In this document: one piece after another, positions 1 through 64,000 of the stretch | How positions within the stretch are numbered: position 1 is the stretch's first letter | Layout: each line of letters starts with the position of its first letter | Origin: Vulcanimicrobiales bacterium | GTDB lineage: Bacteria; Vulcanimicrobiota; Vulcanimicrobiia; Vulcanimicrobiales; Vulcanimicrobiaceae | NCBI GenBank assembly: GCA_038231455.1 | Contig: JBBRLI010000001.1 | Coordinates: 64,001 to 128,000 of the forward strand | Reading direction: 5' to 3' | Length of the DNA: 64,000 nucleotides | Position numbers and translations under genes: made by a program | Notes under the pieces: generated by a model | The model's database searches: none | Seen by the model: the letters and a program-made list of their open reading frames with translations, nothing else | What the model was told of the DNA's origin: nothing

Positions 1-2
1 TC

Positions 3-2417
3 AGCACGATCGTCGATGCGGCCGCGAAGACCGCCGAACTCAACGCCGCGCAACTTGCAAGCCTAGTCGAAAACACAAAAGAACAACGGATCGTCGTGGA
101 CAGCGCCGCCGCCGCCATCGCGCAAGTCGATCGCGGCGCCGCGCAAGTTGCCGAGACAACCGATGGACTACGCGCCGTCACCGGGACGGTTGCAACATCG
201 ACGAGCGGCTATGAAGCGGGGATCGATCGCGTGATCGGGGCGCTCGCTCGGCTGCGTACGACCGTCGACGACGCCTCGTCGTTCGCGACCGCGACGGAGA
301 CGGGATCCACCGGCATCATCGTTTTTCTCGATCGCCTCCAACGCATCGCGCGCCAGGCACGCCTGCTCGCGATCAACGCAGCGATCGAGGCGGCTCACCT
401 CGGCGATCTTGGCCGCGGTTTCGTGATCGTCGCAAATCAAATCAAGACGCTCTCGTCCTCGACCTCCGACTCGGCTCTCAACGTCGCGAAAATTCATAAA
501 GAACTGCACGACTCGAGCACACGCGTAGAAACCGCGATTCGCGGTTCGGCAGATATCGTCACCGCGCTCGAGCGCGATCTTCAGGATGCGCGCACGGGCT
601 CGGCCCGCGCGCGCGAACTCATGCGCGATATTGACGCATCGATCGGCGATGTGGCGACGATCGCCGCCGAACAAAGCGCGAACCTCTCCTCGATTGCTAG
701 CGGCGTCGAGCAGCTTGCAAGCCATGCCCAAGACGTCGCCCTCGCGGCCGAACGCGCCGGGCAACTGGCACTGGGCGAGGCGATCGACCACCTCAAGCAA
801 ACTATCGCGATCTATAAGCTCGGCGAACCGAGCGCCGCGATGACAACGACCGTCGCGGTCGACGACCTGCCCGTGGGCCTCCACGCCGCCGCTCAAGCAC
901 TGCGCGATCTCGTCGACCGGGATCAACGCGATATGCTCGCATCAATTATGGTGGTCGCGGTTGCCATCGCGCGCAATAGTTACGAATGGAAGGCGATTGC
1001 GGCGTCGCTGGTCGCCTTACAGAATCAGCTTCAAACAACGACGAACGCGATCGAAGAAACGGCAAACGCCGCCCAAGCTGCCGGCGTTGCGTCCATTCGT
1101 CTGCGCGCATCGCTCGATGCGATGCGGAGCGGCTTTGGCTCCTCCGTCGATGAACTGCAACGCGCACTCGAACGCGTCGCGCGCGTTCGAGAAACGGTCC
1201 GCGAGACCGAGTCCTACGTGGAGGCAACGACGGCGGCGGCGGGCCGCGCGGCGGCAATACTCGATCTGATTGAAGATATTTCGAGTGAGACCACCCTCCT
1301 ATCGTTTAACGCTGCAATCGAAGCGGCTCACGCGGGCGATGCGGGCAGCGGCTTCGGTATTATTGCAAACGAGATCCGCCTGCTCGCCGAGGCAACCTCA
1401 CAGTCGACGGCGCAGATTGCGACCGTGATCGAGGGCATTGCCGAGGCGAGCCGCGACATGCGGACGACATCCGCTTCCGCCGTTACGCAAACCGCCGACG
1501 TACAGACCGAGACCAAAGACGTTCAAGAAACCATCATGCACTTGCGCGGCGAACTGGACTCCACACTCGGACAGGCTGCCGAAGTAGCAACGGTCGTCGA
1601 GCAACAACTCATCGCCCTGCGCAACGTTCGTGCCGCAGCAGAGATCGCCGTGAACCGCACCCGCAGCGACACCGCCGCTGCAACCGACGGACGTCGACTC
1701 GAGCTCGCCATGCTCGGCATGCGGGCGCACGTGCTCGCCGCGCGTCGACCGCTCGGCATCGTCGCCGAAACGATTCGCGAGATCGGTCTGCGCGTCGCCG
1801 AAAAAATGGACGGCGTCTTCGATGCAGCAATCGAGCGCGGTGCGATTACGATCGATGACTGCTACGATACGAATTACATTCCGATCGTCGGAGAGAAGAT
1901 CGAAGAACTCGGCCGCCTTTTCGACGTCACAAAAGTACCTGAGGCGGGATTCAACCCGCCAAAATTTGCCACACGCTACGACCGCGCCGTTGAAGACGGA
2001 TTCAACGCGCTCATCGACGCGTCGGTTCCCGAGAACGCGTCGATCAAAGCCATGTTCGCCGTGGACCTTAACGGCTATTGCTTCGGCCACTTTCACAAAT
2101 GCCGGCAAGCGTGGACCGGCGACTACACGCGCGACCTGAACGATAACCGCATCAAACGCTTCTTCGATGACGAGCTGAGCCTGCGGTGTTCTCGCGTGGG
2201 TCTCGGGGCGGAATCCGATAATCTCCCCAAACGCACCGCGTATGCGGCGTTCAAAGAACGCGGCTGCGTCCTACGCCTGGAGAATCCGCGGCCGTGGGCG
2301 ATCTTCACCTACGCGCGCGACACGGGGATCGTGTATAACGATCTTTCGGTCAGTCTCTTCGCGCAAGGGCACCGCGTTGGCACCATCCGCATCATCTACG
2401 ATGCCGACGTCGTTTAA
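3..2417 (+). CDS. Methyl-accepting chemotaxis protein with two tandem signalling domains and a C-terminal sensor-like domain (5' end outside the window)
   Basis: Frame open from nt 3. Two MCP hairpin-tip motifs: LLAINAAIEAAHLGDLGRGFVIVANQIK and LLSFNAAIEAAHAGDAGSGFGIIANEIR. C-terminal domain contains YDTNY..PPKFATRYD..DLNGY..YARDTG. Confidence 0.9.
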   Translation, partial: STIVDAAAKTAELNAAQLASLVENTKEQRIVVDSAAAAIAQVDRGAAQVAETTDGLRAVTGTVATSTSGYEAGIDRVIGALARLRTTVDDASSFATATETGSTGIIVFLDRLQRIARQARLLAINAAIEAAHLGDLGRGFVIVANQIKTLSSSTSDSALNVAKIHKELHDSSTRVETAIRGSADIVTALERDLQDARTGSARARELMRDIDASIGDVATIAAEQSANLSSIASGVEQLASHAQDVALAAERAGQLALGEAIDHLKQTIAIYKLGEPSAAMTTTVAVDDLPVGLHAAAQALRDLVDRDQRDMLASIMVVAVAIARNSYEWKAIAASLVALQNQLQTTTNAIEETANAAQAAGVASIRLRASLDAMRSGFGSSVDELQRALERVARVRETVRETESYVEATTAAAGRAAAILDLIEDISSETTLLSFNAAIEAAHAGDAGSGFGIIANEIRLLAEATSQSTAQIATVIEGIAEASRDMRTTSASAVTQTADVQTETKDVQETIMHLRGELDSTLGQAAEVATVVEQQLIALRNVRAAAEIAVNRTRSDTAAATDGRRLELAMLGMRAHVLAARRPLGIVAETIREIGLRVAEKMDGVFDAAIERGAITIDDCYDTNYIPIVGEKIEELGRLFDVTKVPEAGFNPPKFATRYDRAVEDGFNALIDASVPENASIKAMFAVDLNGYCFGHFHKCRQAWTGDYTRDLNDNRIKRFFDDELSLRCSRVGLGAESDNLPKRTAYAAFKERGCVLRLENPRPWAIFTYARDTGIVYNDLSVSLFAQGHRVGTIRIIYDADVV

Positions 2418-2530
2418 GTAAGCCCTCGCTTTGCCGCTCTCAATCTCCAAGCAAACTCACAGCACTTTCGAGCGCCGCATGCGTTAGTGAGGTAGATAGC
2501 GTGACATCTGCGTCGCGCTCGGAGAACACT

Positions 2531-3208
2531 ATGCGCGTCAAAGAAATCATCCACGCAGCCCTCGCTCTCTCGCTCATCGTCTTACCGAGCGTTGCGCTGG
2601 CCGATACCGACCCGACCAACCACAATTACAATAACGGCCAGTACAATAACGGACAACCCAATAACGGCCAGTGGAACAACGGTCAAAACAACAATAACCG
2701 CCGCCGTCGGAACGACAACGATAACGACGATCGCCGCGACCGCGATGACCGCAACCAGAACAACAATGGCCAATACGGCAATAACGGTCAGTATGGCAAT
2801 AACGGCCAGTACGGCAACAACGGCCAATACGGCAACAACGGCCAATACGGCAACAACGGCCAGTACGGCAACGGTTCTTACGGGACGCGCCGGCTCAGCA
2901 GCGTCGTGAGCGGCTACTCCGGCTACGATCTCGATGTGAACAACGGTCCGCACATCCGGCTGCATCAGGGCACAGTCATCAACCCGACCGGTGTGACGCT
3001 CCAGCGCGGCATGCGCGTGAACATCACCGGCCACGGCAACGACGACGGCAGCTTTGAAGCCGACCGCATCGATGTTCTTGGCAACCAGTACGGCAACACC
3101 AAGAACGGGAATAACCACGGCCTCGGCAGCCTGGGGAATCTCGGCAACTTGGGAAATCTCGGCTACTTGGGCAACCTGAGCAGCATACTCGGCAACCTCA
3201 AAATCTAG
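2531..3208 (+). CDS. Secreted Asn/Gly/Gln/Tyr-rich repeat protein with a C-terminal DUF5666-like beta domain
   Basis: GGAGA RBS before ATG 2531; signal peptide ending ALA-D; NNGQYG repeats; motif LQRGMRVNITG..DGSFEADRI. Confidence 0.75.
   Translation: MRVKEIIHAALALSLIVLPSVALADTDPTNHNYNNGQYNNGQPNNGQWNNGQNNNNRRRRNDNDNDDRRDRDDRNQNNNGQYGNNGQYGNNGQYGNNGQYGNNGQYGNNGQYGNGSYGTRRLSSVVSGYSGYDLDVNNGPHIRLHQGTVINPTGVTLQRGMRVNITGHGNDDGSFEADRIDVLGNQYGNTKNGNNHGLGSLGNLGNLGNLGYLGNLSSILGNLKI
2762..2869 (+). repeat. Six tandem 18-bp coding repeats (NNGQYG)x6
   Basis: Units match aaYaaYggYcaRtaYggc and differ only at synonymous positions. Confidence 0.95.
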
Positions 3209-3227
3209 CGCTGAGCGCGCGCAGCGG

Positions 3228-5219
3228 TTAGACCTGCTGCGCGCGTTTCCCAATCCAGCGATAGAGCGCGACGACGGCGAGCGCGAATGCGATCGTCCCG
3301 ATGTAATTTGCCGCGGTCGCAAAGTCGTCGCCGACCACGGCGAACGGCTCGCCTTTCTTCGAGACGACAATGATGCCCGCGAGCAACACGCCAAAGAGGC
3401 TCTCGCCAACGATAAGTCCCGATGCGAGCAACACGCCTAAGCGTTTTGCAACCTCGGGATTTTTGTTTTCTGCGGCCCACCGGTCGTAGAATTTTCCGAC
3501 AACGGCGCCGACGACGATCATGAGCGTCGTCCCGGTCGGCAGATAGATGCCCAGTCCAACCGCGAGCGGTGCTAGCCGCTTATCGCCGGTCTTGCGCAGC
3601 ACTTCGTCGATCGCAACGATGAGGAGACCGACGAGCGCGCCGATACCAATCAATCCCCAATCGAGTTTGCCGCCGATGACGCCGTTTGCAAGCGCAGAGA
3701 TCAGCGTTGCCTGCGGTGCGGCTAGCGGCTGCGCGGTAACGCCGGCTGCCGACCCGGCAAAGCCGTACGCGTGATTGAGCAAATCCAGAATCGGCGGAAT
3801 CACGATCGCACCGAAGATCACGCCGATCACGAGTGCGACTTGCTGCTTCCACGGCGTTGCATCGACCAGTTGGCCGGTCTTGAGATCTTGCAAGTTGTCG
3901 TTCGAAATGGTCGCGATGCACAAGACGACGGCGGTGACGAAGAGTGCAAAAGCGACCAGCGCTTTTGCCGCTTCGGGATTCGCGGGATGCGCGACGGCGA
4001 CGAGCAGCAGCGCGGCGCCGAGAACCGTGAGAATCGCAAGCCCCGACACGGGACTATTCGATGAACCGATGAGACCGGCCATATAGCCGCAGACCGCCGC
4101 GACTACAAGCCCCGCGACGACGATGTAGGCGATCGCGCCGATGACGAGCGGAATCGCAAGGGAACTAAGGACGGTGCCGGAGAGAAAGGCCCAGAGCAAG
4201 ATGGCGAGCGGAATCAGACAAACGACGCTGATAATCGCAACGATGTTGAATGGAATGTCTTGTTCCGTTGTCGGCAGCACGTCGCCGTCGGCGCGTTTAC
4301 GCGAGGCGGCAAGCGAAGAGATCACGCCACGCACGACGGGCGAGGTGAGGCGTCCGAGCGACCAAATCGCCGCAACGCCGATCGTACCCGCGCCGATGAA
4401 GCGCACTTGCGTGCGCCAGACGTGCACGGCAAACTTCGCGGCGTCGCCGACTTCGGGATGCATGGCCGTAAGGATTGGTGTTGCGATTCCCCACGCGATG
4501 ACGATCCCGACCATCATCGCGATTGCGACACTCAAGCCGACGAGATGCCCGACGCCGAGCAGTGCAAACGAGAGACCCGTGCCCAGCCCCGTCGCCGAGG
4601 GTCCGATGCGCGTGTAGTAGGAGATTTCCGCAGCGAAGACTTTCATCGCGGCGACGAGCGCAAAGCCCGCCGACGCAACAGATCCCCACACGACCGCGAG
4701 CAAACCGACTTTGTTTTCTGCGATTGCGGCAGCCGATGCTTGGGAATCGCGCGAGCCGGCGCCGACGCGCAAGACTTCCGCCGCGGCAACGCCTTCGGGA
4801 TAGGGGAGATCCGATTCGGTCACCATCGCGCGACGCAGCGGCACCGAATACATCACGCCGAGGATGCCGCCGACGGTGCAAATCCCAAACGACTCCCAAA
4901 ATGGGAAGCCGGTCCACCAGCCGACCATGACGAGGCCCGGCAGTACGAAGATAATCGAAGAGAGCGTTCCGGCGGCCGAAGCCACCGTCTGCACGATGTT
5001 GTTCTCCCAGATGGTCGCGCTCTTGAAGCCGCGCAGCACGGCCATCGAGATGACCGCCGCCGGGATCGAGGAGGCGAACGTCAGCCCGACTTTCAGGCCC
5101 AGGTAAACGTTGGCGGCGGTGAAAACGAGCGTGATCAACGCGCCAAGGATCACCCCGCGGATCGTTAACTCCACGCGCTTATCGAAAGAAGAACGCGATG
5201 GGACGGCAGCAGAACGCAA
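3228..5219 (-). CDS. Oligopeptide transporter, OPT family
   Basis: ELTIRG..NVYLGLKVGLTFASSIPAAVISMA, ENNIVQT, LPYPEG, NDNLQDLKTG. Probable TTG start at 5219 after a GAGGGGG RBS. Confidence 0.93.
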   Translation of the reverse strand: MRSAAVPSRSSFDKRVELTIRGVILGALITLVFTAANVYLGLKVGLTFASSIPAAVISMAVLRGFKSATIWENNIVQTVASAAGTLSSIIFVLPGLVMVGWWTGFPFWESFGICTVGGILGVMYSVPLRRAMVTESDLPYPEGVAAAEVLRVGAGSRDSQASAAAIAENKVGLLAVVWGSVASAGFALVAAMKVFAAEISYYTRIGPSATGLGTGLSFALLGVGHLVGLSVAIAMMVGIVIAWGIATPILTAMHPEVGDAAKFAVHVWRTQVRFIGAGTIGVAAIWSLGRLTSPVVRGVISSLAASRKRADGDVLPTTEQDIPFNIVAIISVVCLIPLAILLWAFLSGTVLSSLAIPLVIGAIAYIVVAGLVVAAVCGYMAGLIGSSNSPVSGLAILTVLGAALLLVAVAHPANPEAAKALVAFALFVTAVVLCIATISNDNLQDLKTGQLVDATPWKQQVALVIGVIFGAIVIPPILDLLNHAYGFAGSAAGVTAQPLAAPQATLISALANGVIGGKLDWGLIGIGALVGLLIVAIDEVLRKTGDKRLAPLAVGLGIYLPTGTTLMIVVGAVVGKFYDRWAAENKNPEVAKRLGVLLASGLIVGESLFGVLLAGIIVVSKKGEPFAVVGDDFATAANYIGTIAFALAVVALYRWIGKRAQQV

Positions 5220-5296
5220 AACGGATTCCCCCTCTTCCTGCGGCGGTTTGGCGCGCGGGTGCAGTTCGTCCTCGCGGAGCTCTCGAATCACCGCGA

Positions 5297-6339
5297 ATGA
5301 ACGTTGCCGCCGCCCTCTTCGCGCTCGCGATTCTCGGCGCACCGCTTCCGCAGACGCAGCGCCCGAGAGTCTGCGCGTCCGTTTGGACCATGCCCAGAGC
5401 CAGTATGCTGACCTCGTCGAACGCGCCGGGCCGTCCTATCGACTGATGAAGGACCTTGGGCTCGAAGCACGCCTCAAAAGCGATCGCGAGGCGCTGGACC
5501 CAAGCGCGCAGCCGAGCGGCTTTGGTGCCGCCGATTGGGAAGAGACGCTCGCGCAGTTGGTCGCGCTCGATACGGACCTTGTGGCTCAGGCCAGCGGGAC
5601 GCCGCGGCCGCTCGACTTCAAACCAGGACTCCAGGCGCTCTTATACCGCTCGTCGGTCGACGGCGTGGTCGATGCCATCGCCGCCTACGTGCCGCCGCGT
5701 CCGCGCGGACGCGTGGCCTTCGTCTTGCACGGCAACCCGCAAACCGAGAGCGAACTGCTCGCCCAACCCTACCTGCGCAATCTGGCCGATGAGACCGGGA
5801 CGATTCTCATTGCGCCCTACGGCCGCGGCAGCTACGATTTTATTGGGCCGGCGACCTCCGATCTCTACGGATTGGTGGAGACGGTACGTTCGATGCATGA
5901 ATTTGCGCATGCGGATTTCTTTCTCGTCGGCTACTCGATGGGCGGTTTTACCGCGTTCATGATCGGCCCCGATGCCCCCGGACGCTGGAAAGCGGTCATG
6001 GATATTTCGGGGTCACTTGTTGGAAGTGCGGCAAAACGCGTCCTTAAAACGTGGAAAAACACGCCGATTTACGTCGTTTTCGGCAGTTCGGATACGAGTA
6101 TCCCAACACAGTTCGGGCGCGACACGGCCGTCTTTCTGTTCTTGCAAAACGTGCCGGTGAGTTACTACGAAGATGCCCACGGGGATCACCGCATCCGCTC
6201 GTTCTTGCCGACGCTGCGCACGGCTTGGCGCGACATGCACGATGGAACCGTGCGCGACAACGCGGTCGGGCGCCTCGCCCGTGACGGCGTCCCGAGTCTC
6301 CCGGGAAAGAGTGGTACGGGAACAACGCGTCCCGACTGA
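5297..6339 (+). CDS. Secreted alpha/beta-hydrolase (esterase-like), apparently frameshifted just inside the signal peptide
   Basis: GYSMGG nucleophile elbow, LHGN oxyanion region, HGDH. Signal peptide MNVAAALFALAILGA from ATG 5297 is in a different frame from TASADAAPES... (from 5341). Confidence 0.7.
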
Positions 6340-6464
6340 GGTAACCCGCTAAGGTTCGCAGGCGTAACCGCCGACACAGTTAGTATCGGGTTGGTAAGGC
6401 GCTCCTTTAGAAGAGCGGCTCACTTCCCATTGCACCACCTCGTTTAGAACGTGGGAGATTTTTC

Positions 6465-7022
6465 ATGTCATCCGACAAACCGGGAAACGTCGTCGAAAAA
6501 TACCTGAGCACGGCGCACGCTCCCCGTGTCGCCGGACAGCGCGATCGTCGCGTACGCCGGACTTCGGCCGCCGACCGCTTTGAGTCGCCCGCCGCAATCA
6601 TCCGTCAGGTGTACCCGTTCCACCTCAGCACGATCGTCCGCGATCTCGCCGAGGCGCGCCACTTCTATACAACGATCCTGGGCAGGCCCGAGCTGCGCGC
6701 GACACCGACGTCGCTGCACTTAGACTTCTGGGGCAGTCAGCTTACACTCCACGGCATCCCCGGCTTCAATGCCGAGGCGCTGCATCGTGAAGTCGATGCC
6801 GAGATCGTGCCGGTGCCGCACTTCGGTTCGGCCGTCACGCTCGAGGAATTCCACGAAGTCGCCGATCGTCTAAAAAAAGCGAATCACCCCTTCGTCCTCG
6901 AACCCCATCTTCGATTTATCGACAAACCGTTCGAACACTGGGTTCTCTTCGTTCTTGACCCTTCAGGAAACGCAATCGAAATGAAGCACTTCACAAAAGT
7001 TCCGCCGCTCACGTGGGTGTAG
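6465..7022 (+). CDS. VOC/glyoxalase-superfamily protein
   Basis: PFHL..VRDLAEARHFY..LG, VPVPHFG, DPSGNAIEMK. Alternative GTG start at 6609. Confidence 0.85.
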   Translation: MSSDKPGNVVEKYLSTAHAPRVAGQRDRRVRRTSAADRFESPAAIIRQVYPFHLSTIVRDLAEARHFYTTILGRPELRATPTSLHLDFWGSQLTLHGIPGFNAEALHREVDAEIVPVPHFGSAVTLEEFHEVADRLKKANHPFVLEPHLRFIDKPFEHWVLFVLDPSGNAIEMKHFTKVPPLTWV

Positions 7023-9943
7023 ACACGAGCTCGGTTCAGCGCGAGCTGGACCGAACTCATGCAGGCACCGCCGTGGAACTCCAGGCGCGCCTCGCAAAAA
7101 CGGTGTCGGGAACCGTTGCCTTCGACGATCTAACGCGCGGACTCTATGCAACCGACGCGTCGATCTACCAGATCGTGCCGCTGGGTGTCGTCAAGCCGAC
7201 GTCCGTTGCAGATGTCGTCGCGACACTTACCGCCTGCCGTGAGGCAGGCGTTTCCGTGACCGCGCGCGGCGGCGGAACCTCGCAGTGCGGGCAGACGGTT
7301 GGCGACGGCGTGATCGTGGATTGCTCGCCCGGAATGAAGCGCATCCTCGCCTTCGATCCGCAGGCGCGAACCGTTCGAGTCGAACCGGGCGTCGTGCTCG
7401 ATGAGCTGAACCGATTCCTCAAGCCGCACGGGCTTTTTTTTCCTATTGACCCATCGACGGCGAGCCGCTGTACGATCGGCGGCATGGCTGCGAATAATTC
7501 GTCCGGTACGCACTCGATCAAGTACGGCATGATGGTCGAAAACGTGAACGCGATCACAACCGTGCTTGCGGACGGAACGATCGCCGAATTCGGTCCAATC
7601 GGCGAAACGGACGAGATCGAATCGCTCGCACCGATCGTCGCACTCTTGCGTAACCTCGCGGCACGCGAAGCCGCCGAAATACGCGAGCGGTTGCCGAAGA
7701 CGCGCCGCCACGTCGGGGGTTACAATCTGCATTTAGTCGATGCTGGCCCGTTCAATCTTGCGAGCATCCTCGTCGGTTCCGAAGGCACGCTCGGCTTTTT
7801 CACCGAGATCGAACTCCAGTTGCAGCCGATCCCAAAATTCAAAGTCAGCGGCGTCTGCCATTTCCCAACATTCCAGGCAGCGATGGAATCCACGCGCCAC
7901 CTCGTCGCGCTCGGTCCGACCGCAGTCGAGCTGGTCGATCACACCATGCTCGAGCTCTCGCGTTCGAGCGACGTGTATCGCCCGATTATCGAAAAACACA
8001 TCACGGGCGATCCCGGTTCGATTCTCGTTGTCGAATTTGCCGGCGACGATGAGACGCATATTCTCGAACGATTGGACGCGCTCGATATGCGCATGAGCGA
8101 ACTCGGCTTCGAACACGCGGTGAATCGACTGCTCGATAAGAAGTCTCAATACGAAATGGGCGTCGTACGTAGCGCTGGTCTGAACATCATGATGTCGCGG
8201 CACGAGACGGCGAAACCCGTTTCGATCATCGAAGACTGCGCCGTTCCGCTCGAATATCTGGCGGATTACACGGCCCGGCTTACGGCGATCTTCGAAAAAC
8301 ACGGGACCTACGGCACCTGGTACGCGCACGCATCCGAGGGTTGCCTGCACGTGCGGCCGGTGCTCGACATGAAGTCTGACATCGATTTGAAAAAATTGCG
8401 TGAGATCGCCGAAGAAGCGTTCGCCATCGTCCGCGAATACGGCGGCACGCATTCGGGCGAACATGGCGATGGCATCGTCCGTTCGGAATTCCACCGCGAG
8501 ATGCTCGGCGACCGCATCGTTGGTGCGTTCGAGGAAATTAAAGATGCCTTCGATCCGACCGGATTGCTCAATCCGGGCAAGATCGTGCGCGCGCCCAAGA
8601 TGGACGACCGGTCGCTCTTCCGCTACGGGAACGATTATGCCGCGATCGATTTGACAACCGTGCTCGACTGGTCGGCCGACGGCGGATTCCTCGGCGCAAT
8701 CGAACAGTGCAACAATAACGGCGCCTGCCGCAATCATCACTCGGGCGTGATGTGCCCGTCGTACCTCGCGACCGAAGACGAGCAAGACGTCGTACGCGGG
8801 CGCGCAAATGCGCTCCGTCTTGCGATGACGGGACAGCTCGGCCCGGATGCTATTACCTCCGATGCGCTTTACGGCGCGATGGATCTGTGCGTCGGTTGCA
8901 AAGGCTGCAAACGCGAGTGCCCGACCGGCGTCGACATGGCAAAAATGAAAGTGGAGTTTCTCCACCACTATCGCGCAAAGCACGGCCTGCGTCTGAAAGA
9001 CCGCCTCGTTGCGAACCTCCCGCGTCTCGCGCCACTTGCATCGGCATTCGCGTTTTTCGCGAATCTGCGCAACTCGATTCCCGGACTTGCAAAGTTGACC
9101 GAATCCGCAAGCGGCATCTCTTCCAAACGCAAACTGCCGACTTGGCGTAACGACATCTTCCGCGAACGCGAGATTCCAGCGGAACCATTCACGGGAACAC
9201 GCGACGTCGTCTTGCTCGTGGATACCTGGAACCGCTACTACGAACCCGGCATCGCGCGCGATGCGCTGCGCGTGCTGCAAGCAGCGGGCTACACCGTGCA
9301 TGCGCCGGATATGGGCTCCGCACGACCGCTCTGCTGCGGCCGTACCTATCTTTCTGCGGGACTCGTCCACGAAGCGAAGACTGAAGCCAAACGGACGATC
9401 GAGGCATTGCGCCCGTTCGTGGAACGCGGCGTGCCCATCATCGGCCTCGAGCCGTCGTGTCTGCTGACGCTGCGTGATGAGTTCATGACGATGCTGCCGG
9501 GCACCGAAACGTCCGCCCTCTCCGAACACGCCTTTCTCTTCGAAGAGTTCGTCGCAATCGAAATCGACGCTGGACGCTGGAAACTCGACCTGCAGCCGCT
9601 TGCCAAAGAAGCCTACGTTCACGGGCACTGTCATCAAAAGGCATTCGGCGCTATGCCGGCCGTCGAAAAGACGCTCCGCTCGATTCCGAATCTCGACGTC
9701 CATCTCATCGAGTCGAGCTGCTGCGGTATGGCCGGAAGCTTCGGCTACGAAATCGACCACTACGACGTCTCGATGAAGATGGCCGAGCGCACGCTCTTAC
9801 CGGCCGTTCGAACGATGCCCGAGGGCGCACTTCTCGTCACCGACGGGTTGAGTTGCCGCCATCAAATCGAGCATGGTGCCGACAAGCGCGGCGAACATGT
9901 GGCAACGGTTCTCGCCGCGGCTCTTCGGCCAAAGAGCGCTTGA
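7013..9943 (+). CDS. FAD-binding and Fe-S-binding oxidoreductase (GlcD/GlcF-type fusion, YdiJ/D-2-hydroxyacid dehydrogenase-like)
   Basis: RGGGTSQCGQ, GSEGTLG, SGEHGDG, CNNNGAC, CVGCKGCKREC, CCG motifs. Confidence 0.92.
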   Translation: MGVDTSSVQRELDRTHAGTAVELQARLAKTVSGTVAFDDLTRGLYATDASIYQIVPLGVVKPTSVADVVATLTACREAGVSVTARGGGTSQCGQTVGDGVIVDCSPGMKRILAFDPQARTVRVEPGVVLDELNRFLKPHGLFFPIDPSTASRCTIGGMAANNSSGTHSIKYGMMVENVNAITTVLADGTIAEFGPIGETDEIESLAPIVALLRNLAAREAAEIRERLPKTRRHVGGYNLHLVDAGPFNLASILVGSEGTLGFFTEIELQLQPIPKFKVSGVCHFPTFQAAMESTRHLVALGPTAVELVDHTMLELSRSSDVYRPIIEKHITGDPGSILVVEFAGDDETHILERLDALDMRMSELGFEHAVNRLLDKKSQYEMGVVRSAGLNIMMSRHETAKPVSIIEDCAVPLEYLADYTARLTAIFEKHGTYGTWYAHASEGCLHVRPVLDMKSDIDLKKLREIAEEAFAIVREYGGTHSGEHGDGIVRSEFHREMLGDRIVGAFEEIKDAFDPTGLLNPGKIVRAPKMDDRSLFRYGNDYAAIDLTTVLDWSADGGFLGAIEQCNNNGACRNHHSGVMCPSYLATEDEQDVVRGRANALRLAMTGQLGPDAITSDALYGAMDLCVGCKGCKRECPTGVDMAKMKVEFLHHYRAKHGLRLKDRLVANLPRLAPLASAFAFFANLRNSIPGLAKLTESASGISSKRKLPTWRNDIFREREIPAEPFTGTRDVVLLVDTWNRYYEPGIARDALRVLQAAGYTVHAPDMGSARPLCCGRTYLSAGLVHEAKTEAKRTIEALRPFVERGVPIIGLEPSCLLTLRDEFMTMLPGTETSALSEHAFLFEEFVAIEIDAGRWKLDLQPLAKEAYVHGHCHQKAFGAMPAVEKTLRSIPNLDVHLIESSCCGMAGSFGYEIDHYDVSMKMAERTLLPAVRTMPEGALLVTDGLSCRHQIEHGADKRGEHVATVLAAALRPKSA

Positions 9944-10722
9944 TGCTCCTTACGTTTGCGGTCGCCGTCCTCGGCGTGATCTCGTGCTTTTTCGGTTCGC
10001 TCGTCGGTTTCGGCGGGGGCTTCATCACCGTCCCTGTCCTGCGATTGGTCGGCCAACTACCGCCGCAGACGGTCGCAGCTACTTCGCTGTTCATGGTCGG
10101 CGTAAACGTCGCCGTCGCATCGATCGCGCTGCGCAAACAGAAACGCATCAACTTACGCATGGGCTGGGCGCTAGGCGTCGGCGGCGTGCTCGGCAGTTTC
10201 TTCGGCGTCTACATGCTGCGGTTCATCAACGCGAGCGCATTCGATCTGCTGTACGGACTTATGCTGCTGCTTATCGCTTACATGATGCTCAAACCGACGA
10301 AGTCGACGAATCTGCCGGAGACCGAACTCGAGAGCGAACGCTCGAAGCTGGCCGGAAAAATCGAATTAGGGATTGCTGGTACGCTCGTTGGCTTCGTATC
10401 GACGATCTTCGGAATCGGCGCCGGTACGATCGCGATTCCGCTGCTCATGTGGCGCTACAAGCTGCCCGCCTATATCGCCATGCCGACTTCATCGTTCATC
10501 GCACTCGTTTACATCTGGCCGGGCATCGTCGCCCAAATCGGTGCCCATCGCGTCGATTGGGCGCTCGCGATCCCGCTCTCGATCGGCGCCGTGATCGGTG
10601 CCCAACTCGGTGCGGTCTATTCGGCACGGCTGAAATCAATTCAACTCCAGCGCGTCTTCGGCGCGATCGCGATCTGCGCATTCGTCGGCCTCACGATCCG
10701 CCACATCCCCGCGTTCCACTAG
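9943..10722 (+). CDS. Sulfite exporter TauE/SafE family membrane protein
   Basis: Twice-repeated GxGGG-like motif (GFGGGFITVP, GIGAGTIAIP), AATSL, multiple TM helices; ATG overlaps the upstream TGA. Confidence 0.88.
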   Translation: MLLTFAVAVLGVISCFFGSLVGFGGGFITVPVLRLVGQLPPQTVAATSLFMVGVNVAVASIALRKQKRINLRMGWALGVGGVLGSFFGVYMLRFINASAFDLLYGLMLLLIAYMMLKPTKSTNLPETELESERSKLAGKIELGIAGTLVGFVSTIFGIGAGTIAIPLLMWRYKLPAYIAMPTSSFIALVYIWPGIVAQIGAHRVDWALAIPLSIGAVIGAQLGAVYSARLKSIQLQRVFGAIAICAFVGLTIRHIPAFH

Positions 10723-10837
10723 GAGTGACGGCCTCCGTTTTGCCTCCGTAATCACCGTCGACCACGCGTTCATTTACGCGTTAGTGAGCACGAAAACCGC
10801 TCTTGCGTCCGGCACCGTGCTGGACATCGGCGGATGA
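10722..10837 (+). pseudogene. Possible relic of a serpin 3' end
   Basis: With one frameshift reads GVTASVLPP / ITVDHAFIYALVSTKTALASGTVLDIGG*, resembling the serpin C-terminal motif xDHPFxxxIxxxxT..GxVxD. Confidence 0.35.
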
Positions 10838-10840
10838 GCG

Positions 10841-11842
10841 CTATGCGGCTCGAGAACTGACGGAGAATGCTTCCGCCAGAAGTTCGTACGATCTTAAACG
10901 GGTACCGTAATCCGGAGCGATCGTTACGATAAGCGCTTCATCAGCGCCGTGCTCGTCGATTTTTTCTTCGATCTTCTCACGCACTTCATGCGGCGTGCCG
11001 GCGATGATCCTGCGGGTAGCGGCGACTTCGCTTCTCTCGAGCGGCGACCAAGGATAAGCTGCCGTTTCCACAAGCGAGGGCACGGGACTCGATAATCCGC
11101 GGAACAAGCGGAGTCGCCAAAGCGAGACGGGCCAGGTCAGTTCTTCGGCTTCTTCTGCGGTCGGCGCCGTGATCGCCGCGAGTGCGACGATCGCCCGCGG
11201 TTGCGCATATCGTCGCGAAGGCTTGAATCGTTCGCGATACATGCGCACGATCGCGGGCGCATCGCCGCCAATAAAGTGCGCGTACGTATACGGTAGCCCC
11301 ATCTCGGCAGCGAGCAGCGCGCCGTATCCCGACGATCCCAGCATCCAAATATCGGGCGACGTGCCGCCGGTCGGCATTGCTTTGAGCGGCGCGAACGGGC
11401 TGCAATCGGGCGTCGTCCCGTCAAGGAAATCGATCGTGTCGGCGAGCTGTTGCGGGAAGCGATTCACATCGCCCGTCTCGAGCGCAGCGGAGACGAGGTG
11501 CGTCCCGCCCGGCGCACGCCCGATGCCGAGGTCGATACGACCGGGAGCGAGCGCTTCGAGCATACGGAACGTCTCGGCGACTTTGAGGGCGCTGTAGTGC
11601 GGCAGCATCACACCGCCCGTTCCAAGGCGAATGCGCGAAGTCTCTGCCGTCAGACGCGCGAGCAAAATCTCCGGCGCGGCATCGGCAAGCCCGCCCATCG
11701 CGTGGTGTTCGGCGAGCCAGTATCGATGGTAGCCAAGCTGCTCGGCACGCTTCGCAAGGGCAATCGAAGCAGCGATCGCTTGTGCGGGAGTCGAGCCGGA
11801 GACGATCGGGGACTGATCGAGGATACCAATCGGAATTGCCAT
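10841..11842 (-). CDS. LLM-class flavin-dependent oxidoreductase (luciferase-like, YhbW type)
   Basis: RYWLAEHH, IRLGTGGVMLPHYSALKVAE, GRIDLGIGRAPG, WMLGSS. Confidence 0.93.
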   Translation of the reverse strand: MAIPIGILDQSPIVSGSTPAQAIAASIALAKRAEQLGYHRYWLAEHHAMGGLADAAPEILLARLTAETSRIRLGTGGVMLPHYSALKVAETFRMLEALAPGRIDLGIGRAPGGTHLVSAALETGDVNRFPQQLADTIDFLDGTTPDCSPFAPLKAMPTGGTSPDIWMLGSSGYGALLAAEMGLPYTYAHFIGGDAPAIVRMYRERFKPSRRYAQPRAIVALAAITAPTAEEAEELTWPVSLWRLRLFRGLSSPVPSLVETAAYPWSPLERSEVAATRRIIAGTPHEVREKIEEKIDEHGADEALIVTIAPDYGTRLRSYELLAEAFSVSSRAA

Positions 11843-11887
11843 GACGCGCGCTACAACACCGAATGAACCGCGTGCGTTGCCGGAGGT

Positions 11888-13111
11888 TTAGACGATGCGG
11901 GCGACGCCGTCGGCCGTCGGCTGGGGAAGCGACATGTCCGCCCCGACTGGGAGCGCACGCTGCGAGGCAAGATACGTTTTGGCTTTGTCGACTTCGGTTG
12001 TGAGCGATTGAACGGTCTGCTGCATCGAGTCGATCGCTTTGAGTTTGAAATTCGCCATATCGTCCATCGCGGAGGTAACATTCGCGAACGCGGCTTTGAG
12101 TTGCTCGACATCGACGGTGGCGCTCGAAGCTTGAGCGTAGACGCGGCCGGCGTTTTCTTTGAGCATCTTCGCATTGCCGGCGATGAGGTTTCCCGTTGTC
12201 GTATTGAGCGCATCGATTTGATCGAGCACGAGTTTCTGGCTTGCGATTGCTTGCGCGACAACCACGGCCGTGCGCAGCGCCGAGACGGTAGTCGTGGTTG
12301 CGCGGTCGATGCCTTTTTGTAATTCGGTGTTGTTCTTTTTCACCAAATCGAGGGCCATGTAGCCTTGGATGTTCACGGCCATCTGCGTTGCAATGTCTTG
12401 CTGCTTCTGGCGCGCGTAAAAGAGTACGTCTTCTTTAAGGATGCGGGCGCGTTCGGGATCGCTCGCTTCAATCGAGCCGATCTTGCCCTGTACGGAATCG
12501 GCGATCTTTCCGGCCAGAAACGCATACTGTTCGAGCTGGCCCATGAGCTTCCACATGTTTTGCTTTTCAAGCTCGATCGCGGCGTTATCGCGCAGCAACG
12601 TATCTTTCGAGCGATAGAGCGCCTCGATGATCGCGTTGAGCTGGCCTTGCGATGACTCGTAGCTGCGAAAATAATCTTGCAGCTTGTTGCCGAACGGCAA
12701 GATGCCGAGCAATTTTTTTGCGCCGAAGAGATCGCCTTGGCGCGACGGGTCGAGTTTCTCGACGGTTCGGCGCAAATCGAGCATTTGCTTGGAGACGTCG
12801 GACTCACCGCCAAACGCGCCCGATTGCATCGCGCGCACCGGTCGCTGCAAGAGCGTGTTTGAGACGTTCGCCGAGGCGACGATTTCTTTGGAACCCATCG
12901 CGCTCAGCGCTGCGACGGCTTTCGTGAAGTCTGCTCCGTCGATCGGCAGCGACACGAGCGTATGCGCCACTTCGTTAACTTGCGTTTCGAGTGCCGCCTG
13001 CTGCGCGGATGTGATCGGCACTTTGCCGGCCGTCGCCGCCGGCGAGATCGCTTTGACGGGCTCGGGGGCAGTTAAGGGTTCGGGCGGTGCTAGTTGAAAG
13101 TCGTCGTTCAC
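11888..13111 (-). CDS. telA: Toxic anion resistance protein, TelA family
   Basis: Coiled-coil protein of about 400 aa with KKLLGILPFGNKLQDYF..Y, LLRDNAAIE, GIDRATTTTVSAL. Confidence 0.85.
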   Translation of the reverse strand: MNDDFQLAPPEPLTAPEPVKAISPAATAGKVPITSAQQAALETQVNEVAHTLVSLPIDGADFTKAVAALSAMGSKEIVASANVSNTLLQRPVRAMQSGAFGGESDVSKQMLDLRRTVEKLDPSRQGDLFGAKKLLGILPFGNKLQDYFRSYESSQGQLNAIIEALYRSKDTLLRDNAAIELEKQNMWKLMGQLEQYAFLAGKIADSVQGKIGSIEASDPERARILKEDVLFYARQKQQDIATQMAVNIQGYMALDLVKKNNTELQKGIDRATTTTVSALRTAVVVAQAIASQKLVLDQIDALNTTTGNLIAGNAKMLKENAGRVYAQASSATVDVEQLKAAFANVTSAMDDMANFKLKAIDSMQQTVQSLTTEVDKAKTYLASQRALPVGADMSLPQPTADGVARIV

Positions 13112-13129
13112 GCCGGGTTCTCCAAGATA

Positions 13130-13309
13130 TTAGCGATCGTTGAGGTTGAGATCTTTGGGTCCACCGCACAGATACCGCTCGTATGTGACCGGCTGACCCT
13201 GCTCGCTCGGCGGCTCGCCTCCGCCAAAAATTCCCGCGATCATCTCGCCAAAGCCGCCTTCGGCTGAATCACCGAAGAGCCCGCCGAGGAGTTCGCCGAA
13301 ACCGTCCAC
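13130..13309 (-). CDS. Small Gly/acidic hypothetical protein
   Basis: GTG lies 1 nt after the upstream stop and the ORF fills the operon gap; internal repeat GFGELLGGLFG / GFGEMIAGIFG. Confidence 0.5.
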   Translation of the reverse strand: MDGFGELLGGLFGDSAEGGFGEMIAGIFGGGEPPSEQGQPVTYERYLCGGPKDLNLNDR

Positions 13310-13310
13310 C

Positions 13311-14159
13311 TTAGTCGTTGAGTCCAATTTGGAATTGCGGTTTGACGCCTTTGGATTCGTGGCGCTTCACGATCGACGTCCCGATCGCCATGAACTCGAT
13401 GATATGCGGTTGCCAGATATGATTTTTCTCGACAATTTGCATACCGACGACACCCTCGGCTCCGTGTGACTCGGCCTCGGCCTGCATGCGCGACATCGCA
13501 AGTTCGCGGGCATCGTAAATCGCCTCGGTATAATTTGGAAGTTCGATGTTGTTGCCGAGCGTGCGCATCGATTGCATGAAGCCTTGGTGCGCGATGTGGT
13601 AGACGCACGTGCCCATGACAAGTTCGGCTGGAATGTAGCCGGCTTCGTGGAGCTTGTAGAAATCTTGAACCGAGAGATCGCTTGTGAACGGTTTTCCGTT
13701 AACGGTCTTGTAGTCGCTACCCGCGGGCGCACTCACGGCCGTGCCAATCGCCGTAAATTCCAGTGCGTTCTCGGCCCACACATAGCCACCGACTTCGAGC
13801 CGCACGCCGACGATGCCGTCGGCACCGAGCGTCGCTGCCTCTTCTTCCATACGCGCCATGGCAAGTTCGCGGGCTTGGTACATCGCCTGCGTGAGCACGC
13901 CGAGTTCTTCGTTGTTGAAGTAATTCGCGTATTGCAGACCGACGTGATAGATCGAACTTCCGAGGACGAGGCCGAGCGGCTCCATCTCCAGTTCCTTGAG
14001 CAACACGAATTCCGAGACCGAGAGATCGCTTGTGAAAAGTGGCTTACCACCCTCACCGCGCATGCGCCGCAGACGCGAGATGGCATCGACCGGCACACCG
14101 CCGGGCGTGACGCGGACGTTCGACTGTTGGTTACCGCGATTACCGCCAAAAAAACTCAC
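13311..14159 (-). CDS. Tandem YbjQ/UPF0145 (putative heavy-metal-binding) domain protein
   Basis: Two copies of FTSDLSV..LVxG..YH..ARELAMxRMxxEA..GAxGxVG..EFxAIGT. Confidence 0.85.
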   Translation of the reverse strand: MSFFGGNRGNQQSNVRVTPGGVPVDAISRLRRMRGEGGKPLFTSDLSVSEFVLLKELEMEPLGLVLGSSIYHVGLQYANYFNNEELGVLTQAMYQARELAMARMEEEAATLGADGIVGVRLEVGGYVWAENALEFTAIGTAVSAPAGSDYKTVNGKPFTSDLSVQDFYKLHEAGYIPAELVMGTCVYHIAHQGFMQSMRTLGNNIELPNYTEAIYDARELAMSRMQAEAESHGAEGVVGMQIVEKNHIWQPHIIEFMAIGTSIVKRHESKGVKPQFQIGLND

Positions 14160-14164
14160 CGGGA

Positions 14165-14929
14165 TTACCTCGCAAGAAACGACGTGAGGAGTTCGCGTGT
14201 GGAGCGGTCACGCTCGACGTACGCACCGACATCGTCAAAGAGGCCGTGCAGCCACTCGCCGATCTCGCAGGGTTCCGTGCGCAGCGCGATGCCGCGTACG
14301 ACTTTGGTGACCGACGCCGCGACACCCGAACGTTCCACCGCGAGCGCGTAGCGCAGTGCGTGGTCGCCGCGCGGAACATCCAGCACGAGTGACTTTGGGG
14401 GTCCCCCGAAGAGTCCGCGCTTCACGGTCGTGAGATTCGGAAAGATCGCAGAAAACTTGTCGGCGGCAACCGTGATGAGTTGCTGAGGATTCGATGCAGC
14501 TGCCGAATCGAGTTGCGCGAAAAAGCGCGTCACGAGCGTGCGCGACGGGCCTTCGGCGGGTGCGGCGTGCGGTGCATCCGGCAGCGATTCTTCGGATCCG
14601 AATCGTTCGGTCAGAAACGCACCGTTTGCCGCAAGGTTTGTGCGACTCGCCTCGGCGAGCGCCGCGAGACGCTGACCCGTCGCTTTCTCGAGAAGTGAGA
14701 GTTGTCCGACGAGCATCTCGGCGGCGGCGGCGTCCCGCTGACTCTGCGGAATATCCAAGTATGCGGCGAGCGTGTCCGGCAAATAGCGGCGTTCGGTCTC
14801 TTTGAGCGCATAGGTCGCATCGTCCAGACCGCTCACGCCCGCGGTCAAGCGACGGCCCTCATCGAGGAGGGCCTCGATGCGGGTGAGGACCGCAAGGGCG
14901 CCTTCGGGAAGATCAGACATTGGCACCAC
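14165..14929 (-). CDS. Hypothetical protein, TelA-associated (XpaC-like N-terminal region)
   Basis: RYLPDTLAAYLDIP motif typical of TelA partner proteins; co-oriented upstream of telA. Confidence 0.6.
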   Translation of the reverse strand: MVPMSDLPEGALAVLTRIEALLDEGRRLTAGVSGLDDATYALKETERRYLPDTLAAYLDIPQSQRDAAAAEMLVGQLSLLEKATGQRLAALAEASRTNLAANGAFLTERFGSEESLPDAPHAAPAEGPSRTLVTRFFAQLDSAAASNPQQLITVAADKFSAIFPNLTTVKRGLFGGPPKSLVLDVPRGDHALRYALAVERSGVAASVTKVVRGIALRTEPCEIGEWLHGLFDDVGAYVERDRSTRELLTSFLAR

Positions 14930-14956
14930 GTCTTACGGCCGCTCGCGCCCGAAGTT

Positions 14957-15922
14957 TCACGCCGGGTCGAGCGCCGTCATCGACGCTGCCGCATAGCGGT
15001 CGCCGACGGCCGAACCCATGGGGAACGCCGCCTCGAGTTGGCCCACGTCATCCGGGCTCAGAACGAGATCGAGCGAGGCAAGGTTTTCATCCAAACGCGT
15101 GCGGCGTTTGGTACCGGGGATCGGCACGATATCGCTTCCGCGCGAAAGCACCCACGCGAGGGCTACTTGGGCTTTGGTCGCGCCTTTTGCTTGCGCGATC
15201 CGTTCTAGTGCGGACACCAGTTCCGCGTTCTTCGCGAAGTTCTCGCCCGAGAAGCGCGGTTGGTTGCGGCGCACGTCATCCGCTGCAAGATCGCCGGGTG
15301 AGGTGAACGCGCCGGTCAGGAAACCGCGGCCGAGCGGACTGTAGGCAACAAACGTGATCCCAAGCTCCCGGGTCGTTGCAAGGACACCGTTTTCGGGATC
15401 GCGCGTCCACAGCGAATACTCCGTTTGCAGCGCGGAGATCGGGTGGACGGCGTGCGCCTTACGCATCGTTGCGGGCGATGCTTCGGAGAGGCCGAGATAT
15501 TTGACCTTGCCGGCCTTCACCAACGTCGCCATTGCGCCGACCGTTTCTTCAATCGGCAACACTTTATTGACGCGGTGCATGTAGTACAGATCGATCGTCT
15601 CGATGCCCAGCTTTTTCAGACTTGCATCGCACGCACGTGTGATATAGCTTGCGTCTTGCTTTTCATCGGGCGGCGGGTTACTGAATTTCGTCGCGAGCAC
15701 GACCGCATCGCGCCGGCCCGAAATCGCGCGGCCGACGAGTTCTTCATTGCCGGCGTACGCTTGCGCGGTGTCGAGGAAATTGACCCCACGGTCGAGCGCG
15801 TGATGGATCGTCGCGATCGATTCGGCATCATCGTACCCGGCGTAAAACGCCGACATGCCCATGCACCCAAGGCCAAGCGCCGAGAGTGCAACGCCGGTTG
15901 TTCCAAGTTTCCGATGCTCCAC
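14957..15922 (-). CDS. Aldo/keto reductase
   Basis: [44 protein letters not shown]. Start taken at GTG 15922. Confidence 0.95.
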
Positions 15923-15924
15923 GC

Positions 15925-16971
15925 TTAACTCCGGCTGAGGACGGTGAGCGTGAACGAACCGGGGACCATCGTGCGCGTGGGACGGGTTTGCCCTTCGGCC
16001 GGCGGACCGGTCTTGATCGTCGCCGAGACGACGTAGACATCGTGGTTCGTCGGATTGAGCGCAAGCGTCCGCGCCGTCGGAACCGTTGTGGCCGTTTGCG
16101 CAACCGCAAACGACGTCGGCGAAATCTCGCGCACGACGGTGAGGGTTCCCTCGCCATTCGAGCTCATTGCGAGTTGGGTGCCCGGATCGAACGCCGTTGC
16201 GTCGACGCCTTTGCCGATCGCCGGCGTTGCAAGCACTTTGCCGGTGTCGGTATCGACGATCGCCATCATTTGATTCGAGCAACCCGCGAAAAGCCGGTGG
16301 TGCTTCGTGTCGGCGGCAAGGCCGGTCGGCTCTTCGCACGGCGCGATCGGCCAGGTTTTTGCGACGGTATTCGACTTTGCGTCGATCGCGACGATCTGCG
16401 CCTTATCCTCGAGATTCACGTACATCATGCCGTTGTCGCCGGCCGCAGCGAACTCCGGTACGCCGCCGATCTCGATCGTCGCGAGCACGGCGTTTGATTT
16501 TGCATCGATCGCAATCGCCGAGGTCGCGCCGTGATTGAATGAATACACGCGTTTGGTCACGGGCTCGTACACGATCGCATCGGGATTTTTTCCGGTCGTC
16601 GCAATCGTGGCCGTGGTTTTGAGCGTCGCAAGATCGAAAACGGTCAGGCTGCCGTCACGGCCGTTGCTCGTAAAGCCTTTGCCGAGCTCCGGTGCAAGCG
16701 CGATTCCGTGCACACCCGGTGTCTGCGGAATATCGCCGACGATCGCGCCCGTTGCGGGATCGACAACCATGACATGCGTCGAGCGCGAGATGAACAGATG
16801 CTTGGTGCTCGGGTCGTAGATCAAATAATCCCAACCGCCATCGCCGCCGAGTGCGAACGATTTAGCGACCGTATAGTCACCGGTTGCGGCCGCGACGGGC
16901 GCCGCGGCGAACGAGGGGAGCACCAGGGCCAAGGCTAGGGCGGCCGTCAGGCGCGCGAAGGATGTCTGCAT
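15925..16971 (-). CDS. Secreted YncE/YVTN beta-propeller protein
   Basis: Signal peptide; [46 protein letters not shown]. Confidence 0.88.
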
Positions 16972-17014
16972 GGGCGGCTAGGTACGCCGCCGGAGACCGT
17001 TTTCCCTAAGCGTT

Positions 17015-17425
17015 CTAGCCGAAATAGTCTTCCATGAATTTGCCGTAGGGCGTCCCCTCGATGGGAAATCCCGCTTCCGTCACTTTTTTCTTTGCGCCAT
17101 TCAGACCCGTGCCGTCTTTCTCCGAGGTGACGATACCGGCTGCGACCGCAGCCCGCGTCGCACCCGCTCAATGAATGAGGACGGGGCCTGTTGCACGATC
17201 GACCGCTTCACGAATTTTCTCGATGTCGGCCCGGGTCACCACGTCAATCGTCCACGGCACCGACGCATAGGTGACGTCGGTTCCGGCGAGCGCATCTTTG
17301 GTGGAGTTGCCCTCTTCCGCGTCGCCGCGAATGTTCACAACAGTCGAGAACCGACCAGAGGTGAGTTCGTCCTTCGAGGGCTGGCCGCCGACCGTGATCC
17401 CGCCGACCGTAGCTTCGTTCTTCAT
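17015..17425 (-). CDS. Putative selenoprotein: DUF442/Blh-like phosphatase-fold sulfurtransferase with Sec (TGA at 17168-17170) at the catalytic Cys position, 136 aa
   Basis: N-terminal GGQP..VVNIR..EE motif. Read-through gives GPVLIH-U-AGATRA, matching the family PVLxHCxxxxR loop; frame then stays open to TAG at 17015-17017. SECIS-like hairpin follows the TGA. Confidence 0.8.
17126..17164 (-). promoter_or_regulatory. Bacterial SECIS-like element
   Basis: Apical hairpin GGCUGC-GGUC-GCAGCC (17153-17138) with its loop at +21 to +24 after UGA; lower stem GGUG/CACC plus CGA/UCG. Confidence 0.72.
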
Positions 17426-17474
17426 GGCTCGCGGGTTCGCGGGGACCGTGCGCCGCGCCCCCGTAGTACCGAGC

Positions 17475-18533
17475 ATGCCCGAACGTCACTTTGCCAGCGA
17501 TAACAACGCCGGCGTCCATCCTGCGCTCCTCGCTGCGATTGCCGAGGCGAATCACGGCCACGTCGCCGGATACGGCAGCGATCCGTATACCGAAGCGGCC
17601 GAAGCGACGCTGCGCGGCATGCTCGGCAATGATGCACGCGTGATGTTTGCCTTCAATGGCACCGGTGCGAACGTCGTCGCGCTAGCCGCGGCGCTGCGCC
17701 CGCATCAAGCGGTGATCACGCCGGTAAAATCACATCTCAACGTGGATGAGTGCGGCGCATACGAACGCTTTGCCGGCAGCAATCTCATCGTGGTCGAGGT
17801 GGAGAACGGGAAACTCACGCCGGCGGGCATCGCAGCGCACATGCACGGTATCGGCGATCCGCATCACGTGCAACCCGCGGCAATCTCCATATCGCAATCG
17901 ACAGAAGTCGGGACCGTCTACTCGGTGCAAGAACTCGCCGCGCTCGGTGAGGCCTGCCGCAAGCACGGCCTCTTCTTTCACCTGGACGGCGCGCGTCTTG
18001 CAAATGCCGCTGCCTCCCTCGGCGTCGACCTGCGGACCATGCTCGTCGACACCGGTGTAACGGCGTTCACGTTTGGCGCGACAAAAAACGGTGCGATGTT
18101 TGGCGAAGCGATCGTCTTCTTACACGACCATCCCGCGCTCGAAGTCGCGCCGTATACGCGCAAATCCGGCATGCAGCTCGCATCGAAGATGCGCTTCGTC
18201 GCCGCGCAGTTCAACGCGCTCCTGCACGACGATCTCTGGCTAAAAAATGCTGCGCATGCGAATCGCATGGCACAGCGTTTCGCCGAACACGTGCAGCACA
18301 TCGAGGGTGTGCGGCTGGCCTACCCGGTCGAAGCGAACGGTATCTTTGCGCACGTCCCCTCCGAGTCGATCCCCGAACTTCAGCGCGAACGCAACTTCTA
18401 CGTTTGGGATCACGACGCGTCGGTCGTACGCTGGATGACGGCCTTTGACACGACTGAAGAGGACGTCGATGATTTCGTAAGCGCCATCGCTCGCGTGCTC
18501 GGCCGACCGACGCCGACGCTGATCGAGCACTAA
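17475..18533 (+). CDS. ltaE: Low-specificity L-threonine aldolase (PLP)
   Basis: FASDN, YGSD, FNGTGAN, SHLNVDECGA, HLDGARLANA, GATKNG, QLASKMRF. Confidence 0.9.
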   Translation: MPERHFASDNNAGVHPALLAAIAEANHGHVAGYGSDPYTEAAEATLRGMLGNDARVMFAFNGTGANVVALAAALRPHQAVITPVKSHLNVDECGAYERFAGSNLIVVEVENGKLTPAGIAAHMHGIGDPHHVQPAAISISQSTEVGTVYSVQELAALGEACRKHGLFFHLDGARLANAAASLGVDLRTMLVDTGVTAFTFGATKNGAMFGEAIVFLHDHPALEVAPYTRKSGMQLASKMRFVAAQFNALLHDDLWLKNAAHANRMAQRFAEHVQHIEGVRLAYPVEANGIFAHVPSESIPELQRERNFYVWDHDASVVRWMTAFDTTEEDVDDFVSAIARVLGRPTPTLIEH

Positions 18534-18549
18534 TTAACCAGTCGGAAAG

Positions 18550-19500
18550 ATGGTCGATTCGGCCAAGGCCCGCCCGGCGGTTGGTGAGAACGCCCAAGGC
18601 ATGACCTCCGGCGTACTTTCCGCTATTCTTGCCGGCCTGATGCGCCGGTACCGCGAGCGCGTCCCCGATGTTAACGCCATCGTCGCAGCGATGATCGAGG
18701 CGGGCATCGTGCCGAGCGCCGATGCAATCGAGAACGATCACATTGCCTTCCGCACGCTGGGCGTACCGAATCTCGGCATCGCTTCATTGGAACGCATTTT
18801 TCTTGCGTGCGGCTACGAACGCCGCGATGCATTTTCGTTCGCAGAAAAAAAGCTCGACGCGTTTTGGTACCATCCGCCTGCCGAGCACTTTCCACGAATC
18901 TTTATCTCCGAGTTGCGCGTCGACAAGCTCTCGGATGAAGCACGGCGGATCGTTTGGTCGTACACGAACGCGGTAACGCGCGACCCGGTCGATCGAGTCG
19001 AACTCGCGGATCCGGATGCCGTCGATGCACTCTTGCACCAGCCACTCTGGACGTTGCCGACCTTCGCCGATTACGCTCGCCTGCGCGATGAGAGCGAGTA
19101 TGCGGCGTGGACCATCTACAACCGGTATTACCTCAATCATTTTACGATCTCGGTCCACAATTTGCCCGCGCCTTGGAACGCGCTCGCCACATTCGATCGG
19201 TTTTTATTCGAGCGCGGATTTACGCTCAACGATGCCGGAGGCGTCATCAAAGAGAGTCCCGACGGTCTCCTCCTGCAGAGTTCGACCGTCGCGCAGCTCG
19301 TCGATGCGCCGTTTGCCGACGGTAACGTGCGCGCTATCCCGGGTTCGTACGTCGAATTTGCGGAGCGCCGCGTGTTGCCGGCATTCGTCTCCCTAGCGGC
19401 AAGCGACGTTCGTCGCGAACATCGGCGCGACGGTTTTGAAGTCGGCAACGCCGATCGCATTTTCGAGAGCACGGACGCAGCACAGGTCGGCCACCGGTGA
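18550..19500 (+). CDS. DUF1338 protein (2-oxoadipate dioxygenase/decarboxylase, HglS-like)
   Basis: NDHIAFRT, FAEKKL, PRIFISEL, ESEYAAW, NHFT, GLLLQSST, SYVEFAER, DGFEVGNADRIFEST. Start could be ATG 18601. Confidence 0.85.
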   Translation: MVDSAKARPAVGENAQGMTSGVLSAILAGLMRRYRERVPDVNAIVAAMIEAGIVPSADAIENDHIAFRTLGVPNLGIASLERIFLACGYERRDAFSFAEKKLDAFWYHPPAEHFPRIFISELRVDKLSDEARRIVWSYTNAVTRDPVDRVELADPDAVDALLHQPLWTLPTFADYARLRDESEYAAWTIYNRYYLNHFTISVHNLPAPWNALATFDRFLFERGFTLNDAGGVIKESPDGLLLQSSTVAQLVDAPFADGNVRAIPGSYVEFAERRVLPAFVSLAASDVRREHRRDGFEVGNADRIFESTDAAQVGHR

Positions 19501-20189
19501 GTGCAGATGAACGCAAGCGCGAAGCGGGCTTCGCGGCGGTCGATCGCTTCGTAAGAGACGGGATGTGCGTCGGCCTTGGGACCGGCTCGACCGCGCTCTG
19601 GGCGATTCGTCGTGTCGGCGAACTCGTCGCCAATGGAGCGGGCGTAACCGCCGTACCGACATCGCAGGCGACCGCGGACCTCTGCCGCGAGCTGCAAATC
19701 CCGGTCGTCGGTTTGCTCGATGCTCCGATCGCCGTTGCGATCGACGGGGCCGACGAAGTCGCTCGCGATTATGCGCTCACGAAAGGCGGCGGCGGCGCGC
19801 TCTTTCGCGAAAAGTCCGTCGCGCTTGCTGCCGCGCGTTTCATCGTCATCGTCGATGAGAGCAAACTCGTCGAGCTTCTCGGCGCATTTCCGACACCGGT
19901 CGAAGTCGTTCCGTTTGCGGTGGGCTGGGTCGAACGTGAGATCGCGCGTCTGCATCCCGGCAAACCGATCGTACGACGGGGTGGCCCGGTACCGTTCACC
20001 ACCGACAACGGCAACGCGATTCTCGATTGCCATTTCGGTTCGATCGACGACCCCGCGACGCTCGCACAAGCGTTACGCGCGATCCATGGCGTCGTCGACA
20101 CCGGACTGTTCATCGATCTTGCCAACGAAGTCGTCGTCGCGGGTGCAGGCGGCATTCGCTTCTTACGCGAGCTGGCACCAGCGGAATAA
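19497..20189 (+). CDS. rpiA: Ribose-5-phosphate isomerase A
   Basis: GLGTGST, IDGADE, KGGGGALFREK, TDNGN. Confidence 0.96.
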   Translation: MSADERKREAGFAAVDRFVRDGMCVGLGTGSTALWAIRRVGELVANGAGVTAVPTSQATADLCRELQIPVVGLLDAPIAVAIDGADEVARDYALTKGGGGALFREKSVALAAARFIVIVDESKLVELLGAFPTPVEVVPFAVGWVEREIARLHPGKPIVRRGGPVPFTTDNGNAILDCHFGSIDDPATLAQALRAIHGVVDTGLFIDLANEVVVAGAGGIRFLRELAPAE

Positions 20190-20222
20190 AAGAAGCCGAA
20201 GTCGTCCGTGACGTCGGCTTCT
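20188..20222 (-). terminator. Intrinsic terminator between convergent rpiA and flagellin
   Basis: AGAAGCCGA...TCGGCTTCT hairpin; the adjacent A-run gives a U-tract on the minus strand. Confidence 0.7.
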
Positions 20223-20246
20223 CATGCATGGAGGTGGCGGGGGAGT

Positions 20247-21389
20247 TTAGCGGAGCAGCGAGCCGATCAGGCTTTGCTGGGCGTTGGCATTGTGCAGGAC
20301 GTAAACATCGATCTGCGCTTGGAGTTGGCTCTGCGAGAAGTTCGATGCGGCCTGGGCGTAGTTGAGATCAGCGATGTTCGATTCCGATTGCTGTAAATTC
20401 GCCGATGCAATGTTGTTATTGTTGATGCTCTCGGAGATCGAGACTTCTTGAGCTCCGACTTGCGCTTGGGCGCTCGAAAGATTTTGCAAGGCGGTGTTAA
20501 TCTGTCCTTGCGCGTTCGTCGCCGTCGCACTCGATGAAAAGTCGATGTTGATCAGTCCGAGCGAACTCGAGCTTGCATTCGGCAGCGTTAGTTGCGTCGT
20601 CGCGCCCTGGTTTGCACCGGTTTGAACGGTTGCGCCGCTACCGGTCGTTCCGGCGGTCGCGCCGGTGACTTGAATCGTCGCCGTCGTGCCGATATCGAGC
20701 GTGCTCACATTGCCGACGGTAAACGTCGTGCCATTGACCGTATTCGTCGAACCGGCGACGACGCTGCCGAGATTTGTTACAACACCGGTCGCCGTATCGG
20801 TTGAGCTGACCGACACAAGAGCCGTTCCGCCGCCACCGTCGACGACGCCGAGCGAAATCGTTTCAGCCGACGCACCGGCCGCCGCCGTCACGCCATTTGC
20901 GAGCTGGCCGCCGGTTGCAAGATCGGCGTTTGAAGTCGTCTGCGCGCTTGCGTTCGTCGCAGGCGTCGTTCCTTGGAAGCTGCCGTCGAGGAGCTGGTTG
21001 CCGTTGAACGACGTGTTTTGCGCGTTCGTGTTAATTTGTTGGACGAGTTGATTTGCTTGCGCCTGAAGTGCCGAGCGATCCGTCGGACTCAGAAAATCAT
21101 TTGCGGCCTGGATGGCAAGACTGGAGAGCTGCTGGAGCGCGCTACTCGTCGAGGACAGCGCTCCATCAGCCACGGCAGCGGCGTTGCCCGCGTCCTGTGC
21201 GTTCGCAGCCGATTGATCGAAGCTATCGACTTGCGCCTGAAGCGCTGCCGCAATTGCGGCGCCGGAAGGGTCCGATGCAGCAGACGTAATGCGTTTGCCG
21301 CTCGAGAGCTGATTTGCCTGATTGAGCAGGTTCGCTTGAATCTGCTGAAGTGAATTCGCGGCTGTCGCGGACCCGATACCGAATGACAT
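20247..21389 (-). CDS. Flagellin-like protein (orphan, divergent)
   Basis: LSSGKRITSAASDPSG, ADGAL, TSFNGNQLLDG, QTGAN, VGAQ, SESNIADLNYA. Confidence 0.9.
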   Translation of the reverse strand: MSFGIGSATAANSLQQIQANLLNQANQLSSGKRITSAASDPSGAAIAAALQAQVDSFDQSAANAQDAGNAAAVADGALSSTSSALQQLSSLAIQAANDFLSPTDRSALQAQANQLVQQINTNAQNTSFNGNQLLDGSFQGTTPATNASAQTTSNADLATGGQLANGVTAAAGASAETISLGVVDGGGGTALVSVSSTDTATGVVTNLGSVVAGSTNTVNGTTFTVGNVSTLDIGTTATIQVTGATAGTTGSGATVQTGANQGATTQLTLPNASSSSLGLINIDFSSSATATNAQGQINTALQNLSSAQAQVGAQEVSISESINNNNIASANLQQSESNIADLNYAQAASNFSQSQLQAQIDVYVLHNANAQQSLIGSLLR

Positions 21390-21612
21390 TCCATTTCTCC
21401 ATGAAAGAGACGCCCGGCCTATAAGGCGCGGGCTAGTGTGCTATCCCTAGCAAGAGAGTGGTCGACGAAAATAGACTCCGTCTGCAGAGCCGCTTACCCG
21501 ACCGCCGGCAGATGTGATCGACGTCCGCAGGAGACCCCGTGTTCGGTTCATCCCCATGACGAAGAGGCGCGGCGCAAGATGACTGGATCCTCTCCGGCGA
21601 ACGCAATTGGCT

Positions 21613-22614
21613 ATGAAAAATCGCGCGATTACGCTAGCCCAGCGACCGGCGGGCACACCGACTGCAACGACGTTTAAACTCGTCGAGTTCGAGACGTCCG
21701 ATCCGGGTGAGGGCCAAGTCCTCGTGCGTAATACACTCATGTCAGTCGATCCCTACATGCGCGGTCGCATGAACGATGTCAAGTCGTATGTGCCCCCGTT
21801 TAAACTCGGCGAGCCAATGGAGGGCGGCGCAGTCGGACGCGTGCTCAAGTCGAAGTCCGCCGCGATACCCGAGGGGACGCTCGTCCTCCATATGATGGGC
21901 TTCCGCGATTACGCGGTCTTGGACGCTCGCCAGGCAACCCCGATCGACGAGACACTCGCCGCGCCGAGCCACTATCTCGGCGTCCTCGGCGTCACCGGTC
22001 TCACCGCTTATGCGGGACTAACCGACATCGCCGGCCTCAAATCCGGCGAAACGCTATTCGTCTCAGCGGGCGCTGGCGCGGTCGGCAGTATCGCCGGGCA
22101 AATAGCGCGCCTGATGGGCGCACGCGCGGTCGGCAGCACGGGTACGGAAGAGAACGTTGCATTTATGCGCGATACGTTGAAATTTGACGGCGCATTCGCG
22201 GCGCGTGACGGCAAAATCTACGAGTCGCTTAAGGCCGCTGCGCCCGAAGGCATCGACGTTTACTTTGACAACGTCGGCGGCGAAACGCTCGAGGCCGCAA
22301 TCGCCGCAATGCGCCTCAACGGTCGTATCGCCGTCTGCGGTGCCATTGCGGGCTACAACGAGCCGGTTCCCGGGCCGCGGAACTTGGCCCTTATTATCGG
22401 CAAACGCATCATGATGAAAGGCTTCATCGTTATGGATCACGCGGCACGTCAGAAAGACCTCGTGAAACTCGTCGCTCCGGCACTGCGTGAGGGACGTTTG
22501 ATCGCACCGGAAACGTTCGTAGACGGTCTCGAGAATGCGCCGAGCGCGCTGATGTCGCTCTTCGAGCGCGGCGCGCATCGCGGCAAGTTGATCGTTCGCA
22601 TTACCGGCGAATGA
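21613..22614 (+). CDS. NADP-dependent oxidoreductase (MDR; YncB/CurA/prostaglandin-reductase type)
   Basis: SVDPYMRGRM, GLTAYAGL, GAVGS, GIDVYFDNVGG, CGAI. Confidence 0.93.
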   Translation: MKNRAITLAQRPAGTPTATTFKLVEFETSDPGEGQVLVRNTLMSVDPYMRGRMNDVKSYVPPFKLGEPMEGGAVGRVLKSKSAAIPEGTLVLHMMGFRDYAVLDARQATPIDETLAAPSHYLGVLGVTGLTAYAGLTDIAGLKSGETLFVSAGAGAVGSIAGQIARLMGARAVGSTGTEENVAFMRDTLKFDGAFAARDGKIYESLKAAAPEGIDVYFDNVGGETLEAAIAAMRLNGRIAVCGAIAGYNEPVPGPRNLALIIGKRIMMKGFIVMDHAARQKDLVKLVAPALREGRLIAPETFVDGLENAPSALMSLFERGAHRGKLIVRITGE

Positions 22615-22620
22615 GCGATG

Positions 22621-24627
22621 CTACCGCATCCAGCGATCGAACCAGCCGACGATACGCCGCGCAACATCGGCTTGGTTTGCGAGTTGGTGGAACTCGTGGC
22701 CTTCATCGGGATAGACCACGAATTGCGTTGGAACGTGCAAGTTCTTAAGCGCGTTCCAGTATTCGTAAGACTGCGTGATCGGGACTTCGGCGTCGCGATC
22801 GCCCGCGAGCATCAGCGCTGGTGCGTGGACGTTCTTGATGAAATTGATCGGCGAGCTTTTTGCGTAGACCTCGGGATCGTCGTAGACCGACTTACCGAAA
22901 AACGGGATCATCCACGTACTGATGTTGTTGGTGCCGTAGTAGCTGAGCCAGTCACTCAGGCCGGCACCGCTGACGCCGGCACGAAACCGGTTCGTTTGCG
23001 TGAGCGCCCACATCGTCATGTAGCCGCCGTAGCTCCAACCGAAGATACCGACTCGTTTGTCGTCGATCTTGACGGCCTTCTCGGCGGCATCCACACCAGC
23101 GAGTACGTCGCGCAGATCGCCGCCCCCGAAATCTTTAACATTGGCTTTGGTGAACGCTGCCCCCTGACCGTAACTTCCGCGCGGGTTGGGTTCCAAAACG
23201 AAATACCCTTGGCTTGCGAGAAACGCCGCGTAATCGAACGCGCCGCTGGGGTAGTGCGCGTAGTTTGCATATGATGGTCCACCGTGGGCGATCACGACCA
23301 TGGGGTACGAGCGGCCTTGCGTGTATCCGTCGGGATACACAAGCCAACCCTGCACGTTGAAATCGTCGCTCTTCCAACTGAGGTTTTGCGCCTTGGTCAC
23401 TACGCGCGGCGTAGCGGCGTTGCGCGTAGTGATCGCATGCCATGAACCGATCGGCCCAAGGTAGAGTTCGGGCGCCTTGGTGATCGACTGACGGATGATC
23501 CCCGAGACGTTGCCGTCGCGCGAAACGGAGACGCCGACGTCGCCCGGAAACGAGCCGTCTGGGCTATTCGCCATGATCATCTCATCAGCGCTAAATTTCT
23601 TGGCGTGCAACTTTGTGTCGACATCGACCGTCGCGACCCCCATCGATCCGCCGACGAGTTCCGTGACGAGCATGCTCGATGATGACCCGTTCCAGGCAAT
23701 TGTCGTAATCGATGCGTGAAGATCGGGGGTCACGTCGACGGCATCGCCGCCTTGCGCGGAAACGACATAGATGTCGCCGCCCGTGATCGTTTCGTCGCTC
23801 ATGATCCCGCCAATATACGCGATACGTTTGCCGTCGCCGGAATAACGCGGAGATGCCATTTGCAAATCAGGATGGTGGATTTTCTTGGTCTCGCCGGTGC
23901 GCGTCGATATCGTATAGAGATCGGCAACCCACCAATTGTCATCACCCGAACCGTGCGCGGCACTTGCCGCGAACGTCGTGCCGTCCGGCGACCAGTCATA
24001 TTCATAAACGTACATGTCTGATGCCGACACGACATGGAGCGGACCGCCCGCAAGCGTCACCGTTGCAAGCCGCTGTTCGAAGTACGTCGATCCAAGCACG
24101 CCCGAATCGCGCGCAAGTGGGTTGAGCGGGCCCGGAGACTTCGGACCGTCTTTCGTGTAGAGCACGGCAATCGACGTTCCATCGGGCGACCACTTCGGAT
24201 CGGCCAGGGGGCCGCGCGCACTCGTCGTAACGCGACGCACGCGACCGTCGACCTCGGCAACGGCAAGTTGTGCTTGTCCGCTCGCAGAGTCGGTGGTCAG
24301 AAATGCAATCTTCGTGCTATCGGGCGACCACTCAATTGAGGCATCGTCGCAGACGCCGCCGCGACAGCCGCTGATCCGCCGACCCGCTTGGGGACGCGCG
24401 ACATCCGCCAGAAACACGCCTTGCGTCGTGACATCTTTTCCGCCGCGTCGCTCGGTAACGGCCTCATCCCACGCGAATCGTTTTCCGTCGGGCGAAACAG
24501 CGATCTGTGTAAACGAGTGAACGTTGCCGAGCGCGGCGCGCACGCTAGCAAACGAGGGATGCGCTGATGCAATCGACGGCGCGAACAAGGCCATGACGAG
24601 AAAACCAGAGGAGACGGTTTGCTTCAT
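22621..24627 (-). CDS. Secreted S9-family peptidase (acylaminoacyl/dipeptidyl peptidase)
   Basis: WSPDG propeller repeats, HGGP, NPRGSYGQG, GWSYGG, GDRD, DEGH; signal peptide from ATG 24627. Confidence 0.93.
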   Translation of the reverse strand: MKQTVSSGFLVMALFAPSIASAHPSFASVRAALGNVHSFTQIAVSPDGKRFAWDEAVTERRGGKDVTTQGVFLADVARPQAGRRISGCRGGVCDDASIEWSPDSTKIAFLTTDSASGQAQLAVAEVDGRVRRVTTSARGPLADPKWSPDGTSIAVLYTKDGPKSPGPLNPLARDSGVLGSTYFEQRLATVTLAGGPLHVVSASDMYVYEYDWSPDGTTFAASAAHGSGDDNWWVADLYTISTRTGETKKIHHPDLQMASPRYSGDGKRIAYIGGIMSDETITGGDIYVVSAQGGDAVDVTPDLHASITTIAWNGSSSSMLVTELVGGSMGVATVDVDTKLHAKKFSADEMIMANSPDGSFPGDVGVSVSRDGNVSGIIRQSITKAPELYLGPIGSWHAITTRNAATPRVVTKAQNLSWKSDDFNVQGWLVYPDGYTQGRSYPMVVIAHGGPSYANYAHYPSGAFDYAAFLASQGYFVLEPNPRGSYGQGAAFTKANVKDFGGGDLRDVLAGVDAAEKAVKIDDKRVGIFGWSYGGYMTMWALTQTNRFRAGVSGAGLSDWLSYYGTNNISTWMIPFFGKSVYDDPEVYAKSSPINFIKNVHAPALMLAGDRDAEVPITQSYEYWNALKNLHVPTQFVVYPDEGHEFHQLANQADVARRIVGWFDRWMR

Positions 24628-24820
24628 GTGCGAGGTAATCGCCATGCACCAATGCGTCTCCCCCGCTTGCTTATCGTAAAAGAATATCGCGAGCACCGGT
24701 GCAGCTACCGCACTCTTCCTCACGGAGAGCACGGCTACGTTTATCGTGCATGAAAACTCGGGCTCGTGATACGCTTTCGGGGACAACGAGCTCCCACGCG
24801 ATCGGAGGCGACTCCCGCAG

Positions 24821-25144
24821 ATGGATACCGTATTTATTGCCCTGCTAACCGTTGGCATCGTCTTAACTCTCGGGACGTTCGCCACGAAAGTCGTTTGGAT
24901 GGCAATCGGCGGAAAGCCGACGTTGAGGACGCCCACGGGTCAATGGCTCTTCTGGATTTCACGATTTAGCGCGGCACTCGGACCTCTGGCACTACTAGCG
25001 GCGATTGCCGTCTCCGGTTCGCCGATTTGGGTCCTGTTGCTCTATATGGGGGTGGCGGGTTTCTTCATGTACCTCTCAATCAATTCGGTCATTCGCGTAC
25101 GCCAAATCAGCGAGCACTCGTTGACCGACCGCCTTTGGGGTTAA
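24821..25144 (+). CDS. Small hypothetical membrane protein
   Basis: GGAGG RBS; three hydrophobic segments. Confidence 0.55.
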   Translation: MDTVFIALLTVGIVLTLGTFATKVVWMAIGGKPTLRTPTGQWLFWISRFSAALGPLALLAAIAVSGSPIWVLLLYMGVAGFFMYLSINSVIRVRQISEHSLTDRLWG

Positions 25145-25216
25145 CGTTGGTCATCATCGCCGCAATCATCAACACAAGGAAAACGATCGCGGCGATCGGG
25201 ACCAAACGTTAGCGTC

Positions 25217-27262
25217 CTACCAGATCTCGCAACGGTTCGCACGAACCATCGCCGAGGTCGCCGGGCAGGCAAATGCACGAGCGAACGGCGGGAAGTTCGA
25301 GAGCGTACCGATCACGCGCCACTTCCCGAGCGGATGCGGATCGATCGTAGCAAGTGTCTGTGCGAACTCCGGCCGGATATTATTCGCCCATACTTGACCG
25401 TACGCAAGGAAGAATCGCTGTTCGGGCGTGTACCCGTCGATCTTCTTGTGCGCTTTATACTGGGCGGTCTTTTGAAACGCCTGATAGGCGATCGTGATAC
25501 CGCCGAGGTCAGCAATTGCTTCGCCCTGTTGCAGTTTGCCATTGCCTTTGGTGCCCGGCACGACATCAAAAGCGCTAAACTCGTCGACGATGCATTTCGC
25601 GCGCGCATCGAAAGCCGCGCTATCGGTCGGAGTCCACCAATCGACTTGGTTTCCATTCGCGTCGAACTTGCGACCCGAATCATCGAAGCCGTGCGTCATC
25701 TCGTGGCCGATCACGGCACCGATGGCACCGTAGTTCACCGCATCGTCGGCAAGCGGACTAAAAAACGGTGGCCGTAAGATCCCCGCTGGGAATGAGATGT
25801 CGTTGTATGAGGAACGATAGTACGCGTTGACCGTCGGCGGCGACATGTTCCACGTAGTACGATCCGTGGGCTTTCCGATGTGCGACTCTTGATAGGCGCT
25901 TTCGAATTCCGCCGAGGCGACTTGATTCGCTACGTAGGAGCTATCGCTAATCACGAGCTTCGAATAATCGCGAAACCGATCGGGATAGCCGATTTTCTTC
26001 CCAAAGGAGTCGAGCTTCTTTCCCGCATAGGTCTTGGTCTCGGGTGCCATCCACGCGAGTTTCGGAATGTCTTCGCGAAGGACGCTCTGCAGATTCTCAA
26101 CGAGCGCAATCGCGCGCGCTTTCGAGGCGGGCGGGAAATACGTCTTCACGTAGACCGCGCCGAGCGCCTCGCCCAAACTTCCGTCGGTTGCCTGTACGCA
26201 GCGCTTCCAACGCGGCAGCTGCTCGGTGGTGCCGAATATGACGGTAGTCGCTTTGAATTTGGCATCGACGTAACGCTTCGGCAGCGCATCAGCGTATGCA
26301 CTCACGAGAAACATGGAGAAGTACGATTTCCAAACGGGCAGCGGCGTCGCGGCCAACGCCTGATCGTAGGCAGTGAGCGACTCGGGGAGCGGAACGTTGA
26401 ATTTCGTCTCCGGCGTGCTGAGGAAGCGGCCGATATAGGTGGCCCATGCAACATGCGGTGCGATCTGCGAGAGATCGGCTAGCGTCATCGGGTGATACGT
26501 GCGCGCAGGGTCGCGGAGTTCTGCGCGCGGCGGGCGCGCTTTTGCAAACACCGTTTCGAGCGCAATCACGGCTTGGGCGTCGCTCTGCGCCTGGGCATCA
26601 GGGACGCCCCGGAACGTTTCAAGCGACGCAAGATACGTCGTGAAGGCGGCGCGCACGGCTTTTGTGCGCTCGTCGTCTTTCAGGTAAAAATCGCGATCTT
26701 GCATCCCAAGGGGCGCGGGGCTCACGGAGAGGATCGTTCTACTCGAATCTTTGCGATCGGGGGCCGGGCCGATGCCCCAGCCGGCGGACGCCGAAAGCTC
26801 GTCAAGACGAAGCGCTTCGGCATTGATATCCGCCGTTGAAGACATCGCATCGATGCGCGCGAGTTCCGGCTTGAGTGCTGTCGTATCGGTCGCTTCGATT
26901 GCGGCCTCGTTCATACACGCGCGATAGAACGACCCGATCTTCTGCTCGTTGCTTCCCGCCGGTGCCGTCGTATGTGCGGCCGACGTTTCGAGAATCGCAT
27001 GGAGCGCATCTTCGTTCTGCGCCTGGAGGATCTCGAAGTTGCCCCAACTCGGGTAGGCTGCGGGGATGGGATGGGTCTTCGACCAGTTGCCGGTTGCAAA
27101 TTGGTTAAAATCATCGCACGCTTTGCACGTGTGGTCGATATTGGCAAGATCGAGACCCGGCTTGATTGACGGCGTCGAACTGCCGGTCGCCGAGAAGCCA
27201 GCCGTGATGGTGAGCGAGGCCATGGCGATGACCGCAGCGGCACGGACCAGAAGACGAAGCAT
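25217..27262 (-). CDS. Secreted M13-family (neprilysin/PepO-like) metalloendopeptidase
   Basis: CDDF, KIGYPD, VNAYY, FPAGIL, HEMTH zinc motif, GEAIAD, DPHP; GGAGG RBS. Confidence 0.95.
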   Translation of the reverse strand: MLRLLVRAAAVIAMASLTITAGFSATGSSTPSIKPGLDLANIDHTCKACDDFNQFATGNWSKTHPIPAAYPSWGNFEILQAQNEDALHAILETSAAHTTAPAGSNEQKIGSFYRACMNEAAIEATDTTALKPELARIDAMSSTADINAEALRLDELSASAGWGIGPAPDRKDSSRTILSVSPAPLGMQDRDFYLKDDERTKAVRAAFTTYLASLETFRGVPDAQAQSDAQAVIALETVFAKARPPRAELRDPARTYHPMTLADLSQIAPHVAWATYIGRFLSTPETKFNVPLPESLTAYDQALAATPLPVWKSYFSMFLVSAYADALPKRYVDAKFKATTVIFGTTEQLPRWKRCVQATDGSLGEALGAVYVKTYFPPASKARAIALVENLQSVLREDIPKLAWMAPETKTYAGKKLDSFGKKIGYPDRFRDYSKLVISDSSYVANQVASAEFESAYQESHIGKPTDRTTWNMSPPTVNAYYRSSYNDISFPAGILRPPFFSPLADDAVNYGAIGAVIGHEMTHGFDDSGRKFDANGNQVDWWTPTDSAAFDARAKCIVDEFSAFDVVPGTKGNGKLQQGEAIADLGGITIAYQAFQKTAQYKAHKKIDGYTPEQRFFLAYGQVWANNIRPEFAQTLATIDPHPLGKWRVIGTLSNFPPFARAFACPATSAMVRANRCEIW

Positions 27263-27398
27263 GGATCCTCCGAATAAAACGTTGCTAATCAGCATTTTAG
27301 ACGGTCGTAAACGATGCCCTCGCTCGCGCAGATGCGGCATGCTCGTCGAGCGCCGCCTAAGCGAACGCGCCGTCGAGGCGAGCTAGGGGCGGTCTTCG

Positions 27399-28307
27399 TT
27401 AGTGCCTCCGGATGGTCGCGCGCATGACGTGCCGGTCGGCGATCGAAAAGTAGAGCTGGATCCGATCGTTCTGCACGATTGCTGAGGCGGCAAATGCGAT
27501 ATCCGTATCCTCGGCAAAGCGGCGTTCTCCAGGAATCACAATCGGGTGTTCGCATCGCGCCAAAACGCGTGTGAACATACGGTCGAACACAACCCATCCA
27601 ATTCGCCATTCGGCCGCGCGCGTCGCACCGTTGTAGAACATGACCGGAAGCGTGTCGGGACCGGCAATGATCGGGCCGGTGCTCAGGTGCCAGTTATCCC
27701 AGCCATCCCGGGCGGAGAAGAGCGGCGGCTGGACGGTCCACGGGCCTCCAACGTGCGCGGAAGCCGCGATCCCAATTTTGGAACGGCCTTCATGAGCATA
27801 TTCAAAAAAGAGACGCCAACTGCCGTCCTCGGCGCGCACGATCTCCGCTTCCTTCGGATTTTGTTCGGTCGCGGTCGACGCGAAAGCAATTCCGCGCTTT
27901 TCGAGTTCCTCAAGCGTCGGACCAGATGCGAGCAACAACTCGCCGCGTTTGAGGTGCTCGTTCCAGCCGCTGTAGTAGACGTAGTACTTGCCGCTCGAAT
28001 AAGCGACGGTGGGATCCTCACAACCGCCGCTATCATAGGAACCCGGAACGTCTTGCCCCGGTGGAATAACGGGAACGACCCCAAGGGCAAAATTCAAACC
28101 GTCCAGTGAAAGGCCGCGGTGAATACGCGCAACTTTTTCCGAAGCGTTATCGGAGTAGTTTACGACGCGTAAAAGCAACTCGTAATGGTCTTTTTCGTAC
28201 CAGATAAACGGGCTGAGCTTGTACATATCACGCAACTCGGGCGAGCACGCGTAACCCACTTCGTGCAGCGCCTCAAGGCTGAAGTCGTGTGTATTCTCCA
28301 TTACCAC
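27399..28307 (-). CDS. GH130-like five-bladed beta-propeller glycosidase/phosphorylase
   Basis: DGLNF, GGCEDPTV, YYVYYSG, NPKE, MFYNG..WRIG, QLYFSIAD. Confidence 0.65.
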   Translation of the reverse strand: MVMENTHDFSLEALHEVGYACSPELRDMYKLSPFIWYEKDHYELLLRVVNYSDNASEKVARIHRGLSLDGLNFALGVVPVIPPGQDVPGSYDSGGCEDPTVAYSSGKYYVYYSGWNEHLKRGELLLASGPTLEELEKRGIAFASTATEQNPKEAEIVRAEDGSWRLFFEYAHEGRSKIGIAASAHVGGPWTVQPPLFSARDGWDNWHLSTGPIIAGPDTLPVMFYNGATRAAEWRIGWVVFDRMFTRVLARCEHPIVIPGERRFAEDTDIAFAASAIVQNDRIQLYFSIADRHVMRATIRRH

Positions 28308-28363
28308 ATAGCCTACCCAAGACGCGAGGGCTTCGCCGTATTGGCGCTTACAAATCCGCCTTC

Positions 28364-28666
28364 TTAGAGAAGCTTTGCGAAGGATTCACCGAGGCGGCGC
28401 ATCTCGACCTCGTCGATGCCGCCGTCTTCTGCCCGCACGCACTGGGTGATGCTACTGACCATCAACTGCACCATCGCGCGTTCAAGCGCGCCGCGCGCTG
28501 CGGACATCTGTTGCACGATGTCGTGACAGTCAGCCCGCTCATCGATCATGCGATGGATCGCGCGCACCTGACCTTCGAGGCGCCGTAGTCGAGCCTGGAG
28601 CGCACTTGTCTCAGCGGGCGCGAGCTTGAGTTCACGACGAGTGACCGCTTTCGTCTTGGCTGGCAT
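28364..28666 (-). CDS. CsoR/RcnR-family repressor, CstR-like (two Cys, no His ligand)
   Basis: RLRRLEGQVRAIHRMI..C.DI.QQ.SA..GAL; second Cys in SSITQC lacks the His found 4 residues upstream in Cu-sensing CsoR. Confidence 0.9.
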   Translation of the reverse strand: MPAKTKAVTRRELKLAPAETSALQARLRRLEGQVRAIHRMIDERADCHDIVQQMSAARGALERAMVQLMVSSITQCVRAEDGGIDEVEMRRLGESFAKLL

Positions 28667-28673
28667 GCTACAT

Positions 28674-28724
28674 ATTATACCCTAGGGAGTACCCTTGCAT
28701 ATACCCCCAGGGGTATGGCATACT
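28674..28724. promoter_or_regulatory. Divergent promoters with two CsoR-type operators
   Basis: Palindrome ATACCCC-CA-GGGGTAT (28701-28716) lies in the spacer of TTGCAT-N18-CATACT; imperfect copy ATACCCTAGGGAGTAC at 28677-28692; minus-strand TATAAT at 28674-28679. Confidence 0.8.
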
Positions 28725-28730
28725 GATGTC

Positions 28731-31700
28731 ATGGCCGGTTCCTCGCCCGTCGCACGACTGGTGCGCACATTCCTCGATTCGAAGCTCACCGTGTTGCTCA
28801 TCGCTGCGAGCACCTTGTTCGGCATTGGCGCGCTGCTCGCGACGCCGCGTGAAGAGAATCCGCGCATCACGGTACCAACCGCAATCGTCTCGACCGACGC
28901 TACGGGCCGATCGCGCGACGAAATTGCGCGCCTAGTAACCTTGCCGCTCGAGCGGCTAATCGGCCAAATCGCGAACATCGATCACGTCTACACTTCATCG
29001 AGCGACGGGAATTCAACGATCACGATCCGCTACAAAGTCGGCACCGATACAAATCAAGCATACGTGGACCTCTACACGCGTCTACTCGGAAACCGCGCGA
29101 TCTTGCCAACGGACGCGGCGGCACCGGTCGTCAGCCGACTCGACATTGACGATGTGCCGATCGCCGTCCTCACGCTTTCATCACACGTATCCTCCGATGC
29201 GGCTCTCCGGGCAGCTGCTTACCGACTAAGCGATGCTCTCGATCCGATCGCGGGAATCGGTTCGCTCACACTTTACGGCGGCCGCTTGCCAGCCGTTAAC
29301 GTCGTACTCGATCCGCGAAAAATGCAGGGTTACGGCGTCGGCTTCGGCAGCATCGAAACCGCGCTTTCGGATGTCGGCGAACGCGATGCAGGCTATACCT
29401 CAAACGGTCGTTCCCGCGAATCAATTCGCGCCGGCAGCCCATTTTATGACGCCGGCGATATCGCGCGGGCGACCGTGGGCGTGCGCGACGGAACAAGCAT
29501 CGCGCTCGGCGAGATCGCCATTGTCACGCGCGGCTACGAACGGCGCGAGTCGTACTCATGGTACTCACAGCGGGGCGAAGCGTCCGACGCTGCAGCGGTG
29601 AGCATCGCAATCGCGAAACGAAGCGACGCCAACGCCGTAGCCGTCGCGGATGCCGTCCTCGCCGCTTCATCGAACGTAACGTTGCCCTCCGACATGCAGC
29701 TTGACGTCACGCGCAACGACGGCGCAAAAGCAAATGACGCCGTGAACGAACTCTTGCAGCGGCTGATCGAAGCAATCGCGATCGTGTCCGTGCTTTTATT
29801 CTTCACGCTCGGATGGCGTGAGGCAGCGATCGTTGCACTCGCCATCCCGATCACGCTCTTCATCACGCTTGGCACCGGGATGCTCTTGCATCAGTCGATC
29901 AACCGCATCACGCTCTTCGCATTGATTCTCTCACTTGGACTCTTGGTCGACGATGCGATCGTGGTGATCGAGAACATCCATCGCCGCTCCGCGACGGCGA
30001 CGTCCGATCTGCGCGCTGCGATCGTCGATGCCGTCGAGGAGGTCGGCATGCCGACGATCCTCGCGACCCTGACCGTCATTTTCGCATTCATTCCAATGGC
30101 GTTTGTAACGGGCCTGATGGGTCCGTACATGCGGCCGATCCCGATCAACGTGCCGATCGCGATGCTCGCGTCGCTCGGCGTCGCGTTCATCGTCACGCCA
30201 TGGGCCGCAAAACGTTTCCTGCGCCCCAAACCGCACGATGCACCGCGGCCCGAACCGTGGCTCATCCGCCGCTATCGCGCGCTATTAGCCGCATTGCTCG
30301 ATAACCGCCAGAACCGCCGCACGTTCTCGACGGTACTCGTCGTCGCGATGATGATCGCGTTCGCGCTGCCGGTAGCCGGCATCGTCAAATTCCGGATGCT
30401 GCCCGCCCAAAACGAGAAGACCGTCGTCGTCGCGATTGACGAACCGATCGGCACCGATCTCGAACGCACGCGCGCCGCAACGCTCGCGGTTGAACGCGAA
30501 TTGCTCGCCGATGCGAGCGTTCACGACGTGGAGTCCTTCGTCGGCCGACACTCGGTACCGGACTTCAACGGCGTGCTCCGCGGCTCGCTGTTCCGCGATG
30601 CCGCCTGGTACGCCGATTTGCGCGTGAATCTTGTGCCGCCGGGCGCGCGCAGTCGGTCAAGCGAGGAAATCGTACGCGATCTGCGGCCACGCCTCGCGCT
30701 TGCTTCGGTGCCGTTCGCCGCGGCCGTGCGCATCGTCGAAGAACCCCCGGGGCCGCCAGTACGCGCCACAATTCTTGGCGTCATCGAAGGGCCGGATCCT
30801 ACCGTGCGCGCCGGAATCGCGCGGGCACTCGCAACGCGACTGCGCGATGAACCCGGTGTCGTCGACGTCGATACGAGCGATAAAGCGCAGCCGCAACGCA
30901 CGCGCGTGCTCGTCGATTTGCGCCGCGCGGCGCTCAGCGGCGTTACCCCAAGCGTTGCAACCGATGAAATCGCCGCGGCGTTCGGCGGCATCGCAGCGAC
31001 ATCCATCCGCGAGCCGCAAACACGCGACGCGATCCCCGTCATCTTGCAGTATCCGGCCAGTTTTCGCACGTCATCGTCGGCACTCGAACATGCGATGATT
31101 CCCAGTAGAACGGCAGGCGCCGTTCCCCTCGGGAGCATCGCGACCACCACGCGCGAATCGACGCCGCCTGCACTCCAACGCGAAGACGGCATCGACGTCT
31201 CGTACGCGACGGGCGAAATGGCGGGTCGCAGTTCGACGTACGCGGTGATCGATCAATTGATTCGGCTCGCGCGCTTGCCGCTTGCACCTCCGGCATATCG
31301 CATTCGCTGGGACGGCGAATGGCAGCTCACGCTTGACGTGTTCCGTGATCTTGGCGCAGCGATGGGCGTTGCAATCCTGCTGATCTACCTCGTGCTCGTC
31401 GCGCGCTTCGGTTCGCTGCGCACGCCGCTTGTGATCCTCAGCGCAATTCCGCTCGGTCTGCTCGGGGTCTTACCGGGCTTCGCGCTTCTCGCTCCCGCCG
31501 GCGTGTACTTTAGTGCCACCGCGATGATCGGTGTGATCGCGCTCTCGGGTATCGTGGTGCGCAATTCGATCGTACTCATCGAATTCGTTGAAGAACGTCT
31601 AGCCAGCGGCGCGGCGCTGCGCACGGCGCTCATCGATGCCGGAACGATCCGTGCGCGGCCAATCGTCTTGACTGCGGCCGCGGGCATGCTCTCATCGATC

Positions 31701-31880
31701 GTCATCGCGGCCGATCCGGTATGGAGCGGCCTTGCCTGGGCGCTTGTCTTCGGCATGGGCACAAGCGCCGTTCTCTCGCTCTTCGTCATCCCAATGCTCT
31801 ACGCGGGGAAGGCAGCGCAAGCCATCGTGCCCGCACCGTCACCGCACGAATCGCTTCGTGCAGAAAAACTAGGAGTCTAA
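28731..31880 (+). CDS. RND efflux transporter permease (AcrB-like)
   Basis: PREENPRI, GLLVDDAIVVIENI, two TM repeats, GIVVRNSIVLIEF, RARPI. Confidence 0.93.
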   Translation: MAGSSPVARLVRTFLDSKLTVLLIAASTLFGIGALLATPREENPRITVPTAIVSTDATGRSRDEIARLVTLPLERLIGQIANIDHVYTSSSDGNSTITIRYKVGTDTNQAYVDLYTRLLGNRAILPTDAAAPVVSRLDIDDVPIAVLTLSSHVSSDAALRAAAYRLSDALDPIAGIGSLTLYGGRLPAVNVVLDPRKMQGYGVGFGSIETALSDVGERDAGYTSNGRSRESIRAGSPFYDAGDIARATVGVRDGTSIALGEIAIVTRGYERRESYSWYSQRGEASDAAAVSIAIAKRSDANAVAVADAVLAASSNVTLPSDMQLDVTRNDGAKANDAVNELLQRLIEAIAIVSVLLFFTLGWREAAIVALAIPITLFITLGTGMLLHQSINRITLFALILSLGLLVDDAIVVIENIHRRSATATSDLRAAIVDAVEEVGMPTILATLTVIFAFIPMAFVTGLMGPYMRPIPINVPIAMLASLGVAFIVTPWAAKRFLRPKPHDAPRPEPWLIRRYRALLAALLDNRQNRRTFSTVLVVAMMIAFALPVAGIVKFRMLPAQNEKTVVVAIDEPIGTDLERTRAATLAVERELLADASVHDVESFVGRHSVPDFNGVLRGSLFRDAAWYADLRVNLVPPGARSRSSEEIVRDLRPRLALASVPFAAAVRIVEEPPGPPVRATILGVIEGPDPTVRAGIARALATRLRDEPGVVDVDTSDKAQPQRTRVLVDLRRAALSGVTPSVATDEIAAAFGGIAATSIREPQTRDAIPVILQYPASFRTSSSALEHAMIPSRTAGAVPLGSIATTTRESTPPALQREDGIDVSYATGEMAGRSSTYAVIDQLIRLARLPLAPPAYRIRWDGEWQLTLDVFRDLGAAMGVAILLIYLVLVARFGSLRTPLVILSAIPLGLLGVLPGFALLAPAGVYFSATAMIGVIALSGIVVRNSIVLIEFVEERLASGAALRTALIDAGTIRARPIVLTAAAGMLSSIVIAADPVWSGLAWALVFGMGTSAVLSLFVIPMLYAGKAAQAIVPAPSPHESLRAEKLGV

Positions 31881-31881
31881 C

Positions 31882-32103
31882 ATGGCCTTCGCATACTTCA
31901 TGGCCGGCTCGGTCGGTCGTATCATCCGCTTCACCCTGGGTATCGGACTCATCGTCTTCGGCCTGAGCTTACAAAACGGCATTGGCGTCGGACTCGCGAT
32001 CTTCGGCGTCGTACCGCTCGCCGCAGGCATCATGAATTGGTGTCCGAGTGGGATGCTATTCGGGCTTCCGCTGCGAGCGGCCGATATTCTCAAACGTCGC
32101 TAG
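31882..32103 (+). CDS. DUF2892 / YgaP-like small membrane protein
   Basis: GRIIR..LG, two TMs, conserved WCP; AGGAG RBS. Confidence 0.85.
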   Translation: MAFAYFMAGSVGRIIRFTLGIGLIVFGLSLQNGIGVGLAIFGVVPLAAGIMNWCPSGMLFGLPLRAADILKRR

Positions 32104-32115
32104 GGGAACCGCAGG

Positions 32116-32271
32116 TCAGGTCGCGCGCTGAACCAGGAGACTGCGCAAGGTCGCGACCTCTGCGCGTAACTCTTCGGATTGCATCATTGCTGACTGTGCG
32201 GCAATGTGTTCGAAAGCGAAGCCCGATGCTTCCAGTAGAACGCGAAGGACTCCGAGCTCCTCCGGATCGAT
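32116..32271 (-). pseudogene. Possible 3'-terminal remnant of a larger gene (GAF-like terminal helix plus coiled coil)
   Basis: 52 codons IDPEELGVLRVLLEASGFAFEHIAAQSAMMQSEELRAEVATLRSLLVQRAT*, preceded by an in-frame stop and lacking a start at the 5' end. Confidence 0.35.
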
Positions 32272-32413
32272 CTAATCGCTGGTAACCGCGCAATTTAAGC
32301 CAAAGCAAGCATCCTCCTTGCCCGCATTTCAGCCGCAAAGTAGCGCACCGAGGGAAGATCGACCAGGGGGCATCGAATACGGGAAATGCATCGTCCATCT
32401 TGAGGAAATAAAA

Positions 32414-32665
32414 ATGTCGTTACATGATCCCGTGAACGACCAAGAGATTCTCAACGGGTTGGCCTCGCTCCACCAAGCTATGGTGACGGGCTTCGATGCT
32501 CTGCGAAATGACATGAGCGCCGGATTCGCCAGACTCGACGGCGAGATCCTCAACGTTCGCAACGATGTCTCCCGCCTTGAGCAGCGCATGCTGCGCCGGT
32601 TCGATGAAGTGGACGAGAGGCTCGATGGCCACGAACGCCGGATTACGGCACTCGAAGCGAGATAG
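32414..32665 (+). CDS. Small coiled-coil hypothetical protein
   Basis: GAGGA RBS; heptad pattern FDEVDERLDGHERRITALE; own terminator. Confidence 0.7.
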   Translation: MSLHDPVNDQEILNGLASLHQAMVTGFDALRNDMSAGFARLDGEILNVRNDVSRLEQRMLRRFDEVDERLDGHERRITALEAR

Positions 32666-32667
32666 AG

Positions 32668-32699
32668 AAAACGGGCCCGCTGAAGCGAGCCCGTTTTTT
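32668..32699. terminator. Bidirectional intrinsic terminator
   Basis: AAAACGGGC-CCGCTGAAGCGA-GCCCGTTTTTT between convergent genes. Confidence 0.85.
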
Positions 32700-32717
32700 C
32701 ACTGGAGCGCGAGGAGC

Positions 32718-33899
32718 TTAAGCCACTTCGAAGAGGCCCGCGGCACCCATTCCGCCGCCGATGCACATCGTTACGACGACGTGCTTTGCTTTACGGCGTT
32801 TGCCTTCGATGAGCGCGTGCATCACCATGCGCGCGCCGCTAACGCCGTACGGGTGGCCGATCGAGATCGCGCCGCCGTTGACGTTAAGGCGTTCGTTTGG
32901 GATGCCGAGCGTGTCGCGGCAATACAGCGTTTGCACGGCGAAGGCTTCGTTGAGTTCCCAGAGATCGATGTCGTCGATCTTCAGACCGTGACGTTTTAGG
33001 AGTTCGGGCACCGCGAACACAGGACCGATTCCCATTTCGCCTGGATCGCAACCCACGACAACGAGCCCGCGATAAATTCCGAGCGGACTAAGGCCGCGCT
33101 TTTCCGCCAGCTTGCTGTCCATCATCACGACGGCGGCTGCGCCGTCCGAGAGCTGCGATGAATTACCGGCGGTGATCGTCGAGTTCTTATCGAGCACGCC
33201 TTTGAGCGAGCTTAGGCCCTCGAGCGTCGTATCGGGACGATTGCCTTCGTCCTTCATCAGGGTCACTTGCTCTTCTGAGACGGTGCCGTTCTCTTTATTA
33301 TCGACGTACTTCCACGTCGTGAGCGGAACGATCTCCGCATCGAACGCGCCTGCGGCTTGCGCTGTGGCCGTGCGCTGCTGACTCTGGAACGAATACTCGT
33401 CCTGCGATTCGCGCGAGACTTTATAGTGTTTGGCAACGTTGTCGGCGGTCTGCAGCATCGGCATGAAGACGTCGGGCTTGTTGCGCAAGAGCCACTCTTC
33501 AGTGAAGCCCTTCATGTGCAGATCGTTCTGCACCATCGAGACGGACTCGCAGCCGCCTGCGACGATCACTTGCGCTCCGTCGGCGATGATGCGACCGGCC
33601 GCGGTTGCAATCGCTTGTAGACCTGATGCGCAGTAGCGATTGATCGTCGTGCCGGGAACGCGGTCGGGGAAACCGGCGCGGAGCGCGGCGTTGCGCCCGA
33701 GATTGTGTCCGGTTGCGCCCTCGGGCAATCCGACGCCGATGATGACGTCTTCGATTTCCGCCGGGTCGAGGTGTGCGCGCTCGGCCGCGTGTTGAACCAC
33801 ATGACCGGCGAGCGTCGCACCGTGTGTTTGGTTGAACGCGCCGCGGAACGCACGCCCGATGGGCGTGCGCGCGGCCGAGACGATTACCGCCTCAGGCAT
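32718..33899 (-). CDS. Acetyl-CoA C-acyltransferase (thiolase)
   Basis: [33 protein letters not shown]. Confidence 0.96.
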
Positions 33900-35988
33900 G
33901 AACTAGCTCCTTGCTGTAATCAGCGATTTTTCCACCGCGCTGCGCGATTTCGGCAAGCAGCGGTGCGACATCCCAACCGAATTCTTTCATCCGCGCGACG
34001 ACCTTGGCCACGCCAACTTCATCGGCGTACCACATCGGACCACCGTGATGCGGCGGGAAGCCGTATCCGTAGATGAACACGATATCTTCATCGCCCGGAC
34101 GGAACGACACGTCTTTACGTAAGAGATCGGCACCGACGTTAGCGAGAGCGTACGTGAGGCGCTCGATGATTTCCGTGTCCGTGACTTCGCGCTGAGCGAT
34201 GCCGGCTTTCTTCACTTCTTCCTGCACGAGCGCTTCGAGTTCGGGATCGGCGATCGGCTCGCGATTGCCTTTCTCGTACTTGTAGAAGCCTTTGCCGGTC
34301 TTTTGGCCCCAGCGTTTGGCTTCGTACATGCGATCGATGATGTTCGTGCGCTTCGCACCGAGTGCTTCGGCGCGTTCTTGTTGGATATGCCAGAACACGT
34401 CGACACCCGAGAGATCGAACGTGGCAAACGGCCCCATCGCAAAACCGAAGTTCTTCATGACTTTGTCGATGCGTGAAGGCGAGATCCCCGATTCGAGGAG
34501 ATACATCGCTTCGCGCGAGTAGTCGAAGAACATCCGGTTGCCGATGAAGCCGAAGGCGTTAGCCGAGACGACCGCGACTTTTTTCAGCGTCTTGCCAAGC
34601 TTGACGGCTGTTGCAAGCGTCTGCGGCGAGGTGTCTTTGCCGCGCACGATTTCGAGCAGCTTCATGATGTTGGCTGGCGCGAAGAAGTGCAGGCCGACGA
34701 ATTGACCCGGACGCTTCGTCACCGCTGCCATCTCATCGATGTCGAGCGTTGAGGTATTGGAGGCGAGGATCGCCGAGGGTTTGGCAATCGCGTCGATCTT
34801 CGCGAAGACTTGCTTCTTCACGTCCATGTTCTCGAAGACGGCCTCGATGATGAGGTCGGCGTCCGCGAGTTCGGCAAAGTCGCTCTCCCATGCAATCGAC
34901 TGACCGCGCTTCCAGGCTTCTTCTTGCGTCATCCGGCCCTTGTCGACCTGATACTTGAACATCCCAAAGACCATCGTCTTCGAACGCTCGACCGCTTCGT
35001 CGCTCGTTTCGATCAGCGTGACAGGGATATTCGCGTTCGCAAACGTGATCGCGATGCCGGTCCCCATCGTGCCTGCGCCGATAACGCCGGCCTTCTTGAT
35101 TTCCAGCGGCTCCGACGGCGGCGCACCGGGAATCTTGCTCAGCTCGCGCTCGGCGAAGAAAATATGGCGCAGCGCAGCCGAGGGTTCCGAGCGCACGAGT
35201 TCCTCGAAGAGACGCGCTTCACGTGCAAGACCGTGCGCGAAGTCGAGCTCGAGTCCCGCAGCGACGGCATCGATCAGCTTGTGTGCCGCGTAGCCGCCAT
35301 TGTTTTCGGGCGGGACCATCTTGTGCGCTTGCGCGACGACAAACGGAACGGCGAAGAGGCCCATGCCTTTGATGCCGAGATCCGGCTTGCGCGCGGAAAC
35401 GCGACGTTTGGGCTCTTTTGCTTTCGCGAGCATCGCGATCGCTGCATCGACGACATTGGCGGTGACGACTTCATCGAGGATACCGAGTTCTTTTGCGGCT
35501 TCGGCTTTGTGCAGGTCGCCTTTGAGCATAACTTCGAGGGCTTTTTGCGCGCCGATCAGGCGCGGCAAACGCTGCGTGCCACCGGCACCCGGCAACAAGC
35601 CAAGCTTGATTTCGGGCAGGCCAAGTTTCGATTTCTCCGTTGCGATACGGTAGTCGCACGTGAGCGCGAGTTCCATCCCACCGCCGAGCGCCATCCCGTC
35701 AATCGCCGCAACGTAGGTTTTTTTGCTGCGTTCGACGGCAGCCATGACGTCGCGCGCGGTCTTCGTGTCGGGGCCGGGTTCGGTCGAGAAATCGTTGATG
35801 TCGGCGCCGCCGCTGAAGTTTCCGTTCGCGCCCGTGATGACCATGGCGCGCACGGATGCATCGGCTTCGGCGGCATCGATCGCCGCGACCAGCTCCGCCG
35901 AGGCGGCGAAGCTCATCGCATTGACCGGGGGATTGTTCATTGTAATGATGCGGACGCCGTCGCGGTCGTCCGTGCCGAGGAGTGCCAT
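33892..35988 (-). CDS. Enoyl-CoA hydratase / 3-hydroxyacyl-CoA dehydrogenase multifunctional enzyme (FadB-like)
   Basis: [42 protein letters not shown]. Confidence 0.95.
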
Positions 35989-35990
35989 GA

Positions 35991-37808
35991 CTACGCCGTC
36001 ACCATCACGTTGCGATCGAGGTCGTATTGCGCTTCGGTCATCGTCATCACGTCTTCTGCACCGTGCACGATCGTGTGCTGGTACCACGAGGCTTGGCTGA
36101 GCACGTGATCGACATAGAACTTCGCCGTGATGATCTTCGCTGCGTAGAACGGATCGGTGTCGCCGGCGGCGATCTTCTCCGCGCTAATTTGCGCGGCGCG
36201 CGCCATCTGCCAGCCGCCCGCAACGATGCCCCAAAGTTTGAGATAGGGCACCGAACATGCGAAGGCTTTGTTGAGATCGCCCATCGCGTTCATCCCGATC
36301 CAACCCGAGACTTCACCGAGCGTGTCGATCGCTTTATTCATCTGGACTTTGATCGCGGCGACGTCTTTGTTCGACTCATCGAGCGCGGCGATGGCCTTCT
36401 TCATCTGCTTGACCACGGACGTTGCCGTCGTACCCATGTCGCGGATGAGTTTGCGGCCAACGAGGTCGAGCGCCTGAATGCCGGTCGTGCCTTCGTAGAT
36501 CGAGGTGATGCGGACGTCGCGATACTGCTGCGCGATGCCGGTCTCTTCGATGTAGCCCATTCCGCCGAAGACTTGGACTGCCGTCGAGCAGACTTCTTGC
36601 GAAGTCTCGGTGCACCAGCCTTTGACGACCGGGATGATGAGTTCGATGAACGCTTTATGCTGCTTGCGCACGGCTTCATCGGGATGCTTATGCGCCATGT
36701 CGAGTGAGGCAGCTGCGACGTACGAAAGCGCGCGCATTGCTTCGATTTGCGACTTCATCGACATGAGCATGCGACGGACGTCGGGGTGCCGGATGATGGG
36801 TGCAGCTTCTTTCGATTTGCCGGCGACTTCGCGGCTCTGCACGCGCTCTTTTGCATACGCAAGCGCACTCTGATACGCACGGTCGGCGATTGCGATTGCC
36901 TGCACGCCTGTCGAGAAACGCGCGGCGTTCATCATGATGAACATATACTCGAGGCCGCGGTTCGGCTCGCCCATCATATAACCAACAGCGCCGCCGTCTT
37001 TCTCACCGTAGTTGAGCGTACATGTCGGGTTGCCGTTGATGCCCATCTTGTGCTCGATGCCCGCGCAGAAGACGTCGTTGCGCTTGCCGAGCGATCCGTC
37101 AGCGTTGACCATCATTTTGGGCACGATGAAGAGCGAGATGCCCTTGGTGCCTTCGGGAGCGTCGGGAAGACGCGCGAGCACGAGGTGGATGATGTTCGGC
37201 GCCATGTCGTGTTCGCCGAACGTGATATAAATTTTCTGACCGCTGATCTTGTAGTGGTCGCCCTCCGGAATCGCTTTCGTGCGCACCGCCGCGAGGTCCG
37301 AACCGGCTTGCGGTTCGGTTAAGCACATCGTGCCCGTCCACTCGCCCGAGACGAGCTTATGAATGTAGGTCTCTTTTTGTTCTTTCGATCCGACAAGTTC
37401 GATCGCTTCGATCGCGCCCTGATTGAGCAGCGGGCCGTTCGCAAACCCAACATTGGCGCCGTTCCACATTTCGAGCGTCGGCCCGAGCAGCAGTTGCGGC
37501 AATCCCTGTCCGCCGAATTCTTCGGAGACGGGCAATCCGATCCAACCGGCTTTGGCAAACTTGTGATACGCGTCTTTGAAACCGGTCGGTACCGTAACCT
37601 CGCCATCTTTCCACGTGCAGCCTTCGACGTCGCCCGTGCGATTGATCGGGTCGAGCACTTCGGATGCGAACGTCGCGGCTTCTTCGAGAATCGAGTCGAT
37701 GACGTCGGGCGTATCGCCGAAGCCCGGCAGTTGCGCGACGGCGTCGAGGCCGGCCAGTTCGCGCAGAACGAATTGCATGTCTCGCAGGGGTGCGCGGTAG
37801 GTGCTCAT
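35991..37808 (-). CDS. Acyl-CoA dehydrogenase (long form with C-terminal domain)
   Basis: GTMCLTEPQAGSD, GQKIYIT.GEHD, EHKMGI, QVFGGMG, IYEGTTGIQ; AGGAG RBS. Confidence 0.95.
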   Translation of the reverse strand: MSTYRAPLRDMQFVLRELAGLDAVAQLPGFGDTPDVIDSILEEAATFASEVLDPINRTGDVEGCTWKDGEVTVPTGFKDAYHKFAKAGWIGLPVSEEFGGQGLPQLLLGPTLEMWNGANVGFANGPLLNQGAIEAIELVGSKEQKETYIHKLVSGEWTGTMCLTEPQAGSDLAAVRTKAIPEGDHYKISGQKIYITFGEHDMAPNIIHLVLARLPDAPEGTKGISLFIVPKMMVNADGSLGKRNDVFCAGIEHKMGINGNPTCTLNYGEKDGGAVGYMMGEPNRGLEYMFIMMNAARFSTGVQAIAIADRAYQSALAYAKERVQSREVAGKSKEAAPIIRHPDVRRMLMSMKSQIEAMRALSYVAAASLDMAHKHPDEAVRKQHKAFIELIIPVVKGWCTETSQEVCSTAVQVFGGMGYIEETGIAQQYRDVRITSIYEGTTGIQALDLVGRKLIRDMGTTATSVVKQMKKAIAALDESNKDVAAIKVQMNKAIDTLGEVSGWIGMNAMGDLNKAFACSVPYLKLWGIVAGGWQMARAAQISAEKIAAGDTDPFYAAKIITAKFYVDHVLSQASWYQHTIVHGAEDVMTMTEAQYDLDRNVMVTA

Positions 37809-37819
37809 GTGGTGTTCTC

Positions 37820-38290
37820 CTAGCCTGGAAGTTGGGTGGTCGTGCGGCGGCTGGTGCCCGGTCGTCGCGCGGTAACGGTACGCGGGGGAGTTGCGGATTC
37901 GGCTTTGGGAGCCGAAGCCCCGTAGAGTTCGGTGCGCAGCCGATCGATCGAGGCGGCGAGCGTCTCGAGGTACGGCAGCATATTCGATTTGATACGCTCG
38001 AGGCGGTCGCGACCGGCGGTGGTGATCGCATACATCCGGCGCGAGCGCTTGGTCGGATGCTCCCACTCTCCCGTTATGAAGCCGCGCTCTTCGAGGCGGC
38101 GCAGGAGGGGGTAAATCGTATTGGTGTTCACGGCGACGAGGTCAGAGCAGGTTGCTTCGATCCGCTGCATGAGCCCAAAGCCATGGTCGGGCCCGCCCTC
38201 CAGCATGTGGAGCACGAGCACCGGGAAAATCGTCTTGCTTTTGGCTGGACCTTTAAGGACTTCGTCGGCCCGTGCTTTGGTGGTCGCCAT
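37820..38290 (-). CDS. PadR-family transcriptional regulator heading the beta-oxidation operon
   Basis: HGFGL, IYPLLRRLEERG, RRMYAIT..G. Confidence 0.92.
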   Translation of the reverse strand: MATTKARADEVLKGPAKSKTIFPVLVLHMLEGGPDHGFGLMQRIEATCSDLVAVNTNTIYPLLRRLEERGFITGEWEHPTKRSRRMYAITTAGRDRLERIKSNMLPYLETLAASIDRLRTELYGASAPKAESATPPRTVTARRPGTSRRTTTQLPG

Positions 38291-38355
38291 GATCAGTAAG
38301 AGATTGATAGTTTTACTATTGGTCAAAATCCTTCAAACCAGCATCCTTTGCGCGC

Positions 38356-38739
38356 TCCCAAGATTCTCTCGCAGAACGATCCGGAGTTTCTCGACCAACC
38401 ATCTCGAGAATCGAACGAGGCATCGCCGACGACGTCGGAATCGACGTGGTCCAACGACTTGCCGACGGACTCGGTGTCGCCGTTTCTGAACTCTTCATTC
38501 TCGAAAGCGCAGAAGTTGTGGACGACGCTGAACTCGCTCGGCGTGCCGCAGACGATGACGACGCATTTATTGATTCCGACGCTCTCTCTGCTGCCATCGA
38601 TGAAGCAACCGGAACACCAATCGAACGATACTCCGCTGCTGGGCGTCCAGCCGTGGGTCGTTACATTTCACCCAAAAGTAGCCAAAGAAATAACTCGACC
38701 GGGCCTGTCCGACTCAGCATTTCGACCGACGATTGGTGA
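38356..38739 (+). pseudogene. XRE/HTH antitoxin, 5'-truncated
   Basis: SQDSLAERSGVSRPTISRIERG..VVQRLADGLGVAVSELF is a Cro/C1 HTH lacking helix 1; no in-frame start between stop 38308-38310 and GTG 38446. Confidence 0.7.
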
Positions 38740-38944
38740 CTTGCTCGAACGTCTGAAGAACGATCCCAAGCAATTCGCGAAGAAAAATGGCGATCTAAGC
38801 AGCGCTCGCGCAGCCGAAGCAGCTTTCAACGACGGCGTCGTTTGGCGGGGTGGTTTCACACTTGACGAAAAAAGGCGGACCGTGAAAATCATCTCGTTCG
38901 GCCCGCACGATCGCGCCTATGCGCAAGCGAAGCGCCGTCTCTAG
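38600..38944 (+). CDS. RelE/ParE-superfamily toxin (putative)
   Basis: WVVTFHPKVAKE..LERLKNDP..WR..FTLDE..VKIISFGPHDRAY; basic, 114 aa; overlaps the HTH ORF. Confidence 0.7.
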   Translation: MKQPEHQSNDTPLLGVQPWVVTFHPKVAKEITRPGLSDSAFRPTIGDLLERLKNDPKQFAKKNGDLSSARAAEAAFNDGVVWRGGFTLDEKRRTVKIISFGPHDRAYAQAKRRL

Positions 38945-38973
38945 GCTAGGCTTTGAAGCGCTTCGATTCGATT

Positions 38974-39738
38974 TTACTTGCTCGTGTCCATCCGGTGACT
39001 CTTCAGAATCGCAGCAGCCTCGGATCCGGCGATGTAGGCGGCGAAAGCCTTCGCCGCCGAACTATGGGCCGACGCCTTGACCGCCGCGACCATCGTAGGA
39101 ACGGTAACGAGGTCCTCGGCGGTCAGCTTGATCATCGAAAGTTTGGCCGGATCGATATTTGATTCGTAGAGAATCGCGGCATCAGCCGTTCCGCTTTCGA
39201 CCATTTCGGTTACTTTGGCGGTGTCGTTCTTTTTACCGACGACGTTCGCTTCGTACTTGGTTCCGAAGTCTTTGCCGTAATGCGCGGTCATCTTCTCGAC
39301 GACTTGCGCTTCCCACGTGCCGGTCGTCGTGCCGGGGCTGCCTTCGGCGATTTTCACGCCCGGTTTCATCAAATCTTTTGCTTCTTTGATCTTGCCCGCT
39401 GCCGATTTATTGACACCGATCGCGGCTCTATTCGTGTAGACGTGCACCGGCGAATCGAGCCCACCGCCACTTGCGGCGATCGCGGGCTCCGCGATGAGCA
39501 CGATGTCTGCAGCCGAGCCGCTCGCGACCGTTTTTGCGATAACGTTACTGCCAACGTAGCTCGCACTTACGGAGATATCGGGATGAGACTTTTCATAGGC
39601 GGCGATGATGTCGGTGAAAGGTGCCTTTGCGTTCGATGCGACGAGCGCGACGAGCGTCGTTTTGTCGGCGGCAAAGGCCGTGCCGCTAAGCGCGAACACA
39701 AATGCCAGAGAAGCCGCGCTATAAAGACGGAAGTTCAT
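38974..39738 (-). CDS. ModA-like periplasmic oxyanion-binding protein (paralog 2)
   Basis: Signal peptide [35 protein letters not shown]. Confidence 0.85.
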   Translation of the reverse strand: MNFRLYSAASLAFVFALSGTAFAADKTTLVALVASNAKAPFTDIIAAYEKSHPDISVSASYVGSNVIAKTVASGSAADIVLIAEPAIAASGGGLDSPVHVYTNRAAIGVNKSAAGKIKEAKDLMKPGVKIAEGSPGTTTGTWEAQVVEKMTAHYGKDFGTKYEANVVGKKNDTAKVTEMVESGTADAAILYESNIDPAKLSMIKLTAEDLVTVPTMVAAVKASAHSSAAKAFAAYIAGSEAAAILKSHRMDTSK

Positions 39739-39803
39739 AGTGAGAATCCTTTTCGGATTCGAGCACCCGATCTCGAGAGATGAGGGGACGGGACGTAAAC
39801 GCG

Positions 39804-41870
39804 CTAGGCGTAGGACGTGGTGAGTTCCGGAATTTCGACGTAGTGATCGAAAGCGATGGTTTCGTCGGCGAGGAGCGCGCGCGCATCGTGTTCGTTGCTC
39901 GAGACTTGGAATGCGGCAACGAGTTCGCTCAGGCTTGCCGCCTGTTCGCGCAGTGAGGATGCGGTTGCATCGATCTCTTGGATTTGGGCGGCGAGTTCGG
40001 CGGTTGACGCCGAGACTTCGTCGGCCTTGGCCGATTGATCGATGGCAGCCGCGGCGACCGGGCGCAGGATGTCCGAGACGTTGTCCGTGGTGGACTGCAT
40101 CTCGCCGGCACCGGCGGCGTTTTGCTCGACAACAGCGGAAACGCTGCCGACGTTTTGGGTGAGCGTATCGCTCGTTACGCGCATGCGGCGCGCGCGCTCT
40201 GCGAGATCGTCGGCGACGTCGCGCGTCCGGCCGATAGCGCCCGCGACGACGCCAAGCGAACTGGTCGCCTTACCGGCGAGCGTGCGTCCTTCGGTCATCG
40301 CAGAAGTCGAAGCACTCATTGCGCGAGCCACGTTGGCAGTTTCGGCGCGAATGGCCGTAAGGATACCCGAGATTTCACGCGTCGAGACTGCCGAGCGTTC
40401 TGCGAGTTTACGAACTTCATCGGCGACGACGGCGAAGCCGCGGCCGTGTTCGCCCGCACGTGCGGCTTCGATTGCGGCGTTGAGCGCGAGCAGGTTTGTC
40501 TGATCGGCAATGTCTTCGATCGCGTTGAGAATCTCGACGACGGCATCCGAGCGCTGCTCGAGCGTCTGCATCGCAGCACTTGCAGCTTCCGATTGCTTTT
40601 GTAGGCGTTCCATTGCGTGCTCGGTTTGTGAGACGGCCTCGCCGCCGCTTTTCGCTTCTTCGTTTGCTGCGCGAGCGGCCTCGGAGAGCGCATCGCCCAG
40701 GCCCACGAGCGAGCGGAGTTCTTCGTTGAGTTCTTGCACGGCGATCGCGGAGGCGGCAACGGCCGTCGCCTGATCGACGGAGCCTTGCGCGATTTGCGTC
40801 GCGACACGGGTGAGTTGCTCGAGGGCTTCGCCGCCGCGTCGGCCGCGGTCGGCGGTATCGCGCGCACCGTGCGCGACGGTCAGCATCGCTTGCGAGATGC
40901 CTTCCACGGCGGTGCCGCTATGCGCGGTCGCCGTCGAAACTTCGGTACTGGCGATGAGCACGTTATTCGCGGTGAGCGCGACCGAACCGACGAGATCGCG
41001 CAACTTGAACGTTGCGGCACGATATTCGCGGGCGGTGTTGCCGAGTTCGGTTGCGAGACGATTGAAGTTGGTGGAGAGTTGCGCGATCTCGTCCGTCCCG
41101 GACATCACGATCGGCTTTGGTTCGAGTTCGAGCGTCGAACGCAGGTCACCGGCCGCAAGATCTTTGAAGGCCGACGAGAGCGCGGCGAATTCGTGTTCGA
41201 CGATCGAGCGCAGACCTTCACTGAGGATACGCAGGCGACGGGAGAGCGACATACTTAAGAAGATCGCAAAAGCGGTTCCAAGGATTACCGCGATGACTCC
41301 TAGGGTGATAAACGTGATTCGGGAGCGATCTTGCTGCGCGACCAAGCCCGTAAAGAGATCGTTGAAAAGCGCCGGCGTGCCGATCGATCCGTCATCGACG
41401 TACGGACCGACCTTTTGATATTCATCGACGAGGCCTTTGAGTTTTTGCAATCCGGCGACGGCGCCCGGATGGTTGCCCGCTTGAGCAACTTTCAGGACGG
41501 CATCGAATTGTGATTCGACAGCGGTAAGCTGCGGCTCAGCTTCATCCGTCCATTTTTTGAAGATCGGGTGATTCGAACCGAAGATTTTGAGCGCCGTCAG
41601 ATCTTCGTCGAGACGCGTGCGCGCCGCATCCATCTCGTCGAGATATTTTTTGTCGCCCGTCGCTACGAAACCGCGCAGCGCTGACTCGACAAGGACCACT
41701 TGCAGCACGGAGTCGCGAGTCTCACGCGTACTCGGGATGGTCTGCATGATGGTCTTGGTTTGAGCGAGCGACTGAACGATCGAGGTTGTCGAGAGAATCG
41801 CCTGTGCGACGATCAAGATCACGCACACGCCAAACCCGACGCCCAGTTTCGCAGCGATGGGCCAACGCAT
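39804..41870 (-). CDS. Methyl-accepting chemotaxis protein (2 TM, CHASE3-like sensor, HAMP, MA)
   Basis: [16 protein letters not shown] (CHASE3-like), DEIAQL (HAMP), [35 protein letters not shown]. Confidence 0.95.
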
Positions 41871-41871
41871 C

Positions 41872-42645
41872 TTAGTTTGCGACCTCGTGATGGTGCGACT
41901 TGAAGATCGCGGCAGCTTCGGGGCCTGCGATGAATTTTGCGAAGTCTTTCGCCTGAGCGCCGTGGGCCGAGGCTTTTACCGAAGCGACTACTGCAGGAAC
42001 GACGACTTCGTCTTCACCGGTGAGCTTGACCATGATCAGTTTGCTCGGGTCGATATCGGCTTCATAGAGGATTGCGGCATCGGCCGCACCGCTCTCGACA
42101 GCGTCCGCGACTTTCGTGGTGTCCGTTTTTTTGGTGGCGACGTTGGCTTCATACTTGGTACCGAAGTCGGCTCCGTAGTGCGCCGTCATCTTCGCGACGG
42201 CTGCGGCCTCGAAGGTGGCGACGGTAGAACCAGGGGTGCCCTCAGCAATACGGATGCCTTGCTTGGCAAGGTCCTTTGCTTCTTTGACCTTCGCCGACGA
42301 CGCCTTATTCACGCCGATTGCCGTGCGATTGCGAAAGATGACGACCGGTGAATCAAGCCCACCGTTTGTACCGGCGACGTTCGGCTGTGCCATCACGACA
42401 ACGTCGGCGGCTGCACCGCTAGCGATCTCGCCCGCGATGATCTTGCTGCCCGCGAAGCTCGGCGAAATCGTCACATCGGGATGGCTTTTTTCGTAGGCCT
42501 TCACGATATCGGCAAACGCGGTCTTTGCGTTGGGAGCGACGAGCGCGACGAGCGTTGTCTTGTCGGCTGCTTTGGCGCCCGTGCCCGAAGCAATGAGAAG
42601 GGAGACCGCACTCATAACGAGCGCGCCCAATTGAGCGGTTTTCAC
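41872..42645 (-). CDS. ModA-like periplasmic oxyanion-binding protein (paralog 1)
   Basis: Signal peptide; [29 protein letters not shown]; clear paralog of 38974-39738. Confidence 0.85.
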
Positions 42646-42706
42646 AGTTTTCGTCCTTACAAAGTGAGCATGCCTACGGTCTAACGACCGGCGGCCTTCT
42701 CTGGGT

Positions 42707-42733
42707 GTATCGGCAGAAGAGACAAGCGCTTGA
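42707..42733 (-). promoter_or_regulatory. Sigma28 (FliA/SigD)-type promoter
   Basis: Minus strand TCAA-N15-GCCGATAC versus consensus TAAA-N15-GCCGATAA, 61 nt upstream of the GTG at 42645. Confidence 0.75.
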
Positions 42734-42756
42734 GTTGTTTTACCAGAAACATACCA

Positions 42757-43545
42757 TTAATTTTCCGTTACATACCCTGGGGCCCCTAAACGGGTCGAAA
42801 GAGAAGCGGCAAGCTCTTTCACGCGCGCGACCGTTTCGCTTCTTTTCGGCGATTCGAACTCGACGCTGACCAGGCTGATCGCGACCGCCGCGATGGCGTG
42901 CCGCCCCGCGGCATCGAACACCGGCGCGCCAATGCAGCACATCCCGGCACGCGTCTCTTCGCGGTCCTCGGCGTATCCACGTTCGCGCGCTACGACCAGA
43001 TCCGCGAGGAGCTTCTGGGTTGAGGTGATACTGTGGTCGGTCAGCGCTGGGAGCGTCGGCCCAAAGCGATCGAGCACGTCGGCCGCGGGCATGGTCGCCA
43101 GGAGCGCCTTCCCACTCGCCGTGCACGTCGCGGGGAGGCGCATCCCGATCCGGTAGTTGAGCGAGAGCCCGTGCGACCCGTTGCGGCACGCCACGTAGAC
43201 CACGTCACGGCCGTCCAGCACCGCGAGGAGCACGGTGTCCTCGAGCATTGGCGCGAGCGACTCAAAGGATGCCACGAATTCACTCGTGAGGTCGGCCTTC
43301 GCTAAATAGGCATGCGCGAGGTCCACAAGTCGAACGCCGAGTTGGTACGCGCCGTCGGGCCGCCGGGCGAGCAATCCGCCATGCACCAACGTGGCGCAGA
43401 TTCCGAGTACGGTACTTTTCGGAAATCCGACGCGAGCGGTGAGCGCAGCAAGGGAAAGCGGCTCGCTCGATGCGGCCAGGGCATCCAGCACGACGATCGC
43501 ACGTTCCAGCGCAGGGACGCTACCTTTCGGCTTCGTTGACATCAT
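42757..43545 (-). CDS. IclR-family transcriptional regulator
   Basis: [45 protein letters not shown]. Confidence 0.95.
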
Positions 43546-43568
43546 GGGCGTTTTTGCCTACTGTACAT

Positions 43569-43605
43569 ATTCAGAATACTGCACGGCGTTCATGATGCTG
43601 AACGC
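43569..43605. promoter_or_regulatory. Probable IclR operator(s)
   Basis: Perfect inverted repeat GCGTTCA-N6-TGAACGC (43586-43605) plus a degenerate copy TTCA-N6-TGCA just upstream, between divergent iclR and mmsA. Confidence 0.6.
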
Positions 43606-43630
43606 TAAGCCCTTTGTGCTGGAGGAACCG

Positions 43631-45142
43631 ATGACGACGACTGCCGCTCCGCCCCTTGCGACCGTGCCGCATTTCATTGGCGGGAAACACGCACTCGGGA
43701 CGAGCACGCGCCGCGGTCCCGTCTTCAATCCGGCGACCGGCCTCATCACAAAAGACGTTGCACTCGCAAATGCGAGCGATGTCGACCTCGCCGTTAAATC
43801 AGCTGCCGCCGCATTTCCGGCGTGGTCGGCGATGACGCCGCTGCGTCGGGCCCGCGTGATGTTCAAATACAAGGCGTTGCTCGAGGAGCATCTCGATGAA
43901 CTCGCGGGGCTCATTACCGCCGAACACGGCAAGGTGATCTCCGACGCGCGCGGCGAGGTCATTCGCGGTATTGAGGTCGTCGAGTTTGCGTGCGGAATCC
44001 CGCATCTGCTCAAAGGCGAGTTTTCCGAGAGCGTCGGCACCGGCATCGACAGCTGGTCGATGCATCAGCCGCTCGGCGTATGCGCCGGAATTACGCCATT
44101 CAACTTCCCAACGATGGTTCCGATGTGGATGTTCCCGGTCGCGATCGCATGCGGAAACACGTTCATCCTCAAACCGTCCGATCGCGATCCTTCGGCAAGT
44201 TTGCGGCTGGCCGAACTCTTCTTCGAAGCGGGCCTACCCAGCGGCGTGCTGAGCGTCGTGAACGGTGACAAAGAAGCCGTCGACGCGCTGCTGAATCATC
44301 CGCAAATTGCTGCGGTGAGCTTCGTCGGCTCGACGCCCATTGCGAAGTACATCTACGAAACCGCGGCGCACAACGGCAAACGCGTTCAGGCGCTGGGCGG
44401 CGCAAAGAATCACGCGATCGTCCTCCCTGATGCTGACCTCGATATGGCCGTCGAAGGCCTGATCGGTGCGGCATACGGCTCGGCCGGCGAGCGCTGTATG
44501 GCAATCTCGGTCGCCGTCGCGGTCGGCGATGTCGCAGACACCCTCGTCGAGCGACTCGCCGAACGCGCGCGCTCGCTCAAAGTCGGTAGCGGCATCGACG
44601 ACCCCGAGATGGGTCCGCTTGTGACCGGAGCCCATCGCGATAAGGTGCGTGGCTACATCGATCTTGGTGTGAGCGAAGGGGCGACGCTCGTCGTCGACGG
44701 CCGCTCGTACGAGGTGCCAGGGCATGCCGAGGGATTCTTCGTCGGCGGGACACTCTTCGATCACGTTACGTCCAGCATGAAAATCTATCAAGAAGAGATC
44801 TTCGGACCGGTGCTCGTCGTCGTGCGCGTCCCTGACCTCGCCGCCGCAATCGACCTTGTGAACGCGCACCAATTCGGCAACGGCGTGGCGCTCTTCACCA
44901 CAAGCGGCGAGGCCGCGCGCGACTTCTCGCATCGCATCTCCGTGGGCATGGTCGGCATCAACGTGCCGATCCCGGTGCCGATGGCGTTTCACAGCTTCGG
45001 CGGCTGGAAAGATTCGCTCTTCGGCGACCACGCGGTGCACGGCCCCGACGGCGTGCACTTCTACACGCGATTGAAGACCGTTACGTCGCGTTGGCCGCGC
45101 ACGCAGTCGCGCGCGAGTTCGTTTGTGATGCCGACGCACTAA
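43631..45142 (+). CDS. mmsA: CoA-acylating methylmalonate-semialdehyde dehydrogenase
   Basis: [53 protein letters not shown]. Confidence 0.95.
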
Positions 45143-45145
45143 GGC

Positions 45146-45556
45146 GTGCTCGCTCCCGCGATCGGCATCGCCGTCGCCATCGTGCGCGCCGGGACCGTCC
45201 TTTTCGGACGCCGCATTGCCGCACATGGGAACGGCCTCTTCCAACTGCCCGGGGGCAAGCCTGACCCCGGCGAATCGTACGTCCAAACCGCAGTCCGTGA
45301 AGTGTTTGAGGAAACGGGGCTGATCATCGAGGATGCGTGCGAACTTGCGCAACAAGTGAACGACTTCCCCGAAGTCGGCAAACGCTACACGACGATCTTC
45401 TACGGGGCACGCTCCGAGACGGGAACACCGGCGAATCGCGAGCCCGATAAATGCGAGGGTTGGGCGTGGTATTCGCTTGGTGCGCTACCGGGCGAACTTT
45501 TTGCCATCGATCCGACGACAATGACCGCCATTCGCACGTTTGTGAACGGCGCGTGA
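45146..45556 (+). CDS. NUDIX hydrolase (NUDT15/MTH2-like)
   Basis: Nudix box GGKPDPGESYVQTAVREVFEETGL; EPDKCEGWAW. Confidence 0.9.
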   Translation: MLAPAIGIAVAIVRAGTVLFGRRIAAHGNGLFQLPGGKPDPGESYVQTAVREVFEETGLIIEDACELAQQVNDFPEVGKRYTTIFYGARSETGTPANREPDKCEGWAWYSLGALPGELFAIDPTTMTAIRTFVNGA

Positions 45557-46161
45557 GCCGTCGCCGCGGACAGCGCTTCGATGCCGAGCACGGTGTAACG
45601 ACCGAAGCGCTGATTTTTCTTGGCGATCTCGATCCCGACGCCGTCGGTCCGAGCATCGAATTCGCCACGCATTACGAAGCGACGCCCGTCGATGAATTCG
45701 AACGCCTACTCGCCCACAGCTCCCTTGCGCCCGAAGGCGTGACCTTCGTTGATATCGGCGCCGGCATGGGCCGCGTCACGCTCCTTGCAATGCGCTATCC
45801 GTTCAAACAGATCGTCGGGGTCGAAATTTCGCCCGCACTCCACGAAGTGGCGGTCGAAAACCTCACGCGCTACCGGACGAAGACACGCGCCTGTACGGAC
45901 GTTCGTTTCGTGCGCGCCGATGCGGCAACGTTCGCGCCCCCGAGCGGCGATCTCGTCGTCTATCTCTACAATCCGTTCCAAGCGCCGATCCTGGCGGCCG
46001 TTTTGGAACGGCTCCTCGCCGAGCCCCGCGAACTCGTGATCCTCTACCACACCGCGCTCGAACGCGCGACGATCGATGCGACCGGCGCCTTCGATCTCGT
46101 TGCCGATCTCTTCTTTGGCGTTGTGTACCGGCGAAAGGCCGCGGACCGCACCTCCCCGTAA
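45553..46161 (+). CDS. Class I SAM-dependent methyltransferase
   Basis: FVDIGAGMGR, GVE, YLYNPF; GTG overlaps the upstream TGA. Confidence 0.88.
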   Translation: MSRRRGQRFDAEHGVTTEALIFLGDLDPDAVGPSIEFATHYEATPVDEFERLLAHSSLAPEGVTFVDIGAGMGRVTLLAMRYPFKQIVGVEISPALHEVAVENLTRYRTKTRACTDVRFVRADAATFAPPSGDLVVYLYNPFQAPILAAVLERLLAEPRELVILYHTALERATIDATGAFDLVADLFFGVVYRRKAADRTSP

Positions 46162-46170
46162 GGCAACGGC

Positions 46171-46914
46171 GTGTACGCTGTCATCACCGCAGGCGGCCGT
46201 GTCGATCCCGCTTTCGCCGCCGCGATCGGTATCGACGTTAAGGCGCTCGCACCACTCGGCGAACGACTGCTCATCGATGCGGCGATCGACGCGGCGCGTG
46301 CAATGGGCGTCCAAGGCATCGCCGTCGTCGGCGGCGAGCGCGTGCGCGCGCACTGCGGCAAGCGCGTCGACCGCTTTATCGACGCCGCAGAAGACGGTGT
46401 GGAAAATATTCGTCGGGCGCTTGCCGCGTTTGAATTCGAGCGTCTCGTGTATCTCACAAGCGATCTACCGTTCGTTACGGGAGAAGATCTCGCGTCGTTC
46501 GTGCACGCATCGACGGACGCCCAGCTCGCGATGCCGCTCGCCGATGCCAAAGCGTACGAACGCGCGTATCCGTTCGCTCCGCTCCACACGATGTCGCTCG
46601 GTGGCGAACGCTTCGCTAATGGCAGCGTCTTTGTGATCGACCGGGCGGCGCGCGCGCCGCTCGAAACGCTGGCCGGCCAGTTCTTTACCGCGCGCAAGAG
46701 CCTCCCCAAACTCGCGATGCTTCTCGGGCCGGCGCTCGTGCTGCGCTTCATCACGCGTCAACTGCGGATTCGCGATATCGAAGGTCGCGCGCGCGCGCTC
46801 TTCGGTCTCGACGCGCGTGCGATACGCAGCAGCGCGCCCAGCCTGTGCTACGACATCGATACGATCGCCGAGTGGCAGTATGCCGAACAACTCTGCCGCA
46901 ATTCCTATGCGTGA
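46171..46914 (+). CDS. MobA-like NTP-transferase domain protein
   Basis: AVITAGG..KAL, TSDLPF, DIDT. Confidence 0.8.
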   Translation: MYAVITAGGRVDPAFAAAIGIDVKALAPLGERLLIDAAIDAARAMGVQGIAVVGGERVRAHCGKRVDRFIDAAEDGVENIRRALAAFEFERLVYLTSDLPFVTGEDLASFVHASTDAQLAMPLADAKAYERAYPFAPLHTMSLGGERFANGSVFVIDRAARAPLETLAGQFFTARKSLPKLAMLLGPALVLRFITRQLRIRDIEGRARALFGLDARAIRSSAPSLCYDIDTIAEWQYAEQLCRNSYA

Positions 46915-48130
46915 AGTTCGTCCGCGGCCAGTACCCCTCGCCGCACTTTGGTTCGGCCTGCAATTCGTCTGGGGCGCACTCCTCGCCGTTTCGCTCCAGT
47001 CCCGAAGCGCGGCACTCGCGCCGCAGTCGGCGGTATGGGCCTACGCGCTGATCGCCGCGATCGGGGCGGTGGTTGCAACGATCGTGCAGCTCGTCGTCGG
47101 CCCGCTCTCGGATCGCAGCCGCGCACGCGCGGGCACACGCCTCGCGTTCTACCGTACCGGCGTCGTGCTAGCGGTTCCGGCGATCGTGTGGTTTTATCTT
47201 GCGCCCGACTACACGAATCTCGTCGCAGCGTTTTTTCTCGTACAATTTGCGATGAACGTGGCGACCGGGCCTTATCAGGCGGTCATTCCGGATTACGTCG
47301 AGCCCGACGAGGCGGGTGCGGCATCCTCGCGCATGAGTGTTTTCCAATCGCTTGGCAATGCAGGCGGATTGATTGCCGCTGGATTCATCGCAGATCTGCG
47401 CGTGGTCGCGGCGGTGATCGTCACCATGTTGCTGGGTTCATATGCGATCACTGCGCGTCACATCGCTCGCCTGCGGTCGCACCCGGTACGCAGCGTGCAG
47501 GTTCGCATCGATGCGTCGTTCCGCACCCTACTCGCGAGTCGCGGTGCGATCAATCTTGGATTTTACACACTACTCGGATTCTTATTCTTCTACGTCAAGC
47601 AGAGTTTGAACGTCGCCGACGTGCGCACGCAAACCGCGCTGCTCTTCCTCACCTTCACCCTGTGCGGCGTCGCAGGCGCCCTGATTGCGGCCAAGCCCGC
47701 CGACCGTTTCGATAAGCGTGCCGTCGTCCTGATTGCAAATGGGCTCGTCGCTATCGCGCTCATCACGCTTGCGCTCACCGGTTCTCTTCGAATTGCCTAT
47801 GTCGCCGCAGCACTCGCCGGCGCTGCTTGGGGAGCCTATTTTACGGCAGACTGGGCACTTGCGTGCACGCTCCTTCCGCGCGACGCGATGGGGGCCGCGA
47901 TGGGCATCTGGAACGTCGCAAGCGCGGCGCCTCAAATCGTTGCTCCGCTTCTCGCCGCACCGCTCGTCGAACAATTCAACGCTCGCAGCTCCGGCAGCGG
48001 ACCGCGCGCCGCAATCGTTCTTGCAGTCATCGAATTTACGATTGGGGCACTCTGGCTTTTCCGTCTCCCTCGCACCCTCAGTGCGGGCCAACGTAACGCC
48101 CCAAGCGAACCAGCGAACACCGGAGGTTGA
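46907..48130 (+). CDS. MFS transporter
   Basis: About 12 TMs; GPLSDR, PYQAVIPD, ADRFDKR, DWALA. Confidence 0.88.
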   Translation: MREVRPRPVPLAALWFGLQFVWGALLAVSLQSRSAALAPQSAVWAYALIAAIGAVVATIVQLVVGPLSDRSRARAGTRLAFYRTGVVLAVPAIVWFYLAPDYTNLVAAFFLVQFAMNVATGPYQAVIPDYVEPDEAGAASSRMSVFQSLGNAGGLIAAGFIADLRVVAAVIVTMLLGSYAITARHIARLRSHPVRSVQVRIDASFRTLLASRGAINLGFYTLLGFLFFYVKQSLNVADVRTQTALLFLTFTLCGVAGALIAAKPADRFDKRAVVLIANGLVAIALITLALTGSLRIAYVAAALAGAAWGAYFTADWALACTLLPRDAMGAAMGIWNVASAAPQIVAPLLAAPLVEQFNARSSGSGPRAAIVLAVIEFTIGALWLFRLPRTLSAGQRNAPSEPANTGG

Positions 48131-48924
48131 CCATGGTTGTAAGCCGCCCGCTCGCCGTTGCCGTAACGATCGTCGCACTGACCTCGCTGGGTTCGATCGC
48201 GCGCGCCGACACCGATAAAGTGCTAACACGGGTGAAGGGAAACGTGACGATTCAGCGCGATGGGACGTCGGGTTTCAATATGCTTGCGGGCTCGCTTGGC
48301 GTGCGCGATGAGTCGACCGCGAAGACCGGTAAGAAATCGGCTGCGATGCTCGCGCTTGCCGACTCATCGGAGATCGATCTTGGCGAGATCACGCAAGTCC
48401 GCGTCGGCTCGTTCGATCGGGACGCCGAGGTTGCCGGACACACGATCGTCGTCGACGGTGGGGCGCTCAAATTCACGATCCGCCATCCGCAGGGCGGACA
48501 CGCGAACTACCGATTCGTCACGCCGACGGCCCAGATCGCCGTACGCGGGACAAGCGGCATCCTCATCGTGACCCCCTCGAAGACCACGCTGATTTGCCTG
48601 GATTGTGGATCCGATGACTTGGTGGCAACGCACGACGGTACCGATGAATCGCTGCATACCGGCGAGGTCATGCAAATTGTTGGCCTGCCGGGCTCGCAGT
48701 CGGTCGTGCGGTTGCCGCTCAAAGGATTTCTCGATCCCGCACTCGTGCAGTTTCTCGGCGATACGTATGCGCGCGCGATGGCCAAAGCCATGCCCGCGAT
48801 CAAGGCCGCGATGAAACCGCGCGCGACGCCGAACCCGTGCGCGAGTGTTGCGAGCAATCGCGTCTCGAGCGACACGGCAAGCGAGACGTTCGACACGGTT
48901 GGCAGCAAGACGAACTGCAAATAA
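48127..48924 (+). CDS. Secreted FecR-domain protein
   Basis: Signal peptide; TG..S.A.L.L.D.S.I.LGE; TPTAQIAVRGT. Confidence 0.8.
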   Translation: MTMVVSRPLAVAVTIVALTSLGSIARADTDKVLTRVKGNVTIQRDGTSGFNMLAGSLGVRDESTAKTGKKSAAMLALADSSEIDLGEITQVRVGSFDRDAEVAGHTIVVDGGALKFTIRHPQGGHANYRFVTPTAQIAVRGTSGILIVTPSKTTLICLDCGSDDLVATHDGTDESLHTGEVMQIVGLPGSQSVVRLPLKGFLDPALVQFLGDTYARAMAKAMPAIKAAMKPRATPNPCASVASNRVSSDTASETFDTVGSKTNCK

Positions 48925-48951
48925 AAGACGCGCGCCGAACGGCGCGCGTCT
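48922..48951. terminator. Intrinsic terminator hairpin between convergent genes
   Basis: AGACGCGCGCCG-AA-CGGCGCGCGTCT with a flanking A-run. Confidence 0.75.
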
Positions 48952-48972
48952 CGTTCTGATACCGAAGCTCCG

Positions 48973-50400
48973 CTAGTGCGGCGCGTAGATATCCGTAGCG
49001 TAGATCGCCGTGACGCTGACATCGGGTGTGTTGGTCCCGAACGCCTTGTTCATCGTATCGATGAAGACGTTCGCGAGCGTCGCGTAGCCCGTGTTCGAGG
49101 GGTGGATACCGTCGAGGCTATAGAAGCCGCCGCCGTACTGAAAGTTACAGCACTTGGGCGGATTGATCGGGATGCCGCCGGCGGTATATGCGGTTTTCAC
49201 AAATGCATGCACGTCGACGAGCGTCGCGCCGGTCGACGATGCGGCCGCGCCGATCGCTGCGTTGTAAGCATCGTTGAGCGACTGCGTCTGCGCGGCGAGC
49301 GCATCTGGCACGTAGTCGCCCGCCGGTGCGAGTGTGAACGACTGCCTCACCGCAAGTGCGCCGAGGATCTTCGAGAGGCCGGAGATCGTCAGATATCCAC
49401 CGGGTCCGACGCCATACGTCGATCGCAAACTCGTGACAACTTGCGCGGCCGTCCCCGATGCAACCGCAAGCGGAAGTCCGGCGCCGACGAGTCGCTGTGT
49501 GATGACCGGACCGACGAGCGGTTGCGGCAAGAACGTCGCTGCCGTCAGCACGTCGACGAGATTGGCGATTGCAACTTTCGATCCGACGGCATTGAGCTGA
49601 CGGATCATCGAAGTCGCATCGGCGCCCATCGAAGCGGGATCGGTCGGGACGACCGCGCCGCCCGAAAGAACGAACTTGAGCAAGTCGTTCGAGCCAAGCC
49701 AGACCGTGGTTATCGTTGGCTTGAGCGCGATTGCGGCTTGTAACTGCGTCACGTTCGGACCGAAGTTCGAAAGAATCGGCAAGATGTTGTCGGATTCCGG
49801 GAACACGACGCCCGAGAGCGCGCCGATTGGTCCGGGCGGAGCGACGCACGGCGTCGTCGGCTGGATTTGAAAGAGCCCTTCATGGAACGTTTGCCCGGGA
49901 ACGGCAACGTCGAACGGCGTCGTACCGGGATTGAGTCGCGTCGAGAGCGCGGTCGATGACGAGAACGCGAGCGCATTTTGCGATCCGCACGTGGTTGTGA
50001 TCGAGGTGAGTCCGCCGGTCGCCGTTGGCACCAGAATCTGCCCGATGCCGGGCGGCGCGATGAGCGGCAACGGCGAGATCGACGGATTACCGGGATCGGC
50101 CCCGGCGTTCATCTGCGACCACAAAAGCGCCCAGAAACCGTGCGGCTGCGTTGCTTGAACGTAGGGATACGGCGAACCGGGGATGGGGTTTGGCGCGACG
50201 TTTGCGCCCATGAGGCCCTGCGATTGGACGCCCGCGGTGAGGCTATCGCCGATACCGACGAGTCGCACCGTCGAGGGAACCGTCGGCGGTAAAACGCGCG
50301 ACGGCGTTGACGAACCCCCGCCGCTGCAGGCGCCAAGAGAGATCATCGCCGCGACGGCGGTGAGTGCGCGCATGCGCTGAATCATCGTTTGCTCCATCAT
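48973..50400 (-). CDS. SGNH/GDSL hydrolase lipoprotein
   Basis: Lipobox LGAC; GDSLTAG, GSND, DGIHP; ATG overlaps the upstream stop. Confidence 0.88.
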   Translation of the reverse strand: MMEQTMIQRMRALTAVAAMISLGACSGGGSSTPSRVLPPTVPSTVRLVGIGDSLTAGVQSQGLMGANVAPNPIPGSPYPYVQATQPHGFWALLWSQMNAGADPGNPSISPLPLIAPPGIGQILVPTATGGLTSITTTCGSQNALAFSSSTALSTRLNPGTTPFDVAVPGQTFHEGLFQIQPTTPCVAPPGPIGALSGVVFPESDNILPILSNFGPNVTQLQAAIALKPTITTVWLGSNDLLKFVLSGGAVVPTDPASMGADATSMIRQLNAVGSKVAIANLVDVLTAATFLPQPLVGPVITQRLVGAGLPLAVASGTAAQVVTSLRSTYGVGPGGYLTISGLSKILGALAVRQSFTLAPAGDYVPDALAAQTQSLNDAYNAAIGAAASSTGATLVDVHAFVKTAYTAGGIPINPPKCCNFQYGGGFYSLDGIHPSNTGYATLANVFIDTMNKAFGTNTPDVSVTAIYATDIYAPH

Positions 50401-51509
50401 AGCGGAATCACCGACGGCGTTCCGATACCGAACATGAGTTGGACTTGCGAGGATTTGAGACCGCGAATGCTCGGGGCAACTTGGTTTGGCGCACACGGCA
50501 GTTGCTGACAGGTCAGCGAGGTGATGCCGTTCGGCGCGATGTTGGTGGGCTGCCCGGCGCTGACGACGGCTTGGATGAACGCCATCTTGCCGATTTTATG
50601 CGAGACGCCCGTGATGATGGTTGGGATATGCTCGGGGAAAACGTCACCGGGCAGATAATCGATCAAGCGCGAGGGTTCTAAAAAGAACGTCGTGCGGTCG
50701 TTTGCGCGATATTCGAGGTAGGCAAGTTCGAAGAGCTGCATGTGATTGCCGGCGGCGTTTGCGCCGTTGAGATTCACGTTCCACTGCGGTGCAAGCGTAA
50801 TCGTGCCGAACATTTTTGAGGTCGAGAGAAACGGCAGCGTGAACGCGACGAGCTTGGTCTGCACGGTACGCAGGCGAACGGTCTGCGGGAGGCCGTTCGT
50901 TTCGATCAGCGTTTCGTCGCTATGTCCGCCGATCGTTCCACGGCGCGCGATATAGCCGGGCGAAACGATGATCGGCAGCTTTCCGCCGATGAGAAAAAGA
51001 TTCTGTGCGACCACCGTGACGATCGAGTTCTTCACGACGACGTCGGTTGGGTTCTGCGAGAGGTCTTGCAGCGCAACAGGCGAGCTGAGGCCCTGCAGAT
51101 ACAACGGCACGACGCCTTTGTCGAAGCCCTCGGGATACTCTTGCAGTTGATAGTAGCCGGCTTGGAGACGGAGCTTGCGCGAGAAGCCGTAGCCAAATGC
51201 GGCATCGACGCCGCCGGGCATTTTCGTATTGTAGCCGATATTGCCGAGCGGATAGGCGATCGATCCGTCGAGCGTGTAGCTGAAGCCCGTCGGAAGACCC
51301 GGTGTTTTGAGCGGCCGCTCCGGCGTACCGACGGGCACCGCCTGCGCGGTCTGCTTCGCCTGTAATGCCTCGCGGATCGCGCGGTTGGCGGGTTGTACGA
51401 TTTGGGTTCGCATCGATTGAGCGTCGATGAGATCGGCTCGCGCGGCGAGCGGAGAAAAGACGAGCGTAGCGGCTGCAAGTGCAGCCGACGTTCGATGCAG
51501 AATTCTCAA
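50397..51509 (-). CDS. Secreted hypothetical protein, possible outer-membrane beta-barrel
   Basis: Signal peptide ARA-D; alternating-pattern strands (FGYGFS..LQAGYY, YLEYR, VQLMFGIG). Confidence 0.55.
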   Translation of the reverse strand: MRILHRTSAALAAATLVFSPLAARADLIDAQSMRTQIVQPANRAIREALQAKQTAQAVPVGTPERPLKTPGLPTGFSYTLDGSIAYPLGNIGYNTKMPGGVDAAFGYGFSRKLRLQAGYYQLQEYPEGFDKGVVPLYLQGLSSPVALQDLSQNPTDVVVKNSIVTVVAQNLFLIGGKLPIIVSPGYIARRGTIGGHSDETLIETNGLPQTVRLRTVQTKLVAFTLPFLSTSKMFGTITLAPQWNVNLNGANAAGNHMQLFELAYLEYRANDRTTFFLEPSRLIDYLPGDVFPEHIPTIITGVSHKIGKMAFIQAVVSAGQPTNIAPNGITSLTCQQLPCAPNQVAPSIRGLKSSQVQLMFGIGTPSVIPL

Positions 51510-51600
51510 AATGAGACCACCCTTTCGGTGTTAAGACAGCCTTAAGGGCTTCCCGCCGGGCGAAAAGAATCTTTTTTCTTCAATCGAAGAGAGTTTTTGA

Positions 51601-53379
51601 ATGGCACTTTCAACCGAAACCTTGGTGACTCTGCTCCGTCGCTCTCTGATCGAGATGCCGCGAACCGCCCTCTCCGAACGCGATGCCGGAGGCGCCTGGG
51701 TCGGTCTCACGACCGCTGACATGCTCGCCCGCGTCGAGTCGATCGCCCTTGCGATCCGTGCTCGCGGCATCGGCCGCGGCGAGCGCGTGGGGCTGATGGC
51801 AAACAACTGCTCCGACTGGATCGTTGTCAACTTCGGCATCCTTTCCGCCGGATGCGTTACGGTGCCGATCTATACGACGCAAGCCTCGGACCAAGTCGAG
51901 ATGATCCTCGTCGACAGCGATGCCAAGCTGCTCTTCATCGATCGCCCCGAGACGGTTGAGCGGCTCCAGACCGCAAGCGTTGCGCTTCCGCCGGTCGTCG
52001 AATTCACCGCGATGCGCGGTCTTGCTGCATTCGAGGCGGAGGGTCTGGCACTTCGCGCTGCCGAGCCCGCGCGCGCCGCGGCGCTTGCCGCCGAGATCGC
52101 GCCTGCGGATCTCGCGGTCCTCATCTACACCTCGGGCACGACCGGACGGCCAAAAGGCGTCATGCTCTCGCATTTCAACATCGCATCGAACGCGATCGAC
52201 TCGTTCGAGACGGTGGCCGACATCATTCCGCCGGGAGCAGCTGTGCTCTCGATGCTGCCGTACGCCCATATTTACGAGCACACCAACATCTTCGGCTATT
52301 TCTCACGCGGCGCGAGCATCTCGATCACGCACGCCCCCGAACAACTGCTCGAAGATCTGCGCTCGGTCAAACCGATCTGCACCTTTGCGGTGCCGCGTAT
52401 ATTCGAGCGCGTGCTCGTCGGTATCAATGCTACGGCGAAAAAGGCCGGCGGCGTGCGCGCGAAGCTCGTGCCGTGGGCGCTAGGCGTCGGCCGCGATTAC
52501 ATGCGTGCCAAACACGGTCAGCGTTCGAACGGCTCGCTGCTCTCGCTCCAGTACGCGCTCGCACACGCGCTCGTACTTAAAAAGATTCGCCCGATGTTGG
52601 GGCTAGACAATCTGGTCTTCTTTGGTAGCGGCAGTGCGCCGCTGCACGAAGATATCGCTTACACGTTTGCGGGCTGCGATATCTCGATTCTCGAGGGTTA
52701 CGGCTTGAGCGAAGCTGCGCCCGTGGTCACGTGCAACGATCCGCACGATCCGCACATCGGCACCGTCGGCAAAGCAATCCCCGGCGTCGAGCTCAAACTC
52801 GGCGGTGATGGCGAGCTGCTCGTGCGCGGGCCAAACGTCATGCAAGGCTACTATCACGATCCCCAATCGACGAGCACAACGCTCATCGACGGCTGGCTGC
52901 ACACCGGCGACATCGCGACGATCGATGCCGAAGGCTACGTCAAAATCACCGATCGTAAAAAAGAACTCTTCAAAACCTCGGGCGGCAAGTACATCGCGCC
53001 GGCGCGCGTGGAAGCAGCGATCAGGCGCTCGGCGTTCGTCAGCCAAGTGCTCGTCCTCGGCGCTGGACAAGCCCACCCGGCAGCACTGGTCTCACCAAAT
53101 TGGCCTGCGCTGAAAGCCGAACTTACGATCGAGGACGCGGTACCGACCGCAGACTGCTCGAAAATGCCGAGTGTCATCGACTTTCTCACCCGCGAGATGA
53201 TCGTGCAAACGAGCGACCTTGCGAGTTTCGAGCAGATTCGTTGGGTCGGCGTGCTGCCGCGCGACTTGACGGTTGAAGACGGCGAACTCTCGCCGACGCT
53301 CAAAGTCAAACGGCGTGTCGTCGAAGAGCGCTATGCCGCGCTAATCGATGCGATATTCGCCGCGGGCGCTCAGCGGTAG
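51601..53379 (+). CDS. Long-chain fatty-acid-CoA ligase (AMP-binding)
   Basis: IYTSGTTGRPKGV, EGYGLSE, GWLHTGD, DRKKELFKTSGGKYIAP. Confidence 0.93.
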   Translation: MALSTETLVTLLRRSLIEMPRTALSERDAGGAWVGLTTADMLARVESIALAIRARGIGRGERVGLMANNCSDWIVVNFGILSAGCVTVPIYTTQASDQVEMILVDSDAKLLFIDRPETVERLQTASVALPPVVEFTAMRGLAAFEAEGLALRAAEPARAAALAAEIAPADLAVLIYTSGTTGRPKGVMLSHFNIASNAIDSFETVADIIPPGAAVLSMLPYAHIYEHTNIFGYFSRGASISITHAPEQLLEDLRSVKPICTFAVPRIFERVLVGINATAKKAGGVRAKLVPWALGVGRDYMRAKHGQRSNGSLLSLQYALAHALVLKKIRPMLGLDNLVFFGSGSAPLHEDIAYTFAGCDISILEGYGLSEAAPVVTCNDPHDPHIGTVGKAIPGVELKLGGDGELLVRGPNVMQGYYHDPQSTSTTLIDGWLHTGDIATIDAEGYVKITDRKKELFKTSGGKYIAPARVEAAIRRSAFVSQVLVLGAGQAHPAALVSPNWPALKAELTIEDAVPTADCSKMPSVIDFLTREMIVQTSDLASFEQIRWVGVLPRDLTVEDGELSPTLKVKRRVVEERYAALIDAIFAAGAQR

Positions 53380-54179
53380 TCGGGCTTCCGTCGTTCGCGG
53401 AACGCGGCGATCGCCTCGGCGAAATCTTCGCCGTTTAAGAACGCCGCATTCCAAATCGCGGTATACGCCAGGCCATCGGCAACGGGGCGATTTTGCGAGG
53501 CGTTCATCACGCGTTTGATCCCGCTCGTCGTGAGCGGTGAGTGCGCGGCAACCTCGGCAGCAACACCCGCTGCGTGCGCGTGCACGTCATCGGCAATCTC
53601 GTTCACCAAACCGATCGCGTGGGCGCGAGCGGCGTCGATCGTCCTGCCGGTCAGCGCGAGTTCGCGCGCGTTGCCCTCGCCGACGATCGTCGGCAATCGC
53701 TGCAAACCGCCGAGATCGGCGACGATCGCGAGCTGCACTTCGCGCAGAGAGAACTGCGCGGCAGGCGTCGCGTAGCGCAAATCGCAAGCTGCCACCAGCT
53801 CCACACCGGATCCGATGCACCAACCGTCGATCGCGGCAAGAACCGGCATCCGCGCGTTTGCGACGGCGTTGAACGCGTTCTGCATTCCGGCCAGCACCGC
53901 GAGAAACGCGACTCGGTCGCGGCCGCTCTGCGTTTGACCGGGTTCGAGTCCCGGTTGCGCGAGCATCGATTGTACGTCGAGGCCGTACGAAAAGTGATCG
54001 CCGCTGCCGCGCAGTACGACGGCGCGAATCGATGGGTCAGCATCGAGCGCAGCCATGGCCGGTGCGAGCTCTCGCCACAGCGCCGGGCCCATCGCGTTGC
54101 CTTTGCCGGGACCGCGTAAGAGCACCGTTGCGACGGGACCGTCACGCTCGATACCGAGCGCCAGGGAATTTTGTTCCAT
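53370..54179 (-). CDS. Crotonase/enoyl-CoA hydratase family (dienoyl-CoA isomerase-like)
   Basis: GKGNAM, FSYGLD, GWCIGSGV, EVQLAIVADLGGLQRLP. Confidence 0.9.
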   Translation of the reverse strand: MEQNSLALGIERDGPVATVLLRGPGKGNAMGPALWRELAPAMAALDADPSIRAVVLRGSGDHFSYGLDVQSMLAQPGLEPGQTQSGRDRVAFLAVLAGMQNAFNAVANARMPVLAAIDGWCIGSGVELVAACDLRYATPAAQFSLREVQLAIVADLGGLQRLPTIVGEGNARELALTGRTIDAARAHAIGLVNEIADDVHAHAAGVAAEVAAHSPLTTSGIKRVMNASQNRPVADGLAYTAIWNAAFLNGEDFAEAIAAFRERRKPDYR

Positions 54180-54220
54180 CAGGCCTACTCCATCGGTCAC
54201 GCTTGTTCCAGAGGATGCAT

Positions 54221-55876
54221 ATGAACGTCGTCAATCGCACCGCCGATATCGGGACGATCCCGGGTCTCATGATGGATGTCCCGCTCACGATCCGCGGAAT
54301 CCTCGAACACGCCGTCCGCAATCATCCAAAACGTGAGATCGTCTCGCGCGACGGCGCGGGAATGGCTCGGTACACCTACCGAGAATTCGGCGCGCGCGTG
54401 GCGCAGCTTGCGAACGCCTTGCGTCGCATGGGCATCAAGCCGGGCGACCGCGTCGCGAGTTTCGCTTGGAATACGCACCGCCATCTCGAGCTCTACTACG
54501 CCGTACCGTGTATCGGCGCGATCCTCCACACGGCGAATATCCGGCTCTTTCCCGATCAAGTTGGCTACGTGATCGAACACGCCGACGATACGGTAATCTT
54601 TGTCGACGGCTCGCTTGCGCCGGCCGTGAAGGCGGCGATCGACGTGCGCCCCGCGCTCGCCGAGCGCGGCTACGTAACGATGGGTGAGGCGGCCGTGGCC
54701 CTGCCGAATGCGCTCGATTACGAAACGCTGCTCGCCGCGGAGAGCACGCAGATCGAATGGCCCGATCTCGATGAGAACGCGGCGGCGATGCTCTGCTATA
54801 CCTCCGCGACGACCGGCGATCCCAAAGCGGCGCTGTACACGCATCGCTCGACCGTCATCCACGCGTTTGCGACCGGTCTTACCGATACGTTCTCGCTCTC
54901 GCAAAAAGATACGGTGCTACCGATCGTCCCACAGTTTCACGTCAACGCCTGGGGGTTGCCGTTTTTGACGCTCCTGATCGGCGCGAAAATCGTGATGCCG
55001 GGTGCGGGAATGGATCAGAAGAGCATCATCGAGTTGATCGAAGCCGAAGGCGTTACGTTTAGCGCCGGCGTTCCGACGGTGTGGCTTGCAATTCGCGATG
55101 CACTGCACGCACGCGGCAAAGGTCTTCCCACCCTAACGCGTTTGATCATCGGCGGCTCCGCCGTACCGCCCAAATTACTCGACGACCTCGAAGATCTCGG
55201 CATCCGTGTGATCCACGCGTGGGGTATGACCGAGATGTCGCCGGTCGGCACGGTCTCGTATCTCAAAGGCGAACTCGAATCGCTGCCGATCGAAGATCAG
55301 CGCCGCAAAAAACTCAAACAAGGGCCGTTCTCGCCGATCGTGCAGTGGAAAGTGCTCGACGACGACGGTCACGACGTTCCGCAAGACGGGCATTCACGCG
55401 GCGAACTCTGGGTGCGCGGTCCAGCGGTCGCTGCATCCTACTATCAGAATCCCGAAGCGACGGCCGCAGCGTTTGTCGATGGCTGGTTTAAAACCGGCGA
55501 TATCGTAACGGTCGATGATGACGGCTACATGGAGATCGTCGACCGCTCGAAAGACCTCGTGAAGTCGGGCGGCGAGTGGATCAGTTCCGTCGAGCTCGAG
55601 AACACGCTAATGGGTCATCCCGCGGTCAAAGAAGCCTGCGTCTTCGGCGTGCCGCACGCAAAGTGGCTCGAACGACCGATCGCCGCGGTCGTCAAACGCG
55701 ATGGGATCGATATCGATGAGACAACACTGCGCGACTGGCTTGGCGAAAAGGTTGCAAAGTGGTGGTTGCCCGATCGCATTGTGTTTGTCGATGCGATTCC
55801 GCGCACGGGCGTCGGCAAATTTCTCAAACGCGACCTGCGCGAGAAATATCACGACTTACTCACCGCAAAATCGTAA
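54221..55876 (+). CDS. Medium/long-chain acyl-CoA ligase (AlkK/DmdB-like)
   Basis: WNTHRHLE, CYTSATTGDPK, FHVNAWG, WGMTE, KSGGEWISS. Confidence 0.92.
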   Translation: MNVVNRTADIGTIPGLMMDVPLTIRGILEHAVRNHPKREIVSRDGAGMARYTYREFGARVAQLANALRRMGIKPGDRVASFAWNTHRHLELYYAVPCIGAILHTANIRLFPDQVGYVIEHADDTVIFVDGSLAPAVKAAIDVRPALAERGYVTMGEAAVALPNALDYETLLAAESTQIEWPDLDENAAAMLCYTSATTGDPKAALYTHRSTVIHAFATGLTDTFSLSQKDTVLPIVPQFHVNAWGLPFLTLLIGAKIVMPGAGMDQKSIIELIEAEGVTFSAGVPTVWLAIRDALHARGKGLPTLTRLIIGGSAVPPKLLDDLEDLGIRVIHAWGMTEMSPVGTVSYLKGELESLPIEDQRRKKLKQGPFSPIVQWKVLDDDGHDVPQDGHSRGELWVRGPAVAASYYQNPEATAAAFVDGWFKTGDIVTVDDDGYMEIVDRSKDLVKSGGEWISSVELENTLMGHPAVKEACVFGVPHAKWLERPIAAVVKRDGIDIDETTLRDWLGEKVAKWWLPDRIVFVDAIPRTGVGKFLKRDLREKYHDLLTAKS

Positions 55877-55909
55877 TGTCTCTCGCGCGCGGCTTCTTCC
55901 GACACGGGG

Positions 55910-56140
55910 TAGCCTGCTCGCACTCTTCTACTACGAATGGGTCCACTACGTCGCGCACGTGCCCTTTCAACCCATGACGCCGGCCGGACGCTGGATGAAA
56001 AAATATCATTTGCTGCACCATTTCAAAAACGAGTGCTCTGGTTCGGCGTGACGAACCCTGCGATGGACATCCTCATCGGAACCTTTCGCGGTCCGAACGA
56101 CGCTCCGTCCGGGACGACGCGACAGCTCTTCCGACCGTAA
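55910..56140 (+). pseudogene. Frameshifted 3' remnant of a fatty-acid hydroxylase / sterol-desaturase family gene
   Basis: YYEWVHYVAH..KKYHLLHHFKNE in one frame, then WFGVTNPAMDILIGT in another; N-terminal His boxes absent. Confidence 0.8.
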
Positions 56141-56142
56141 GG

Positions 56143-56568
56143 CTATGCGCGCGGATAGAGGATCATCTGCGTGCACCGGAAGAGCGCGATCGTGCGACCG
56201 CTGGTCTCGTCCGTAACGATCGAATCCCATACCTGCGTCGTGCGTCCGCCGTGTTCGAGCGTTGCGACACAAGCTATCGCGCCCTCCCGTGCGGTGCCGA
56301 GGAAATTGCTTTTCAGCTCGATTGTCGTAAAGTTCTCGCCACCTTCGGGCAGGCTCGCGAGGCAGCCATAGCCAGCCGATGTGTCGGCAAGCGCGATGAC
56401 GGTCGCCGCGTGCAGATAGCCGTTTGGAGCCATGATTTCGGGTCGCAACCTCAGCCGCGATTCGATGCGGCCGGCGGCGACCGTCGTAATCTCGATGCCG
56501 ATCAAGCCCGGCAGATGCCCGCGGCCGCGTTCGATAAATTCTGCAATGGTCGGCAGGGATCGTGACAT
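56143..56568 (-). CDS. PaaI-family hotdog thioesterase
   Basis: PNGYLHAA..LADT, FTTIELKSNFL, GRTTQVW. Confidence 0.9.
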   Translation of the reverse strand: MSRSLPTIAEFIERGRGHLPGLIGIEITTVAAGRIESRLRLRPEIMAPNGYLHAATVIALADTSAGYGCLASLPEGGENFTTIELKSNFLGTAREGAIACVATLEHGGRTTQVWDSIVTDETSGRTIALFRCTQMILYPRA

Positions 56569-56603
56569 AGGCGCCACTTGCACGCCCGCACGACCCAAGC
56601 CCC

Positions 56604-56798
56604 CTAGCGGCGCGAGCTCGTGTCTCTTGCCGGTTCGGCATCCGGCCGGAGCTTTGCCGTCATCGGATAGCCCTCGACTTCGCGCGGTTCTTCACTTGCG
56701 CGTTCGACATCGCCGCGAATCGTTTCGCCCCGAGTCGAGCGCAGTTTCACGATCGCTTTGCCGTTGCCGTTGCCGAGATCCAGAATATAGTCGCTCAT
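56604..56798 (-). CDS. Small hypothetical protein
   Basis: AGGA RBS before ATG 56798; 64 aa filling the gap between co-oriented genes. Confidence 0.45.
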   Translation of the reverse strand: MSDYILDLGNGNGKAIVKLRSTRGETIRGDVERASEEPREVEGYPMTAKLRPDAEPARDTSSRR

Positions 56799-56848
56799 AT
56801 CCGTCCTATACCCATTCACGACAGCCACGAGCGTGATGCGACGTACGT

Positions 56849-58207
56849 TTAGAGCGCGCTTACCTTGCTTTTCAGCCAAAAGAATTTGTAATACACAAGA
56901 TTGCCGGCCAGCGAGCAGATGAACGCAATCGGATAGGCATACCAAATGCCGCTGAGCCCAAGCGGGCCGCGCGAGAGCACATAAGCGACCGGAACCTCAA
57001 TTCCCCAAATCGCAATCAGCGAGATCAACGTCGGCCAGAGTACCGTGCCGCTCGAGCGCATGATGCCTCCAATGACACTCGTATTTCCGATGATTGCGTA
57101 GCTCCAGAGCGTGATCGAGAGGAGACCGTGCGCAACCTCGAGCGTTTGCCGATCGGTGATGAAGAGTCCGAGTACCATCCATGAAAAAGCGTATATGATC
57201 GTAATAATCGTGCCGCTGATGATGTAGTTGAGGACGATCGCCGAGCGGACGATCCCGCGCAGCCGGTCGAATCGCTTTGCACCAATCGACTGCGCGCCGA
57301 AAATCGATGCGGCGATTCCAATCGTGATCGCGGGAAATTGAACGAAACTGACGACCTGATTCACCGCACCGTACGCCGCGGTCGCGCGCGACCCGAAATG
57401 GTTAACGAACGAAATCACTGCGATCTCCGAGAGCGAGACCATCACGAATTGCAGCCCGGTCGGCACGCCGATACGAACGACGTTCTTGAGGATCGGCCAC
57501 TGCAGCTTGAAGTTCGCCGCGATTTCACGATCGAATGCCAGCGGATGATTGCGCGCCCGCAGGTACGCGAGCATGGCGGTTAAGGTGAGGAGCGTGGAGA
57601 TGATGCCGGCATAGGCGGCGCTGTTGATGCCCAGCCGCGGCAACCCGAACCATCCCAAGATCAGCGCAGGGGTCGTAATGAACCCAACGAGCGTACTCAC
57701 GATCAGCGAATAAAACGGTGTTGTCGCATCGCCGCTACCACGGATGAACGAGGTGTACGAGAGATAGACGAAGAGCAGCGGAAACGAGAGGAACATGATG
57801 CGTGCGTAGCTCGTCGCTTCCGCCAGGATGTCGCTGGGCGTACCGATTGCAGCAAGGATCGGTCCCGTGCCAAGCACGCCGACGATCGCAACGACCGTCC
57901 CGACGATCAGCGAGAGCGCGAGCGTCGTCCCCGCGATCGCCTTCAGCCGCCCAAGATCGCCCGCGCCTTTTGCCTGGCCGATGAGAACGGAACTTCCGCT
58001 GCCAATCCCGACAAAGAACGAAATGAGGAAAAAGATGATCGGAAAGAGCGATGAGACCGCCGCCAGTGCTCCGACTCCGATCAGCCGCCCAAGAAAGATC
58101 GAGTTAAGCGTGCCGCCTGCCGACTGCAAGATGCTCGAGAGCATCAGCGGGATCAAGAATACGCCAAGCGACTTCCAAATGGGTTTGGAGTCATCGAGGG
58201 CCGCCAT
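56849..58207 (-). CDS. MATE-family efflux transporter
   Basis: About 12 TMs; LIGQAKGAG, RGSGD..TP, LPRLG, GAQSIGA. Confidence 0.93.
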   Translation of the reverse strand: MAALDDSKPIWKSLGVFLIPLMLSSILQSAGGTLNSIFLGRLIGVGALAAVSSLFPIIFFLISFFVGIGSGSSVLIGQAKGAGDLGRLKAIAGTTLALSLIVGTVVAIVGVLGTGPILAAIGTPSDILAEATSYARIMFLSFPLLFVYLSYTSFIRGSGDATTPFYSLIVSTLVGFITTPALILGWFGLPRLGINSAAYAGIISTLLTLTAMLAYLRARNHPLAFDREIAANFKLQWPILKNVVRIGVPTGLQFVMVSLSEIAVISFVNHFGSRATAAYGAVNQVVSFVQFPAITIGIAASIFGAQSIGAKRFDRLRGIVRSAIVLNYIISGTIITIIYAFSWMVLGLFITDRQTLEVAHGLLSITLWSYAIIGNTSVIGGIMRSSGTVLWPTLISLIAIWGIEVPVAYVLSRGPLGLSGIWYAYPIAFICSLAGNLVYYKFFWLKSKVSAL

Positions 58208-58261
58208 CGAACGCACCGCCCGCTCTTATTCACGCGCGTTTCCCGTCCCCGCGTTCACCGC

Positions 58262-59878
58262 GTGAGCATGCTCTTCACCGGCGCCCCGCTCGAAGCGCAC
58301 GCACCGACGATGATCGATCATCTCGAGCGCTGGGCCGCGGAAACCCCAACGCGCGTCTTCTTGGCTGAGCGGACCGGGTCTGAATCGTGGGAGAGCATCG
58401 ATTACGCAACGATGCTCGCGCGCACGATACGTATCGCGCAGGGTCTGCTCGATGCGGGCGCATCGCTCGAACGACCGGTCGCGATCGTCTCGGAGAATAG
58501 CATCGCACACGCGCTCGCGGTCTTCGGCGCTCAGTTCGCAGGCGTTCCCGCAGCGCCAATCGCGCCCGCGACGGCCGTTGCCGGAGGCGAACGGTTCGAG
58601 GCGATCGTCGCCGCTCTCACGCCAATCGCCATCCTCGGCGATGACCTCTCGGCATACGACATGCAAGCGGGCGTCCGGGCTCTTGCGGCACGACGGACAA
58701 TTGGTCCCGACACGATTGCCAAGATCATCTTCACGTCCGGCTCGACGGGGCCACCCAAAGGTGTCATCACAACGCAACGCATGCTCTGTGCAAATCAACA
58801 AAGCATCGCGCAACTTTGGCCGTTCGCGCGCGAACCGCAGACACTGGTCGATTGGCTTCCATGGCATCACGTCTACGGCGGTAACAAAGTGCTCGGCCTC
58901 GCGCTCGCCAGCGGCGGGACGCTGTACATCGACGGCGGCAAACCAACCGCGGATGGTCTTGCGATCACGATCCGCAACCTGCGCGAGATTGCGCCGACGG
59001 CATACTTCAGCGTGCCGCGCGGTTACACGATGCTCGCCGAGGCAATCGCGAACGATCGATCGCTTGCAGCATCACTCTTCGGTCGCACGGCACTACTCTG
59101 CAACGCGGGTGCTGCGCTCAGTGACCGCGTTGCAGACACCTTGCGCGCTCATGCGCGTGCGCACGGCCGCGACGTCCCGATCGTCTCCTGCTGGGGAACG
59201 ACCGAAACCGCACCGATGGCGACCGCTCCATCAAATGTTCAGGACGCGCGCGCGACGATCGGCGGCCCGGTGCCCGGAGTGACGGTCAAACTCCAACCGC
59301 AAGACGGTCGCAACGAGCTGCGCGTGCGCGGTCCGAGCGTCACGCCGGGCTACTGGCGCGATCCCGCGCGCACGGCAGATGCATTCGACGCGCAGGGCTT
59401 CTATTGCAGCGGCGATGCGGGCGCGCCGATCGACGAAATGAACCTGCGCTTCGAGGGCCGTATCGGCGAGAATTTCAAACTGTCCTCGGCGACCTGGGTC
59501 AACGTCTCAGCGGTCCGGGCGCGGTTTCTCGAAGCCATCGGGCCGCTCGTCGAGGACGTCGTCCTCAGCGGCGAAGATCGCGAGCGAATCGGCGCGCTCG
59601 TGTTCTTGGATCCCGGCCAATCCGCGAGCTATTCGCAAGAGGAGATCGCCCGGCAGATCGCTGCGGCGCTCTCGGCCTGCGCGGGACCGGATTCGGCATC
59701 GATCGCGCGCGCGATTGCAATTGCGGAACCGCCGCGGTCAGCAGCGGAACGCACGGCAAAAGGCACCCTCAACGCACGCGAAGTCCTCGGTCGACGGGCC
59801 GCGATCCTCGCGCGTTTGCATGCCGAAAACCCCGATGGCGAGATCATCTGCCGTGCGCAGGGTACACCGTTTACATGA
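58262..59878 (+). CDS. Feruloyl-CoA synthase-like AMP-binding enzyme
   Basis: FTSGSTGPPKGVITTQRMLCANQ, LVDWLPWHH, GTLYIDGGKP, WGTTETAP, ENFKLSSATWV. Confidence 0.82.
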   Translation: MSMLFTGAPLEAHAPTMIDHLERWAAETPTRVFLAERTGSESWESIDYATMLARTIRIAQGLLDAGASLERPVAIVSENSIAHALAVFGAQFAGVPAAPIAPATAVAGGERFEAIVAALTPIAILGDDLSAYDMQAGVRALAARRTIGPDTIAKIIFTSGSTGPPKGVITTQRMLCANQQSIAQLWPFAREPQTLVDWLPWHHVYGGNKVLGLALASGGTLYIDGGKPTADGLAITIRNLREIAPTAYFSVPRGYTMLAEAIANDRSLAASLFGRTALLCNAGAALSDRVADTLRAHARAHGRDVPIVSCWGTTETAPMATAPSNVQDARATIGGPVPGVTVKLQPQDGRNELRVRGPSVTPGYWRDPARTADAFDAQGFYCSGDAGAPIDEMNLRFEGRIGENFKLSSATWVNVSAVRARFLEAIGPLVEDVVLSGEDRERIGALVFLDPGQSASYSQEEIARQIAAALSACAGPDSASIARAIAIAEPPRSAAERTAKGTLNAREVLGRRAAILARLHAENPDGEIICRAQGTPFT

Positions 59879-60051
59879 ACGATCGATCACGCCGCACCGA
59901 AACCGACGAGCGGGTCAAAGAAAACAAGACGCCGCCTTCCGCCCCCGCGATCGACCCCGAGCACGACGACCGCAGCCCGCTCGACGTTGCTTTTCCCGAA
60001 CCGAAAATCGAGCGAAACGACGATGATAAGAGCGCGATCCGAGGAGGGTGA
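59875..60051 (+). CDS. Small charged hypothetical protein
   Basis: ATG overlaps the upstream TGA (ATGA); 58 aa. Confidence 0.4.
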   Translation: MNDRSRRTETDERVKENKTPPSAPAIDPEHDDRSPLDVAFPEPKIERNDDDKSAIRGG

Positions 60052-60093
60052 GCGCTCGGTCGGCGGCAACCAACTCCCACTACGGAGGATGAC

Positions 60094-60459
60094 ATGGCTG
60101 CCACGGACCTTTTCGCGGGAACGGATCGACACGCACTCTATAACGCCGGCGAGCGCATTTTCGGACGCGGCGAACGTGGAGTGTTGATGTACGCCGTGCT
60201 GGAAGGCGCGGTTGATATCGTTCTGAAGGGCCGCCATATCGAGACGGTCGGCGTCGGCGGCGTCTTCGGTGAAATGGCACTCATCGACGATGAACCTCGG
60301 AGCGCTGAGGCCGTCGCGCAAGTCAAGACGCGCGTGGTGGAGATCGATCGCGATTCATTTCTCGCGCTCGTGCAGCTCTCGCCGGAGTTCGCGCTCGACG
60401 TGATGTCCGATCTCACGCGTCGGCTGCGTCACATGGACGCGCTCGCGCGCACATTCTAG
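60094..60459 (+). CDS. Stand-alone cyclic-nucleotide-binding domain protein
   Basis: FGEMALIDDEPRSA phosphate-binding cassette; no HTH; GGAGG RBS. Confidence 0.88.
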   Translation: MAATDLFAGTDRHALYNAGERIFGRGERGVLMYAVLEGAVDIVLKGRHIETVGVGGVFGEMALIDDEPRSAEAVAQVKTRVVEIDRDSFLALVQLSPEFALDVMSDLTRRLRHMDALARTF

Positions 60460-61919
60460 TGCTGCAGAGCGCGCTTCCTTTTCTGCACGACCGGGCCTAC
60501 ATCGACGGCGCATGGACGAACGCTGATTCCGGCGCCACCTACGACGTGCGCAATCCCTCCGACGGTACGCTGATCGCCTCGGTCCCGCGCATGGGCACTG
60601 CCGAAACACGAAGGGCGATCGAAGCGGCGCAGCGCGCGTACGGGCCGTGGCGTAAAAAGACGGCGAAAGAACGATCGATGATCGTGCGCCGCATCGGCGA
60701 GCTGATGATGGAATCGCAAGAAGACCTCGCATTACTGCTTACGCTCGAACAAGGCAAGCCACTCGCAGAAGCGCGCGCCGAGATCGCTTACGCGGCCTCG
60801 TTTTTCGAATGGTTTTCCGAAGAGTGTCGGCGCATGTACGGCGACGTTATCCCCGCGCACGCCGCCGACAAGCGCATCGTCGTCCTGAAAGAACCGATCG
60901 GCGTGTGCGCGGGCATTACTCCGTGGAATTTTCCAAGCGCGATGATCACGCGCAAAGCCGCTCCCGCCATCGCCGCGGGTTGCACGTTCGTCGTAAAGCC
61001 CGCCGAGCAGACACCGCTCTCGGCGCTCGCGCTCTGCGAGATCGCCGAACGCGCGGGCTTGCCGCCCGGCGTGCTCAGTGTCCTCACAGGCGATGCTGCC
61101 GATGCGCCGGAGATCGGCCGCGAACTCACCGAGAACCCCATCGTGCGCGCGGTGAGCTTCACCGGCTCGACCGAGGTCGGGAAAATCTTGATGCGCCAGT
61201 GCGCGTCCACGGTTAAGCGCGTTTCGCTCGAACTCGGCGGCAACGCGCCGTTCATCGTTTTCGACGATGCCGATCTCGAAGCGGCGGTCGAAGGTGCGAT
61301 CGCAAGTAAATTCCGCAACGCCGGGCAGACGTGCGTGTGCGCAAACCGCTTTCTCGTGCAAGATCGCATCTATCCGGTATTTGCCGAGCTTCTCGCACGC
61401 GCGGCAGCGGCACTTCCGGTCGGCGACGGCCTGGATCCCGCAGCGAAAATCGGTCCGCTCATCGATACCCCCGCGATCGAGAAAGTCGAAGACCACTTGC
61501 GCGACGCGAGCGAGCGAGGAGCACGCGTTATCACCGGCGGACAGCGCGCGAAGCAAGGCGGAACCTACTTCATGCCGACCGTCGTGGTCGATGTAACGAG
61601 CGCAATGCTTATGACGCGCGAAGAGACGTTCGGCCCCGTCGCCGGATTGCAGCGCTTCACGACCGAGGCCGAGGCGATCGCACTTGCCAACGATTCACCG
61701 TTTGGCCTCGCATCGTACGTCTACACGCGGGATAACGCGCGCGTTTGGCGGCTTGCGGAGGGCCTGGAGTCGGGAATCGTCGGCGTCAACACGGGGATCA
61801 TTTCAACGGAGATCGCGCCCTTCGGCGGCATGAAACAATCCGGACTCGGACGCGAAGGCTCGAAATACGGTCTAGATGAGTGGACCGAAACGAAATACGT
61901 CTGTATCGGTGGAGTCTAG
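60459..61919 (+). CDS. gabD: NAD(P)-dependent succinate-semialdehyde dehydrogenase
   Basis: ITPWNFPSAMITRK, SFTGST, LELGGNAP, FRNAGQTCVC, EETFGP. Confidence 0.93.
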   Translation: MLQSALPFLHDRAYIDGAWTNADSGATYDVRNPSDGTLIASVPRMGTAETRRAIEAAQRAYGPWRKKTAKERSMIVRRIGELMMESQEDLALLLTLEQGKPLAEARAEIAYAASFFEWFSEECRRMYGDVIPAHAADKRIVVLKEPIGVCAGITPWNFPSAMITRKAAPAIAAGCTFVVKPAEQTPLSALALCEIAERAGLPPGVLSVLTGDAADAPEIGRELTENPIVRAVSFTGSTEVGKILMRQCASTVKRVSLELGGNAPFIVFDDADLEAAVEGAIASKFRNAGQTCVCANRFLVQDRIYPVFAELLARAAAALPVGDGLDPAAKIGPLIDTPAIEKVEDHLRDASERGARVITGGQRAKQGGTYFMPTVVVDVTSAMLMTREETFGPVAGLQRFTTEAEAIALANDSPFGLASYVYTRDNARVWRLAEGLESGIVGVNTGIISTEIAPFGGMKQSGLGREGSKYGLDEWTETKYVCIGGV

Positions 61920-63592
61920 CCAACGACCACGTTTCGGCCCCGGGACTTCGCTGCGTAACACGCGGTATCTGCAGCGGCGAGAACGACCTCTGCTTCTTCT
62001 GCAAGCGTATCGATCGGCGCAAGACCGATGCTCACGCCGAGGGTCATCGCGCCGACGTCGGTTGCAAAGCGATAATCGGCAACAACGCCGCGGATGGTTT
62101 CTGCCACGCGCCTCGCGCCTTGCAGCGTGCAATCGTGCATGAGCAAGGCGAACTCGTCCCCGCCGAGGCGCGCGAAGCAATCGCGGTCGCGCACGACCGC
62201 ACCGATCGCCTCGGCGATTTCACGGAGGACGACGTCGCCGCCCGCGTGACCGCACCGGTCGTTGATCGCTTTAAAATGATCGAGGTCGAGATAGGCGACC
62301 ACGTGCTGCGCACCGCTCGCGCGTGCATCGCCGATTCCCGCCGAAAGTCGATCGAGGAAGTGACGCCGATTGAAAAGTCCCGTCAGCGCATCGTGCGTCG
62401 CCTCAAAAGCGAGCCGCCGATTGAGATTCACGTCCGCCGTCACGTCGACGAGCGCCATGACGTAGCCTTGGGCCTCCCGCTCGTACGAATCGATCGGCGA
62501 GAGATGATACGAAAACGTGCGTCGTCTGCCGCTACTTGCAATGCGGTCGGCATGTCCGCGCAACGTAGGCGAGCCCGACTCTTTCCAAGCGGCGACCGCA
62601 TCGAACGGCGTCTCGGTCCCGTGTTCGAGGAGATGCAGCAAGTTGGAAAGCGGCTGACCGTACGAATCGAAGGGCGTCGTCCCGAGCGCCGTGCAGGCGG
62701 CCGCGTTGACGAATTCGACTCGCTCATCGCCCACCGTCGTGATCACGGCATCGCCGATCGAAGCCAGCGTCACACGCAACTTCTGTCGTTCGGCGAATAA
62801 TGCGGTTTCAAATTCTTTCCGTGCCGAGACGTCGCGCAGTGTCCCGGCATAAAACACGAGCGTTCCCGTTTCATCAACGATCGGACGCAAGTCGACTTCG
62901 ATCCAGACTGGAAAGCCGCCGGCTTTATACATAATACATTGGGTATGCACGGTCGAACCGCGCATGAGCGCGTCGCGGATGAAGTCGACGCGGCGGCGAT
63001 CGGTCATCGCGCCGAGCAGACACTCACCCGTGGTTCCGATCAAATCGAGGCCCGCATAGCCGAAAAATGCTTCGTAGACACCGTTGACATAAACGATCGT
63101 GGGAACGTTGCCGATCGTCGGCGCTTCGAACACGACGAACGGGTCGGGCGATTCGGTGACGCTCTGCGCGAGCAAACGCACGCGTTCGCGCATACGTTCG
63201 TCGGCATCGGTCACGCCGATCGGATGCATGACGAGTTCGGCGATCTCTTGCGCGATGATGCAGATCGTCGCGCGGGCGGCCGGGTCGACGCTGCGATCTT
63301 CGCGATCGAGCACCCACAGGCGTGCACGTGAGGCCCCGGCATCGTCGACGATCGGCTTTACGAGAGCAACGGCGAAGCCGTTGTCGACGCGCTCGCCGAG
63401 TTTCTTCGTAAGCACGATCGTTTCAGCATCGCCAAGGCCGATCCCATAGGCACACGCGACGACGGTGCCGCGATCGGTCCGGCGTTCGAGAATGACGCTT
63501 GGCGCTTTCGCAACTCGCGCGACGAGACGAAGCAACGTTGCAAGCCCGGCTTGCACGCCGATCGAACCGTTTGCCGAGGAAAGCACCTCCAT
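61916..63592 (-). CDS. PAS-PAS-GGDEF diguanylate cyclase with a degenerate GAF-like N-terminus
   Basis: HDALTGLFNR, DLDHFK.IND..GH..GD, RDRD I-site, RLGGDEF. Confidence 0.92.
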   Translation of the reverse strand: MEVLSSANGSIGVQAGLATLLRLVARVAKAPSVILERRTDRGTVVACAYGIGLGDAETIVLTKKLGERVDNGFAVALVKPIVDDAGASRARLWVLDREDRSVDPAARATICIIAQEIAELVMHPIGVTDADERMRERVRLLAQSVTESPDPFVVFEAPTIGNVPTIVYVNGVYEAFFGYAGLDLIGTTGECLLGAMTDRRRVDFIRDALMRGSTVHTQCIMYKAGGFPVWIEVDLRPIVDETGTLVFYAGTLRDVSARKEFETALFAERQKLRVTLASIGDAVITTVGDERVEFVNAAACTALGTTPFDSYGQPLSNLLHLLEHGTETPFDAVAAWKESGSPTLRGHADRIASSGRRRTFSYHLSPIDSYEREAQGYVMALVDVTADVNLNRRLAFEATHDALTGLFNRRHFLDRLSAGIGDARASGAQHVVAYLDLDHFKAINDRCGHAGGDVVLREIAEAIGAVVRDRDCFARLGGDEFALLMHDCTLQGARRVAETIRGVVADYRFATDVGAMTLGVSIGLAPIDTLAEEAEVVLAAADTACYAAKSRGRNVVVG

Positions 63593-63734
63593 ATCACATC
63601 TATCGGCATGCCTTTTCTGAAAGCGGGTAGTCGGATGCGAAAAATGGTCCGTACGCCGTGGAGTGCGATGCAGATCACACCCGCGTTCACATCCCTGACA
63701 CGCCACGTTTACAGCCGCCCGCTAAGCTGGCGCG

Positions 63735-64000
63735 ATGGATTCCGCAGCCGCACTCATTACCGCGACCGATCCCCTCGCCGCCCGCACGATCGAGACGACA
63801 CTCGCGCGTTTCGGGACTGGGGCGCTCGCGGTCGCAGCGGAGGCCGGTATTCGCATCGTTGCACTCGAGCCACGCTGCGCCTACCGCGATGCGTCGCCAG
63901 CACTTCGACGCCTTGGCGCAGGCGTGGACGAGTGGCCCGCGCCCCCCGCCGGCCTGTTCGTCGTGGAAGAACGCACGATGTACCTTCGCACGTGTTCGCC
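63735..64000 (+). CDS. Partial CDS, possibly an ATLF-like zinc peptidase (runs off the window)
   Basis: Open frame MDSAAALITA...VDEWPAPPAGLFVVEERTMYLRTCS to the end of the window; HExxH not visible. Confidence 0.5.
   Translation, partial: MDSAAALITATDPLAARTIETTLARFGTGALAVAAEAGIRIVALEPRCAYRDASPALRRLGAGVDEWPAPPAGLFVVEERTMYLRTCS

What the first reader, a model, noticed from the sequence alone, without database searches (positions are those of the whole stretch)
17015..17425. Hidden selenoprotein: DUF442/Blh-type sulfurtransferase with UGA at the catalytic Cys and a SECIS hairpin
Seen in sequence: the minus-strand ORF that the track ends at ...GPVLIH* continues in frame after TGA as AGATRAAVAAGIVTSEKDGTGLNGAKKKVTEAGFPIEGTPYGKFMEDYFG* (136 aa in total). 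Directly 3' of the UGA is the hairpin GGCUGC-GGUC-GCAGCC on a lower stem, with its loop at +21. Established: DUF442/Blh phosphatase-fold sulfurtransferases carry a PVLxH/YCxxxxR active-site loop, so the TGA falls exactly on the nucleophilic Cys. The E. coli fdhF SECIS has a GGUC-containing loop at a similar distance. Inference: this is a Sec-containing (per)sulfide or selenium transferase, or a phosphatase, that standard gene callers truncate. I cannot say whether this family is already catalogued as a selenoprotein.
Basis: partly seen in the sequence, partly recalled or inferred. Interest (0 to 1): 0.88.

Follow-up and report, generated by a model that had tools for sequence, protein, structure and literature searches.

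The report
Hidden selenoprotein with phosphatase-like fold
A small enzyme gene that gene callers cut short at a TGA codon really continues through it, almost certainly by inserting selenocysteine at the catalytic site, and the same hidden gene is conserved across many genomes of the soil phylum Eremiobacterota.

Summary
The minus-strand gene at 17015-17425 encodes a 136-aa DUF442/BLH-phosphatase-fold protein with an in-frame TGA (17168-17170) at the catalytic Cys of the H-C-x4-R loop.

- **Conserved TGA:** of 46 distinct orthologs from genomes not flagged unpublished, 38 carry TGA at that codon and 8 carry TGC/TGT.
- **Hairpin:** all 38 TGA forms keep a 5-6 bp stem with a GGUC loop starting 20 nt after the UGA. 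Only 1 of 8 Cys forms keeps it. Two stem pairs covary at synonymous third positions.
- **Translation past the UGA:** dN/dS is 0.32 downstream and 0.33 upstream.
- **Sec machinery:** the genome has selA, selB, tRNA-Sec, a Sec-type selD and a Sec-type fdhA. The fdhA SECIS also has a 6-bp stem with a GGUC-starting loop.
- **Fold:** the AlphaFold model (pLDDT 97) matches solved DUF442 structures, with Sec at the strand-to-helix P-loop.

The most likely function is a rhodanese-type sulfur (or selenium) transferase. That part is inferred from characterised DUF442 domains.

I found no PTP-fold or DUF442 family in a 2026 catalogue of 119 prokaryotic selenoprotein families, and no dedicated NCBIfam model. 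It therefore looks like an uncatalogued selenoprotein family that databases truncate to 85 aa.

The parts
17015..17425 (-). Full selenoprotein gene: 136 codons including UGA-Sec at codon 86, plus the TAG stop at 17015-17017
   Evidence: The start at ATG 17425 (MKNE...) is shared by orthologs. PF04273 and TIGR01244 match across the UGA.
17168..17170 (-). In-frame UGA read as selenocysteine (U86), aligned with the catalytic Cys of the C-x4-R loop
   Evidence: 38 of 46 distinct published orthologs have TGA here and 8 have TGC/TGT.
17153..17173 (-). Active-site P-loop coding segment H-U-A-G-A-T-R (H85 to R91)
   Evidence: C86 and R91 are invariant and H85 and T90 nearly invariant in alignment A2. 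The segment aligns to HC-x4-R of PDB 3gxg and YC-x4-R of 2f46. In the model it sits between strand 82-85 and helix 90-104.
17138..17153 (-). SECIS core: 6-bp stem GGCUGC/GCAGCC with apical loop GGUC (loop at 17144-17147), 20 nt after the UGA
   Evidence: Same loop type and distance as this genome's fdhA and E. coli fdhF.
17168..17476 (-). The truncated ORF that ordinary gene calling yields (102 aa from ATG 17476; 85 aa from ATG 17425)
   Evidence: Database relatives are mostly 85-aa proteins ending ...LIH.

Best explanation
The gene at 17015-17425 (-) encodes a genuine selenoprotein. It is a stand-alone, 136-aa DUF442 (BLH-phosphatase / PTP-fold) enzyme whose active-site nucleophile in the H-[C/U]-x4-R loop is selenocysteine.

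During translation, the hairpin 20 nt downstream of the UGA (6-bp GC-rich stem, GGUC loop) is bound by SelB carrying Sec-tRNA(Sec), so the UGA is read as Sec instead of stop (shown by comparative evidence; the physical insertion is inferred).

By analogy with characterised DUF442 domains, the protein most likely acts as a rhodanese-type transferase. It would take up a sulfane sulfur (or selenium) atom on the selenolate as a selenosulfide intermediate and pass it to a thiol or other acceptor (inferred, about 50% likely).

The family is confined, among the genomes searched, to one order of the phylum Eremiobacterota. There the Sec form predominates and Cys forms are nested among Sec forms.
For: **1. 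Conserved UGA with Sec/Cys pairs.** 49 distinct orthologous genes were parsed, 46 of them from genomes not flagged unpublished. Of those 46, 38 have TGA and 8 have TGC/TGT at the same codon. Identity to the window protein runs down to about 40%.

**2. The sequence after the UGA is translated.** Full-length Cys homologs align to the end. Median dN/dS over 28 TGA-form genes (378 pairs) is 0.319 downstream against 0.331 upstream of the UGA, and 0.334 when the 10 SECIS codons are left out.

**3. SECIS.**
- The loop is GGUC and the stem has >=5 contiguous bp in 38 of 38 TGA forms, against 1 of 8 Cys forms.
- On 30 sequences, 98.3% of cells are paired and 4 of 6 pairs show double changes. The covariation score is 0.421 against 0.207 for shuffles (0 of 500 reach it), and slid controls score <=0.115.
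- The covarying columns are synonymous third positions: C-G 17 / U-A 13 with no mismatch, and C-G 14 / G-C 12. RNAalifold finds the same stem.
- This genome's fdhA has a 6-bp stem with loop GGUCU 18 nt after its UGA. E. coli fdhF has GGUC 18 nt after its UGA.

**4. Sec machinery in the same genome.**
- selA scores 520 bits.
- selB scores 275 bits (305 bits with its second matched stretch in the same frame).
- selD scores 385 bits and has its own in-frame TGA.
- tRNA-Sec scores 71.6 bits.
- All four are over their cut-offs, and fdhA has one TGA.
- Across genomes, 36 of 37 published TGA-form genomes have selA, against 5 of 10 Cys-only genomes.

**5. Fold.**
- The AlphaFold2 model has pLDDT 97.0 and pTM 0.91.
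- The top Foldseek hits are DUF442 structures 3gxh/3gxg (E 4.6e-7, TM 0.75-0.77), followed by Siw14 (6byf) and then NMA1982 2f46.
- The profile hits 3gxg at E 5.1e-8 and 2f46 at 1.3e-6, with Sec on their catalytic Cys.

**6. Function by analogy.** Passages read in two papers show that DUF442 domains have thiosulfate:cyanide and GSSH:sulfite sulfurtransferase activity that depends on this Cys (PMC5823870; PMC9163753). The window protein also matches the NCBIfam Blh model NF040641 at E 1.9e-9, well below that model's full-length cut-off (36.9 vs 625 bits).
Against: - No direct evidence of selenium in the protein and no expression data.
- In a single genome the hairpin is not remarkable. The fold z-score is -1.69, 4 of 6 pairs are forced by Ala codons, and the chance expectation is about 0.09.
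- One Cys form (L093) keeps the full hairpin with a GGUC loop, and 4 of 8 Cys forms keep a >=5-bp stem. The stem alone therefore does not discriminate.
- Rfam gave no SECIS-family match at E<=10 in 16000-18500.
- TIGR01244 scores 37.9 bits, far below its 85.85 cut-off, so this is a divergent branch of the family.
- Gene neighbourhood is not conserved. The lyase and beta-propeller neighbours occur only in 2 of 38 loci, and an aldo/keto reductase lies downstream in 4 of 38. No operon partner supports a sulfur role, and no SQR of the selenoprotein subtype was found.
- Related genomes are not independent samples, so the counts overstate the number of independent events.
Confidence: 0.88

Rival explanations
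1. It is a genuine selenoprotein, but its chemistry is not sulfur transfer. It could be a phosphohydrolase with a Se-P intermediate, an arsenate or other oxyanion reductase, or a selenium carrier feeding SelD.
For: The fold is the PTP/dual-specificity phosphatase fold, and many Foldseek hits are real phosphatases such as Siw14, PFA-DSP1, TpbA and Tk-PTP. No sulfur-oxidation genes sit next to it. The genome has 4 ordinary rhodanese-domain matches, all without in-frame stops, that could cover sulfur transfer.
Against: The loop is C-x4-R, one residue shorter than the C-x5-R of PTPs. The Asp at the position of a general acid (D61 in ...VPWTID...) is not conserved in alignment A2. The two DUF442 domains tested at the bench are sulfurtransferases.
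Confidence: 0.35
2. The TGA is a true stop. The 85-aa protein is the product, and the downstream 50 codons are conserved for some other reason, such as a separate small ORF or an RNA element.
For: Gene callers produce 85-aa proteins in dozens of assemblies. In some orthologs an ATG directly follows the TGA (H-U-M-G-G-T-R forms).
Against: The 85-aa product would lack the catalytic residue, the Arg of the loop and four helices of the fold. Downstream dN/dS is 0.32 in the same frame. Most TGA forms have Ala, not a start codon, after the TGA, and Cys forms also carry Met at that position. The TGA sits exactly on the invariant Cys column.
Confidence: 0.03
3. The UGA is read through, but as Cys, Trp or another standard residue (near-cognate suppression or a changed code), not as Sec.
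Against: TGA ends 477 of 1398 open frames of >=400 codons in this genome, so it is an ordinary stop (crude count). The hairpin type matches that of fdhA in the same genome. TGA forms occur with selA in 36 of 37 genomes.
Confidence: 0.03
4. It is a one-off nonsense mutation, pseudogene or sequencing error.
For: None beyond the presence of the stop codon itself.
Against: The same TGA occurs in 38 distinct published orthologs from two families of the order, down to about 40% identity.
Confidence: 0.01

Closest known systems
DUF442 (PF04273, BLH_phosphatase) sulfurtransferase domains: the N-terminal domain of Blh from Xylella/Agrobacterium and the DUF442 domain of Cupriavidus pinatubonensis SQR
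   Same: Same Pfam family and a match to the NCBIfam Blh model at E 1.9e-9, well below that model's full-length cut-off. Same C-x4-R loop with a single catalytic nucleophile. Those domains transfer sulfane sulfur (passages read).
   Different: Here the nucleophile is encoded by UGA (Sec). The protein is stand-alone, not fused to or next to a persulfide dioxygenase or SQR. It scores below the TIGR01244 cut-off.
Solved DUF442 structures 3gxg/3gxh (Shewanella putrefaciens) and 2f46 (Neisseria meningitidis NMA1982)
   Same: Best structural matches (TM 0.69-0.77) and best sequence-profile matches (E 5.1e-8 and 1.3e-6). Sec aligns with their Cys.
   Different: Only 18-22% identity. They carry Cys, and their functions are listed as putative phosphatase or hypothetical protein.
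Predicted rhodanese-like selenoproteins (forms 1-5 in Table 1 of PMC13188914)
   Same: Also sulfurtransferase-type proteins in which Sec replaces the active-site Cys. A likely functional analogue.
   Different: Unrelated fold and family (PF00581). The window protein gives no Pfam match to rhodanese.
E. coli fdhF SECIS, and the fdhA SECIS of this genome
   Same: A GC-rich stem capped by a loop starting GGUC, 18 nt (fdhF and this genome's fdhA) against 20 nt (this gene) after the UGA.
   Different: The E. coli element has a longer lower helix. I did not test for its bulged U, which I recall as part of the SelB contact. Here only the 6-bp apical stem is conserved.

Membership tests
Bacterial selenoprotein gene (SelB/SECIS-dependent UGA recoding) | In-frame UGA aligned with Cys in homologs (Sec/Cys pair) | tested here: met
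   38 TGA against 8 TGC/TGT at one codon in 46 distinct published orthologs. The column is invariant in A2.
Bacterial selenoprotein gene (SelB/SECIS-dependent UGA recoding) | Protein-level conservation continues downstream of the UGA in the same frame | tested here: met
   dN/dS is 0.319 downstream against 0.331 upstream. Alignment runs to the C-terminus.
Bacterial selenoprotein gene (SelB/SECIS-dependent UGA recoding) | Stem-loop just downstream of the UGA with G/U in the apical loop, conserved and covarying | tested here: met
   GGUC loop in 38 of 38 TGA forms; 4 of 6 pairs show double changes.
Bacterial selenoprotein gene (SelB/SECIS-dependent UGA recoding) | selA, selB, selC and selD present in the genome | tested here: met
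   all over the curated cut-offs.
Bacterial selenoprotein gene (SelB/SECIS-dependent UGA recoding) | Selenium physically present in the polypeptide | not testable with these tools
   Needs 75Se labelling or mass spectrometry.
Rfam curated SECIS families | Match to a curated covariance model | tested here: not met
   No SECIS family among the 4 matches at E<=10 in window 16000-18500.
PF04273 BLH_phosphatase / DUF442 | Pfam score over the gathering threshold | tested here: met
   27.7 bits against 26.1, residues 42-113. This is marginal. A six-frame genome search scored 22.4 bits with the stop in place.
PF04273 BLH_phosphatase / DUF442 | PTP-like fold with a C-x4-R loop between a strand and a helix | tested here: met
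   Model pLDDT 97. Top Foldseek hits are 3gxh/3gxg, then Siw14 (6byf), then 2f46. Loop alignment.
TIGR01244 family sulfur transferase (NCBIfam) | Score over the curated cut-off | tested here: not met
   37.9 bits against 85.85. Related, but not a member by NCBI's threshold.
PF04273 BLH_phosphatase / DUF442 | Sulfurtransferase (rhodanese-type) activity | not testable with these tools
   Known for Blh and the SQR-fused DUF442 only.
Classical protein tyrosine / dual-specificity phosphatases | H-C-x5-R(S/T) signature | tested here: not met
   The loop is U-A-G-A-T-R, which is C-x4-R.
Classical protein tyrosine / dual-specificity phosphatases | Conserved general-acid Asp on the loop before the P-loop strand | tested here: not met
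   D61 (VPWTID) is replaced by Q, A or L in other orthologs in A2.
Rhodanese (PF00581) | Sequence match to the rhodanese domain | tested here: not met
   No PF00581 hit at E<=1. The likeness is functional only.

The most novel reading that the evidence does not exclude
This is a previously uncatalogued prokaryotic selenoprotein family and the first with a protein-tyrosine-phosphatase-type fold, with Sec in a C-x4-R P-loop. It is specific to one order of Eremiobacterota, a phylum in which the Sec trait is near-universal (selA in 341 of 401 genomes). It may act as a dedicated sulfur/selenium relay using a selenosulfide or diselenide intermediate. Public databases truncate it throughout to an 85-aa 'putative phosphatase'.
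Probability: 0.6. Interest if true: 0.7.

Novelty: new member of a known kind. Interest (0 to 1): 0.62.

Why it matters
- **Annotation:** it corrects a systematic error. Dozens of Eremiobacterota assemblies and many metagenome proteins carry an 85-aa stump that lacks the active site.
- **Selenoprotein catalogue:** if it is truly uncatalogued, it adds a new fold class to the list of selenoproteins. Most known ones are thioredoxin-fold redox proteins.
- **Enzymology:** it offers natural Sec/Cys pairs within one small, confidently modelled enzyme. That is a convenient system for asking what Sec buys in a P-loop nucleophile.
- **Ecology:** it flags Eremiobacterota (peat, permafrost and Antarctic soil bacteria without much cultured physiology) as heavy users of selenium.
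- **Expression:** the SECIS resembles that of E. coli fdhF, so heterologous expression for testing may be feasible.

Tried and rejected
- **Rfam:** the scan at E<=10 gave no SECIS family. The four weak hits (P10, RT-15, narK, Sphinx_1) lie elsewhere and below their thresholds.
- **Lower helix:** the single-sequence fold predicted a long lower helix. RNAalifold on 30 orthologs keeps only the 6-bp apical stem, so I dropped the lower helix.
- **Genome scan:** a scan of G000 for TGA + 14-26 nt + a GGTC-loop hairpin in an open frame gave 9 candidates. Only this gene has protein-like flanks. The scan missed fdhA and selD because their loops are GGUCU and GUU/GGUUC, so it is not a selenoproteome census.
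- **Synteny:** no conserved partner. In one genus of the sister family the gene lies about 4 kb after selA-selB, but an ABC ATPase and RNase D on the other strand lie between them, so it is not an operon.
- **Selenoprotein-type SQR (NF049943):** only weak matches far below the cut-off.
- **RNA evidence:** no RNA holder was listed, so no reads were laid.
- **Earlier findings of this scan:** nothing on this genome or sequence.
- **phmmer of the single protein against PDB:** only E 0.21 to 2f46. The profile search was needed.
- **Tree:** the bootstrap had not settled and many forks are open. It gives no root, so the direction of Sec/Cys change is not shown.

Full report
**1. What is in the sequence**

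On the minus strand, the frame that ordinary ORF calling ends at ...GPVLIH-TGA (ORF 17168..17476) continues in frame for 50 more codons to TAG at 17015-17017. The TGA occupies 17170-17168.

Orthologs all begin MKNE..., and some have a stop just upstream of that Met.

Fourteen nucleotides after the TGA comes GGCUGC-GGUC-GCAGCC (17153-17138), which forms in the minimum-energy fold.

**2. Is the hairpin more than chance?**

In this one genome, not convincingly.
- The fold z-score is -1.69.
- The peptide here is R-A-A-V-A-A. The GCN alanine codons force 4 of the 6 pairs.
- With codon usage taken from 9 genes of this genome (3928 codons), a GGUC loop on a >=5-bp stem is expected in 9% of synonymous recodings, and a 6-bp stem in 4%.

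The evidence comes from comparison with orthologs.

**3. Orthologs**

- A six-frame search of 61 related genomes found 12 with a match.
- A search of 401 genomes of the phylum found 50 with a match at E<=1e-10. All were in the window's own family (45 of 296) and its sister family (4 of 5). None were in the 99 genomes of the other 19 families. These two tallies include genomes flagged unpublished.
- A pattern scan of one genome per GTDB species returned 40 loci. The close ones are all Eremiobacterota / Vulcanimicrobiota / WPS-2 assemblies, a few of them labelled Rhodospirillales, plus one Acidiferrales Cys form.

After removing duplicates there are 49 distinct genes, 46 of them from genomes not flagged unpublished. 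Of these 46, 38 carry TGA and 8 carry TGC or TGT at the same codon.

Database proteins confirm the annotation error. Of 52 relatives found by word search, most are 85-aa proteins running from MKNE to LIH. They are named 'PTP superfamily phosphohydrolase (DUF442)', 'sulfur transferase domain-containing protein [Candidatus Elarobacter sp.]' or 'putative phosphatase [Candidatus Eremiobacteraeota]'. Only Cys forms are full length. In the 50%-identity library, nine of the best-scoring representatives match profile positions 1-85 and end there.

**4. The part after the UGA is translated**

Full-length Cys homologs (for example HC-MGGTRAA...GTPYGAFVEDYF) align with the read-through sequence to the last residues.

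I computed Nei-Gojobori dN/dS over 28 published TGA-form genes (378 pairs). Two of the 30 published TGA-form loci parsed were dropped because my start-finding rule failed on them.

| Segment | Median dN/dS |
|---|---|
| Upstream of the UGA | 0.331 |
| Downstream of the UGA | 0.319 |
| Downstream, without the first 10 codons | 0.334 |

dS is near saturation for many pairs.

**5. The hairpin is selected at the RNA level**

- All 38 TGA forms have the loop GGUC and at least 5 contiguous stem pairs.
- Among the 8 Cys forms, one (L093) keeps everything, four keep a >=5-bp stem with other loops (GACC, GACC, GCUC, GGUG), and three are broken.
- On 30 TGA-form sequences, 98.3% of cells pair and 4 of 6 pairs have double changes.
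- The covariation score is 0.421 against 0.207 in shuffles (0 of 500 reach it) and <=0.115 in slid controls. RNAalifold predicts the same stem.
- The two informative pairs are synonymous third positions. One reads C-G in 17 and U-A in 13 sequences with no mismatch; the U-A state pairs the rare Ala codons GCU (6%) and GCA (16%). The other reads C-G in 14 and G-C in 12, with 3 mismatches.
- In one genus the flanking alanines became isoleucines with AAUCGC/GCGAUU, which still pairs.

Related genomes are not independent, so these counts overstate the number of events. However, the stem variants are spread over both deep clades of the tree.

**6. Sec machinery and sister SECIS elements**

The same genome has:
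- selA at 520 bits;
- selB at 275 bits (305 bits with its second matched stretch in the same frame);
- selD at 385 bits, itself with one in-frame TGA;
- tRNA-Sec at 71.6 bits.

All four are over their curated cut-offs. It also has an fdhA with one TGA.

| Gene | Hairpin after the UGA |
|---|---|
| This gene | 6-bp stem, loop GGUC, 20 nt after the UGA |
| fdhA (this genome) | GUCCCA-GGUCU-UGGGAC, 18 nt after the UGA |
| selD (this genome) | GGCGCAG-GUU-CUGCGCC, further downstream |
| fdhF (E. coli K-12) | loop GGUC, 18 nt after the UGA of codon 140 |

TGA is otherwise an ordinary stop here. It ends 477 of 1398 open frames of >=400 codons, which is a crude count.

Across the phylum, selA is found in 341 of 401 genomes. 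Of 37 published genomes whose match holds the TGA, 36 have selA. I verified the codon position in 30 of these. The exception is an 88%-complete assembly in 500 contigs. Of 10 genomes with only a Cys form, 5 have selA. For three of these ten, absence is inferred from their not being among the rows with a match.

**7. What the protein is**

- *Family matches:* Pfam gives PF04273 BLH_phosphatase at 27.7 bits (cut-off 26.1) over residues 42-113, which spans the Sec. NCBIfam gives TIGR01244 at 37.9 bits, below its 85.85 cut-off, and the Blh model at E 1.9e-9. This is the only PF04273 match in the genome.
- *Profile against PDB sequences:* a profile of 29 family members hits the DUF442 structures 3gxg (E 5.1e-8) and 2f46 (1.3e-6). 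The Sec column lies on their Cys, in HC-x4-R and YC-x4-R.
- *Structure:* the AlphaFold2 model is very confident (pLDDT 97.0, pTM 0.91) and places U86 between strand 82-85 and helix 90-104. Foldseek ranks 3gxh/3gxg first, followed by Siw14 (6byf), 2f46, plant PFA-DSP1, TpbA and Tk-PTP.
- *Not a classical phosphatase:* the loop is one residue shorter than the C-x5-R of true phosphatases, and no general-acid Asp is conserved.

**8. How it most likely works**

Shown by comparison: a UGA at the nucleophile, recoded with the help of a SelB-type hairpin.

Inferred: the chemistry. Two DUF442 domains have been tested at the bench.
- The Blh domain transfers sulfane sulfur from thiosulfate to cyanide or glutathione (PMC5823870, passages read).
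- The SQR-fused domain of Cupriavidus is a rhodanese whose activity is lost in C94S (PMC9163753, passages read).

By analogy, the selenolate would carry a sulfur (or selenium) atom as a selenosulfide and hand it on. I put this at about one in two. A phosphatase-like or selenium-carrier role is not excluded. Neighbouring genes do not help, because the neighbourhood changes from genus to genus.

**9. Evolution**

A maximum-likelihood tree of 34 published sequences was built with the Sec/Cys site masked. It has two deep clades (each 100/99). Both consist mostly of Sec forms with Cys forms nested inside. The label needs 4 changes, and at least 2 are forced by well-supported branches. The tree is unrooted and its bootstrap had not settled. 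Sec being ancestral, with repeated replacement by Cys, is the simpler reading but is not shown.

**10. Is it known?**

I read Table 1 of a May 2026 review that lists 119 prokaryotic selenoprotein families or subfamilies with their domain accessions (PMC13188914, section 7 parts 1-2). It contains no PF04273, TIGR01244, DUF442 or phosphatase-fold entry.

Term searches inside the papers below found no 'phosphatase' or 'DUF442'. The accession terms were searched in the first three papers only.
- That review
- deep-Sep
- BSepDB
- A 2022 review
- SelCysML

Library searches gave:
- 'DUF442' with 'selenoprotein': 0 papers
- 'Eremiobacter' with 'selenocysteine': 0 papers
- Selenocysteine + tyrosine phosphatase + bacterial selenoprotein: one irrelevant paper
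- PF04273/DUF442/TIGR01244 alone: 42 papers, 30 of them listed, and none of those is about selenium by title or abstract start

NCBIfam release 20.0 has no dedicated selenoprotein model that matches.

**11. Verdict**

The gene is a real, conserved selenoprotein that is mis-annotated throughout public databases. It works by the well-known bacterial recoding mechanism, so it is a new member of a known kind, but in a fold class not so far listed among selenoproteins.

Noticed in passing
G000 genome: C7:149899-150819 (selD), C4:66900-69905 (fdhA): Both selD and the formate dehydrogenase alpha subunit of this genome carry one in-frame TGA. With the DUF442 gene, the organism therefore has at least three selenoprotein genes. 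Their hairpins were read.
   Followed up: partly
phylum-wide search: selA was found in 341 of 401 Eremiobacterota genomes (99 of 116 genera), so the Sec trait looks near-universal in the phylum. No paper in the searched library pairs 'Eremiobacter*' with selenocysteine. The tally includes genomes flagged unpublished.
   Followed up: partly
L093 (genome G401), match at 1501-1911: A Cys form (TGC) keeps the complete 6-bp stem and GGUC loop in a genome that still has selA. It may be a recent Sec-to-Cys replacement, or it shows that the hairpin can persist without a UGA.
   Followed up: partly
L102 (G038:C72:38500-47500) and G037, G040: In one genus of the sister family the selenoprotein gene lies about 4 kb downstream of a thioredoxin-selA-selB cluster. 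An ABC ATPase and RNase D lie on the opposite strand in between.
   Followed up: yes
rows G221:C164:9453-9830 and G096:C12:207847-208023: Second, partial copies with several stops (2 TGA + 1 TAG) or only the C-terminal third. These may be decayed paralogs or assembly fragments. One genome flagged unpublished (G288) appears to hold both a Sec and a Cys copy.
   Followed up: no
window 15925-16971 (-) and 14957-15880 (-): Directly downstream of the selenoprotein gene lie a secreted-looking beta-propeller protein (weak DUF5074/WD40-type matches) and an aldo/keto reductase. An aldo/keto reductase also follows the gene in two Cys-form loci of other genera (4 of 38 loci).
   Followed up: partly
window 17469-18533 (+): The divergent neighbour is a beta-eliminating lyase (threonine-aldolase-like, PF01212). 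Its stop-free upstream extension (ORF 17271..18533) overlaps the 5' end of the selenoprotein gene on the other strand. The two starts (17425 on minus, about 17469 on plus) are about 45 bp apart and share a short divergent promoter region.
   Followed up: no
window 13311-14159 (-): A 282-aa protein with two YbjQ_1 (putative heavy-metal-binding) domains, followed by a 254-aa ORF with no Pfam match.
   Followed up: no

Follow-up and report, generated by a model that had tools for sequence, protein, structure and literature searches.

Two ModA-fold binding proteins encoded with a CHASE3 chemoreceptor in an uncultured Vulcanimicrobiota bacterium: a probable binding-protein-dependent sensing module

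Chemoreceptors that sense their ligands indirectly, by way of binding proteins, are thought to be common, yet few have been documented, and most of those few make use of a transporter's binding protein. A locus in the 64,000-nucleotide stretch of DNA analysed here (the window) raises the question of whether two solute-binding proteins (SBPs), encoded on either side of a chemoreceptor (MCP), serve that receptor, a transporter, or both. The DNA comes from an uncultured soil or sediment bacterium known as an Eremiobacterota/Vulcanimicrobiota MAG. The preliminary description had given the minus-strand order as promoter, SBP1, a 1-nt gap, a CHASE3/HAMP chemoreceptor and SBP2, which the open reading frames match exactly:

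42708..42733, minus strand: candidate sigma-28 (FliA)-type promoter, TCAA-N15-GCCGATA, 62-63 nt before the SBP1 GTG
41872..42645, minus strand: SBP1, ModA-fold (SBP_bac_11) periplasmic binding protein, 257 aa, GTG start; Sec-type signal peptide, read by eye, ending in AKA before AD
39804..41870, minus strand: MCP, CHASE3/HAMP chemoreceptor, 688 aa
MCP residues ~5-27, minus strand: TM1, read by eye
MCP residues ~28-184 (41319-41789), minus strand: periplasmic CHASE3 helical bundle
MCP residues ~185-209, minus strand: TM2, read by eye
MCP residues 230-276 (41043-41183), minus strand: HAMP (Pfam, 32.6 bits, cut-off 25)
MCP residues 396-580 (40131-40685), minus strand: MCPsignal signalling domain (Pfam, 137.4 bits, cut-off 34.6)
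39739..39803, minus strand: 65-nt spacer from the MCP stop to the SBP2 ATG, with AAGGA ahead of the ATG
38974..39738, minus strand: SBP2, second ModA-fold periplasmic binding protein, 254 aa, ATG start; signal peptide read from the sequence, ending in AFA before AD

The SBP1 stop codon lies 1 nt from the MCP ATG, all three genes are on one strand, and no terminator-like site was found in the MCP-SBP2 spacer or elsewhere within the three-gene run. The corresponding spacer in genome G001 contains an additional insertion of about 50 nt, so that SBP2 may have a promoter of its own. The neighbouring ORFs encode an IclR regulator, an aldehyde dehydrogenase-like protein, a ParE-like protein and a PadR protein; as already remarked in the preliminary description, neither a modB permease nor a modC ATPase is found among them. 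The CHASE3 domain of the receptor (Pfam match to residues 40-143, 32.6 bits, cut-off 28) is flanked by a transmembrane helix on either side, HAMP and MCPsignal come after the second helix, and the protein is 89-90% identical to its counterparts in G001 and the metagenome contig L072. The AlphaFold2 model of residues 28-186 is all-helical (pLDDT 78.8), and its best Foldseek match, a weak one (E 0.013), is the CHASE3 structure 3va9.

Boxes of the sigma-28 consensus are of the form TAAA-N15-GCCGATAA, and the element upstream of SBP1, TCAA-N15-GCCGATAC, is of this type. It is the only match to the motif in the window, whereas shuffled sequences gave a mean of 0.06 matches, with at least one match in 6 of 100 shuffles. 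The blocks CTCAAGCG and TTCTGCCGA are kept in G001 and L072 while the spacer between them varies, a footprint drawn from three sources, and the genome encodes FliA (263.8 bits, above cut-off); the sigma28-type promoter proposed earlier can thus be retained as a candidate at 42733-42708. Similar motifs lie upstream of cheA (C77) and of a flagellin gene (C6), and a perfect TAAA-N16-GCCGATAC precedes a stand-alone SBP relative (L077). Genome-wide, the strict motif has 6 matches against roughly 2 expected from our own base-composition estimate. No such motif was found upstream of the distant SBP-MCP pairs L104, L111-L113, L115 and L116; the upstream stretch of L114 ends at a contig edge. Since E. 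coli modA and modB are listed as members of the sigma-F regulon in the part of PMC1935009 that concerns them, a sigma-28 promoter alone is no proof of sensing.

Stronger guidance comes from the conservation of the gene pair. With the receptor sensor domain alone as query, a search of 401 genomes of the phylum returned 10 places in 7 genomes, and at 9 of the 10, which span four genera with identities as low as about 25%, a ModA-like gene stands immediately upstream on the same strand. These nine are the pairs of G000 and G001 and seven of the eight other places fetched, the exception being L117, whose receptor homologue has no SBP beside it. An exported SBP coupled to an MCP with a periplasmic sensor is also present on the metagenome contigs L072 and L073. 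Where start codons are clear, the two genes are 1-3 nt apart, and across 10 loci SBP identity follows sensor-domain identity (r = 0.94 over 45 pairs, which include non-independent kin). G194 and G350 have two pairs each, with a distinct SBP kept beside each receptor, and in G161 the pair sits within a che operon, in the one-strand order CheC/CheX, SBP, MCP, CheA. A second SBP_bac_11 gene lies just downstream of the MCP in G194 (C13), G350 (C250) and G377 (C8), where it belongs to a different, sulfate-binding-like subfamily; by sequence comparison, the SBP-MCP-SBP sandwich of this second lineage is an independent assembly. Four closer relatives (L074-L077, at 39-63% identity) occur on their own, no MCP being present in the flanking sequence retrieved, so that the SBP can exist without an adjacent receptor. 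As for transporter genes beside the pairs, the only one is a permease of the ProW/choline type at L111, about 190 nt downstream, and the stretches holding pairs contain no ModB-like match. Because no transporter accompanies the SBPs and relatives keep the gene pair, the SBPs are most likely the detachable sensors of the receptor, and we consider the locus to be probably a binding-protein-dependent chemoreceptor module. The synteny check called for in the preliminary description came out in favour of the pair.

Both SBPs belong to the Pfam family SBP_bac_11 (PF13531), with E values of 1e-29 and 1.8e-33 and scores of 104.4 and 116.7 bits (cut-off 25). Their top NCBIfam match is modA (TIGR01256), but membership of that equivalog requires at least 62.5 bits, the curated cut-off; SBP1 (53.5 bits) and SBP2 (47.3 bits) fall short of it. 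The earlier label of divergent ModA-like proteins is accurate, because modA is the best match of both and both score below its cut-off. In trees they form a separate, long-branched clade, at 25-30% identity to the canonical modA-modB genes of relatives. The two share 65% identity over 237 aa and, at the DNA level, 76% over a 96-nt stretch (spacing 2898), which bears out their description as close paralogs; the long identical blocks also reported were somewhat generously named, as identical peptides reach about 12 residues. SBP1 orthologs in G001 and L072 are 79% identical, and SBP2, which sits on a long branch, is, judging from the sequences, a duplicate of an SBP1-like gene confined to the genus. 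The AlphaFold2 model of SBP2 (pLDDT 94.2) has the two-lobe fold, with Lmo1041, ModA, PEB3 and AcfC as top Foldseek matches and target-length-normalised TM-scores of up to 0.89 for structures of Lmo1041 and ModA, the latter with Foldseek E values of 1e-15 to 1e-13.

We considered whether SBP1 and/or SBP2 might signal and, like maltose-binding protein (MBP) of E. coli, also feed an oxyanion to a distant transporter, for instance a WtpB/ModB-like permease with an unlinked ATPase. The SBPs are the only TIGR01256 matches in the whole genome, so that a role in oxyanion uptake is conceivable, and the organism needs molybdenum, as it encodes MoaA (above cut-off), three molybdopterin-oxidoreductase loci and five MoCoBD_1 loci. 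Moreover, a lone Mo/W-type permease (G000:C1:414069-414824) stands by itself, with 96% conservation in the sister genome, the Ser/Ser/Tyr donors of ModA recur in SBP2, and the classical chemotaxis SBPs of E. coli and P. aeruginosa described in the pertinent part of PMC8050422 all double in transport. Against this, the permease best matches WtpB (157 bits), and the genome holds two WtpA-like SBPs (150-156 bits). A WtpA-like SBP is present in 25 of the 26 family genomes with the WtpB-like permease versus 2 of the 10 without it, and the two genes are adjacent in four genomes of the sister family (G037, G038, G039 and G041), whereas our SBP query found no ModA-like SBP in 24 of the 26 permease-bearing genomes. 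A profile search of the whole genome revealed no canonical modABC elsewhere and no modB or modC above cut-off. The preliminary description had itself named, as grounds for refutation, the case of the genome's only ModA working with a distant ModBC: the first half holds as far as TIGR01256 matches go, and the second is disfavoured because the permease tracks the WtpA-like SBPs. The WtpA-like proteins together with the WtpB-like permease account better for the uptake of molybdate or tungstate in this genome, SBP1 and SBP2 seem to be devoted to sensing and not to serve a transporter as well, and we regard such double duty as unlikely.

What the SBPs bind is approached through the pocket. The oxyanion donors of E. 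coli ModA, which we take to be Ser12, Ser39 and Tyr170, are matched in SBP2 by Ser35, Ser64 and Tyr191 in a HMMER alignment with Klebsiella ModA (8k8k); a MAFFT alignment places the first Ser one column away from its HMMER position. Ser64, Asp172-Thr173 and Tyr191 are kept in both SBPs, while SBP1 has Pro or Ala at the first donor position, and the VPxG loop of ModA is replaced by (S/T)T(T/V)(G/A). The distant receptor-linked SBPs have lost the second Ser and the Tyr, and the ModA triad is not kept across the group. The oxyanion ligand proposed earlier is backed in part, by SBP2 with its three aligned side-chain donors, but not by SBP1, with Pro at the first, nor by the other receptor-linked relatives. 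For SBP2 we tentatively favour a tetrahedral oxyanion, for example molybdate, tungstate or sulfate; SBP1 probably has a different ligand. The SBPs might instead act without a small-molecule ligand, as co-receptors, chaperones or modulators, or sense something other than an oxyanion, such as a phospho- or sulfo-organic compound or AI-2. PEB3, AcfC, HptA and AibB sense compounds of this latter sort, and among the Foldseek matches are phospholactate-bound PEB3 (3fj7), AcfC in complex with D-aspartate (4jb7) and HptA (6lkg). According to the portion of PMC10443332 on the family, SBP_bac_11 ligands include 3-phosphoglycerate, PEP and glucose-6-phosphate, and the substitutions in SBP1 and in the distant relatives point the same way. 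The donors retained in SBP2, the residues shared by both SBPs and the nearest structures, which are molybdate or tungstate binders both by sequence (closest, 7tav, E 1e-07) and by fold, stand against this reading, which we judge quite improbable.

A model of two sensor domains with SBP1 scored 0.33, the best control 0.00; the runs shared at least 70% of contacts, with partner pLDDT of at least 88. Among 80 solved complexes 58 attained the mark, as did 2 of 110 mismatched pairs, but passes with a score of 0.60 or less came from only 7 of the 80 and from both passing mismatches. According to the prediction tool, so low a passing score misleads more often than not when the pairing was not already probable; the model therefore lends weak support. 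The earlier proposal of a recruitment of ModA-fold proteins as the sensors for this receptor draws strong comparative support from the 9 of 10 places and from the che operon of G161, and weak support from the complex model. That the SBPs are ordinary or orphan oxyanion proteins, used for transport or scavenging only, beside an MCP that senses directly through CHASE3 would agree with the stand-alone relatives L074-L077, with the sigma-F membership of E. coli modA and modB (PMC1935009, in the part cited above) and with the low complex score, but it is hardly likely, as chance adjacency fails for a tight same-strand pair at 9 of 10 places in four genera down to about 25% identity and leaves unexplained both the placement between cheC/cheX and cheA in G161 and the independently assembled second sandwich.

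The statement in the preliminary description that no characterized system of this kind was known proved wrong: an MCP acting with a binding protein is a kind already known, from AcfB-AcfC, BasB-BasT, CosB-CosT and AibB-TlpB (PMC5976639 and PMC8050422, in the parts on these systems). V. cholerae AcfB-AcfC, encoded on VPI-1, resembles the present locus in combining an MCP with a PEB3/ModA-fold, SBP_bac_11-type protein in one polycistronic operon, for which the passages on the operon in PMC5976639 give no ABC transporter; the same passages report that acfC deletion alters mucin chemotaxis and propose an AcfB-AcfC interaction. AcfC (4jb7) is like SBP2 in structure (TMq 0.71), as a distant relative only. 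The Vibrio system differs in its order (MCP, then SBP), its single SBP, its ToxR/ToxT regulation, as opposed to the FliA-type promoter candidate here, and its suggested ligand, sulfated glycans. In H. salinarum BasB-BasT and CosB-CosT, the binding-protein gene also lies directly upstream of the transducer gene, BasB and CosB are grouped with signalling proteins rather than transporters, and mutants in either gene lose the same taxis (PMC8050422, section on these transducers). These systems are archaeal, with Peripla_BP_6 and OpuAC binding proteins, dCache-like sensors, and amino acids and compatible solutes as ligands.

The model adopted here, a closed, loaded SBP docking on a helical-bundle MCP sensor, is that of E. 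coli Tar-MBP, Trg-RBP/GBP and Tap-DppA and of P. aeruginosa CtpL-PstS; Trg is served by two SBPs, as we propose for this receptor, and PstS-CtpL senses an inorganic oxyanion through an SBP. The SBP genes of those bacteria are located with transporter genes, not with receptor genes, and have both functions (PMC8050422, as far as its account of these pairs extends), whereas here they are encoded with the receptor. H. pylori TlpB likewise uses two different SBPs, AibA and AibB, the latter of the ModA family IPR005950 (PMC8050422, entries for these proteins); it differs in its autoinducer-2 ligand, repellent response and sCache_2 sensor, and in that the SBP genes are listed with transporters. S. 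aureus HptA-HptS also employs an SBP_bac_11 protein for signalling, by stimulation of a membrane sensor (PMC8050422, entry for HptA), which is, however, a histidine kinase rather than a chemoreceptor, with glucose-6-phosphate as ligand. The ModA of ModABC, and WtpA/TupA, have a fold in common with SBP1 and SBP2, and modA is the best NCBIfam match; they differ in that ModA has modB and modC partners, while SBP1 and SBP2 are without them, score below the cut-off, form their own clade and have the VPxG loop replaced. A literature search on CHASE3 chemoreceptors that work with a solute-binding protein gave no match.

For the binding-protein-dependent module that we favour, the FliA-type promoter would transcribe SBP1, the CHASE3 MCP and probably SBP2 along with the late motility genes. 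Both SBPs would be exported to the periplasm, each closing on a small anionic ligand in a ModA-type cleft, and the closed protein would dock on the membrane-distal part of the helical-bundle sensor dimer. The signal would then run along TM2 and HAMP as far as the kinase-control tip, and by CheA/CheY to the flagellar motor. Two SBPs would give one receptor two inputs, with different ligands or affinity ranges. Of this picture, the gene order, the domains, the fold, the conservation of the pair and the lack of a neighbouring partner transporter come from the present data, while co-transcription, docking, the direction of signalling and the ligand are inferences.

A bolder reading, which we hold to be rather unlikely, is that this is the first trace-metal oxyanion taxis receptor to be identified, a CHASE3 MCP reading two transport-free ModA-fold SBPs with different pockets. 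If it were true, the difference at the first donor (Ser versus Pro/Ala) would let the cell compare look-alike oxyanions, for example molybdate with tungstate or sulfate, and cells would swim towards usable molybdenum. It would also provide the first ligand and the first binding-protein partner for any CHASE3 sensor domain, and a lead to the receptor behind the molybdate taxis of P. aeruginosa mentioned in part of PMC6829864. For annotators, labels such as 'molybdate transport substrate-binding protein' (e.g., in JGI names) can hide sensory proteins. The locus and its relatives make up a small natural family in which the SBP is encoded with the receptor and no transporter lies beside it, the SBP pocket is diversified from pair to pair, and a second binding protein was gained twice. 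The family offers a clean system for asking how a helical bundle of the CHASE3 type senses a binding protein in its closed form, how two binding proteins share one receptor, and whether metal oxyanions attract swimming bacteria.

According to the ORF coordinates and domain matches, which bear out the three minus-strand reading frames of the preliminary description, a chemoreceptor gene (MCP) lies between two genes encoding periplasmic ModA-fold binding proteins (SBP1 and SBP2).

41872-42645, minus strand: SBP1, 257 aa, GTG start, signal peptide ending AKA before AD
39804-41870, minus strand: MCP, 688 aa, ATG 1 base past the SBP1 stop
38974-39738, minus strand: SBP2, 254 aa, signal peptide ending AFA before AD

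The spacer between MCP and SBP2 measures 65 nt, and no terminator-like site was found within the SBP1-MCP-SBP2 unit. The two binding proteins, which are 65% identical and both start with a Sec-type signal peptide predicted by reading of the sequence, match the Pfam family SBP_bac_11 (E values of 1e-29 for SBP1 and 1.8e-33 for SBP2); their top NCBIfam model is modA TIGR01256, with 53.5 and 47.3 bits, respectively, under the cut-off of 62.5. In MCP, Pfam places CHASE3 at residues 40 to 143, HAMP at 230 to 276, and the MCP signaling domain at 396 to 580. The binding-protein subfamily is small: a search of 5.8 billion proteins gave 30 at E ≤ 0.001, and one of 1.84 billion representatives gave 13 clusters at E ≤ 1e-30 and 382 at 1e-10.

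Receptors of E. coli end in an NWETF-type pentapeptide. The C terminus of MCP is unlike it, and its coding DNA (39807-39850, minus strand) is conserved in the sister genome G001 and in L072, a locus from our scans. Another MCP of about 866 aa occupies the left edge of the window (3-2417, plus strand), and a further CHASE3-like MCP with no adjoining SBP gene is located just past the right edge (G000:C1:129734-131830 of the source genome). An ORF convergent with SBP2 ends in a ParE-like toxin domain (38348-38944, plus strand) and is adjoined by a PadR regulator gene (37820-38326, minus strand). A PadR gene also adjoins the SBP gene in L072 (5916-6410) and in L077 (5004-5567), and its position may reflect conserved synteny or chance.

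SBP1 and SBP2 are the only TIGR01256 matches in the source genome, a MAG of 3.71 Mb and 93.7% completeness in which the window is G000:C1:64001-128000. That they are the only matches is what would be expected if the two proteins were its only ModA and served a distant ModBC transporter. Judging from its genes, the organism needs molybdenum: the genome encodes a MoaA above the cut-off, three molybdopterin-oxidoreductase loci, and five MoCoBD_1 loci. A canonical modABC was not found elsewhere, as neither modB nor modC reaches its cut-off in this genome. The lone Mo/W-type permease gene (C1:414069-414824) has a response regulator gene on one side and a proline dehydrogenase gene on the other. The permease resembles WtpB most (157 bits, below the cut-off) and is 96% conserved in G001, and two stand-alone WtpA-like SBPs are also present (C31:1436-2374 and C32:23840-24808; 150 to 156 bits to WtpA models, below the cut-off). 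The search of 36 family genomes found the permease type in 26 of them (identity of 49% or more; three partial), and a WtpA-like SBP accompanies it in 25 of these 26, compared with 2 of the 10 permease-less genomes; without G020, G022, G029, and G030, which are flagged as unpublished, the tallies are 21 of 22 and 2 of 10. Furthermore, the two genes are adjacent in G037, G038, G039, and G041, all from the sister family. The SBP query found no ModA-like protein in 24 of the 26 permease-bearing genomes, and the permease type is absent from the five family genomes that have a canonical modA-modB (G005, G015, G023, G025, and G031). Because of this co-occurrence and of the adjacency in the sister family, the WtpA-like SBP is deemed the better-fitting partner of the permease, which would leave SBP1 and SBP2 without an identified transporter. 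Hence, although they are indeed the only ModA-type matches, their service to a distant ModB, and specifically to the lone WtpB/ModB-like permease, is unlikely, since the permease tracks the WtpA-like proteins.

Genes for Mo/W uptake seem scattered in this genome, given one lone permease and two lone WtpA-like SBPs, and no dedicated ATPase for the WtpB-like permease was identified in it. In G007, a relative, one open frame of 706 aa covers the permease together with the proline dehydrogenase region. A molybdopterin oxidoreductase match at G000:C4:68184-69500 contains one in-frame TGA in an open frame of 1102 aa, and may encode a selenocysteine-containing enzyme, for example a formate dehydrogenase.

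When we searched 401 genomes of the phylum with the periplasmic sensor region of MCP alone (residues 25 to 215), matches were obtained at 10 places in seven genomes, which represent four genera of a single family, and the synteny looked for, an SBP gene directly upstream of the receptor gene, was present at 9 of the 10. The source genome and G001 both carry this pair; beyond them, a ModA-like gene lies directly upstream on the same strand at seven of eight places (L104 and L111 to L116), the other one, L117, being a receptor homologue without SBP. The gaps between the two genes are 1 to 3 nt where start codons are unambiguous. Identity to SBP1 drops from 79% to 26-28%, and that of the sensor domain drops from about 90% to 24-27%; the correlation between the two (r = 0.94, 45 pairs from 10 loci) describes co-divergence and is no test, since loci that share ancestry do not count as independent. 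Like the binding proteins, the sensor domains form a small subfamily, with seven members at E ≤ 0.001 among the 5.8 billion. Two genomes, G194 and G350, hold two pairs each, with a distinct SBP for each receptor, and in G161 (L112:2935-8745) genes for CheC/CheX, SBP, MCP, and CheA follow one another on one strand. The CheC/CheX gene preceding the G161 pair is a phosphatase gene.

At three of these places (G194 C13, G350 C250, and G377 C8), a second SBP_bac_11 gene, encoding 300 to 331 aa, follows the receptor gene.

L115:4564-5559: downstream SBP of the second SBP-MCP-SBP arrangement
L114:1016-1900: downstream SBP of the second SBP-MCP-SBP arrangement
L116:4699-5595: downstream SBP of the second SBP-MCP-SBP arrangement

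These proteins, 57 to 78% identical among the three genomes, are sulfate/thiosulfate-binding-like and share about 27% identity with the SBP encoded ahead of the receptor. In G194 C13 this upstream protein reaches 99.8 bits, above the modA cut-off, despite the absence of the second Ser and the Tyr from its aligned sequence. Since the downstream proteins belong to a different subfamily, the sequences indicate that the arrangement with a receptor between two SBPs arose at least twice, independently, and that SBP2 in the window's genus arose by duplication of the upstream gene.

With the binding protein as query, 24 of 61 relatives gave a match at E ≤ 1e-10, and 20 of the matched places were fetched for neighborhood reading. 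G001 repeats the order IclR-SBP1-MCP-SBP2 (identities of 88, 79, 90, and 84%); at 15 places a ModB-like permease adjoins a canonical ModA that is 25 to 30% identical, three (L048 to L050) show neither receptor nor ModB-like gene, and one is a short contig with nothing else on it. A further 19 loci came from genome and metagenome scans: the full arrangement is found in three (L067, which is G001, L072, and L073), whereas stand-alone SBP genes, 39 to 63% identical and with unrelated neighbors, are found in four (L074 to L077), an SBP gene after an MFS transporter gene in 11, and a ModB-like gene adjoining the SBP in one. Taken by themselves, the SBP-based searches suggested a receptor link acquired recently and in this genus only, a reading overturned by the sensor-domain search and the tree.

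In a careful tree of 37 SBPs, three groups have starred support: canonical ModAs beside ModB, an MFS-linked clade, and a long-branched clade with SBP1 and SBP2. Within the genus, the SBP2 proteins group apart on a long stem. A second tree by a quick method, with the new pairs added (32 rows, midpoint root only), places the receptor-linked SBPs of G191, G161, and G350/G194 at the base of the clade of the window proteins and the stand-alone genes nested within it, so that an ancestral link to the receptor is the more likely case and the stand-alone condition is probably derived. A second receptor-linked lineage (G377, G350b, and G194b) falls near the canonical ModAs with modest support (82).

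The MFS-linked clade (L050:2236-6116, L048, L049, L068 to L070, and L078 to L085) is 30 to 36% identical and always lies behind an MFS gene. In 7 of the 11 MFS-linked scan loci and in L050, the gene after the SBP encodes a protein of roughly 555 to 573 aa; its L070 member matches Porin_4 (E value of 4.4e-20), and two other tested members could not be clearly assigned to a family. Such a combination of binding protein, MFS carrier, and possible porin would be unusual.

The sigma-28-type promoter proposed for the operon corresponds to a motif that is present once in the window.

42733-42708, minus strand: promoter-like TCAA-N15-GCCGATAC, 62-63 nt upstream of the SBP1 GTG

Shuffled sequences gave a mean of 0.06 matches, with at least one match in 6 of 100. 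The blocks CTCAAGCG and TTCTGCCGA are unchanged in the source genome, G001, and L072, with a variable spacer between them, and FliA is encoded in the source genome. Similar motifs occur 56 nt upstream of the stand-alone SBP relative in L077 (a perfect TAAA-N16-GCCGATAC), 44 nt upstream of cheA on contig C77 (TAAA-N16-GCCGATA), and upstream of a flagellin on C6 (TAAC-N16-GCCGATAT). Among the genome's other MCPs, a loose match lies upstream of only 3 of 12, and no sigma-28-like motif was seen upstream of the window's flagellin gene (20976-21371, minus strand, Flagellin_N match). The motif scan did not find it upstream of the distant pairs L104, L111 to L113, L115, and L116 (in L114 the contig ends within the upstream stretch), and E. 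coli modAB belongs to the sigma-F regulon according to excerpts of PMC1935009. For these two reasons, the candidate promoter supports motility-linked expression and not sensing as such. The one sequencing run listed as containing the locus is a DNA run, which may be the source sample.

The SBP2 model (pLDDT of 94.2, pTM of 0.86) matches ModA-like Lmo1041 (7tav), ModA and WtpA structures, PEB3, AcfC, sulfate-binding proteins, and HptA. Aligned by HMMER with Klebsiella ModA (8k8k), Ser35, Ser64, and Tyr191 of SBP2 fall on the positions of the side-chain donors Ser12, Ser39, and Tyr170 in E. coli ModA. The first of these is Pro in SBP1 and Ala in its orthologs, a soft comparison because MAFFT shifts this position by one column. 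The pocket columns differ from one receptor-linked SBP to another, with RPD or QMQ replacing the Gly-Ser motif and Phe replacing Tyr in G194b, G350b, and G377, and Leu at the Tyr position in G191, while the canonical ModAs of the relatives are uniform (AAAS, GS, VPxG, (N/D)V, and VY). We read this variation as a sign that the sensors have probably diversified in ligand specificity; our best, albeit tentative, guess for SBP2 is an oxyanion.

The sensor domain (MCP residues 28 to 186) was modeled as an all-helical bundle (pLDDT of 78.8). Foldseek returned no match for it at E ≤ 0.001; the best was 3va9 (E value of 0.013), which a review (PMC12358799) cites as the CHASE3 structure, and weaker rows included chemoreceptor domains with a four-helix bundle, along with the sensor of LytS taken from a complex with XylFII, a binding protein. 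A complex model, of the kind proposed in the preliminary description, was made of two sensor domains and mature SBP1, with a separate alignment for each. It scored 0.33 (runs of 0.28, 0.33, and 0.39) versus 0.00 for the best control, which is weak support; the runs share at least 70% of contacts, with partner pLDDT of at least 88. Of 80 solved complexes, 58 reach the mark, as do 2 of 110 mismatched pairs; scores of 0.60 or under account for just 7 of the 80 and for both passing mismatches. The model is thus a small nudge toward docking of SBP1 on the sensor domain.

The closest precedent is V. cholerae acfB-acfC, where, as described in excerpts of PMC5976639, one operon encodes both an MCP and a periplasmic protein of PEB3/ModA fold, acfC deletion alters mucin taxis, and an AcfB-AcfC interaction is proposed. 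Excerpts of PMC8050422 report binding-protein genes adjoining transducer genes in H. salinarum (BasB-BasT and CosB-CosT), two SBPs, one of the ModA family, for H. pylori TlpB, and an SBP_bac_11 protein dedicated to a kinase in S. aureus (HptA), whereas the chemotaxis SBPs of E. coli and P. aeruginosa are transporter-encoded. Molybdate taxis of P. aeruginosa was seen in a capillary assay, with the receptor not named in the part available of PMC6829864. In the literature searched, subscription journals and supplements being outside its scope, we found no report on a pair of SBP_bac_11 and CHASE3-MCP or on Eremiobacterota chemoreceptors.

In comparison with these systems, the module described here has a CHASE3 sensor, an SBP gene placed ahead of the receptor gene with almost no gap, an SBP on either side of the receptor in an arrangement that arose twice, and an SBP2 pocket that still resembles an oxyanion site. 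The earlier interpretation, that ModA-fold proteins were recruited as sensors of this receptor, is partly supported: it gains from the conservation of the pair, and its oxyanion ligand is backed in part, by the SBP2 pocket. On balance, SBP1-MCP-SBP2 is best read, with somewhat better than even confidence, as a dedicated two-binding-protein chemoreceptor module, one of a small, co-diverging family from a little-studied phylum.
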